Below are positions 1 to 64,000 of a DNA stretch of 64,000 bases, in pieces (position 1 is the stretch's first letter; each line of letters begins with the position of its first letter). Source of the stretch: Adineta vaga (taxonomy: Eukaryota > Animalia > Rotifera); contig CP075496.1 of NCBI GenBank assembly GCA_021613535.1, forward strand, positions 3,596,001-3,660,000. Reading direction: 5' to 3'. A model generated the notes under the pieces. It ran no database searches, was not told where the DNA came from, and worked only from the letters and a program-made list of their open reading frames with translations. Both the position numbers and the translations under genes were made by a program.

Positions 1-1387
1 AAACGAAGCAAAACATTATTTTTCAACGTACTTCTGTTGCATATAAAATTTCGAGAACTTTTTGTACGCTTGGTACTGATTCATGTTCGGGTTCTTGACA
101 AATCGTTTCAACATCACGTAATTTTTGATAATAAAAATCACGTTCTTTTTCTAAACTAGCAACTTGAATTGCATGTTGTTGAATAATTTCGTGTAAATTA
201 TCAATCTGTAACGAAAAGTTTATATAAAATAGAAACTCAATCGATTCATCATACTTCATGTTGTAAGCGTATCGTTTCATTATTATGAATTCCTTGATTA
301 TGATGATCACTTATTGTTGTACTATGATTAGATGGGACAGCGGGTCGATGAATAGCAGGTGAAACTTTAGGCGGATGTTGTTGGACTGGTTTAGCTACGA
401 AGAAGAAAACAATCATATGTATTAGTGAATTTTTGTCTTTTAACTTACTGGTAGCTACTGGTTTCTGTGGTACAGGAGCGGCAACTTTTGCTACTGGTGC
501 TCGAGCTGCAGGTGGTGCTCGAATACCAGAACCACCACTAGCACCTGTTGCTTTGCCACCACTACCTAATGGTCTTTAATAGGATCAATTGTTAGATCAT
601 GTGTCAATGGGAAAATGAAGATTTTACTTACTGTCCATCACGAGCAGCAACAGGATCATAATCACTTGCATCCGTATAATTCGCATCAAAAAATTTTTTA
701 AACCATTGAACAAATTCAAAATTATCTTGAAATTTACCCTTAACTAATTTTTCAACAGGGACAATCTATGAGAATGAAAATATGCGAAATCAAGTGAGAA
801 TTTTGTTTATAATTATATCAAACACACATATATATATATATACAATCAATCTTTCTTTCTCGTGCGCACCTTTTCTATCATTTGTTTTTCGATACAACTA
901 CTAAATCTATATGTAATTAGCAAAATCCCGTTCTTCAATATTCGAAAGATTGAATATACATATGTAAATATTTATATAATCAAACTACAATCTACCTTTT
1001 CTACAGAAAGTGCTTTAAAATATTCTTGTAATACTTTAAAATTATTAATATATTCGTGCTCAAGTTTTGTATTCCATTTCACTCGTTTTGATCGTGTACC
1101 TATCGAACCTAAAAGAAAATTTATATTAAGAAATTCTACTTGTTAGTTTGAAACATGCATGAGTATATCAAACTCACCCGGAAACATCATTTCCATGAAT
1201 TGGCAATATGCAGCACCTAATCAAAGAAAAAATGATGATTAATTTACGAATTCGATTCAATACCGGAACAGAGATCTTCAATCTTAACAAAATTTGCATC
1301 AAGAGCAGAATTTATCCATTGTAAAATGTCATTTCGACTAAGATTTTCTGTAGTTACACTTGTATGATATACGTTTATCGCAGCCAT
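1..1387 (-). CDS. MAPRE1: Microtubule-associated protein RP/EB family (EB1), multi-exon, 3' end outside window
   Basis: Minus-strand exons translate as [26 protein letters not shown]...[43 protein letters not shown] (CH domain) and [20 protein letters not shown]...ILYATE (EBH domain), joined by short GT-AG introns. A donor near 28-30 shows the gene continues past the left edge. Confidence 0.95.
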
Positions 1388-1904
1388 CTAGAATAAAAAG
1401 CAGACTATACTTTCTTCATACTTGTTTGATCGATATCGTAAAAGAATAACAACATATCCTCATAGTGACATTTATCATGCTCGTTCGATAAATGTCGATG
1501 TGAAGAATTATATTAGATCATATTGAACTAATAGATGTTATGCTCAAGAATATGTTGTCAATCAACAAAGTTGCAGTAGCAAAAAAAGAACTAAAATGAG
1601 AAAGTGTTTACGTATGATATACAAGAAAAACTTTAAATTATTGATGTATGTAGGATATGAATAATGTTTTTGAACGTCAATAGCGACCAGAAAGACAAAA
1701 TATGGTCATCCGATAAATAAAAAGTAAATACGAAATCAAACATTAATATTCATTCATACAGATATTTTTCGTATTTTTTTTCTTTATATCATTGGAGAAA
1801 ACGTGTTTTTGCAGAGGAAAAAACAATGGACGAAAGAGGACGCTAATTACCAATAAACCGTTCCGTGGCGCGTTGAATAATTATCTTCGTTTTTTTCATA
1901 TAAT

Positions 1905-2757
1905 ATGTTTTGTAATAATGAAATTCTTGATTGTACATTTTATCAAACGACTGATACATGTCAAACAAGTTCCTATTCCAATCGATCAATTTCATCATCG
2001 GACACGAAGTTTCGACATTTGAGACATTATTTCAATGATATTCGTTGTCGAATGTTAACAAAACTAATTCAACGAAATATTACTGGTGAAGAGTTAATTC
2101 AAGCTTTTGAACAGGCGTAAGTTTTGAAAGATATTATTTCATTATTACAACGATTTGTAGGCCAAATATCATTGAGAAAATGTCTATAACTAATTCAAAT
2201 ATACACAATGATTGTTTTATGGATCAATTAGTCAATGTTACATATAATTCAATTATTCAATCTCCAAAACCATGTATTTCTACTTCGCGTCTATCAGAAA
2301 CTAATATCAATCGAAATCCTCAACCTTCACCAGTAAATTGTCAATTCTATTTTTAATTTATATTAATAAAATATTTGTAGCCTTTACCTATTAAAGTAAA
2401 TCATCATGTTTCATAGAAAAATATTTTGTTTTATTCTATTAATTCAAGTCAAAGATCAATTCATTACCATCGCCTAGAAATACTATGTACCAATTGTTTC
2501 TTTTTTTTCTCTTTGAATTACTTTCCACTTTAGCTCTTCATCACCAACATCTGCTTTCTCTCTACCAAAATTTTTACCACCTGAATCCATCACTCCACCA
2601 GAATCTCGTCAATCATCTTTGCTATCGAACCCACCACATCGTTCATCCGATGATATATCTTTTTCAAGTAAAAATTTCTTTTCGAAAAATAGAACACTTA
2701 TTTCTTATCAAATTTTTATTCATAGTGGGTTATCAATGGAAAGGTGAAGACAACTAA
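1905..2757 (+). CDS. Uncharacterised Ser/Pro-rich protein (~200 aa, 6 exons)
   Basis: ORF 1905-2116 splices in frame through five short GT-AG introns (first 2117-2160, last 2668-2725) to ...SMGYQWKGEDN* at 2757. AATAAA at ~2808. No recognisable domain. Confidence 0.6.
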
Positions 2758-2841
2758 AACTGTACAGAAAAGAAAACAATCTTTCCATTTTGTATTAAAT
2801 ACACATAAATAAAAAGAGATAAAACAAAAATATATCTTCAA

Positions 2842-4521
2842 CTAATCACGTACAAATCGTTTATCAAAAGAACTAAGTCCAATACTGAACGCTTGTATAG
2901 CTGAAAATGGATAACGATAATCACATATAAACGTATCCTCATCAACACGACCAAATTGCATAACAACTTCTTCTTGATCTAGATAATCGAACATATAAGA
3001 ATGAATATCAGGAAATAAAAACACTACTTACGATTTTCATGATCAAGAATAATTTGAAAATTTTTCTTTGATGGTCGAACTGAACGATTACCGTAATATT
3101 GAAGCATGTGGATTTTAGTTTCTTAAAAAGAAAGAAGAAAATATGACCAAGTAAAATGATGAAATGATGCTTTACCTTCACTATATTTCGGTAATCGATT
3201 ACGTAATTCTACTAAAGTATCGAATTTTCTATCATGCCATTGATCGAGAATGGTGTCTTGGTCCTATGATTCATTTCAAACATATTTCATGAAATTATCA
3301 ATAAAATTCGAGCATACTTGTGTTGGTTGAACATCATGTCCAAGTTTGGGTATGAGAACTTTCATTTGTCTCGGTCCTCGAAAACCAAACATATTGCTAT
3401 TCTAAAAAATCAAAATATAATCATGATTATTCCATAATTCATTTTTCTCAACGTACATAAACAATTCCAGCTAATTCACGTCGTAAACCATCTTTACAAT
3501 TTGAATCATTAGTTTTACATTTCTTTGAACTTTTTCCATTGTCATATAATGTATATTCAGTACCAGTTAAATTACTTTCACGTAATTTTCCAACATATCC
3601 ATCACCTCCGGCTTTGTCTGATATTGTTTCGATATTTGTTGAAATGACGTATTCAGTTTGTCGATCTAATCGAACTACTTTTCGTGCTGCCATTAAGAAT
3701 GTCTATAGAAAATGAAATGAAAAGAAATCATATCATATCATTAAACTTAATTACCTTCTTTCTATCAGATGGTCGTTCAAAATGTAGATAAAATGTTGGA
3801 TAAAATTCTTTATGTATACCAGTTTTATCACGTCGAAGACAACATTGAATGAATGACGAATGACATTGTGGGATATATGCATAGATGAAAGCATTTAAAT
3901 TCTCTTGAACAAATGAAAGTGGATTGAAAATTGATCTGTCAGTTGGTGGTGATGCCTAATCAATAGAGACAGAAATAACGGTAAATAGGATATTTCAAAT
4001 GTTTCTACTAACTGGAGGTGTATCAGGCATATTTGCAATCATAGATTTGTTGAATTCGTGTTGTTCTCTTACGGAAGGAGATATTTTTACAGGTTGTGTA
4101 CCGGAGAAGATTGGTTTATGATCTGTAGGTGCTTTATCAAATGATGGAACAGTCTTTCTACGTCCAAATTTTCCTAAAATTTCGTCAAAATAGAGAATAA
4201 GAATTCAATTTATAGATTATTCCAAACATACTTTTACGTCTATCCTCATTCGGCATTGGATCCCATTCAGCTATTTTTGTTACAGTTTGTCTTGCTAGCA
4301 TCTATACAAATCATAATTGAAATTCTATTGAAAAAAAAACATGTCACTAACATTGGGTAATGGATTATGTGGTGTAAATGTAATACGTCGATATAATCGT
4401 TGATCAATTTCTTCTTCATTATCGGAATCTTCCACTCTGACAAGATCAACAAGAAAACTTAAACTCAACATTCATCAATTCATTCTTACCTCCATGGATT
4501 TGCCATAATTTCGTGTAACAT
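2842..4521 (-). CDS. Tubby-domain protein (divergent TUB/TULP family member)
   Basis: Exons encode [66 protein letters not shown] and [35 protein letters not shown], the Tubby C-terminal domain. The start (4521 or 4506) is inferred from splicing. Confidence 0.9.
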
Positions 4522-4856
4522 TTCGAAAGTTTCAAATGTCGATCAGATCTATAGTATTTATCTGAAATTATCACAAAGAAGAAAATATGATTGAATCGAA
4601 CACAAATAAGAAAGAATGTCATTCGATCAACTACAATCTCATCGCATTGTTTTACTTTGTTTTGCTGTGTGATTTCGTTTTTTTGACTGTTAAATAGTCT
4701 GATGATTGTATGAAGAAACGCCTTTTTTCTTTCATTTAAACTCATGAATATGTTTGTTTGCATATTTAATGTAAACGACGTCGTAGATGCATTTTATGTA
4801 ACAAAGAAAAACAAAAGAGAAAAAAAAGGTGTAGATGTTTTCGTTTTATTCGTTGC

Positions 4857-6522
4857 TTATATCCTTTTAGTTTTTGTTTTTTTAGTTTCGGAAGAATGTA
4901 TGGTGAATGAATTCGATCGATCTGGAATACGCTGCTGTGTATGATGAATTAACTTCAATTCGTTTTTTATTTGTTCTTGATTCGACTTCAACGTTCGTTT
5001 CTCATCATTTCGATAGAGTTCATCTGAAATAGGATGATGTGCTCTTGATAAAATAGGTGTTTGAGATCGATGATCACGTGATGGTTGCCTTCTTTGTTCA
5101 AGTCGTAAATCATCTTGTGAATGATATTTTGATCGTTGTTGAATTTGTTCTACAACATATTTTTTTATTGTATTAGTTATTCGTTCTTGTTGATTTGAAT
5201 TGGATTTAAGAAAATGAGCAGAATTTTTTCCAACATCAACTGATACATAGATTTCTGACTCATGACGAGCAAGTAATGAAATTGTCAATTGCATACATTG
5301 AAATTCAGCTGTACGAATATTTGAAAATGAACGCCAGGATTGATCATTTATTGGTACTTTGATTGGAATTGTTAGATCAGGATTTACAAGAGTAACTTCA
5401 AGATCTTCGACACGACAGAGTGGAATTTTATCACCACTTAGAATACTTTTTAATATCATATAACCATCAAATTCGATAGATTTAATTGGTCGATCACCTG
5501 AAATAGAGAAGCAAAAAAACAATTTTGTGAATCAAAATAGAAATTTAGAGTTTTACCTCGAATCAATTTAACATAGAGTAATTTATCATTCCCAAATTTT
5601 GTTATATAATCAAAAAGATTTTGTGTTGAATGTAAATAACGTAATTCTGTTGAACCTTCGGAAGCAATTGGATATATATCGCATGATTGTTCATTAACTT
5701 CGAGAAAAAACGAACGTTTATGTTGCTCATTCATTGTTGTACAATGTAATGAACGTAATACACGGTTACGAATTAATTTCTCCTTCTTCTGCATGTCTGG
5801 TAGAAGGAATTGAAGGAACGAGTCGACATTTGATTTTGATTCATTGATATAATCCTGAGATGTTCGTTCACCTTCACTTGGTGTATATTCAACTTCACCA
5901 ATATCTGTTATTTGAAATTCAACATTTTCTTCAATAAAGATTCGTTTTCGATCAATTCTATATCCTTGAAAAACGGTTGGATCTAAAGAGAATAGAAATC
6001 GAATAGAATCAATGGAAAGAATAAATCGAATTAATTTACCATTTTTACGAACATGAAGTTCAAATGCTTCAATTTGTTTTGCACATATATACGAACGAGG
6101 TATTATACGTTGATTTTGAATATCTTTTTTGTAAATCATTTCAATATCTGTCGTAGCTAATCGATGGATATGTTCACTACCTTTGGAAATTACTCTCCAT
6201 ATACCTAATGTCATAAAAATCGAATCAATTATTTACTTTTCAATATGACTTTCGCAAAGATACAACCTGTATGTTTACTTGAGAGAATGATTTCGTGTTC
6301 GAGAACATCAAATCGATCATTAGCTACTTTACATGGCGATGCCATAATAAATTGGCCATGAATTTTTTCTCCGACAATAATTGATCTCGTACCAATTTGA
6401 ACTAAAGAAAGAGACAAATTAAATCTGTTCAATCTTGTAAACATCCGATTATACCAAGCGTCGGTTTTCTTATAGCAGAATCTTCTACAACACTTTGAAG
6501 TGTTGTTTGTTTTTCGCTCCAT
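4857..6522 (-). CDS. Uncharacterised multi-exon protein (~470 aa)
   Basis: Three overlapping long ORFs (6229-6522, 5456-6214, 4857-5522) contain internal GT-AG introns and coding-like composition. AATAAA lies just after the stop. No family recognised. Confidence 0.7.
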
Positions 6523-8540
6523 CGTATTCGTTCCATATCAATATTGAAAGTCGTTAAAAAAAAAACTTAACTGAATTTATTCGTCGATTCTTTCGTGACT
6601 ATCATACATGTTAGTTAGTAAGGTATATATTGATTATATTTACTTCGTTTCACTCATCATGCATGATATTTGAATGATAGAAAATAGAAAGGAATAAGGT
6701 GAAAAACAAGACAGATGATGATATTGATTAAAAAGGTGTAGGCAGTTTGCTCGTATGAATATAAATAATCATGTCTAGAGAAATAAATTATATTCGAATT
6801 TATAAAAACCACGAACATTTTCAATATGATTTTTAGATTATCATTATAAATCATGCTATTTCAACTTATTTCTTTAGAAAAATTGTCAACATGTTTGGAT
6901 AGTGACCTATGACTAACATGAAATGTTTTGTAGAAAATAAATCTCTATAGTATGAATACATATTTTCAACATTAATGAGAGGTGATATTTTTACTGGCTG
7001 ATTTCTTTTATCAAAACAATATTCGACAATAATGAATCACATTAACATAAGTATAACTTATCAAAGTAAGATTAAATGAAGACACAATGATCAGTGTTAA
7101 TATTGGTATATAATTCTAACACTTTCTTTATGTTTGTCTATCTGTCTACCATCACTTAGTTGAGAAAGTAAAAGAATAAGATTGTATCAATAATAGATGT
7201 TAGTTATCGATGATTGCTCGGTCAATCGAGAAGGAAAAGAAAAACGTCTGTCTGTTCAATGGCATATATGACACATCTGTTCTTTTACTATTGTTTGTAA
7301 TATATACATCTGTATATAGGTCATCAGACATGAATACAATGCAAAATTATGTATGAATATGAAATTAACATTTCGAAATACTAATTAGTCATTTTGAGAG
7401 AGATATCTTTTAATTTATATAAAAATTTCAATTAATCATTTACTTCAATCATTTTCAAAAGCGAATATCTCATAGCAGAAAGGATTCTACAGAAGTCATT
7501 TTAGTTCATTAATATTGTATAGATTTTAATTTGAAATTTTAATTTTTTAATGTCATATGTTTTTTATAATTACTCTATGGATAATTATAATTCAATATTC
7601 TGTTTTTCATAAATGATCTGCTTTGTTCGCATGTACAATAGTTTAATGTGTCATTTTAATAATAGTACTTGAACAGATAATACTGATCATTATAAACAAA
7701 TACAAAAGAAAGAATCTACTATCATTGTTCTTTGTCTCAATGAATAATGATGATAGACAAATTAGATAGAAAGCTCTTTTCAAAATATCTTATGTATAGA
7801 TGCAATCATCTCGATACTTTTTCTCTTATTTCTGTATTGTTCGTTTGTTTAAAATGAATTCTTATCATTTGATAATTAAGCATATGTATAGACATGTTCT
7901 AATGAGATATGATACATTCGCGTAATCGAGATACTTTCAATGTCTTAATAGATTTCTATCTATGTAATCCAATTGATTAGTATATCGTACATTTTCAGTC
8001 TATGTCTATTCATGATTGTGTCATTGTTAGATGACAAAAAATTGAGATCCTAGATCAAACAGGATGTGGTACAAATCGTCAATGATATTATTCATAACAG
8101 TGAAGCGTCGTGGACATGTTCTCAAACATAAGAAAAAGGTTATACAGCTCAACACGTCACTATTATTGTGTGAACAAAATTACTAGATTTGGTAATGAAA
8201 ATATATACATTGAAAAGGACACGCTATTGAATGGTGACCGCTTTCATTTACATTTGATCTGGTCAGACAAGCATACGTAGACAAAGAGCAAGGTCCGGCC
8301 AGACACGACAATAATAAATGAGAAATTTTCTTTTCTTACATATTGTTTGAAGACGATGAGTTACGTGCTGTGGCAGCTGGTCAATGTCCATGGGCAATGA
8401 ACAAATATCTGAACAAGAAAGAGAACCAGAGATGCAATGACGACGCGTCTCTCTGACCGCGTCGGCAGCAAATTGAATTAGCGATTATGTGTCTGTCTGG
8501 CTGTCTGACCTAAAAATGAAAGGCAAGCAAGCGAAAGAAA

Positions 8541-8580
8541 GAACGAGCGAGCGAACGAACGACCGACCGACTGACCGAGA
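8541..8580. repeat. Degenerate (GANC)n tetranucleotide array
   Basis: gaac gagc gagc gaac gaac gacc gacc gact gacc gaga. Confidence 0.7.
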
Positions 8581-9577
8581 ACGTTTGGTTGGTCAAGTGG
8601 TCTCGTGTTATATGCTTCAGTTAGATTACGTCTCCCTTTCTCATTCAATGCTCGCCGAAAGCACAAAGGAGAACAAGAACATAGCAAGCACGTTTCTTCT
8701 TCTGTTCTCATACGTCATCGTTTTCTTTTCTACTTTAAGTGTACATATATGAATGTGTATGCGGACAGAGTCCATTAGTTGGCCTTGAACGATGACGATC
8801 GTGTTCTCGTTCTCGTTCTTCTTCTTGTTCTTCTTCTTCGCCTTATCCTATGTACGGTTTTATATTCAACGACAAGCACAAAAGCAAAAAAATGAGAGAA
8901 CAGTATCTAGAGAAAAGAAAAGAAGGAGAAAGAGAGAGAGAGAGAAAACGGTCAGTTGTTGTTATTTGATGGTCAATCAGTAGACGACAAAGACTACGCA
9001 ATCATACTTTTGAATATATTTTTGATCTGACGCGTGTTTTTCCAAAGTCATTCGTATCAAATAACAAAAATAGTAGATTTACATTGCAAATTCTTTTCAA
9101 CATATAAATTCTACTCTAATTCAACGTCTGTGAATAAAAATATAAATAGGTAAGTTTTGGAGTTAATCTACTTTACGAAAATTATATCTACTGTATTATT
9201 TAATCGTAGAAAATTTTCTAAAAACATGTATTTGTCATGAAAGTTATAAGATTAGAACTTCAAATTAGTCAATAGTAAATCGCTAGTAATCTGTGGTATT
9301 ATTTAATAAACAGTGTTAGAAGATGAGATCTGTGTCGATGTGTTCCACCTTTTCAATGAAGTTTCCGTGAAGATTTTTTCGTAGGCATGACACTTATTAT
9401 CATTAAAGTTCGATTTTTCATTAGAATAGAAGTAGTGAAAATGAACAGACACTACTGATGTCAAAATATATGTGTTCAAAAAAAGCAACGACATTTACTA
9501 TCACTGAGTGTGTCTGTCTGACTGTCTGGCTGCTTTCTGTTTGTCTATTCAGCCATATATACAAAGCCTAGACGTTT

Positions 9578-9603
9578 TGTATGTATGTATGTATGTATGT
9601 ATG
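9578..9603. repeat. (TATG)n microsatellite
   Basis: Direct reading: tgtatgtatgtatgtatgtatgtatg. Confidence 0.85.
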
Positions 9604-11422
9604 CTGTAATAGTCTAGTTGTCCTCCAGCAAAACGAGCCGAGAGAAAAGAAAAAGAAGAAGAGTGAACAAGCGACTGGCTAGCTAGCCGAATCGACCAAT
9701 TGAACAGTATAGTACAAGTCATAATTACTGTTCTATTGAATACATCGATTGCTGTTGAGTGCATATGTCTGGCGCTGTTGTCTGGGTCAGTTCTATTTCA
9801 ATCGTTCATTCACCTTGGTCTTTTTTCTCTTTCTACCATATGTACACATTGCGCATATATACATATATATATATATATATGAACTATATTTGCTTTCCAT
9901 CCATTATTTCTTTTTTTTTTGAGTGGAGTATATATGTACAGGTGCTTCGATTATTGTAGGTCGGCGCTAACGACAGGTCAGTCTCGAGTTTACTCTTTTG
10001 TACATTGTTGGTAGTGATGATCGTAGTAGCTTACATCATATATGCGCCGCCGTCATTGTCATACCGCGATGAGGAGTTGCGCAATATACTATTCCCTCGT
10101 TCTTTCTACTACATTCTACCTTCTTCTACACGAGTCTTCCTTGAGCGAATATACTGACCGTGTACATCTACGTATGCCTATATATACATATACGTATTAT
10201 ATATATAGATATATATATAAATACATATATATGTATATAGATGTATATGCATTAGGTAAGAAACTGGTCCGAAACAAGCACTCAGTCAGATAATGCACAT
10301 AAAATGACATTGAATGATTGAGAGTGAGGCGAAGATGAGCAAATTTTTCTCTTTACTCTCTCACTATGATGCGTGTCGTGTCCCTCGCCTTGCTCCTGTC
10401 GTAATCGATGATATTGGATTGATTAAAGTACGAGTAGAGTAAAGTGCATACAGTGAAGTGGTAAAATTCAATAATTTTAACAAACGAACATACATATACA
10501 TGTGTATCTCCATTCATTTCTAAACCTTGACCTCGACCACGTATGAATCTCTTTTTCTCCTTTCACATTTAAAACTATTAGTTTCTGTGATATAAAAAGA
10601 TCTACGTGTGTTTAAGGTAAGATCATATTGAGAGTCTTCATAGAAAACTAGTATAAGTTTTTCATTGTTCTTTTTCATGGTATTCTTAATTTATCATTAC
10701 GTTGGTAATTTACAGATTATATGTATCATCAGTTTCTTACAAAGCAAAAGAAGAAGAAGAAGACGAAGAAAGTTATTTTTCTGCTTTGTGTTGTTTTTTC
10801 ATACGCTTTAATCAAGACATGACGAGAAAAAGGAGAAGGAAAGAAAGGAAAGAATTTTTAGTAGTGCAAGGGTCGATTAGAATAAGACGAAAACATCAAA
10901 ATACTGCTGTCGTGGCACTAATTATGCAAGGGTAAAGAATCAAAACTGGAAACAGCTGAGTGTCACCTTATTTTCAAAAACAAAGCTTTCATTCTCTCTT
11001 TTTCTTTTCTGTTATCAATGGATAAATGAAAGAAACGACAAATTTTTTTGTCTTTATGAAAAGACAAAGTAAGAATAGAACATGAAGATGAATGGACATG
11101 CTTGCTGTTTGTCTCTTGTTCTGTCGAAGTAGAAAATTCGACTCCATCGCTTGCGTATATATGCAGTGACACATAAAAGCAACAACAACAATATTATCGT
11201 CACGACTAGTGTTTGGCGCACTATCGCAAGCACGCGGGCAGCCTTTTGACATATAGTTCAAGGTCGTCTTTCCTTCTCCGTCCCTAGACAACAATGTATA
11301 CTTGCATGTGTCCTTGAAAACACGAGAAAAAAGGAAGGGAAAAATAAAGAGAGAGAGAGAGAGAAAAGGCTGATTCAAAATAAGTAGAAAAACAAGATGA
11401 AGTAGAGAAAGGTTCCCGTTTA

Positions 11423-11458
11423 ATGATGATGATGATGATTGTTGTTGTTGTTGTTGTT
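11423..11458. repeat. Compound (GAT)n(GTT)n microsatellite
   Basis: atgatgatgatgatgatt followed by gttgttgttgttgttgtt. Confidence 0.85.
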
Positions 11459-12053
11459 CTTCTGAATTCGCGTCCGTCCGCGTAAGAAAAATATAATCGA
11501 TTTCTCTCTCTCTCTCCTTCTCGTCTTTTTTTCATATTCATCAATATAACTATAAATGTCCGCATTTGAGGATGACATGATCTAGTTCTATGGACGACAT
11601 AATATTGATTATTTGAAAAGTTTTAAAATCAGAGAGAAGATAGGCGTAAATGACAAACAATAACTTCATAAAAATTTCTTTACCGATCATTTTAAACTAG
11701 AACGACTATTTCATTCAGTTTTTTTCCGTTCAGCCTTCCCGTTTTTTTTTGTTTCATCGTCATAATATGAACGCTCACATTCATTATCGCGTACCGATAA
11801 TGGCTAGACAGGAATTAAAGCATCACAAATAAAAAACAAAGAAGAAATAAAAAGAATATTGGACAATACATACGATCGTCGCCGTTTTATGTGTATAGAT
11901 CGGATGAACGAGGAGGGACAAGAGACAACAATAATTTTACCGTTCATAATCGATTACACAACTTAATCTCTATTCTTTTCTCTCTTTTGTCATTCTAGAC
12001 CGATAAGGTCAGTTTTTTTTACGTGGCCCACTGAATAAGTCCATTGATCACCG

Positions 12054-14473
12054 ATGATTCCCGCTACTATCGTCTCACCACATTCAGTCAATACATTGGA
12101 TCGTATTGCTTTTTGCAAAAGTGTCCGTGAAAAACGCAAGCAACTTCAATTAAATCATCAGACAGATGGTGAGTTCTTTTATCTTTTCATCTATACATTA
12201 TAACATATGAATCATGATGTTTTGTTTTGTCTGAATAGAAAAGGATGACATGAATTCATCTGTCGAGAATGCTTTTCTTACACAAATGCTTCAATCATCG
12301 AGTTCTTCTGTCACATCTTCATCATTAGGATCATCATTAAGTATCACATCACTCTTACGAAAAGGTAATTATTCATCACCATCATCGTCGCATCGAACGG
12401 CTACTAGTACTTTGACAAATATTTTACCGGCTTTACTCAATGGAACATTACAATCACCACGTACTGTTTCACCAATCGGTACGATAACAAATGTTATTTC
12501 AATGAATTCTCCGACAAGTACAAATACAACAGATACTCTGGTTGATATGAAATCTTCAACATCCTTACCTGTATCACCTGCTACTCATCTTTTCAACAAT
12601 AATCAACCTAATTCAACACAAAATGATGTTTCTACTCCAGCTAATTCTTCGCCGCCTCGTTGTCGATCCTATCCTATGGCTGCACTGACAAAACGAGCTT
12701 CATCTCCTACATCTACGATCTCACCTTCAGAAACAACACCAGTCACGCAATCATTTCCATCTCCAACATCATATTTATTAGCAACTGCTTCATCTTGTCC
12801 TTCATTTACAACAACTACAACAAATAATATGATAACTTCATCAACATCTCCATCACCTGATGATACAACACCAAAAATTGTTCGATCCGCTTCAGTCAAA
12901 TCATGTGCATCTGATTCAGGCGTATCATCATCCAGTCCATTGTCAGATAATAATATTGTACATGTAAGTATTCTTACAAATAAAAAGCCCTCGTAGCGAT
13001 TCCTTTTTTATTCTCAATGTAAAATAAATATTATTCTTAATGTCTATAATAACAATGATATTTTGTTTCATCTAGGTTTTTCGTACAAATCATATTGAAC
13101 CTAACAATCAACCTCAAATGACAACGGGTAGTCGGAAACGGAAATCTCTTGCTCATTTCTATGATGAATTGAATAAGGATAAGAAATTTTCAAGTGAAGC
13201 TACCGTTTCATCTGGCTTTGCAATGCCAACATCAACAACAAATCCCAACATTCCATATAGTCAACAAGAAGCACTTGCGTTTGGTTATGCTCAATATGCT
13301 CTTATGCATACTCTTACTCAACAATTTCGTGTTAATTATCCTGCTGCATTTTTACATGCTGCGGCAGCATCGGGATATTTACCGATACCACCATCACTGA
13401 TGGCTGCTGCTGCTGCCGCAGCCGCTGCTTCAGCGAATGGAAATCAATCAATGCCAACAGAAAAAGTTCGTGAACGTCGAAAACAAGCACCAGAAAGTGA
13501 CAATAATAATAATCATATTCATTCAACATCATCATTAAATGATCAACCATATCGACGAGAAACGTATCAAACATTACTTGAAAGTAGTCGATTATTAGGA
13601 CAACAACAACAACACCATCAAAAGCTAATGAAACCAGTACCAATCGATTTACGTAAACATAATGGAACGAATCGACTGAATGATAATAGTAAGTTCCTTC
13701 TTTATTGATCATTCATTTGTATTATTGAATATTTTCAAAAAAAAGGCCCTCCTTCATCTAATTGTCGATATTCATCTTCTTCATCTTGTGCATCACCACC
13801 GAATTCACCACCATGTTTAAGTCCACCGAAAGAACCTAATAATGATTATGTATGTATTCCAAAAAAATTAATGCCTGTTATTGGTGCACGTATTAATGAT
13901 TGGCTTGAACGTAATGTTAATTTTGCTCTATCACTTTCTATCATCCAAGAAACACTTGATAATACAAAAGATCGATATCTACTTCTTTCTCGTATTTGGC
14001 ATCGTCTATTATTAACAAGTATGATTGAAAATAGTTTCGAAATTTATGTAACAAAAGATTTACAAATCACTAATGATATGTTATCTCCATCGTCAACAAC
14101 TATAACCTATCCGACAGAAAATGATGTTAAACAAATTGAATCGTTAATAACTCGTGGTAAAACATTAGAAATCGATGAAATTGGTTTTAATCTGATTCGT
14201 GAAATGATTATCTATAAGGAAGGTAAAACATTATTCAATAATTTAAAAGGAAATCTATTTGAAAAAGCTGAATGTCAAACGCAAGCGAAATTGACAGCCT
14301 GGTGTTTAACACGTGTTAAATATTCGAAAATCGTCTTCTTTTTATGCAATATCTATCAAGTTAAAGAAGATGTTTTTGAACGCTTATTTTGTGCTGGTTC
14401 AATGCATCAAAGTACACCAATACATGCACATTTAGAAAGATTTTTAGATTTAACTCTATCTATGGATATTTAA
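12054..14473 (+). CDS. Nuclear-receptor ligand-binding-domain protein without DNA-binding domain (NR0B/DAX-1/SHP-like, NR2-type LBD), ~726 aa
   Basis: Four exons (12054-12168, 12239-12963, 13076-13688, 13746-14473) splice in frame to 2181 nt. The last ~200 aa show LBD signatures: LERNVNFALSL...KDRYLLLSRIWHRLLLTSMIE, YPTENDVKQIESLITRGKTLEIDEIGFNLIREMIIYK and KYSKIVFFLCNIYQVKEDVFERLFC...TPIHAHLERFL. No C4 zinc fingers, and an in-frame TGA lies three codons before the ATG. Confidence 0.8.
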
Positions 14474-16453
14474 AGTCTTTTTTTTTTGAAAATTTTGTTT
14501 TGTTGTTTTTATTTCAAATTATTGTATATTTCCTTGCTTTTATTCTCGTGTCCGGCGCAATGAACCGTCAGACGGTTTTCTGACTTTAATTAGAATTCTT
14601 CGATGCTTTTAAAGTATCGCTAAAAAAACAAAACCAACAGTCGTCAATTGTATTTGTTTTAAGAACTCTTGAAAATCTATCTGTATCTATTTGTATGTAT
14701 ATGTGTGTGTTGTGTAGAACAGTTTGTTTGAACATGTTTTATCTCGTTAAGAACTTCTTTTATGTATCTTTCGAATCCGAACAAATAATTCAATGTAATA
14801 TGACGATAACAAAACAAAAATTAAATAAACGAATAGATTGTTTTTGTGTTTGCATAGTCTGACGATGAGATAAACACATATTTGTCTTTGTGAACCTTGA
14901 CATATTACGAACTTTTTTTTTTCCTGTCAAAAAAAGAATCGGTATTATGTTGTTAGTCTGACAACAGTGATAGACGTGTTTTGTTGTCCTTGAAATGAGA
15001 GAAGAAGAAGAAGAAGAGAAAAAGAAAAACCCGAACGAATAGATAATATATTTGATGATTATTATTCATGTCAAAAATAGATCTTGATATATTTTCAATA
15101 CTTGAAGGAAAAATATAAAGATAAGGATTTGTTTATTGATGTTTGTTCGAGTCTTTTTTTTCTGCTCCATCGATGAAAACAATACGAAAGAAAAATATTT
15201 TCAGTAATCAAAATCATATCAAACAGATTATTTATTCATCTGTCTTCTTTTCGATTGTATTTTTGTACTTTTATGCAAATAATTCAATACTTTCATCGTT
15301 TTAGAGAATGATGAATTTACATATTATTATTTAGATGAGAATTTTGATAGATAGAAAAAAACGATGAAGAAAATTTTTAGTGTGAATAGAAGTTGATTTA
15401 GTACGAACATTTTTCATTTAGAGATAGTTTTTTGTATCTCCACGGAGTAATAATACTATGCTCTATTTCTTTTTTTTTATTGCAATCGTTTACAGTTGAA
15501 TCAGAAATAATAATTGAAGTACATGAAACGATAGTGCACAAAAATTTCAGTTATTTCAGTGTTGTTATTAAGCTTCATGTAATGATAACATACAATAAAC
15601 TTATTTCTAGATCAAGATGAATCGGAAAATAAATTTAATGCTCGATCAAATATTTATCAATATTTTCTTTTCTCGGGTCGTTATTTTTAAGTTTAATACT
15701 TTCAGAGATGCTACTAATACAACATTAGTACGCTCCTATATATCGTTAGTTTCTCAAGAGAAAAGACTAGCACTCTTGAGAAATCTATTTTTTATTGATT
15801 CTTTTTAGTTAAAATAATTCAACTACTTTAATGATTTCTATTCATGTTTAAACAGATCGAATGTATTTATCATATATGCATAATGTCGTCTAAACAACGA
15901 GAAAAGAAAAAAACGTTGAAATTATCAAGATTTAACCCGAAAAAAAAAGAATGAGATGGGAGATTTGCTAGTGTTTTGATGAAACAATTGAGAAAAATAG
16001 TGAACAACACAAACAGACACAGATTTAGAGACACGTGGCGAAACCAATTATAGCGAAGTTTAAATAATGAAAGAAAACTTTAAAACGAAAAGAGAAAGCG
16101 AAATTTTTATATCGATAAGATAGATATTAGTTAAGAAGATTGAGTATATATATATATGTACGAAGCGAGCAAGCAAATGAGAAAGAAATAGTCGTCATCA
16201 CAAAATTGAAGAGAAAAAGTAGTGAAGAGCACCACAATGATACTCTCAAAAGAAAGAAAATAAATATATTCTATGGACAGAGTTGGTTGTAGAGACAGAA
16301 AAACAGATCGATAAGTTAAGAATGAATTTATAAACACTACTGTTGTCTTTTTCCATATTCAGATAGTTCTCTCCACCGGCAAACAGAGAATCTGTTGTGG
16401 AATGCATTCCAATTCATCAGCACCAACATGAAACTTCCACAAATTTGTTTATA

Positions 16454-19158
16454 CTAGATTTCAATACACCATTCATCATTAGACAAAAGCTTCTTTTTTT
16501 TTAACAAGAATAAAATTATTTATACACCATCGATGATTGATCGTGTTGGCTCGATAATAGATGATATTTGTGATTCATCATCACTAGTATTATTACCATC
16601 ATCATCATCATCATCGTCGTTAACCGTTTTTTTACGTAATAAATAAAGACTATCGGAATGACGAATTTGTTGTTTTCCATCATCTCCTTCATTTTCATCA
16701 TCTTCAAAAGTAACTGGAATAGATTCAGAATTGACTAAAGTTGATTCGATCATATTTGTTTGCAAGGTTTCTTGATTATCACCATTTGGTAAAGAACTAA
16801 AAATTATGAAAAGATTCATGTATATGTTTTTTTCTTCAAATACTTAACCATGAATAAGGCATTTTTGCAATAGATTTCTTATATTCTATGAGTGAATGAA
16901 TGACTTACTCGACGGTTTCTGCTGTTATTTCTTCATCATTACTATTATGATTGTTCGATATTTCATTAATTGATTGTTCTTGGTTATTATCTAAATCGTT
17001 AGATGCTTGCTCTTTTTCTTGATTGATATCTTCAGATTGTTCAATATCATCATGAATACCGTTAACTAAAATTTCTATTGGTCTAAAATAAAAATCATCA
17101 TTTCTTTTACTTAGAGATGTCTAAATAAATTACTGTGAATTGTCATTAGTAGTAGTCGATATATCTTCACTATTATGTTCAGTTACGGTTGTTAAATTTT
17201 CATCATTTATTGATTCTAAGGGAACGTCTTCTTCTAATAAAATATCATTCGGTGTTGTGATGGATGATTCCTGCTGATCATTTCCATTAGTAACAATTTC
17301 TTCTAAATAAATTTCGAATGAAAATGTGATGTAACAAACTAAACTATCTTACCATGATTATTTGTTATCTGTTCTACTTCTTGTCGGCGTAGTTGATCTT
17401 CATATAGAAGTAAATTTCTCTGACATATACATTCAATATCATTCATCCATTTGGCTTTTTGTTCATTTAATTCTCGTGAATTATTATTATTCATTGCTGG
17501 ATTGGAATTATTTGCTGAGTTATTGCTATTAAAACTTCCTAAACCAACTGTCATTCGTCGAAGATTTGATAATGAAAGTAGACTATTCGTATTTGTCGTT
17601 GTTCGATCAATATTCTGATTTAATGACGAATTCACAGATAAATCCATTGGATCAAAATCAACTTTTAATAATGATTTATTACTTTTCATTGCTATAGCCA
17701 TTCCACATATTCCACTAGCTTGAATATTATTTTCTCTTAAATCAAGATATTGAATGACAGATGATTCAGCAATAAATTCAGCTAGAGCAATAACAGCTTG
17801 ATCTGTTAATCGACAATTTCGTAGAATTAATTCATTAATTGTTCGATTTGTTAATAATGCATCACGTAATAGAAATAAACCTTCATTCGTTATTGGATTA
17901 TGACTCAAATTTAATGAACGAATCGTTCGATTATGTAATAAAGATTTTGCTAAAAAGCCGACGCCTTGATAAGTTAATTGATTCGATTGAAAATTCAATT
18001 TATAAATCGTATTTTGATGTGTATGATGTTCATCATATTGACTTAATTGTGATGCAATATGAGACATACCATTATCTTGTAAGGAATTTGAACGAAGGTC
18101 CAAAACGTTAAGAAATTGCCCACATGAACGAATTAAGTCATTTATCAGTATGGAATCTTGCACTTGTAGACCTAATTATAAAAAAAAACACAATCATATT
18201 CTGTATCATTAGAATGATTCTTTGGAAACAAAACGAAAAAGAAATAAAGTAACTCTTCACGTCATTTCTGATGAAAATATATATGAAATTGCAAACTGCA
18301 TTCATACAAACTAAAGAAAAATGTCGATTTTGATTCTATTTCATTATCATAATCGACAAGATTTTTGTTCGAATGAATTCTTTGAATATAAAGAAGCGTT
18401 ATATGATATCAAATCTAATCGGAATACATACGATTATCACATAAATACAGTTCACGTAAACATGGACATGCTCGAATATTTTGTATGAGTTTTTGTAATA
18501 TTTTTCCATTTAATTGACATGATTCGACATGTAATTCATATAATGTTGTTGACATTCGTAATGACCGACCAAAACCTAACATACTTGTATCGTCAAAACG
18601 TATCGAATTCATATCTAATCTTTCTAAAAAACGTGTTTTTCTCATATATCTTGTTAATGCTTGATAACCTTGAAAATTAATCGATCGATTATTGGATAAA
18701 TTCAAATGTGTACATGATTCATAATATTCAATAACATCGAAAAATTGTACAAGGGTTGAATCATCGGAAAAAGATGAATCAACATCTAAGAGATAAAAAC
18801 GACAACGTGAAAGAATTTCTTCAATTGCATCGATATGTTTTAAATCTAAACGTTCATTAATAATTTTTAAACATTCAAGACGATCATGAAAAGATTTTCG
18901 TCGATCATCCATTGTATTTAATTGTTCTAATAAACAATTTAATGGACGTATTTGTAAACGTTGACATGCACCACGATAACGTTGTAAAATAACACCAAGT
19001 GATGATAATGGTTGATCAGCTAATGGTTCAGGTGCAATTGATATCATACGCAATTGAGATTCATCACTTGGAAAACGTACACGACGTTTATGACTAACAG
19101 TTGAAATAGGTTTTTCTTCATTGGAAACGATATTGGCACTTTCGTCTTCAGAAGACAT
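16454..19158 (-). CDS. PPP1R37: Protein phosphatase 1 regulatory subunit 37-like (LRRC68), leucine-rich repeat protein
   Basis: N-terminal KRRVRFPSDE (RVxF PP1-docking motif in a PPP1R37-like context), RI-type LRRs (IEYYESCTHLNLSNN, LRELYLCDN, IQYLDLRENNI) and an acidic low-complexity tail. The frame and stop of the last exon are uncertain (16454 or 16479). Confidence 0.85.
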
Positions 19159-19311
19159 GATAAAAAAATTTGTTTGACAAAAAAGAATAAGTAATTGAGA
19201 ATGATTTTTACAAAATTACATATCTGAAATACAATAAAGTTTTCTATTTGATTTATATAACAAGAAAAACAACAACAACAACAATAACAAGAAAAGATCT
19301 ATTTTTTACTA

Positions 19312-20161
19312 TTATTCTGTCCATCGATGAAGACAGTGTTGATTTCGACATACATAATAGAGGGTCATACGATCCTAGAACAAAAGAATGTAGAAAAAGA
19401 AAGAATTTCATTGCAAGAAAATACAAACTTCACTTCGAGCTGATTGTGCTTGGAAAAAAACAGCATCAGCTGTTCGACATTTTGGACCTAGGAAAATAAT
19501 TTATCACTTTCGTAAAGATATTTTCTCATTTTACTTACAAGGATGATCACCAGTACGTGGTAATGTTGGATCCGAAATAACATCAGTCACAATTTGAGTT
19601 AATTCACTAAAGAATCATCGAAGGAAATAAATCAACTTTATCAATTATTAATTCAAACATCCTTTCTTCTGAAAAGAACCTATGCATGATAGAAAATTTA
19701 TCTTATCCGAATGTTCAATGAGGAAAATATCGTATGTTCATGTATTATAATAGATTTGCTATTCATATAAATATTTAATTTATCAAAAACGAAGTTTATA
19801 CACTATCGAATGTTTTTGTTTTGAAAAAAAACAAACTGTTGATAGACATGAATACTCACTCAATTTCATGTGTAATCTTATTGACATAAATACATGGATT
19901 GTCTGCTGCTTGTTGATGTTGACATCGACGACACTAAATGAATTAGAATACGAAAAATTAAGATGAAAAAATAAGAATTTACTGCATAGAGTAAAATTCG
20001 ATTTTCTTTATCTTCTTTGGGATATAACATATTATTGCTAATGAATAAAAAGAGAAAGATTTCATAGTTGAATAGATAATTCAAATTTACACGAACCATT
20101 CTTGACAAAATTTAATACCAACAAAACCTGAATTGACTGAAGTATTTCCAATCGTATCCAT
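19312..20161 (-). CDS. POLR2I: DNA-directed RNA polymerase II subunit RPB9 (6 exons)
   Basis: Spliced translation: [127 protein letters not shown]. Both zinc ribbons are intact. Mostly missed by the ORF track. Confidence 0.97.
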
Positions 20162-21287
20162 TGAATTGTTATTTTCTAACAAGAAAAATAAGCATGAAGA
20201 ACAAAAGATTGTTGATTTCTTTTAAGTGTAGTATTTATAGAGGAAAATAATGCAAATGATCAATGAATGTCGAGTATATTCGAGCGGAAACGTCTGATTG
20301 TGATGGAGAGAATATAAGAAACGGAACTTACACATACACACTCACAGAGTATAATGTATTGTATAGCCGATGAGGATGATGAATAGAAAAAGAAAAGAAA
20401 TGCATGGTCTATTGTGGATAAGACAAACCGTGAACGAATCAAAATTCATTTGTTTTAAGATGGCACCACTGATCTTGAAACGTAGAATTCTGAGAAAGAA
20501 TTTCTTTTGTTATCTAATTGAAGACCCTATATCATTAGAAATAATATTATGATCGGTAGTTACAGAAATGTGTGGATGCACAAATACTTGACAACGATTA
20601 TGAATTGTATTGATATCAATTATTTGTTCATGTTTTTAGCTGAAATGAAGTATAATTTAATTGAATTCCGTCAACAGATCGGATGATGACAAAGAATAGT
20701 TTATGTATGAAAATTATATAAATTAGTGCACATCATTTACTTCTAGTTTAACGTTTAAATAAATCATCTAAAACGGAAAATTCATATAGTCATACAATAA
20801 AGAACGGCTTGTTATCTTATGAAGATAATTGATGTACACGATAATTAATCTGATATAACAATACTTTTATTACAATGAAATACAATCGGTAAATTATAAT
20901 TACATGAACCATATTAAGGAGAATATATTCCACTGAAAAATGTGCACTGTGTCTATAGTAAATGGTATAGAAAAATCATACTTTTATAATCCTTTCTTTG
21001 AAGTATGTTCGATGGATGTTTAGGAATGTCTTTGTTGCTTTACAAGTATTTTATATATGCAACAAAATGTGGTCCTATTATATAAAAACAAAATTTCATT
21101 CTTGTACGATTTTTATTTCGTTAAAAATTACGTTATAAAAACCATTCATTTTATAAAAGTATTCGAAATTATATCGATATCTTCAGACTGAAAACACGTG
21201 TACTAGTAAATAAATAGATCAACAATAACGTGTCTAGTTCTGTACTTTATCTTTCTCTCTCTCTCTCTCGACATACATTCATAGGCC

Positions 21288-21296
21288 ATATATATA
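21288..21296 (+). promoter_or_regulatory. TATA box of the DUF1761-like gene, preceded by a (CT)n tract
   Basis: ccatatatatagc about 85 bp upstream of the ATG at 21379; (CT)n at ~21254-21269. Confidence 0.5.
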
Positions 21297-21378
21297 GCAT
21301 CTAGTCATTGTAATTTTCTTTTGTATACTCTCTATTTACATCACATCATACTACACATAGTTTGTGATTTGATGCAAT

Positions 21379-21807
21379 ATGGTGACTATTAATTATTGGG
21401 CTGTTGCAACATGTACATTCATAAATATGATCTTAGGAGGTTTATGGTATTCTCCATTACTTTTTGCAAAACCATGGATCAAACTTATGGGTTTAGATAT
21501 GAAAAAAATGGAAAATGATCCAACTTTGAAAAAGAATGCTCAAAAAGGTTATATTATAAGTACATTTTGTCATCTGATCATGATGTTGGTTATGGCACAT
21601 TTCATTGGATATATGCATGCATCAGGTTCATGGTTTGATGGCTTAAAAATTGGTTTTTGTTGTTGGCTTGGTTTTTCATTGACAACAATGTTACCAAATC
21701 ATATTTTCTCAAAGAATGATTTCTCATGGCCTCTTGCTGCTATCAATATTGGTTATCCAATGGTGGGAGCATCATTAGCTGGTGCAATACTTGCTGCTTG
21801 GCGATAA
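21379..21807 (+). CDS. DUF1761-family small multi-pass membrane protein, intronless
   Basis: INYWAV...ILGGLWYSPLLFAKPWIKLMG N-terminus, G-x-x-x-G-x-x-x-WLGF and AINIGY...GAILAAW C-terminus match the pattern of the mainly bacterial DUF1761 family. Four hydrophobic segments. Confidence 0.8.
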   Translation: MVTINYWAVATCTFINMILGGLWYSPLLFAKPWIKLMGLDMKKMENDPTLKKNAQKGYIISTFCHLIMMLVMAHFIGYMHASGSWFDGLKIGFCCWLGFSLTTMLPNHIFSKNDFSWPLAAINIGYPMVGASLAGAILAAWR

Positions 21808-21839
21808 AATATGACTTTTAAACGTTCTTAGTTATGTTT

Positions 21840-21858
21840 GTGTGTGTGTGTGTGTGTC
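21840..21858. repeat. (GT)n microsatellite in the 3'UTR
   Basis: gtgtgtgtgtgtgtgtgt. Confidence 0.85.
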
Positions 21859-22097
21859 TTTAGGAATTCTAGTGAGAAAAGAACATGCTGCATATTGTGT
21901 ATAAAAGTACGAAATAGACATTTGTTTTTTCTCTTCGAAATAAATGGAGGATGACAATATTTCGGCTAAAGATGGATGAACCAATCAACATAATTTACTC
22001 TTTCTGACTATTTTCGACCAAACCAAACGTAAAAACATAGAATATTTGTATTTTTACCGTAACACTAATTGAAGATACAGTTTATTTTAATTGGATT

Positions 22098-25000
22098 ATG
22101 ACACTTGGTACAGTATTTGAAGGTCAATCAACGAATTCTAATGAATATATTGTTCGTAAATGAGAAATTTTTAAATTTTCAAATATTAGTTTTTTTTTCA
22201 AATGAATAGACACAACGTGATCGACGCGAAACCATTCTACAAGTACGCGAAATCACTGGTTTCGATGAAGCTACTATCAACCAAGCAATTGAAGCATGTA
22301 AAGATGTTACCGGTTGTTATTCAATTGACCAAGTGATTAATTTATTATTTGATGATAATGTTAGTATCATATACAAAATTCTTAATTTCCACTGAAGGAT
22401 CATTTTGCTTCTAGGTTCGAAATACCTCTCAACCATTAATTCCTCAATCACAGCAGAATCCATCTATTTCTATACCAAATACGACGAGAGGTTTGTCATT
22501 AGGAACAAATGATCGAAATTACGGAACTACAGCAACAGATGATATTATTAAAATTTCATCAGATACTAATAATCAACAACCTATAGATACAGATCTACAA
22601 CGGTATGAGGATTATTCCTTCAGATTAGACTTTATCTTTAAAAACATCATACTTTCTTTTAGTGCGATTCTCTTATCATGTGAAACAATGGAACAATTGA
22701 TTAATGAATCTAATGTAACTAGAAGAAATCCGTATGAGACACCAGCTGGATTGAAAAATATTGGAAATACATGTTGGTTTAACTCTGTTATTCAAACACT
22801 TTATACTTTACCTTATGTTCGTCATATTATATTGAAATTTAAATATTCAGGTCCGAATAGTTCATTGACTACTGATATGTACTTCTTCTTCAAATCCATT
22901 GTATTTGTTGTTGTTTTTTTATAAATAATTTAGGAACAAAGAGCAATTGATTTTACAAAAGAATTACGTAATTTATTTGCTTTAATGTTTGAATCACCAC
23001 GTCTTTCCATCAATCCCGAGCGTGCAATCAAAACATTTAAAAATACAAGAAAATTATCTGGCATTGATTTTTCACACGAAGTATTTTCTTGGAAAACAAA
23101 AATCAACATTTTTGACGTTCTATTTGAATTCGTAGGATTGCTCGGAATTTGCTATGCATCTTGTCGATCTTGTTGAATTAGCATTTGAAACAATGAAGAA
23201 AAGGTTAGACAATTTGAAATATTCTCAAAAATGGCAATAATAGTTTATTCGTTATAGTTCACCGAACACATCATTACTATCAAATTCGAATAATCCTATT
23301 CAAACATTGGTAACTGGAGAAGTTCTTGTCGAAAGAAATGAACATGAATCAAGTAGATATGATTGCTTTCAGGAAAAAAAAGTTGATACTAATTTTCATC
23401 TGATGTTTAGTTCGGGAAGCATTAAGACAAATAAATATTCAAATGGTTGATGTCACGAATTTATATGATGGTCTTGAAACTCTTTGGCTTGGATCATCAG
23501 ATGACAAACTTTCTAATCAACAGGTATAAATTTCTTTCACTACACTCGTTCAATGTTTTCGTTGTTATTAATATTGTCTGTTTCATATCGCGTATGATCG
23601 TATAATTTATTTTACATTTCTTAGAATATTGTTGAACAACGATGGTTGACACAATTACCATCTATTCTATTTATTTGTCTTAATCGTTATCGATTTTCAG
23701 CAACAACAAAACAAGCATCGAAAATTATTGCACCATTTGAATTTTATCCAGAACTGTATCTTGATCGGTATATGTTAACAAATAAAGATCTTATTTTAGA
23801 GAAACGAAATATTGCTCGAAAACTATACGATCAACTAAATAATTTAGAAAATACATTGAACAGGTATTTGAATAAAGACAAGAAAAAAAAAGAATTATCT
23901 ATAATCAATTCTTATAGTTATTTAAAGTATCCGTGTAATGATGAAACATTTTCATTAGCCAATGCTATTCGAATTGTTTATGAATATGCAACTAGTGGTC
24001 AACTTAATCCCATAACAACGAACAGGTAATTTAAAATTTGTCCATTTATGGGAAGAATAACTTATTAGAACGGATGATGCATTTAGTCATCCATCAAACA
24101 TATCAACAGAAGATCTTCGATGCATTCAAACAGTTTTGCCAATTTGGTTAACTGAAGTCGAGACCAAATGTGCAAGTAATGAAAAACAAAGAGGTATTTC
24201 ATGAATAAGAAAATTCTTTCTTTGAGCAGATATTCGCGAAGAAATTCGTCAAGTAAAACAGGAATTAAAACAATTGTACGATACATCTGAATTTAAAAAG
24301 GTTTGAATGAATTTTCTATCAATCAATTAATAGATGATATTTCATTGTAGACTCAATACACACTACATGCTGTTTGTGTTCATGAAGGAAGTGCTACATG
24401 TGGACATTTTTGGACTTATGTATACCATGCAGACAAACAAAAATGGTATCGATATAATGATAATGAAGGTAATTAAAGTTTGACTCAGACCATTCGGAAG
24501 AACTGCGTGTTCTAACCTAAACATTTTCATAAATTCTAGTTACCGAAAGTACATGGGCTGATGTCTTGAAAGCTGGTATTGGTAAACAACAAACAGAAAC
24601 TGATCATGACGAACTACATATTCCTAGTGCTTATTTATTAGTCTATATAAATGCGGAACAAAAACAATTATCTAATAGTTTGTTTTCTGTTGATTATTCC
24701 ATAATTATTCATGGAGAGAAAAATCTTTGTTTAGATATACATTATGAATTAAGTGCAGATCTTCGACGTGTTTTAGACGAAGATTTAATTTTATTAAAAC
24801 AACAAACTGACAATTTCCAATTAGAAAAATTGAATAAAGATTTGAAAGAAACTTCTGAACAGATGAAGAAATATCATGGCAATGATAGAATATCATTACT
24901 TCCAATTTTTACTGATGGCAACGCTTCTTTTGGTAATTTCCGAAAATTTGAATCTAGATTTCTATTCTTTAGACTTTTTCATATCATTCAGATACAGATA

Positions 25001-26442
25001 TAATCAAACCAGTGATTGATCAAACTATACATATGCTAAAAAGCTATGAAACAAAACGATTCTCAGAAAAAGTCGATCGTCTGTTGCGTGAAGTAAAACA
25101 ACTCTTTTTTGAATCTACTTTTCAATTGATTTATCTATTAATTAGATTGTTGATGAACAAATTAAAGCTTATCAATCATCAGAACATACACTCCTATCAC
25201 AATTGCCACAACGTGATTATCGTTTAGAACATATTCTCTCATATTTCGTAGCAAATCGTACTGATGTAATTTATCAACAACGTGTTATGCTTGATATTAT
25301 TCGGCTTTTACCAATTGATGACAATGATATTCGGTAGGAATTTAAATTTCATTTAAACTAACTAACTTCGATATTGAATTTCTTTTAGTTTGAAGATTTT
25401 TCAATCACAGGCACACATTGCTTGTCATGAACTACAAATGTTCAATGATAAAATTGAAGAATATCAAGTGATATATTTATCATAAATCTTCATCTTAAAA
25501 GTTTGTTTATCATATTTTCTAGAATTTATTAAATAGTTACAAAGATTTCCGATCTGTTATTGCTCTTTTTATTATTGGTTGTCAATTAATGAATCAAAAT
25601 AAGTATGTAAACTTGTATATTCATAAAAGTTTCTATGTTTCTTTTTTTCTACTATAGACATAATGAAGCTAATATGTATTTTTGTGTTGCATGTGAATTT
25701 AATTTACGTCTTTCCAGAAGAGGCGCTCGACCAATGAAAGCAATGGATAATTGGTTATTACTCAAAACAAGACGACTATGTTTTCAAGTAATCTTTCGAT
25801 TTTAATTATGATTAATTAGAATAAGTAGTGCAGAAAAGGATTAAGATCAAGATTTTGAAGAATTCATAAAAAAAGTTCGTCATTGATTTTTATTATTTCG
25901 ATTTTTAGCAATGGAATGATGATATATTACATCGTTTCAAAACGGATTCAAACTATCATCTTGATAGTATGACACATCAATTTCTTCCATGTTTAATACA
26001 ATTAAAAGTTAGTTCTGAAGATGATCAAAATTTCGTAGCTGGTATTGAAAAAGTTTGGTATTCATTACTTGATATAGTTCTACGTATGTCAAACAATTCA
26101 AAAAGAAAAAAACAAATTTTATTTTTATATAATAATGATGATTTATTTTTAGCGAGTACTCGTTTGATTTCTCTTCAAGCATTTCTTGAACGTTTACGTG
26201 CACAACCAATAAGTCAACATGGTCATTCATTGTCAGTAGACAAACAACATTTAATTGAACGATATCAGGAAACTGTTCGAGATTTAATTCGTCGATATCC
26301 AACATTTTTTCAAGAAACGCCTCTTCGATTCAATCGTTCATCAAACTTATTAGGACCTGTTCAGATTCCTGTTCGTATAAATCAAAGATATCGATCCATA
26401 CAAGAAGACGATGGTGGTGATGATGATCCATACGATGCATGA
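22098..26442 (+). CDS. Ubiquitin carboxyl-terminal hydrolase USP25/USP28 family
   Basis: UBA-like LQVREITGFDEATINQAIEAC, UIM-like DLQRAILLS, Cys box AGLKNIGNTCWFNSVIQ, LPSILFICLNRYRF and His box YTLHAVCVHEG...GHFWTY...WYRYND. Many short introns. Confidence 0.9.
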
Positions 26443-27166
26443 TATTCATCTTGATAAGAAAAAGAAGAGCAATTGTTTCCTTATCTCTGTACGGTGCTTT
26501 AATTATTATTAAATTGTATATTTCGAAAGTAATTCAAACAAACCCGGTCTTTTTCTTTCATATATTGTCTACTTTTACGATATTATGATTGTTTTAAGTC
26601 AATACCTTTGTAATGTCTATCATCTTCTATACCCGCAATCTTTGTGCATAGTAATTGAATGTTTATAATTATATGCTACATGTGATTTCTATGTATCGTG
26701 TTTTTTTTCTTTTTCGTACTTAATCAAGGTGATTGGAACTTGTTTGATTTTTACTCTCGAATGACGACAATGGAAAAGAATTAAAACATAAAAAACAGTA
26801 TTTTATACATAATAAAACAATTAGTTGACTAACTGATAATAAAACTAACGAGTTAATATATATATATATATATTCTAGATGGAATAGAATGTTGACGAGG
26901 AAGGTTTCCTATCTTACTGATAACGACATCAGATTTATAAACATATCGTTGATAACAGATAGTGTTCAATGATGAAGAACATTATCAAATAAAAAATATC
27001 AATCTATATAATTTATCATCTGAACTATTTCTTAGACATTGTCAGAATATTAGACAAACTTCATTCTCGGACAACTGTAATTCAAAACAGTTTTTTTTAG
27101 ATAATACTTGATACTATCTGAGAAACATTTTTTCTTCTACGATTATACGATTATTACTAAATATCC

Positions 27167-27916
27167 ATGTTCCAAATATCAAGACTACTATTATCTAATA
27201 TAAAACAATCTTCTATTCTTAAAGTAAAATTCCATTTGAATAATTTCATAAGAAAATATTTTGTTTTTTTTTCGTTGAAGAATGTATCATTCATGGCTAC
27301 ACTTTCATCTCCAACATTAACTTATACTGATACAGTTAATAATACATTAACACGTATTTATAATAAATATCATCATAAATCTGATATCAATTTTGCTAAA
27401 ACAGCATGCCAAGCAGCAAAATTTCTTGATGATTATTTAGCACATACGGAACATATAAATCAAAATGAAAATTCCATATTTTTATGTCATATATATCATA
27501 TGTTTGTTGAATTAATATTTAATACACTTGAGATTGTTGAAAAAGATCATTATACAACGAACACACATGATCTCGAAGTTTGATTTCTTTTCAAGAAAAT
27601 CTTTTCTTTTGATTATGTTGTATAGAGTATCCATTTGAATATCTATACAAATACACACTTCAATGAACATTGTGGTTCGGAAAAAGGTCCACATGGTGAA
27701 ACATCATTATTTATGATATCTTACATTGCTCAAAAGATTAAATTTGATTACAATATAACTCTGTAATCTTTTTCCAAAGAATTATCAGTTTTCTTTGTAT
27801 TTTTCATTGATTTTAGTGAAGAATTCAAACGACATGCTCAACATGTTGATGTATATATTGAAAAACTAATGGTATATCTTCAAGCCAAACATCTCAATAA
27901 TAATAATGATAAATAA
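27167..27916 (+). CDS. Uncharacterised His-rich helical protein with putative mitochondrial transit peptide (4 exons, ~195 aa)
   Basis: MFQISRLLLSNIKQSSILK (basic/Ser-rich, no acidic residues) splices in frame through three short introns to ...EEFKRHAQHVDVYIEKLMVYLQAKHLNNNNDK* ending at 27916. Confidence 0.7.
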
Positions 27917-28014
27917 CCCATCGAGAACAATCATTTCTTTTATATGAATTTCTTTTATATTCTTTTTCTTTACTCAGAAAATAAACGAATCTCATTGAAT
28001 AATGATAAAATCGT

Positions 28015-30171
28015 TTACTGTTCATTTAAATCATCTTCTTGACAGGAAATTGTTCGTTTTACTGCTTCGAAAATACACCAACGACGTTGACCAGAATTTG
28101 TTAGAGAATATTTCAATTTCCATTGACGAACACATTCATCTAGGTCTTGACGAGATAATTTCTATAGAAAAAAAATAGACGATTTTTTGTATTGAAAATT
28201 GTTTTTTTTACTGAATTCGGATCTGCTCGATTTTTTTCAGCAATTTCAATTTCATTTAGACAATATTGTTGATATAAATCCGAACAATCTTCAGCACGAA
28301 TTTGAACAAAGCCACATTTTTCGAATAGCTACAAAGAAGAAAACAATAAATCTCTTTTTTTTTCAAATTTCCTTTCTTTTACTTCAGTGTATTCTTGAAT
28401 AGATGTAAGTGTATAGATACCAGAACGTGCATAATCAATCAAATCTTGAGAAAATGGAGTATGACCACAACAAAAATCTGTAATTAACAATCGACCATCA
28501 TTTTTAAGCCATGTATAAAAATTATTCAATAATATTGTTTTATCGGACACATGAAAAATAACATCACGACTTGAAATACAACAAAATTTCTATATTAAAC
28601 AAATCAAATCTTCTTTCTTACCTGTATATTGCATCGAATTTCGATGGTGAAAATCGCATTTTAGTACCATCACCAACTTCGAAACGAATTTTATATCCTT
28701 TAAATGATAATGCTCGATCCCATGCTAAAATTTAATGATATATTTAACTTTCGAAAGAAAATTTTCTTCCTAATTTTCAATCAATACCCATTCCGATCAT
28801 ATTTGCTGAAATGTCTACTCCGATAATTTCACAACCATATTCCTATAAACGAAGAAATATCTTTCAAAAATTTGATTTTATTCTATAACAAACTTGAGCA
28901 ATTTGAAAGGAACTTCCACCAGTAGCACAACCAAAGTTTAATAAACGTTGAGATTTGGTTAGATTAAGTCGTTTAACTAATTCATGTGTTAATGTTGTTC
29001 CACCAATTGTAACGAAACCTTCACCACGAACAGACTCATATTTTTGAATACTTTTCTCTGCATATTCAGAATGATCAAGAAAATCTTGTAATGTTTTATA
29101 ACCATTATGATTTTGTAGCTTGGTTTTTATAAACAAAAAGCAAACCTATAATAAACAAAATATATCTCTCATGTTGCTTTTTTTTTATTAATCTTTGTTC
29201 ATACTTGATTATTATTTTGTTTGATTTCATAGTAAGATTCTAAAGCTTTAGCAAATACAAGTTCAAAGACTTGTTCAGGTGTACTACTTAATATACGTGA
29301 TTGACACATGTCAATATATTGTCGTGGTGAACGATAATGTGTAGGATTTTCATCAGGTTTGATATTTCCTATTGAAATATAAGAAAAAAGAGAAAATCAA
29401 TTGAAAATAAAGTTGAAAGTTTTGAACAACCTGAAGAATGAAAACAGGATTCACGAAAAAATAATGTTCCACCTGGTGTTAGCCATGTTAAACTTTTTTG
29501 TAAAAGTTGTTCAGTTTCTGCATCAGAAAGATACATGAAAAGCCAATTGCTAAAGACAATATCAAAACTAAACGAAAAAAATACAAATCAATACTTATTA
29601 TTTGCTCGAAAATCTTGAATGCAAAATTACCTATTTGGTTCGAATGATAATAATGTTGCATCTTGATGTAAAAATTCCACTGTACCATATTGACTGTTCT
29701 CTTCTCTATTTTTCTCCAAGAAACTTTCCATGAAATCGACGGCTACAACCGATTTCGCTAATTGAGCAAATTTTTTTGTAAAACGTCTAAAAATGAATTC
29801 AAATAAATTGAAATAGAACCGAATACCATTTCTTTTCAATTAGTTACACATACCCAATACCAGCACCTAATTCAAGTACACGTTTTCCATCAAGATCAGG
29901 TAAACATTCGAGAATTTCCGGATATTCAAATCGATTGATTTTATCAGCATTTGTATCAAGCATCATACTTTCCAGATTTGGATTAGAATTACGTTTCCAA
30001 TATGTTACCATTGTTGCGCGGCCTTCCGATGCTAAAATAAAAGACATACTTCATTTCATAAACAACTCCAACATGATTCTATTTTTGTTCAATACCTGAA
30101 CTACTTGAACGTCGGTCTTTCGTTGCTTCATCATCGACATTTATACGTTGATATTCACCAGTTTCGGGCAT
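28015..30171 (-). CDS. Phosphoethanolamine N-methyltransferase (two-domain PMT/PEAMT)
   Basis: MT1 domain: [47 protein letters not shown]2 domain: FLDHSEY...[53 protein letters not shown]. Confidence 0.93.
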
Positions 30172-30226
30172 AGTTTATTTTAGAATTCAATCGAATGAAG
30201 TACCTAAAACCATATGAAACAAATAT

Positions 30227-30258
30227 TTTATATATCAAGTACAAGGTTCAGTGGGTCA
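30227..30258 (-). promoter_or_regulatory. PEAMT core promoter: TATA box with adjacent DR2-type nuclear-receptor element
   Basis: TATATAAA on the minus strand at 30227-30234, about 56 bp upstream of the ATG. GGTTCA-gt-GGGTCA at 30245-30258. Confidence 0.5.
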
Positions 30259-31035
30259 CTGATTTGAATACAAAAGTAATTCGTTTATATAAATTATTTG
30301 CATTCTTATGCACTTTATTCCTTCTTTGTTCGTAGTTTTTTTTTCTCTATAGGGCATACATTTTATCAGTTACTATTGTATGAGAACACAGGCAGACGTT
30401 GCATGTGATTATCGATATGCGAACAGAAAGAAAAATAAGTATGACGAAATATAGTAATATCAAGGAGATCGATAATATAACGTGAAGCTTTTCTCTGTGA
30501 AAAATAGGTTTTCGAAGTGCGTACATACTTTATCATAAACAATCATTCAATTTACATGATTTCAAGAAAAATCAGACAAGAATATTAATCTATAGAGATA
30601 ATACTATCTCTCTTCTCGTCTCGAATATTAACATAAGAAACGTATTGGAATTGTTCTCATCTACTTCTATCTTGAATTGTGTTTTCGTTTCGATTTTTCT
30701 TACTCTATTTTAATCTATCAGAATATTTCCAATCAAATTACAGATAGTCGTCATTCGATAAGATAATCCTTTGTTTTTACTTCACTATTCGACGCACCTG
30801 TTGACAACAACAATAACATCTATTTTGCACTCGTTAAAATGTATATTTACTGATACATTGTGAGAAAAATAACCAAGAAAATGATTTTATATGAAAAAAA
30901 AATATATGTTTTTCTTTTGCTTTTAAAACACAACAGAGATAATACGAAAATCTGTTTATTAATGTTCTTGTTTAAAACTACACTAATAACACTAGATGAA
31001 TCAAAACAAAATCAGTATGAAAAGAAGATGTTGGT

Positions 31036-32187
31036 TTAAGATTTTTGATTGCCATCTCCAGGAAAATCAGGTTGACGATCAGGATGTGCATCTGTAAATG
31101 CAGGAAGAGCACTTAATCGTTCTTCGATGGCTGTCATCAGAGGATAGGCAGTTAAATCCACATTAAATCTACAGACAAAAGAAAAACATCTTCGGATATC
31201 ATTAATTCAAAAAAATTGATTCAAACCGTCGTGCATTGTATAATTGAGGCACAAGACAACAATCAGCTATGGAAACTTCATCACCTACACAATAACGTCC
31301 AGCTGATTCTTCAAGAGCTTTTTCAACCGCTAGAAGAACAAAACGAAGATCTTTATAAGAAATATTAACATAAATTCAGTTACCATCAAGTCCAATTTTG
31401 ATAAAATCATGTGCCCATGCTACTTTTTTCTCTTCACCAACACGTTTGAGAACACTTAAATTTTGTAATGGCTTTAAAGAAAAAGAATGAAAAGAAATAG
31501 GTAAAAACAAGAATACCTGAATACCAGAAGCAATAATTTCACTTATCATACGAGCCTGAAGTAGAAATTATCAGAATATCGATCTTTGAAATAGAATTTT
31601 GTTTTTAAAACCTGATAACGTTTAAAAGGATCTTCGGGTAGAAGTCTAGGTTTGAATGAATGGGTTTCATCAATATATTCAATAATTGGAAGCTATAGAA
31701 AAAATACAGACATTTATACAAATATGAATAGATTTTTTGATTCTACAAACCGACTGTGCGAGTGTTTTCCCATCGATAATCAATACCTTGCATAAAGAGA
31801 TAGATTTTGTTGAATACAGAATTACATCTACTTACTGGAACTTCACCTTTTGGATTAAGTTTCTTATGTTCCTCACTTGACTATAACATATTAAGAATTA
31901 TATGAATACTGAATTTAACTGGACATAAAACAAAGACTTACAGTTTCATTTTTAAGTAGATTTACTGCTTGAGTGGTAAAATCAATATTCTTTAAATTTA
32001 ATGCTAATAACAAACAATTTAATCTTCGAATTGTATGTTAATATGATTGAACTTACCAATTCGAACTCGATATGAACATGAACTGCGATAATACGAATAA
32101 AGAATTGGCTATAGTAAGAAAACATAATATTCATATCGAATAAAGTCATCTGTTTTTTCTTATTACTTTCGAGGTAGAATCCGTCAT
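31036..32187 (-). CDS. GSTZ1: Glutathione S-transferase zeta / maleylacetoacetate isomerase (~10 small exons)
   Basis: Spliced translation includes [76 protein letters not shown] and AHPDRQPD. Absent from the ORF track because every exon is short. Confidence 0.95.
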
Positions 32188-32655
32188 GTTTATTTTATCC
32201 AAAGTAAAACTAAAAAAAGAAGAGAAATACACCTGTCTTGTTTACTTCTTATCTTTTATCATCGACAAATCATTTTTATTTCAAGATAATAAAATTTAAA
32301 CAGATATATATTCACATACGAAGTTTTATCGAACCAATAGATATTATATTATTTATCTTCAGAATTCATAGCTGAATGACGACATCTAGTATAAGAAACG
32401 TTGGATTTGTTAGTAATAATATACACTCTACGACAACTGTCTCAATGTAAGTCAAATGTTGAATTGTATGAATTGAAAACTATCGCTATTCTTATTTTGT
32501 TTTTGTCTAAATTATCTTTCCACGTGTATAAACATTTCACTTTAATTTGAATTTAAATCATCATATAAACACAAATAGCTTTTATTTTGATTCTATATAC
32601 AAACAGTCTGTACAGAAAAACGAGAAAAAAATTACTGCAAAAAAAATATTTTCAA

Positions 32656-34287
32656 TTAATGTTTATTGTTAATTGTAGGAGGTAAAATACGGATATCATC
32701 TCGTATATCATTTGATTCTAATACGAGTTGATATCGTACAGCATTATTAAGTAAAGCTGCAAAACAAATGCCCACATCGGAAGATGTTCGTTGATCATTT
32801 TGATGAATAATTGAAAAGATTTCACTAAAAACTAAATCCTTATTTTTTTCAAAATCTTCACAGATAATTTGTTGCATGCTTGTTTGCAAATGGCGAAAAT
32901 CAATTGCACGTTGCCGTCGTTTTGATGGATTGAAATCATTGTTGTTATTTGATGAGATTGGTGGAAGAAGATCATTTGAATTTATTGTTAAATCAGATGT
33001 GTCATCAAATGGAGAATAAAGATACTCCGGCGATAATGGTCGCGGTAACATTGACTGCTTTGAAAGCTGTTCTTGTAATTTTTTAGGTGTTACACGTTGT
33101 TTTTTTGCTTGTTCAACAAGAAATGGAAATGGATATTCTATAGTTAATCGTCGTTTACGAATTTGTTTTATTGGCGATAGAACAATATCATCAACTTTGG
33201 TATTCATGCTGATTTCATTCATAAATGCATTGACTTTTGTTGAATCCAAATAAGAATATTCATTTGGTGTATCTGTAAGAAGATGAGCAGCATTGGCAAG
33301 AATGCTTGAATTACTTGATAGACTATTTGTACGTGATCGAATTGGCGTATTTGTTACATTCATTGATGATGCTGTTAAAGATAAAGTAGATGGAGTCAGA
33401 AATTGACTAGATTTTGTTGTTGTATTTAAATCAGATGATGGAGAAAGATCATTATCATCTAAATAGAAAAAGGGTTGATGAATAGAAATGAATGGAATTA
33501 ATTCGAACTTACTTGACATTAATGAATTTGTTGTATCAACATATAATGAATCACAAACGAAATCATTTGAATTTGTTGTTGATGATGATAAGATATCTTT
33601 TTCATCGAATTTATTTATTTTTATTGACTTCGATGATATATTCATCTTATCATAAAGTTCACTTAACATAATATTATCATTATTCATTGCAGCAAGAAAA
33701 AATTGATTAATCATAATAGGTCGGAATTCATCATTACGATTTTTTCGAAGTAATTTATTCCGATCGGTAACAATCGATTTTTTTCGTTTTACTACTAAAC
33801 GAATTTTTTTATTATTTGAGATTCGTCGTTGAGAACAATCTTCTTCATTATTACTTCCATCGAAATCATCTTCATTATCTTCCATAATTCGATTGAGATT
33901 TTCATTGGTTGAACGTAGAATTGATTGTGCTTTTCGAGTTTCAGAATAGAGTGAATCAATACGTGCAGCATAGATTTTTGCTAAAAAGAAAAGAAAAACA
34001 AACAAGATTTTATTTTATTTTTTTTCTTAGAACTATTAGTCAATTAAACCTGATGTTTCAAGAGTTGTACCAACAGATTGAAAATTGTTCATATGATCAT
34101 CGTCAAAACTTGTTGCTTCAAATATAGCAGGTAAATAATCGATAAGAACAATATCAAACGCGTTTTTTGGGCCGATTTTGTTTGAACGAAACATTTGCAA
34201 TGTTGATTCGTGTAATTTGGTTAATTCTTCATCGTTCATCGGTTGATTATCAACAAATATATCTACATCTGGTGCAGTTGTCGCCAT
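32656..34287 (-). CDS. Condensin kleisin CAP-H/Barren-like, short and divergent (2 coding exons, ~520 aa)
   Basis: N-terminal kleisin motif NKIGPKNAFDIVLIDY...NFQSVGTTLETSAKIYAARIDSLY and C-terminal winged-helix-like IDFRHLQTSM...FSEI...ICFAALL...LVLES...DDIRI. Intron at ~33982-34049. Confidence 0.8.
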
Positions 34288-34742
34288 TTGATTTTTAAAT
34301 ATATACAAACAAGTCCTTGGAAACAGGTGACGTTCGGATATTAATTTATACTATCAGTATTCATCTTTTTTTTGAAAAAACGATCATTGAATTTGATTGG
34401 GTATTTATTTACACTCGGCTGACATTTGTTTACTTGAGGTTTAGATGAACAGTAATCGATTTTGATAGATGTCGCTATACAGCTGTCCTTTTTTTCTTTC
34501 CCGATTATCATCAAATGAAAGTCAAACAAGTTATAAGTCATGTTTTGTTTTATTTTCGTTCGAAAATAGACTTCAAACGTTTATACGTTAATGAGTGGTG
34601 ATATATCACAATAAAAAAACACATAAAAGAACAATACATGAAAACTAAGAAAGAGTAAACACTAAAATACAACGAGAATAATAACACATGTTCATTAATG
34701 TGTTTCTTGTCCAGCATAGAAATATAGATCATTGCACTGTTC

Positions 34743-42887
<8,145 letters not shown>

Positions 42888-43068
42888 GTTATTTAGATTC
42901 GATCTAAAAAATAAATTAAGCAAAATAGAAGGAAAATATTGTTTATATATCTGCAATTGCCTTTTCATGCAATATATTCAACTTTGTCCTTCGCTGTCTG
43001 GGAGACGAAAAAATAAACGAAAAATGAGGAATCTAATGTTAGTGCACACTTTTAGAGGACAAAAGGAT

Positions 43069-43481
43069 GCGTGATTCTGTTTTCTTTCACTCTCTCTCTC
43101 GTTCGTTCGATGTTTTGAGGTAAACAAATTTCACTTTTATCTTTTGTAATCATGCGATAGGCCATAATCGACACTATATATTGCTTACTCGATGCTATTG
43201 TACCTAGTAGTCATCACAGTAGATATCTTATCTGATATTCAATATAAAATTATCAAATGATCACGTGTTGTCGGCATGGACGTTAAAAATAACAATAAAA
43301 TATTTAAAACAATACCAGGTGCATCAAGCGACATTTATATGACGTCAGTACATTTCATCTTAACAGTAAACTACTACAATATCTTACTTTGGAGGATTCA
43401 ATGTTCCTCTAATCTAAATTTTGAATATATGACGTGATTCTCTGATGATTTAAATCGAATAAGCAACTTCAAATACGTGAT
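43069..43481. promoter_or_regulatory. Cluster of ATCACG-core E-box/SRE-like motifs and a CRE upstream of FASN
   Basis: ATCACGTG at 43260-43267, TGACGTCA at 43340-43347, TGACGTGAT at 43430-43438, TACGTGAT at 43474-43481, GCGTGAT at 43069-43075. Confidence 0.45.
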
Positions 43482-45480
43482 TTTAATGTGTACGTAACAC
43501 GATGAAAATAAACAGAAAAGTCATAACTTTTTTTTCACTTACTAAAGATAACAATTCAAATGGATTCAAGAAAATAAATAAATTTATACAATGAATCACA
43601 TTTCGATTATTATTCGTCCATCATAAATCGCTTTATTTTACAGTAATTTTCGTACGATGAATCATTTGTCTCTTGAAATATATTTTCATTCGTAATCCTT
43701 CAAGTCTACAGCTTTACTTATGGTTACACAGAAGCATTTATAATTATTGAACAACGAGTGATATCAAAAGGAGAATGAATACTTACAAAATCTTCTCTTA
43801 CGTAATATGATCGTTCGTAAGAAAATACATATATTTATACTTATCAATATGAATTAAACTATACATACGATACAATAATAGATTTGATTGTCGCCTTTTG
43901 CTTGAAAATAAACCTAAATAAATCGTTTGTTTATTGAATACCATAGAAGTGCTCCAGTATTTTGATTTATTGAATACAAACAATTCTTCAATTGAAATCG
44001 AATGACAAAAGCAAGACTATATCTTCAACTACTATCTACAATATGTTTAAAGAGTTTACATACTTTTTTTCTAAAGTGTACTGAAATGATATACATGAAC
44101 GTAGTTGCGGTTTATATATCGATAAGATCGATCTTCTATTCTCGTTAGTACGAAAACGAGATCGAGTGTAACGGCGGTATAAACTTAAGAAAATGCATTT
44201 GATGATGTTGATTGAATAGAATCGAAAGAATACAAGCAAGAAAAAAAGAATTCAGACGGAAGTTCAAGCGGATCCCACGGCACAAGCACAATTAGTTCTG
44301 CGGTATTTCATGGAATTCTAAGAACAACCAATCGAATGTAATCTATAATTGAAGAATAGAATAATTCTAGATCTACGATGTAACAACACCAACGTGTGTA
44401 TGTTATGATCTGGACAATTTAAGAAAAATTTAACAAATTCTGATGAATGAAAACATAAACTCAAGGACATATCTGTCATAAGTTGTTTATGTGAATACAA
44501 GTCCTTGAAATATACGGTGTCGTACTCAAACGAGTATGCCTGACGATCTGTTAAACTAGCATATCAGTCGATTTCATGATTAACATGAATCTAATGTATG
44601 CTACAAAATAGGAGGATTTAATGATTTACCATGTTTTTTCCGTTTCATAGCATAAAGGGATAGGTAAAATTGCCTTTATATCACAAAAAATCTTTTTCTT
44701 TATGAAACTATTGACATGTTTGATTTTCAACCAGTATTTCATGTATATGATCACGTAATTCAAAGATTCTGTTGACTATTATGTGCATATATACTCATAG
44801 TTCACCATGATCTTTTTTATGATATTGTATATGTCATTGCAGAATGATGAAAATTGCATTAAGCAGTTGATAATAAATGGATAAAACACAAAAATACATA
44901 CAATACTAATATTTAAAAAGAAGAAGATGATCATCATCGACTATCAGTTTGTTCTAGTTTCATTCATTTATTTTCGAATACTTCTGTTTTGTTTACCGAT
45001 GGATCAGAAATCTGTCAAAATATCTATTTAACAATATTTCTCATTATCATATGCAGATTTCTTTATTATAGAATAACAGCATCAACAAATAGAAATCGCA
45101 GTCTGATTTATTAGTAATTTTTTCTACGTTTCATTAATATTTACTAATTTCAAATATCAATCATAATATCACTATTGCATATACATGAAACGCGTAGAAC
45201 CAATGAGAGACGATGTATTTACTTCTATTTTTAAGTCATGAGTTACCTAGCAAACGCACTTATCTTACGTTCTTGCCTGAACTATGCTATGCTGTTTCTT
45301 TTCCTCATTTTGAGAACATCGATAGGCTAGTGTTAGAATATACATGTTTTGACCGAGTGATGCGTAACTAATCAAATAGGCAAAATACTTTGCGTTCGAG
45401 TGTATTCAAGAAAGAGAAACAAACGAGCAAAATATTTATATCAAATCATTTGATACGTTGTCACTGAATAAAGAGTGCAA

Positions 45481-48400
45481 ATGAGGGAAATCAACGATGA
45501 GAAACCAGATCAAAAATCGGTAGATGCAGTTGATGTAGTACAAAATGGCGTTTCCGAAAAGAAGTATAGGAGATTATAACCTATGCTATAGTTGAAATAT
45601 TTTCTTCTTTACAGTGCTACGGATTCCAATGACGAAAATAATCCAAAAGGTCAAAATGTTTTACAAAAAAATCGTGAGAAAAAAAAAGAACCTACTGCTG
45701 TTGTTAGTCTTGCAAGTCTGGTAAGAAACAATCCATTTCTTCATAACAAGTTATGCTTAATTTATGCATGAATTAGTTTCGATATGCTACAAATATTGAT
45801 AAAATTTTCATGCTGATTGGGACAGTCGGTGGATTAGCTCATGGAGTTCTGTTACCATTAATGATTATTATATTTGGTGATCTTCTAAATACATTTACAG
45901 ATCGTACATCGGATTTATGTACAATGAATTATACAGCTGTTGCACTTGATTATTGTCCTCCTGGCTATTCGCTATCTATGTCAAACATTTTTTCCTCAAT
46001 ATCGTAAGGAAGAATTTGAGAAAATATATTGTTTAAAATAAACCTGTATTTAGAATTTGTAATTTTACTACAACAAATGGTACTACTGTTGATTTTCAAG
46101 GCCAAATACAAAAACAAATCAACCTTTTAGTGACTATCGGTTGTGTTAGTATTGTCTTAGGATATGTGCAAGTAGCATTTTGGAGTATGTCAGCAGAAAG
46201 ACAAACACGTACTATACGACAAAAGTTATTTCGATCCATTCTTCGAAAAGAAGTTGTTTATTTTGATACACATAAAACAGGAGAATTGAGTACAAAATTA
46301 ACAGATGATATTGATAAAATCCATGATGGTATAGGAGATAAATTAGGATCAGCATCGCAATTTTTAGCATCATTCACTACTGGATTAATTCTCGGTAAGT
46401 TGATAAATATATAAACGAAATCAAAATTTCGTTATCTGACACAATCTAAAAATAATTATTTTTGTAATATTTATTTAGGTTTTGTCAAAGGATGGAAGTT
46501 AACTTTAGTTGTATTGTCCATGTCTCCATTGTTATTTTGCTCTGCTCTTCTCCTTTCACAAGTATGTCTCTTTGATATTTAATAAAAGATTCGCATGTCT
46601 AATAATAATATTCGTCTATTTTCTTGTAGCTTACTTCTCGTTTAACGGCAAAGGAATTGAAAGCGTATGGTAAAGCAGGTGCAGTAGCTGAAGAAGTATT
46701 TAGTGCAATTCGTACGGTTTTTTGTTATAATGGACAAGAACGAGAGACAAAAAGGTTTTATATTTAACTAATAATTCTTACAATTACCTGTAAGTATTTA
46801 TAGATATGAAGTATTTCTCGATGATGCGAGAAAAAGTGGCATTAAGAAAGGTGGAATCAATGGTTTTTCAATGGGTCTTGTATGGTTTTTGATCTATTCT
46901 TCGTATGCATTAGGTATTAATATTTGTGAAGTCATATATTTTTCATATAAAAATGTCTCAATTTGACTTCAATAGGATTTTGGTATGGAGCAAAATTAAT
47001 TCGTGATGAAGGATATAGTATTGGCAATGTTATCATTGTCAGTAGATAATTTGAACATTTGTTTTGAATAAGATATTTAATCTTTCAGGTTTTCTTTTCT
47101 ATTATCATTGCTGTCTTTAATTTGGGACAAGCTAGTCCACATTTTCAAGCATTAACTCAAGCACGAGCAGCTGCTTATATTGTCTGGGAAGTTATCGATA
47201 CAGTAAGTCACTCATACTCATTAATCTATCACAGATTTTAGTATTGTTTATGTAGCCATCAAAAATCATTAGTGATTCAGAAACAGGTTTAAAAAAAGAT
47301 GATCTCATTGGTGATATACAATTTACAAATGTTCGATTTTCTTATCCATCACGACCTGGTGTTCAAATTCTCAATGGTATATCTTTTGATGTTAAATGTG
47401 GTCAAACAATCGCTTTGGTTGGATCTTCCGGTTCAGGCAAATCGACATCTGTACAATTATTACAACGATTCTATGATCCCGATGCTGGTTCAGTTCGTAT
47501 TGATGGACATGAAGTGAATGAATATAATTTGAAATGGTTAAGAGAACATATTGGTGTTGTTAGTCAAGAACCTATTTTATTTCAAGCAACAATTCGAGAA
47601 AATATTCTATTTGGAAGAGAATCGGCTACTGATATAGAAATTCAAGAAGCAGCAAAGATGGCTAATGCACATGATTTTATCATGACTTTACCTGATGTAA
47701 GTCATCTATTAGTTAATATGTAATTCATATTTGTAGCTTTATATATTTTCTAGCGATATGAAACACGAGTAGGTGAACGTGGAGCAGCATTATCTGGTGG
47801 ACAAAAACAACGAATTGGTAAATATATAATTTTGATAGGAATACTAAAACTATTTTCTTTCTAGCAATCGCTCGAGCATTAGTTCGTGATCCCAAAATTT
47901 TACTTCTCGATGAAGGTACCATTTTTTTTATCATCTGCATATTTATTCGATATTTAAAATTGTAGCTACAAGTGCACTTGATAATGAAAGTGAAAAAATT
48001 GTTCAAGACGCATTAGATCGTGCTGCCGAAGGTAAACTATAATATAATAGATAAATATAATTACATGTCTTATAAATCATAGGTCGAACAACATTAGTCA
48101 TTGCGCATCGTCTTTCAACAATTCGTAATGCTGATAAAATTGTAGTTATGCATAAAGGTGACGTAGTAGAAGAAGGTGATCATGAAACGCTAATGGAAGC
48201 ACGCGGTACATATTATAATCTGGTTGAACAACAAAATTTACGACGAGCTCAAGAAGAAGAACAATTAGCTTTTGAACGACAAGAGAGTGCCGGAATAGTT
48301 TCTGCTCATCAATTAGACTTGGATACATCCGATGAAATGAGAAAACGAGGTTCAACAGTAGTTAGTTTAACACCATCAGTTATGGCAGCATTGTATGGAA

Positions 48401-51046
48401 AGAAAAAGACAGAGACAACTGATGATGAAGACAATAAAAAGAAGAAGAAAGTAAATAATCGATGTTTGATTGATTTTAATCGATATATATACTTTATTAA
48501 GGAGAAAAAACCGAATTATGCTTTAAAAATGCTCGCATTAAATAAACCAGAATGGAAATTTATAGTTTTGGGATGCTTATCATGTGTATGTACTGGAGGT
48601 ATTCAACCAGTATTCGGTCTTATTTTAAGTAAACTTACAGCGGTATATAAGTTATCCTTTCTTTATAGTAATATATTGAATTTTTCTTTAAAAAGGTATT
48701 TCAAGAATGTGATAAAAACGTTCAAGAAGAACGAGTATTACTTTACATACTTTTGTTCATTGGTTTTGGTATTATAGTTTTGACTTCTACATTTCTTCAA
48801 GTACTATCATTAATACAACTAAAAATATCTTTTCTTTTTTCCTATCAATAGGGTCTTTCATTCGGCTTTTCTGGTGAAGCATTGACACAGAGATTACGTT
48901 CACGAACATTTCATGCAATTCTTCGTCAAGATATTGCTTATTTCGATAATCCAAAAAATAATACAGGTGCATTATGTACGCGTTTAGCTACTGAAGCATC
49001 ATCTGTTCAAGGAGCAACAGGTATTCGTATTGGAACTATGTTACAAAACTTAGCTGCACTCGGTACTGGTATTATATTGAGTTTTATCTTTTCTTGGCAA
49101 CTGACATTACTTATTTTGGCCTTTGTTCCATTTATGGTTGCTGGAGGCTTCTTTCAAAGTCGTTTGATGACTGGATTTTCAAGTAAAGATAAAGAAACTC
49201 AAGAGAATGCTGGAAAAGTTTGTTGAATCTTTCGAACTATTAAATATCTTCTAATGTAATTTGTAGGTTGCCATCGAATCAATACAGAATATTCGAACAG
49301 TAATACAATTAACAAAAGAGGATTATTTTTATCAAGAATATTGTACATGTATTGATATTCCTTATAAGTAGATTGAATTTAATTATTACAGAGGAATATG
49401 ATTTAATGATTCTTATTGTTTAGGTCATCTATAAAACGAGCACATATTTTTGGCATATTTTTTGCATTAACCAATTCAGTGATGTTCTTCAGTTTAGCTG
49501 CATTATTTCGACTAGGTGCTCATTTAGTAGAAGAAAATATAATTTCATTTGAAGATGTTCTTTTGTAAGTAAAATAATGTTTGTTTTCATTGAAATATAA
49601 TCAAATGATTTCTTTTAAGATGTTTTAATTGTATTATTTTTGCTGCACAAAGTGCGGGACAAACAGCTTCGATGTAAATATTTCAAAAATGAAATTCAGA
49701 CAGATATGTAATGAAACTTGTTTTTCATATTATCTTAAGGTCTCCCGATTATACTAAAGCTATTGAAGCTGCTGAAAAGATCATGGAATTATGGGATCGA
49801 AAACCATCAATCGATAATAATTCCACTTCTGGTGAAGAAATAGTAAGTAGATATTCTTTGAGATTGTTTAAGATTTTGATATTCTCGTTGTTTAGCCGAA
49901 TTTTAGTGGACAACTAGATTTCGAAGGTGTATATTTCCTCTATCCGAACAGACCAGAATCGGTCATTCTAAGAAATTTCAAATTAAAAATTCGACCTGGT
50001 ATATTTTAGATTGATATTCGTTTCTTTTCTTCTATTCTTTTCTTCTTATTTTCGTAGGTCAAAGAGTTGCTCTTGTTGGTAAGCGATATTAGTCATTTCT
50101 AGTTATTTGTGCTATATGTATTTTAGAAAACATCTGATTAAATGTATGACTCTATTTAGGTACATCTGGTTGTGGAAAATCAACAACAATTCAATTAATC
50201 GAACGTTTTTATGATGCTAACGCTGGCCGATTGGTGAGAGAACATTGTTTTCTTATTTATGTTAATTTTTGAAATTTTTATTTATAGTTAGTTGATTCCA
50301 AAGATATACGAAGTCTCAATCTGAAATGGTATCGTTCTCAAAGTATGTGATACATTTCCTTTTTACAAATGCATTCTTGACAATGAATATTTTTTAGTTG
50401 GTCTTGTTTCACAAGAACCTATCTTATTTGATATGTCAATCAAAGAGAATATTGCTTATGGTGATAATAGTCGAAGTGATGTTCCAATGGAGGATATCAT
50501 TGCAGCAGCGAAAAGTGCTAATATCCATGACTTTATTCAACAATTACCTGATGTAAGTATTCGAAGAAAGATTTGGGTTAATATAATAACGAGATTATTT
50601 TTAGGGATATGAAACCAATTGTGGTGCCAAAGGTACACAATTATCTGGTGGACAAAAACAACGAATTGGTGAGAGAAAATCGATTTTTAACGAATGATTA
50701 TTTGAATTATTTTTTTAGCCATTGCTCGAGCATTGATTCGCAATCCAAAGATTTTATTACTTGATGAAGGTAAAGATACACAATGTTTATTGATTGTTTC
50801 ATATGTTGTCTTTGTTTAGCAACAAGTGCATTGGATAGTGAAAGTGAAAAAATAGTTCAAGATGCACTAGATGCTGCACAAGAAAATCGAACATCTGTCA
50901 CAATCGCACATCGTTTATCTACAATTCAAAATGCAGATGTGATTTGTGTTTTACATAATGGAGTCATCGTGGAAAGTGGTACTAGTCAGGAATTACTTGC
51001 CCTCGGCGGCAGATATTACCGTTTAGCTATGGGAAAACTGAAATAA
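45481..51046 (+). CDS. ABCB full transporter (P-glycoprotein / MDR1-like)
   Basis: TMD-NBD-TMD-NBD architecture with Walker [10 protein letters not shown] and [10 protein letters not shown]-loop VSQEPILF twice, signature LSGGQKQRI twice, Walker B ILLLDEATSALD twice and IAHRLSTI twice. Intron-rich. Confidence 0.97.
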
Positions 51047-51127
51047 ACCCTTTTCCATTTTGTATATTGAACTATATTTCTGTAGTCAAGAAATTTAAAT
51101 AAAACTTGTTGTCAACGTTTCGATTAT

Positions 51128-52039
51128 TTAGGAAAGTGTATTATTAAAAAAGACTAAAATATTGCTCATAAAAAATTCTCGATTGGGTGCATGTGGCGTA
51201 TCCTGATGACGTGTATGAGATATAAATGTATACAACTTTCCTTGTTCCCATAATGTTCGCATACCAATGAGATCTTCAGTGAATTGTCTTGAATCATTCC
51301 ACGTTTCGACTTTTAATGTTTGAGAAACATAACCTCGAAACCAACCAGATTCTCTTGGAGTAACAACTTCATCCAAATCAGAATAAGTCATAACGAATGC
51401 ATTTAATTTCAACATATTTATACGATAGGTTTCATTTCGTATTTCACGTTCGTTATTGATATCAGGAAGAAAATGACAATCAGATTTATATCGATTCAAT
51501 TGCATTGGATCACGCCAATAGTTTGCGACACTAATATGATCTTGAATGACTTTTCCATAAGCATACTTAGTAATTAATTCACGAAAACGAACGGGCAATT
51601 TAAGAAGATATGGTATACCAAATATTCCTTGATGAAGACCACTTAATGTTATTAAATTATAAACTGGTAACGAACATCGTTCTACAGCACCACGAACAAT
51701 TAGACTTCCTTGAGAAAATCCTAACATATTGAAGCCTTGGTGAAGACGAATATCGTTTTGAATTTTCGTACAGAAATAATCGACTTGTTTATCTAATCGC
51801 CACATAAATGAGTCATCTACACCATTGCCGATTTCCATTGATAGAATATAAATACCAGGTAAGGAAGTACGAAGCCAATCAGCTATATCATTCATATCCA
51901 AAGAAGATGCAACGATGCCATGCATGAGAACGACTGGACGATAGACTGGTGTTTTAATAATACGTGAAAGTACAGTAGCAAAAAATAAAAGATATGCTAA
52001 ATGAGATATTTTTATTTCTTTTCCTACAGAATCACTCAT
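51128..52039 (-). CDS. Palmitoyl-protein thioesterase 1-like, intronless CDS
   Basis: RPVVLMHG, nucleophile GFSQG, NLITLSGLHQG, ANYWRDP, FLPDINNE, DEVVTPRESGWF (catalytic Asp) and HTRH (catalytic His), after a hydrophobic signal-like N-terminus. Start codon uncertain; the ORF is open to 52171. Confidence 0.9.
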   Translation of the reverse strand: MSDSVGKEIKISHLAYLLFFATVLSRIIKTPVYRPVVLMHGIVASSLDMNDIADWLRTSLPGIYILSMEIGNGVDDSFMWRLDKQVDYFCTKIQNDIRLHQGFNMLGFSQGSLIVRGAVERCSLPVYNLITLSGLHQGIFGIPYLLKLPVRFRELITKYAYGKVIQDHISVANYWRDPMQLNRYKSDCHFLPDINNEREIRNETYRINMLKLNAFVMTYSDLDEVVTPRESGWFRGYVSQTLKVETWNDSRQFTEDLIGMRTLWEQGKLYTFISHTRHQDTPHAPNREFFMSNILVFFNNTLS

Positions 52040-52927
52040 TACAAATATTGATGATGAATCGTTTTTTGGAAACTGTATCACAGATGGATATCTGACCATT
52101 TCTGTACACAATAAATAGGTTGAAAGCATTACTAATTGCGATTTGATATAGTATATCAAATAACAAATCACTATTAAAGGTGATTTTTATGTATGTATGT
52201 ATTTTGTATGTACAACAGCTCAGTTGAAAAAGATGTCGTTATCTCATGGAAAAAAATTCAACTGATACCGCGGTTTTTGAAAAAACTAATTCATCAAGGT
52301 GATGTATTATTTCTGTCACCTCTTCGATAACCTTTTGGCTTATCATGTTCGCTACTAGTCTAAAAACTCAACACGTTGATTTTACACTGCGTTCAGTCCT
52401 ATAGTATCACTATATCTATTTTATACTCATCTGTTTCTTGTTAGATTCGAATTTCTTACCATTTATACCAATATCAAATATGATAATCTATCTGATAAAC
52501 TACACGCCTGTGAATGTTACCAGAAGTAATCACCTGAATTATTTTCTTTGTAGTTTCAACTTTTATCAAAATATAATTGTTCGAATTTTAACTACACTAT
52601 ATTATTATAAGAATTGAACAAATTAATTTGAATATTGTCACTTGTTGACGTTTGATAAATATTATTCTACTTCAATTAAAAAATGACATGCTTCTACATC
52701 ATAAAAAAAGTGAAGAATAACCTAGGGTAAAACCGTGTACGATGGTGTCATAAACGGGGAAAAGACTTTTGAATATGCAATTTCATTCAATTATTAATTA
52801 ATCTATTATAATATACGATACTAACTGAAGCAATGTTATCAACTAGAATCTATTCACTTCTATTAGCAAAAATTAAAAATGAATAGCTGTTGTTCATTAG
52901 TTTATTATCAGATGCCCATAGCTTGAT

Positions 52928-53621
52928 TTATTTGCGTGCCACGTATTCACTATCAGTCAATAAGTTTGCTAATCTTAAACTGTATCGAATTGTATATGCC
53001 TAAAGGGAAGAAAGAATGATCATTGTTTAACTGAACAGAAATATTTACCGGAAGAATAGATGCCCCACAGAATATCATCAAATAACTTAGAGCAAAAACA
53101 ATGGTTTTAAGAATACCATTAGTTTCGTAGTTTTCTCTACCCATCGGTATGATAAAACAATATGCTAAGCTTAAATAAATCAAAATTAAATCTATCATCA
53201 TCAATTTGGTAAACTAAAATCAACAGGAAACAATGATTCATGATTAAACAAAAGAGATAAAACATACGATAAGTAAACTGTTAACAAGATATCGATCAGT
53301 AGCAACTAATCCAATAATGAAAATCAAGCAAGTGAAGAATAGTAGGAAAAGAATGATTGGACTGTATGGCTGTAATTCAACATTATAATTAAAAATATAG
53401 GCATATACACCCAAGATGGTGCATACTATAGTTAAAATCTAGAGATAAAGAAATATTTGGATTGTGTTTGAACCTTGAAATGAAAAACCTACCAATTGAA
53501 CGATAATTGCAAGAAGTAGTATCTTGCGTGCACGATTTACTTCTTCTATTGGAGAAGTTGATGGATAATGAACTTCTTCATTCAACTTATTCATGTCGAT
53601 TTTTTGATCCTGAGACATCAT
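52928..53621 (-). CDS. Uncharacterised small four-transmembrane protein (4 exons)
   Basis: In-frame splice model MMSQDQK...KILLLAIIVQL|ILTIVCTILGVYAY...LFFTCLIFIIGLVAT...|FTKLMMIDLILIYLSLAYCFII...ALSYLMIFCGASILP|AYTIRYSLRLANLLTDSEYVARK*. Confidence 0.65.
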
Positions 53622-54304
53622 ATTCGTAGGAAACCGTTATGAATTTCTGTCGTTCTCTCTGAAAGTCGTTGACAATGAAATCAAAGAATTAAACAGCGTC
53701 TAGACTAAAGAGAAAAAACTGAGCGAATGCTTTCTGATTTGTTAAGATTACTCTCTTACTATGCAAATATTTGTCGAGGAATATTACATTCTGGTTAATG
53801 CTATAGAGTTATACATTGAACAAGAGTTGTGTTTTATAAATCGTATTCGACATTCTTTCATAAAGACGAAATTTAAAAATCGATCGTTTTCCCTGTTTTT
53901 TTAGTATTGTATGCTCTAATTACAGCAATTTGCCATATTTATTTTACAAGGTTGTTTGGTAGAGAACATTTAACCAAAGGATCATCTACCTCTATGATTT
54001 TTTATTTATTTTCAACTGTGTGTTTTCAAGGTTACTGAAACATCTCGAAATCAATTTTGAAGGTTGATATTTACATTGAGATATTCAGAGAAGCATCGCA
54101 ACTGTTTAAATTCATTCATAGTTTATAAACAAATAAGAATAATGTTGCTTTGGCTTCATTTATTTTCATAATCAAATGATTTCTAATACTACATAGGATA
54201 TATCATTTAGGATTAGACTGAACAAATAATTGTAATGAAATATCACACATTAAAACATTGTATATAAAGAAATAAAGATTTTTGTTGTAGAAAATGTACA
54301 TATT

Positions 54305-55400
54305 TGTCTTTACGTTTATGTCGACGTATTCTTGTACCATTTGATAAAGATGAATTTTGCTTCACGTTTATGTTTTTAACTAGTTTTGGGTTTTATATCA
54401 CGTTGATCGATCTCTATTTCTTCTTCACTGTAATCATCATCATCTTTTTTTTGTTTTGGATTGAGTGCACCAATAATAAATCATTGTAATCATTATAGAT
54501 AATAAAATAATAATCAAACAAATTATTCACACTCGATATGATTTTTTTTTGACGATCTCAATAATCTTTTCCATAATACTCTGAGATGATGATGATGTAG
54601 TGTGTTGAAGGTGGTGGTGATAATACTTTTTCTTCAAGTAATGATTTTGGTTTCCATAATTGATCAGCATATTTTTTCTCAATTGCTGGATCAGATGTCA
54701 AAAGAAAATTGTCAAAAACAATATCATCAACCACTGACTAAAGTTCAAGTGAAAGACTTCCAATGGGTATTGATTTGTATGGATGAAGTTCATCAACATA
54801 ATCTGGATTAGGAATTTTCCGTAGTTCCCATTTTCCCTAGAAAAGATCGAGAAAACTTCTTTTCTGTGCGAAATCTATTGTTTAACATACTCGATAGTTT
54901 GGATTGTCAATGAATGGTGCCGACCAATGGCCTTCATAATTTGGATTAAGTATTATTGACAGTGTGCATTTTTCATAACCAAGTGCAATTTTACATCGAC
55001 GATTATCAACCCCTGTTGGTGCCTATATACCGCATCTAATTCATCATCCCTACCAAAGATAGAATATCATATACTCAAATCAATACTCTATTCATCGTAC
55101 CATTCTTCAGGTTTTGTTGCATCTGGATCTGGAACGAACAAGGGTTCTACATTGATATGAAACAGTTAGCGGAAGAAGATCAGATTTCTTTTTCGAAGAT
55201 ATTCTGTACCATATTCAAGCCAACCATCTGGTATTTTCGCAATTTTATCAAGTGTTTCTTTTGGTGCAATTTCATTCCAATCTAAAATGAAAATAGCAGA
55301 CCTTAAAATGACCTTGATTTCTTTTATGATTTCTTCATTTCATTTGTTGATGGAATTTCATCAACATTTCTTACCATCTGATTTTCTTGTATCTATCTCA
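54305..55400 (-). pseudogene. Unprocessed calnexin-like pseudogene (P-domain to C-terminus)
   Basis: Exons DWNEIAP...KIPDGWLEY, EPLFVPDPDATKPEEW, WDDELD, NPNYEGHWSAPFIDNPNYR and GKWELRKIPNPDY...LEL*SVVDDIVFDNFL. TAG at 54738-54740 replaces the Trp of the conserved LELWS. Frameshift near 55022 and further frameshifts around the TM segment IICLIIILLSIMITMIYYWC. Introns are retained. Confidence 0.85.
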
Positions 55401-55743
55401 TCTGCATTAAATCTTTTAACAACAGGTGATGTTATTGTCGATAATGATGATGATGATGATGATACGAATGATGGTGTAAAAATTGGATTAGCTGATATCA
55501 ATGATGCTTGACCATGATATTTTTCTTTTAAATGTTTGATATTTTCGTTTTGTAAATGCCAACCATCAGCACTTTTCGAAACCAAATTCATTTGAAGAAT
55601 CGATAATTCGATTGGATCACCATTGAAAGACCATGTGTTGCTTATTGTTGTGTATTTTGTTGTACAGCAATAGTGAACCCATGAAGTCGTGGTAGAATTT
55701 TTTCACATATTTTCGAAATTACCTCTTGATCTGTCCGAGTGAT

Positions 55744-55923
55744 TTAATCATAATTTGATTTTCCAATCATTCTGACTGTATCAAGATGTCGAATATGAAG
55801 ATGATCTAATACTACTTTATCAAATCGCTCATTTACATCGACAAGTGAATAAAGTGCATCGACTTCATCCAGTTTATTGAAAATAAAACTTAATATTTCA
55901 TTGGGCAAATCAAGTATATTCAT
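55744..55923 (-). pseudogene. Truncated F-box-domain ORF (59 aa)
   Basis: MNILDLPNEILSFIFNKLDEVDALYSLVDVNERFDKVVLDHLHIRHLDTVRMIGKSNYD*: F-box motif (LPNEIL..IF..L) with no downstream substrate-binding domain. Confidence 0.7.
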
Positions 55924-56559
55924 ATCTTATTTGACATACTATATAATTCATTGGCTTTTATACATATCTGTGTTTTTTTGCTGTCGTCCGTAAGAACAAT
56001 GAAACAATCACGTTGTTGTTACAATATCAGTCTGTATTGAACGATTGAAGTCATTTCTCCCTAACATTTTTCAATAATTTTTTAACAATTTATAAAGAAA
56101 AGAAGAATAAATGATATATTTAATTGTTTAAGTTGGCATCGTTGTCATTGCCTTTTGTTCGTTTACGTGATCGTTAATAAAAAAGACTCTTTGATTGATA
56201 TAAAATTGAATGTATTCTGTTATACTTCAGAACAAAGATGCAAAGAAGAAAATTTTTTTGTAAAGAGCATCAAACTCTTGTATCTACTTTACTTTTAGGT
56301 ATTATCAAATAAATTGAAGTTATCATTTAAAGAAAGGTTTTATTCGAGTAATCTTTTTGCAAAAACATTTAATTTGAATATTCATTATATATATCGATGA
56401 AAGAATTTACATTAATGAAGTTTAAATCCTTTTAATAGAATATATCAATATTTCTTTCAATCTTAATGAAAATTCGAATATATTGATTGATTGCTTATTT
56501 TAGTCCAGTTAGTTAAAATAATTTCTCTCTGTCATAATAAAGCCACATACTATAATAAT

Positions 56560-57500
56560 ATTGAATTAAGGTGAATACGTTTATTTATAGATTTGAACAA
56601 TTGTTAACTATTATCAACTGATCGAGAAGGACTTCGTTCATTATCATCATGTAACCAATTGTGAAATGAATTAGTGAATAAAAAACGATTTTCTTTCGAA
56701 AATTTTTTTTTCTTACTTGAACTTCTTGATTCGTAACTTGTAAATTATTAACTCAACGTTCCATTGTTACTATCCATTCTTTATACATTTGTTCCCAAGT
56801 AGCAATCTTAATATGATTTTATATTATAATTCAAATTATCTTTAAAAAAAAGAAATATTTACCTGTTTTTTTTGTTCTCGTTGAGCTAAATCAGTCATTT
56901 TCCCAGAATGTTCTCTTTTCATTCGTTCATGTTTTCCATAAAATATTCTTTCTTAGTTTCAATTATCAAAATTGAAATTCAATTTACTTTATAATCTTCT
57001 ACCTAAATAGACAAAATAAATATTTTATTTTTTTTTAAAACAAAGAAAACCTCTTTAGCAGTTCTCTCTTTTTCTGTTTGTTGTTGTTCTAATCCTAATT
57101 GTTCATTATTACATTTCGATTTTTGAACATGGACCAGAATTGTTTGTTCATCTTTTTGTTCAAGTAGTTTTTTTTAATAGTGTATTAGATTTTCTTTCAT
57201 TTTTCAAATTTTTTACATGGTTTTGTTCTTTCCGGACGATTCAACCTAGAAAAAATATTTATCAATGAAAATAAAAGAAAAAAATACAACAAACACAGGT
57301 ATATTTGTATTGACATATTCCTTTTTATAATTTAACAACTGTTGTCGTTTTGGCACGACGTAATTCATCAAGTTTAGTCTTCTAATCATAGCAATTTGTC
57401 GTTCGAGCTAAGTAGAATTAAATATAAAACTAATTTAAAGCATCGAAGAATCTTCATACTTCAACAACTCTGGTTTTTTGAACTGATGGATCTTCTTTAG
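56560..57500 (-). pseudogene. Decayed multi-exon coiled-coil gene remnant
   Basis: Exon-like segments flanked by GT/AG read IATWEQMYKEWIVTMER*VNNLQVTNQEVQ (internal TGA) and HERMKREHSGKMTDLAQREQKKQ. No continuous frame could be assembled. Confidence 0.4.
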
Positions 57501-58977
57501 ATTTTGCTACTGCCATGTTGTACACTATGAAACGATTAGTTTATTTACATGAGTAGATTTCAACGCCAGAAATCATATGAAACCACTTTATTCGCCCTTG
57601 GTTTTATCAGTCACTTGTTTCTAAACAATGAAGAAACGAGTCATTGATGAAAAAATCATGCTCCAGCAACGCCAAAATCTTGCTTATTGCCAAATTTTAC
57701 TACAAACTGAACGATCAATTGACTGTCGGCAAACACAAATGACTTATTTAAATGTCTACTAATTGCATGATGTTTGGTTTTTGAGTAGACAAATTATTTC
57801 CATAAAAGAAGTGATCGAAATAATGTAATCATTCTTATAGACAGCTGATTGTGGAATTTCAAATGGCCATCCTTCATCATATTTTGATATATCTTCATCT
57901 ACTCCCTCCTTTTTTGCTTTGAAATTGCTCTTCGAAATGAATACTCGCTGAAGATGATCTGATAATTGGCACATTGCTTTGTCTTGCTATGTAGATCAGA
58001 GACGAAAAAAGGTATATGAAAAAATTCATTTGATTAAAAAATGAATCAAAGAAAATGAAACAATGATTTTTATATTTGACAAGACGATTTTAATTTTCTC
58101 CAAAAAAAAGATCGATGTATCTTATTTATCGATTGGTAATTTTTGAACCAATGAGAATTTTTCCATGTTGACCGATGTATGTTGATGATCATTTCCTATT
58201 CCTACGACACACCCAAGTCACTTATTCATATATTACATTGAGAAAGAATTCTTTTTTTTACGTATTCTTTCGTTTCAACAGATTAGATATCAGATCAGTA
58301 CAGAAAAAAAATACATCTGAAGTTTTTTCAAAACGTCAAATGATTAAAGTGACTTGATCAACTTTTTCATTCTCTTACAAGTTCACCTGACGAGTTTACC
58401 ACATAAAAAAAATCTTTTATTCCTTCCTCCTTCTCTTTTTTTTCTTTCTTTTTACGTGAATATGTATATATAACTATCGCCTTTTGTATTATACATCGTA
58501 GACAAATTCTTCTTTTTTTTCTGTCTTTCTCGGTTAAGTTTGAATGTTGACACACTCGATTTAGGAGTCTTTTTCTTGCATATGTTCGACCTTACATAAC
58601 TGTCGCATACGTGCTTTGAAATACAGAACTATCAGCGCTATAATAGATTAAAAAAAATGAAATTAAGTGATGTACATTTAGAAATTTGTCTATGATTGAT
58701 CTGATCCAAGGCTAGACTATAGGACTCGTTTTTCGATCCAATTAGTTTTATTCTTTTTCTTTTTGTACTTTAGATAGTGAAAATATTGAACATTAGAAAA
58801 TAAAATCATATGTCGTCTATTTATAATGGTTGTCATCATCGACGAAAGAGAATATTGATATCAAATTAGCAATGATCCGTGACGAGACATTGTCGCCGTC
58901 TCAAAGTTGACCGTCTGTTCTGTCTTACATCATCGTATTCATCTATTCAAAACTAAAACAAAATCTTTTTTTCAATC

Positions 58978-60775
58978 ATGTTATTTGATGTTCTATTAAC
59001 CATTTCCGATGTCGTGGAAACGCAACCGATTAGTGAACAGAATGTTTATTCGTAAGAAATTTCATTAAAAGTTTAAATCATTTCAATCTATTTTATTTTC
59101 AAGGAGATATAGTATTTTTACTATTATTGATTCATCTCATCTTTCGACATTTGTAATTGCTCTAATTCTGATTGTTTACGGAAGTTTTCGGTAAGAGTTG
59201 ATCTTTTCTTTTCATTTAGAATGCGGTAAATTCTAAACAAAATCTTTTCTTTTGTTTTTTAGAGCATTAGATCTCGATAAAGCAAAAGAGTCTTCTATGT
59301 CAAATAAATTTCTGTCTGAAACATCAAGCAATGAACAAGGTTATTTGCAATGCAACACTTGAACATCTCATATTCAAATTTTTGTTCTTATGTTTTTCAG
59401 CTCCCCATTCACATGTCATTGAAACAATGCATGCAATTGCACTTCCTCTCGGTGCATCAATATCCTTAATTATCATGTTCTTCTTTTTTGATTCCCTTCA
59501 AACAGTCTTCATTCTTTGTACAGCAAGTAAGTTTCCTTCAAAGGATCACTTTTTTCTTTATCAAGGATTATGTTTGAATTAGTTTTAGCCACAATGGGTT
59601 TTGCTTATCTTCTTACACCATGTTGTCAAGTAATACTTCGTCCATGTTCCGATAATACTAAGTACACGATATCCTATTAATCGTTTGTTTTCTTTTTAAT
59701 ATAATTTTTTTTTGTAGGATTTCTTTTGGTATTTGTGGTCGTTATACATTATCTGAAATTGTTGCCTTTAGTTTATCTGTAGGACTTGTCCTAATCTGGA
59801 TTATAACTGGACATTGGCTATTTATGGATGGTAAATACAAATGAATATCTTTCAAATGAAATTCTTCTTGTTTTCTTTAATTTAGTTATTGCAACAGGTT
59901 TATGTATATCGTTCATTGCTCTTGTTCGACTACCAAATTTGAAGGTCTCAGCATTATTATTATTAGGTCTAGTGATCTATGATGTTTTTTGGGTATATTT
60001 TTCACATTATATATTCACAACGAATGTTATGGTTCGAGTCGCAACTCGAGAAGCAGAAAATCCAGTAAATTCATTTGAATTGAATAGAAATGAAACGTTC
60101 AAAAACTCGATGATTTATTTTTAGTTAACAACTATTGCAAAACGATTAAATTTTGATCGATATCGTGCACCTAGACTTTCATTACCTGGTAAAATTGTTT
60201 TTCCAAGGTAAATAGATAAATAAAGAATAGAGTAATCTTTTTCGTTATTTAAATTGAAATTCTTTTTTTTCCTTCTAATCTTAGTATGCAGCACCAAGGT
60301 CGATTTTCATTACTTGGTCTTGGAGATATAATTATGCCTGGACTTGTTCTTTGTTTCGTTCTACGTTATGAATCTCGAAAACGAACAATTAATTTGTATA
60401 ATAATGATCCTTTATTATTAATTAATCGCTTAACATATTTTCAATGTTCTCTATTCGGTTATTGTGCAGGTAAACAAGTATTTCTCAATTTTGTTTATCT
60501 TGAAAAGAATGATTTATCTATTCAAGGTTTAATAACAGCAACTATTTCTTCGGAAATATTCAAATGTGCTCAACCGGCACTTTTATTTCTTGTTCCATTT
60601 ACATTATTACCATTGTTATTAATCGCCTACTTAAAAGTAAATTTAAATATTAGTCATATTTTATACAAAGTTTTTGATGACTGTAATTTAGGGTGATCTT
60701 AATTCAATGTGGTCAGATCCATTTGCTGAGAATGGCGAAATATCATCTTCATCGTGCAAATTACTAAATGTTTAA
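58978..60775 (+). CDS. SPPL3: Signal peptide peptidase-like 3 (GxGD intramembrane aspartyl protease)
   Basis: [47 protein letters not shown] (YD), [13 protein letters not shown] (GxGD), [10 protein letters not shown] (PAL) and [11 protein letters not shown]. Confidence 0.95.
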
Positions 60776-61342
60776 TGTCAGATAGTGTGTTTTGTTATAT
60801 TGTTTTTCTTTTCATCGTTTATACATTCATTCATTTCAGTGTGTGTGTATCTATCTATACTTCAGATTTTCTATGTCGGATTGAACGCTTCTTTATTTCT
60901 TAGAACAGTTTGTCATAGTGTTTTCTTTACTCTCTCTCTACTTATTGTCGTACTTGGATCTGCCTCTTGGTTTTGTACGAACAGTTTGATAGACATATAT
61001 AATTTAAAACAATGAAATTCTGCGTTATAATAAACGCATATCTTTAGATAGTTCAATAAATGTGAGATAAATCTACATAAGCAGAATGTTACAAACCCCA
61101 TGAAACATCTACTGAATTGTACTTTGAAAGTTAAAAAGAACTGTTGGAAATAATGTATTGTTTACTTGAAGAAGAAGAAAAGGAGAGAAAGGCTGTAACT
61201 TTTGCTCTTAGGCTGTTGACATTATTTCGAATCTTTTGAATCAAAGCAAACTCAAAGATACATTGGCAAAGTAATGATTTCTTACGGTTATATTTTTTAT
61301 TCAAAGAGAAAAAAATTAAATATTTTCAAAAGAAAAACATCT

Positions 61343-62200
61343 CTAAACAGGTGCCGGTGATGGATGTTTTCGCCAGAAATCTTCGACGACATCATGAATA
61401 TTACGATTTGATTCTCTCCATTCTCGTTGCCATTGACGTAATTCTTGTACTTCAGGCTGTTTACGAACGCGATAGCCACGATAGAATGATTGAATTTTTA
61501 ATGCAGCTTCCTCTTCATTCCATAAGAGTGATTTCGGTAATGGTGCACGTGGATATTTTTCAAAATGTGTATGAACAAAAGGAATTTCTTCAAGAGATTT
61601 CTCTTTAAAAGATAATTCACGATTTTGTTCATCCATGGAATCAATTCGTTCGGGATTATTATAATATAAATAACGTGTTAGATAATCTAATGCATTAAAA
61701 GCACTACGTTTTCGTTCTAAACATTTACGTTTTTCTGCTTCAACTAATAATTGTTCGATACCTTTTAATAAAATTGGATAAACATATTTTTCTAGATATT
61801 CAATGGTTGGAATTTCTTTTGGACTTTTTTTCATTGGTGTTTTTGGACGATGACTAGCAGTTTGTGTTACTAATTCTCGTTCGAAATCTTCGACAGGTGT
61901 TAAAGCATAATTAATACAAGATGGATGCGATATTCGTGTATCGATTTGAATTTGTGTAATATCATCAATAGGAGCAATGGTATAAGATTGATTACAAAAG
62001 ACGGGTGTATGTTTAGATGGATCATAGATTTTTTTATCTAATATAGGCTTCTTCGATTCCTGAGAATCAGAATGTTTCTTTTCAGCATGAAGAAATGAAC
62101 CTGGTGGAGCATTCGCTATGACTTGAGCACGTTTATTTGCATATTCAGCACATATTTCTTCCCATAAATTCGTTTCTTTATTTGCAATTATAACTGGCAT
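61343..62200 (-). CDS. IQCK: IQ domain-containing protein K-like, single-exon CDS
   Basis: EYLEKYVYPILLKG...KCLERKRSAFNALDYLTRYLYYNNP and the IQ motif AALKIQSFYRGYRVRK...QELRQWQ. Confidence 0.85.
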   Translation of the reverse strand: MPVIIANKETNLWEEICAEYANKRAQVIANAPPGSFLHAEKKHSDSQESKKPILDKKIYDPSKHTPVFCNQSYTIAPIDDITQIQIDTRISHPSCINYALTPVEDFERELVTQTASHRPKTPMKKSPKEIPTIEYLEKYVYPILLKGIEQLLVEAEKRKCLERKRSAFNALDYLTRYLYYNNPERIDSMDEQNRELSFKEKSLEEIPFVHTHFEKYPRAPLPKSLLWNEEEAALKIQSFYRGYRVRKQPEVQELRQWQREWRESNRNIHDVVEDFWRKHPSPAPV

Positions 62201-63529
62201 GATTATAAGTACAATTAAACAAAATCTAAAAGAAGATTGAAAGTTTAATAATCTTGTTCTTTGACAAGAATATTATTATAGGCAAAAATTAACTTCATTA
62301 GTAGAATAATTCTTGATTAAATCGAAGAAATCAATCGAGTGTACTGAGATAAGACAAATCAGATAAAAAAGAGTAAGGTTAGTTTTTCTTCTTCTTGTTC
62401 TTCAAAATAGTTTATGATCAAAAGAATCAAACAACCATCATAAAATCCTTCTCCATGTGTTTAACCTTTTTTTGATCGTTTCATTCGATAGATGTCGTTC
62501 TTTTCATTACCGAATTGATTCGTTCTGTTCTATCCAATATCTATGAACGAAATGAATGAATGAATGTTCCTTCTCCTCTTCTTCTTTCATTACACTTTTT
62601 TCTTCTTCTTGTTCTTTTTTTTTGATGATGTTTATTTTCTTTCGATGATTATTTAGAACTGAATTTCTTTTTCGCGTCGTTTTCATCTACCATCCTACGT
62701 ACATATTTCGAACATAGGTAAAGGTTTCTAGTGTTTTTACTTTGTCCTTCTAGAAATGAACAAGTAGAAAAGTAATTAAATCTATGAGTTAATATCACAT
62801 GGAGAAATAAATTGATATCAGTGTAGATAAATATCGATTTTTTACGTCCTACTCGATTAATATTTAAGTTAACACACACACTAGGATATCTAACTGTAAC
62901 GATCATCGAATATAATCGCTACAATCTGTATTCAAGAGCGTAGAAGAATTTTTCCTTCCTGTTTCTTCTGACAAGTACATGACTCTTGTTCTTTCGTCAT
63001 TTTTCTTTCCCGTTTTTTTCCTTTTACCATAGTTTTCTGAAGGTTACAGACACGATAGACAGAGAGAAAAAAGAACAAGGCTGCAAGCATGCATCAAAAT
63101 CCTTTGGATAAACAAGCAGGCCCAATGTCGCTAGAAGCATTGACGTTATTTCTGTATTATCATTTTGATGTTGTCGTACTTAGTCTTTGTATTTCTAATC
63201 TTTCTTTGAATCGTCATGTGACAGATAGAAAAAAATAACGAACGAACGAATGATTCTGAAAAAGTGTGAGACGTTTTTAATCTGCATAGATATGTCTCCT
63301 GATCGGTATGCGAACTTCTTTCATCAACATCCTTGACATTCGGATTAGTCGATGCACAAAGCAATAGGATATTTCATCGATAACTACAAGAAAAAAAAGG
63401 TTGTCGTTTCTATTTGTTATTTTCTTTTTGTTTTAGATTCTGTCTCTTTCTCTTTTTTTCCTTTCGTATTCGATCGCGTTTTTTATTTATTAGTTTTTGT
63501 TCATTTAAAAAATGTCCTAGACTGGTAAC

Positions 63530-64000
63530 ATGTATGCTTATGTTGAATTATCAAACGTCGCACGAACAGATTCGATTATTCAATCATTATCATGGATGAG
63601 TTATGTATCTACTCCATCTTCAACATCAAATATAACCAATGAGGAAAATGAGAATCTTAATACTACGGCAACTAGTACCAATAATAATGATGACGATACT
63701 GATCGTTCAATTCCTGCCTCAACTCAACAACCAATTAATCTGTGTGATGGATGGTTAGCAACAGGTAATACAAATAATATTGTTAGTGTGACATATTCAT
63801 CGATTCGATCGAATGAAAATGCAACAATTCCTGATCGAACGAATTTTAATCTTCGGGCACATCGTACAGAAGTTTGCCTAGTATCATGGAATGTTCCATT
63901 TCAAAAATTAGCAACTGTCGATGAAAAAGGTGTTATTTTTGTTTGGGTGAAACATGATAATCGTTGGTCATTAGAATTAATTAATGATCGTAGTCATCCG
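63530..64000 (+). CDS. TULP4: Tubby-related protein 4 (WD40 N-terminus), continues beyond the window
   Basis: Open frame from ATG 63530 to the window end: MYAYVELSNVARTDSIIQSLSW...GWLATGN...RTNFNLRAHRTEVCLVSWNVPFQKLATVDEKGVIFVWVKHDNRWSLELINDR, matching the TULP4 N-terminus. Missed by the ORF track because there is no stop in the window. Confidence 0.92.
   Translation, partial: MYAYVELSNVARTDSIIQSLSWMSYVSTPSSTSNITNEENENLNTTATSTNNNDDDTDRSIPASTQQPINLCDGWLATGNTNNIVSVTYSSIRSNENATIPDRTNFNLRAHRTEVCLVSWNVPFQKLATVDEKGVIFVWVKHDNRWSLELINDRSHP

Follow-up and report, generated by a model that had tools for sequence, protein, structure and literature searches.

The gene at positions 12054-14473 of the analysed window of Adineta vaga probably encodes a bdelloid member of the NR0B family (DAX-1/SHP; spiralian nr0b1/2), a DBD-less orphan receptor with a C-terminal ligand-binding domain (LBD) that likely acts as a receptor-docking repressor. 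We give this reading a probability of about 0.75. By sequence and tree, the gene is assigned to the NR0B/Dax1 family of Spiralia, which lacks the DNA-binding domain (DBD), and the rotifer gene would be a very diverged member of it. The window is the whole stretch of DNA that was analysed, with a length of 64 kb; positions are those of the window and lie on the plus strand unless stated otherwise. All searches, folds, and alignments were run exon by exon.

Gene structure and transcription

The gene is organised in four exons: exon 1 (coding part 12054-12168, which consists of MIPATIVSPHSVNTLDRIAFCKSVREKRKQLQLNHQTD and the first base of a split codon), the Ser/Thr-rich and motif-bearing exon 2 (12239-12963), exon 3 (13076-13688), and exon 4 (13746-14473), which includes the stop codon TAA at 14471-14473. 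Together the exons sum to 2181 nt, corresponding to 726 codons and the stop. The three introns (12169-12238, 12964-13075, and 13689-13745) have GT..AG borders, and all of them are removed in RNA-derived contigs. The joints of exon 2 are confirmed by these contigs, in which the joint 12168>12239 is visible, and the joint 13688>13746 is visible in a run recorded as RNA-Seq. Exons 1-4 are all found within a single RNA contig of 2118 nt, and spliced contigs come from several runs, including one with an RNA-Seq label. The 3' UTR occupies positions 14474-14880, with RNA contigs ending at 14840 and 14880, and with an AAATAAA signal near 14822. The gene is transcribed and spliced as predicted.

Two in-frame stops, TAA (12036-12038) and TGA (12045-12047), are located at 12036-12047, just 5' of the ATG, and RNA contigs starting at 11997 and 12000 run gap-free across both. 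The AG at 11997-11998 could be a cis- or trans-splice acceptor. Neither an upstream exon nor an upstream joint was found in the RNA contigs. Translation begins with the ATG at 12054. The exon positions, the 726-codon frame, and the stop just before the ATG had been reported in an initial annotation of this DNA, and all of them were recovered as described, the introns with the backing of RNA contigs. The same annotation had named the splicing of an upstream zf-C4 exon into exon 2 as evidence that would speak against it; the RNA contigs contain none.

Absence of a DNA-binding domain

The gene product lacks a zf-C4 domain, as had been claimed before. A genome scan with PF00105 detected 187 places, and none of the 150 matches listed falls in the window. 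Similarly, an HMM trained on the DBDs of this genome itself could not detect anything real in the 64-kb window or in the 10-kb locus of the second copy (ohnologue) described below; on control loci this HMM gave E values of 1e-25 to 1e-30. The 4 kb surrounding the orthologues of Rotaria and Didymodactylos also contained no zf-C4. The C4 zinc-finger pattern, searched as a regular expression, was present in none of the 90 significant relatives of the LBD and in none of the 107 relatives fetched, and the Pfam scan of relatives identified PF00105 in 0 out of 64. A candidate relic DBD in exon 1, where TLDRIAFYKSVREKRKQ of the ohnologue was aligned by the own-DBD HMM to CEGCKaFFrRtv (E 0.011), was rejected because half of the alignment is intron and the window copy has no score.

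Ligand-binding domain

The last ~200 aa are predicted to fold as a nuclear receptor (NR) LBD, with DAX-1 and SHP as nearest structures. The fold covers positions 13859-14470, and the whole of it lies inside exon 4. With E values up to 10 allowed, PF00104 matched neither exon 4 nor this locus in a six-frame scan of the genome, and the Pfam scan exon by exon detected no domain. Nonetheless, PF00104 was identified in 47 of the 64 homologues scanned (best E 8.5e-20). The AF2 model of the LBD, a structure prediction that the initial annotation had proposed, reached a pLDDT of 92.8 and has the helical-sandwich fold of NR LBDs. The best Foldseek matches of this model were all NR LBDs, the two best structural matches are DAX-1 and SHP, and 29 out of the 30 neighbour clusters in the ESM-Atlas correspond to PF00104. 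The LBD pattern described earlier is confirmed through homologues and structure and not by a direct match, because PF00104 misses the window LBD.

The family profile searched against the PDB retrieved COUP-TFII (1e-23), PNR (3.7e-23), DAX-1 (4e-23), and SHP (3e-19); by sequence profile DAX-1 is no better than COUP-TF, PNR or RXR, and NR0B and NR2 are not separated. The window has SLSIIQETLD where other spiralians have IPEFxxLS, with the Pro and the Phe gone, and the P-x-F-x-x-L stretch of the PCFXXLP repressor helix (motif defined in PMC5423462) is absent from the rotifer LBDs. The AF-2-like C-terminal helix of the rotifer LBD is degenerate, with HLERFL in place of the canonical LLKEML. The COUP-TF-like and PNR-like LBDs of this genome are intron-split. 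Further receptors of the genome are NR5/6-like (C2:8.978 Mb) and, as judged by the DBD motif alone, probably RXR-like (C2:11.18 Mb).

N-terminal motifs

Exon 2 possesses two NR-box-like motifs and a hydrophobic patch, exactly at the coordinates given for them in the initial annotation. The first motif, LTQML (ENAFLTQMLQ, 12277-12291), is the same in the ohnologue and in Rotaria, and corresponds to ENAVLNQLLK in Didymodactylos. The second, LPALL (12424-12438, in the context TLTNILPALLNG), is also the same in the ohnologue and in Rotaria, and its Didymodactylos counterpart, DLNPLL, is found ~15 residues further along the protein. Around LPALL, 24 out of 25 residues are identical, within a fast-evolving exon. 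The patch LSITSLL (12337-12357) has the form L-x4-LL and not LxxLL; both the ohnologue and Rotaria have LSIPSLL instead, and Didymodactylos has lost the patch. Two of the three DAX-1-like boxes described earlier, LTQML and LPALL, are retained as bdelloid-conserved motifs of the LxxLL type, and LSITSLL, confined to the Adineta-like and Rotaria copies, is not.

Strict L-x-x-[LM]-L motifs were observed twice, against an expectation of 0.23 in shuffled sequence (P about 0.02). Conservation in related species, as had been anticipated for the motifs, applies to LTQML and LPALL across three bdelloid genera and does not extend to monogononts, as no LxxLL box was found in the monogonont rotifer orthologues. 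Dax1 harbours three N-terminal LXXLL boxes (PMC5423462), and spiralian Nr0b1/2 proteins bear LXXLL-related motifs (PMC13012086). An N-terminal LxxLL box at residues 17-41 is common to spiralian and echinoderm NR0B.

Other motifs were also identified. The stretch RSASVKSCASDSGVSSSSPLSD (12883-12948), identical between the ohnologues, contains RSAS, which resembles a basophilic kinase site, and after it DSGxxS, which resembles a phosphodegron, and the pattern RSxSVKS..SDSG.xSSSPxSD is present in bdelloid and most monogonont-type homologues. The conservation of the DSGxxS-like motif suggests that turnover may be controlled by phosphorylation. Exon 3 encodes an RKRK nuclear-localisation-like signal (13133-13144), an Ala run (13403-13426) with a GCT insertion in one run, YQTLLESSRLL (13565-13597), and PIDLRK (13640-13657). 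The motif V/K-x-VRE-x-R-[RK]-Q of exon 1 is also found at the extreme N-terminus of monogonont homologues.

Second copy and rotifer orthologues

The gene is one of two retained ohnologues. The second copy sits on another chromosome (G000:C1:8.78 Mb) and possesses all four exons, with 64-82% identity to the window copy across them: 82% in exon 1, 64-72% in exon 2, where identity peaks over the motif-bearing ends, 74-82% in exon 3, and 76-79% in exon 4. The pair has a dN/dS of 0.20 and a coding dS of 0.75. The closest proteins come from Rotaria and Didymodactylos, and the genome lacks the SL1 leader; a nematode origin, brought up by its hundreds of zf-C4 hits, was rejected in favour of a bdelloid rotifer.

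Family placement

The window LBD has 90 significant relatives among 1.84 billion representative proteins, and all of them are DBD-less. Named relatives include Dax1 of the scallop Azumapecten farreri, NR0B1 of the sea slug Plakobranchus, and NR0B2-like proteins of the starfish Asterias and Acanthaster. The LBD tree, an analysis proposed in the initial annotation, comprised rotifer, spiralian, echinoderm, and own-genome LBDs, without vertebrate NR0B or named NR2 sequences; name searches for vertebrate NR0B and NR2 returned only echinoderm and spiralian proteins. Rotifers were monophyletic (100/100) and nested in the spiralian NR0B clade (99/99), with the echinoderm NR0B2-like proteins next outside, and with the genome's own COUP-TF-like (C2:5.379 Mb), PNR-like (C3:8.694 Mb), and three other LBDs outside of these (94/83). 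This nesting is to be read with caution: the stem branch of the rotifers reaches 2.09 changes per column, which is very long, and a warning of long-branch joins comes from the tree tool itself. For the connection with vertebrate NR0B1 and NR0B2 we rely on a published phylogeny of spiralian and vertebrate receptors (PMC13012086). The initial annotation had left the choice between a diverged NR0B orthologue and a convergent repressor; the DBD-less relatives, the tree, and the fold favour the orthologue over convergence.

Convergence would mean that an NR2-type receptor (COUP-TF, PNR or TR2/4) lost its DBD within rotifers and now mimics NR0B. Database names of relatives are in part NR2-like, e.g. 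NR2C1-A-like in Brachionus, the family profile gives COUP-TFII and PNR scores equal to that of DAX-1, and the long branch together with the Pfam failure leaves room for misplacement. However, such an origin is improbable given that no DBD-bearing NR2 protein occurs among the 90 relatives and that the rotifer clade, nested in spiralian NR0B at 99/99, is separated from the COUP-TF-like and PNR-like LBDs encoded in the same genome. The N-terminal LxxLL box also sits where spiralian and echinoderm NR0B have theirs, and both best structural matches, DAX-1 and SHP, belong to the DBD-less type.

The N-terminal boxes of an NR0B-family protein could also be incidental, the protein acting only via its LBD (as heterodimer, dominant-negative partner, or scaffold) or via further modules that are conserved, for example the degron-like motif or PIDLRK. 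The boxes exceed the chance expectation modestly (P about 0.02), box-less monogonont orthologues still possess the LBD, the N-terminal VREQRRQ, and the SDSG motif, and in the Dax-1:LRH-1 structure 3F5C docking is by the LBD, through the PCFXXLP helix (PMC5423462). Nevertheless, rotifers have themselves lost the equivalent of that stretch, and LTQML and LPALL occupy the best-conserved parts of the fast-evolving exon 2 and persist in three bdelloid genera, and we regard incidental boxes as unlikely. That the gene model is an artefact, or the gene a decaying pseudogene, would fit the lack of a Pfam domain in every exon, but is hardly credible with spliced RNA contigs in several runs, intact frames in both ohnologues at a dN/dS of 0.20, and orthologues in Rotaria, Didymodactylos, and Brachionus.

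Comparison with known NR0B proteins

The NR0B family was long regarded as a vertebrate novelty and is now known in molluscs and annelids. An invertebrate NR0B is not new, because CgNR0B of the oyster Crassostrea gigas was published in 2014 (PMC4070562) and nr0b1/2 of Platynereis, whose knock-out affected endocrine genes, in 2026 (PMC13012086). Similar to spiralian NR0B (CgNR0B, scallop Dax1, and Platynereis dumerilii nr0b1/2), the rotifer protein has no DBD, a C-terminal LBD, and an N-terminal LxxLL-type box, and spiralian members match the window LBD with E values of 1e-13 to 1e-8. However, with 22-27% identity the rotifer LBD has diverged much further and misses Pfam, and its N-terminal region is longer (~500 aa, compared with ~200-330 in spiralian NR0B). 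The spiralian SLLRNLLCxGK box beside the LBD and the invariant PMDLS are missing in the rotifer; bdelloids have PIDLRK.

Vertebrate DAX-1 (NR0B1) is likewise DBD-less with LxxLL-related boxes in the N-terminal part (PMC5423462). In contrast to DAX-1, neither the 65-70-aa repeat architecture nor the PCFXXLP motif was seen in the rotifer protein, and the identity between both LBDs is only 17% by structural alignment. SHP (NR0B2) and the echinoderm NR0B2-like proteins share the lack of a DBD, the echinoderm proteins also possessing an N-terminal LxxLL box. Unlike the rotifer protein, they are short (~270-340 aa in echinoderms) and almost without an N-terminal region. The NR2 orphans (COUP-TF/NR2F, PNR and TLX/NR2E, TR4/NR2C) reach profile scores equal to those of DAX-1, but possess a zf-C4 DBD.

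As placed here, the gene extends NR0B to rotifers (Gnathifera), whose NR0B proteins are publicly annotated only as 'unnamed', 'NR LBD domain-containing' or 'NR2C1-like'. It is an example of extreme LBD drift, below Pfam detection, with the DAX-1/SHP fold retained, and a warning for annotation, as screens by HMM only undercount receptors in fast-evolving genomes. With two copies under purifying selection and a promoter region with conserved receptor half-sites, it becomes a candidate for the control of endocrine or germline programmes in asexual bdelloids.

Upstream elements and proposed mechanism

A conserved upstream/5'UTR block, TTCTAGACCGATAAGGTCA (11993-12011), is the same in the ohnologue and in Rotaria. 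Within it, the stretch GATAAGGTCA (12002-12011) contains a candidate extended nuclear-receptor half-site, AAGGTCA (12005-12011), 49 nt 5' of the ATG; the Didymodactylos counterpart of the block is CTAGACC..GTGAGGTCA at -42. Another conserved block, GGCTAGACAGGAATTAAAGCATCACAAATAA (11802-11832, about -250 from the ATG), is 100% identical between the ohnologues despite the coding dS of 0.75, and Rotaria and Didymodactylos retain its core. A distal element, AACCTTGACCTCG on the plus strand and CGAGGTCAAGGTT on the minus strand (10523-10535, minus strand), is a candidate DR0-like half-site pair ~1.5 kb upstream, at -1526 in the window, -1550 in the ohnologue, and -1492 in Rotaria. A homotypic cluster of NR5A/ERR sites was considered and rejected: each copy has no more than a single proximal and a single distal site within 2 kb, and the count of AAGGTCA across the window is at chance level. 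What is conserved in the upstream sites is position, not number.

SF-1 drives Dax1. By analogy, the deeply conserved AAGGTCA at -49 suggests that a monomer-type receptor may drive the bdelloid gene.

Comparison with DAX-1 and SHP points to a protein that would itself be unable to bind DNA. It would enter the nucleus, probably through RKRK, and probably dock on DNA-bound receptors, either by placing the N-terminal LxxML/LxxLL boxes in the AF-2 groove of the partner, by its own LBD surface, or by both. The docked protein would dampen the activity of the partner receptors, and from this analogy we infer corepressor action. Phosphorylation at the DSGxxS-like motif could lead to controlled turnover, and a monomer-type receptor on the AAGGTCA half-site would in turn drive the gene.

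A more specific version, unlikely but worth naming, is that the bdelloid NR0B is a re-engineered form, which combines a 500-aa disordered arm (lineage-specific NR boxes, phosphodegron, and PIDLRK) with a conserved receptor-to-NR0B feedback loop via the -49 and -1.5 kb sites. In that case an LBD without P-x-F-x-x-L and the AF-2-like helix would imply that the protein works mainly through the disordered arm, and bdelloids would possess an SF-1/Dax1-type circuit, in duplicate, in male-less animals.

Gene structure and transcripts

The nuclear receptor gene of the window, located on the + strand at 12054-14473, consists of four exons (12054-12168, 12239-12963, 13076-13688 and 13746-14473) according to sequence and reading frames, in agreement with the initial annotation. 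The exons sum to 2181 nt, that is 726 codons plus TAA, which confirms the predicted frame of ~726 aa. The stop described just before the ATG is likewise present, as an in-frame TAA (12036-12038) and TGA (12045-12047). RNA-derived contigs from sequencing runs were aligned to positions 9500-15400 (5901 letters). They skip the introns 12169-12238, 12964-13075 and 13689-13745, all with GT..AG ends; one contig of 2118 nt joins all four exons, and two of the three exon joints are also present in a library recorded as RNA-Seq. Contigs start at 11997 and 12000, starts by which the true 5′ end cannot be fixed, cover the sequence as far as the ATG without a break, both stops included, and end at ~14840-14880, downstream of an AAATAAA signal. 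The exon-1 motif V/K-x-VRE-x-R-[RK]-Q aligns with the extreme N-terminus of monogonont-type homologues, which argues that the protein really starts at the 12054 ATG.

Contigs from some runs possess in-frame length variants, a 9-nt deletion at 12809 and a GCT insertion at 13402, which fall in Thr-rich and Ala-run stretches and may be allelic or strain differences. The segment RSASVKSCASDSGVSSSSPLSD (12883-12948) follows a pattern common to nearly all rotifer homologues and looks like a kinase site with a DSGxxS degron, and RKRK (13133-13144) resembles a nuclear localisation signal.

Absence of a DNA-binding domain

Searches, folds and alignments were run per exon. PF00105 has 187 matches in the genome; among the 150 of these listed, none falls inside the window, the nearest being ~415 kb before its start. 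A DNA-binding domain (DBD) HMM was built from ten DBD exons of the same genome. Run over all open frames of the window and of the locus of the second gene copy (ohnologue), it detected nothing real, and the 4 kb around the orthologues in Rotaria and Didymodactylos likewise gave no match; control loci gave E values of 1e-25 to 1e-30. Among homologues, PF00105 was found in 0 of 64 scanned and the C4 pattern in 0 of 107 fetched. The initial annotation had also considered transcripts with an upstream zf-C4 exon; no such splicing, nor a joint to any upstream exon, is seen in the RNA contigs over 9500-15400.

The nearest match belongs to G000:C4:3180720-3182379, where a single open frame encodes two zf-C4 matches and, after them, one ligand-binding domain (LBD), which looks like a 2DBD-type nuclear receptor.

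Ligand-binding domain and placement in NR0B

PF00104 did not match exon 4, either by direct Pfam scan or by six-frame genome scan (E up to 10), so the proposed LBD was not recovered by this HMM; homologues, profile comparison and structure prediction do recover it. Exhaustive phmmer of exon 4 against 1.84 billion representatives returned 90 proteins with E ≤ 0.001, of which 30 had E < 1e-10, and PF00104 is present in 47 of 64 scanned homologues (best E 8.5e-20). The profile of the LBD alignment A4 (30 aligned domains) matched the solved LBDs of COUP-TFII (1e-23), PNR (3.7e-23), DAX-1 (4e-23), RXR (2e-22) and SHP (3e-19). With this alignment, AlphaFold2 predicted an all-helical domain (pLDDT 92.8, pTM 0.89). 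Foldseek matched the predicted model to nuclear receptor LBDs only, and PF00104 accounts for 29 of 30 ESM-Atlas neighbour clusters.

The relatives belong to rotifers, molluscs, annelids, nemerteans and one brachiopod, and when a profile was built from the spiralian members, echinoderm proteins were matched as well. Their source names are inconsistent, including Dax1 (Azumapecten farreri), NR0B1 (Plakobranchus ocellatus) and NR0B2-like (Asterias, Acanthaster). This group is known from the literature: CgNR0B of the oyster has no DBD (PMC4070562), and nr0b1/2 of Platynereis has been described as the sole orthologue of dax-1 and shp, a gene lost from arthropods and nematodes; its mutants are affected in endocrine genes, and both vertebrate and spiralian NR0B proteins are reported to carry LXXLL-related motifs (PMC13012086). 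In the literature searched, we found no description of NR0B in rotifers.

In a maximum-likelihood tree of 39 LBDs with no vertebrate sequence included (LG+C20+F+G4 by PMSF), rotifers are monophyletic (100/100) inside a spiralian NR0B clade (99/99); the next group out is that of the echinoderm NR0B2-like proteins. Five of the genome's own LBDs that adjoin DBDs, including one COUP-TF-like and one PNR-like by motifs, fall outside the NR0B group (94/83). This nesting supports the earlier alternative of a deeply diverged NR0B member, with the caveat that the rotifer stem branch is long (2.09) and the tool warns of long-branch joins. The gene product is a DBD-less protein with a DAX-1/SHP-like LBD, expressed and under selection, and the gene is a new, very diverged member of the known NR0B kind.

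NR-box-like and other motifs

LTQML (12277-12291), LSITSLL (12337-12357) and LPALL (12424-12438) were all located in exon 2; of the three proposed NR boxes, the first and last stand as LxxLL-type motifs kept in three bdelloid genera, and LSITSLL, which departs from the LxxLL pattern and is not retained in Didymodactylos, does not. Two L-x-x-[LM]-L motifs were observed versus 0.23 expected from shuffled N-terminal exons (P ~0.02), both located where exon 2 is best conserved. Both are unchanged in the ohnologue and Rotaria; Didymodactylos has VLNQLL for LTQML and DLNPLL, ~15 residues further along its protein, for LPALL. Monogonont-type homologues have no LxxLL-type box before the LBD. An LxxLL box at residues 17-41 is common to the NR0B proteins of spiralians and echinoderms; LTQML is plausibly its homologue, and spiralian NR0B has an additional SLLRNLLCxGK ~35 residues before the LBD. 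In the stretch equivalent to PCFXXLP, the repressor helix of vertebrate NR0B (PMC5423462), other spiralians have IPEFxxLS and the window gene has SLSIIQETLD; in place of the canonical C-terminal LLKEML it has HLERFL.

By analogy with DAX-1 and SHP, the protein would dock on DNA-bound receptors, using the boxes, the LBD or the two together, and docking would lower the output of partner receptors.

P-x-D-L-S, which has the form of a CtBP-binding motif, is invariant in the spiralian NR0B proteins of alignment A5 (EPMDLSCK); bdelloids carry PIDLRK at a comparable place (13640-13657), and monogononts are without it. Monogonont-type homologues P0007, P0008, P0010, P0014, P0020 and P0023 (alignment A6) possess four cysteine-rich motifs, CDKECC, CDCKEC, YCDCPxCN and CxCxDC, where bdelloids have the Ala/Gln-rich region of exon 3. 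Together the motifs may make up a module that binds zinc in a receptor without a DBD.

Ohnologue and selection

The genome comprises 100.8 Mb in six contigs (G+C ~30%), and the SL1 leader of nematodes is absent from it. The closest proteins are from Rotaria (77%) and Didymodactylos (62%), both bdelloids, which identifies the genome as that of a bdelloid rotifer. The ohnologue at G000:C1:8.78 Mb carries all four exons with 64-82% identity to the window copy. Overall dN/dS between them is 0.20 (dS 0.75), and both copies are under purifying selection. The C1 copy groups with a Rotaria protein and not with the window copy (99/95), which suggests a duplication older than the split of the two genera, a tree alone giving no date.

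Downstream of the receptor gene, the opposite strand carries a leucine-rich-repeat gene (16520-19158, -), as it does at the Rotaria locus L028 (9347-10436), which points to conserved local gene order.

Upstream conserved elements

Upstream blocks are identical between the ohnologues although coding dS is 0.75. TTCTAGACCGATAAGGTCA, a block with an extended half-site for a receptor, has the same sequence in the two ohnologues (window 11993-12011, +; C1 locus L006 6449-6467, -) and in Rotaria. It lies at -49 in the window copy, its relatives in L028 and the Didymodactylos locus L030 lie about 40-55 nt before the start codon, and its AGGTCA core is kept in Didymodactylos at -42. By analogy with DAX-1 and SHP, a monomer-type receptor may drive the gene via this half-site; since a pyrimidine tract and AG precede the block, a role as splice-acceptor or start-site element is equally possible. 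The 31-nt block GGCTAGACAGGAATTAAAGCATCACAAATAA (11802-11832) is 100% identical between ohnologues, with its core kept in Rotaria and Didymodactylos. Conservation also marks AACCTTGACCTCG (reverse CGAGGTCAAGGTT), two abutting, DR0-like half-sites at window 10523-10535, ~-1550 in L006 and -1492 in L028; the DR0-like CGAGGTCAAGGTT is found at ~-1.5 kb in three of four loci. The runs examined gave no RNA contigs on 9697-10681. Upstream of the gene, ~5.5 kb (6523-11990) are free of long open frames, a long stretch for this compact genome, and G+C reaches 0.40 at 8001-9000.
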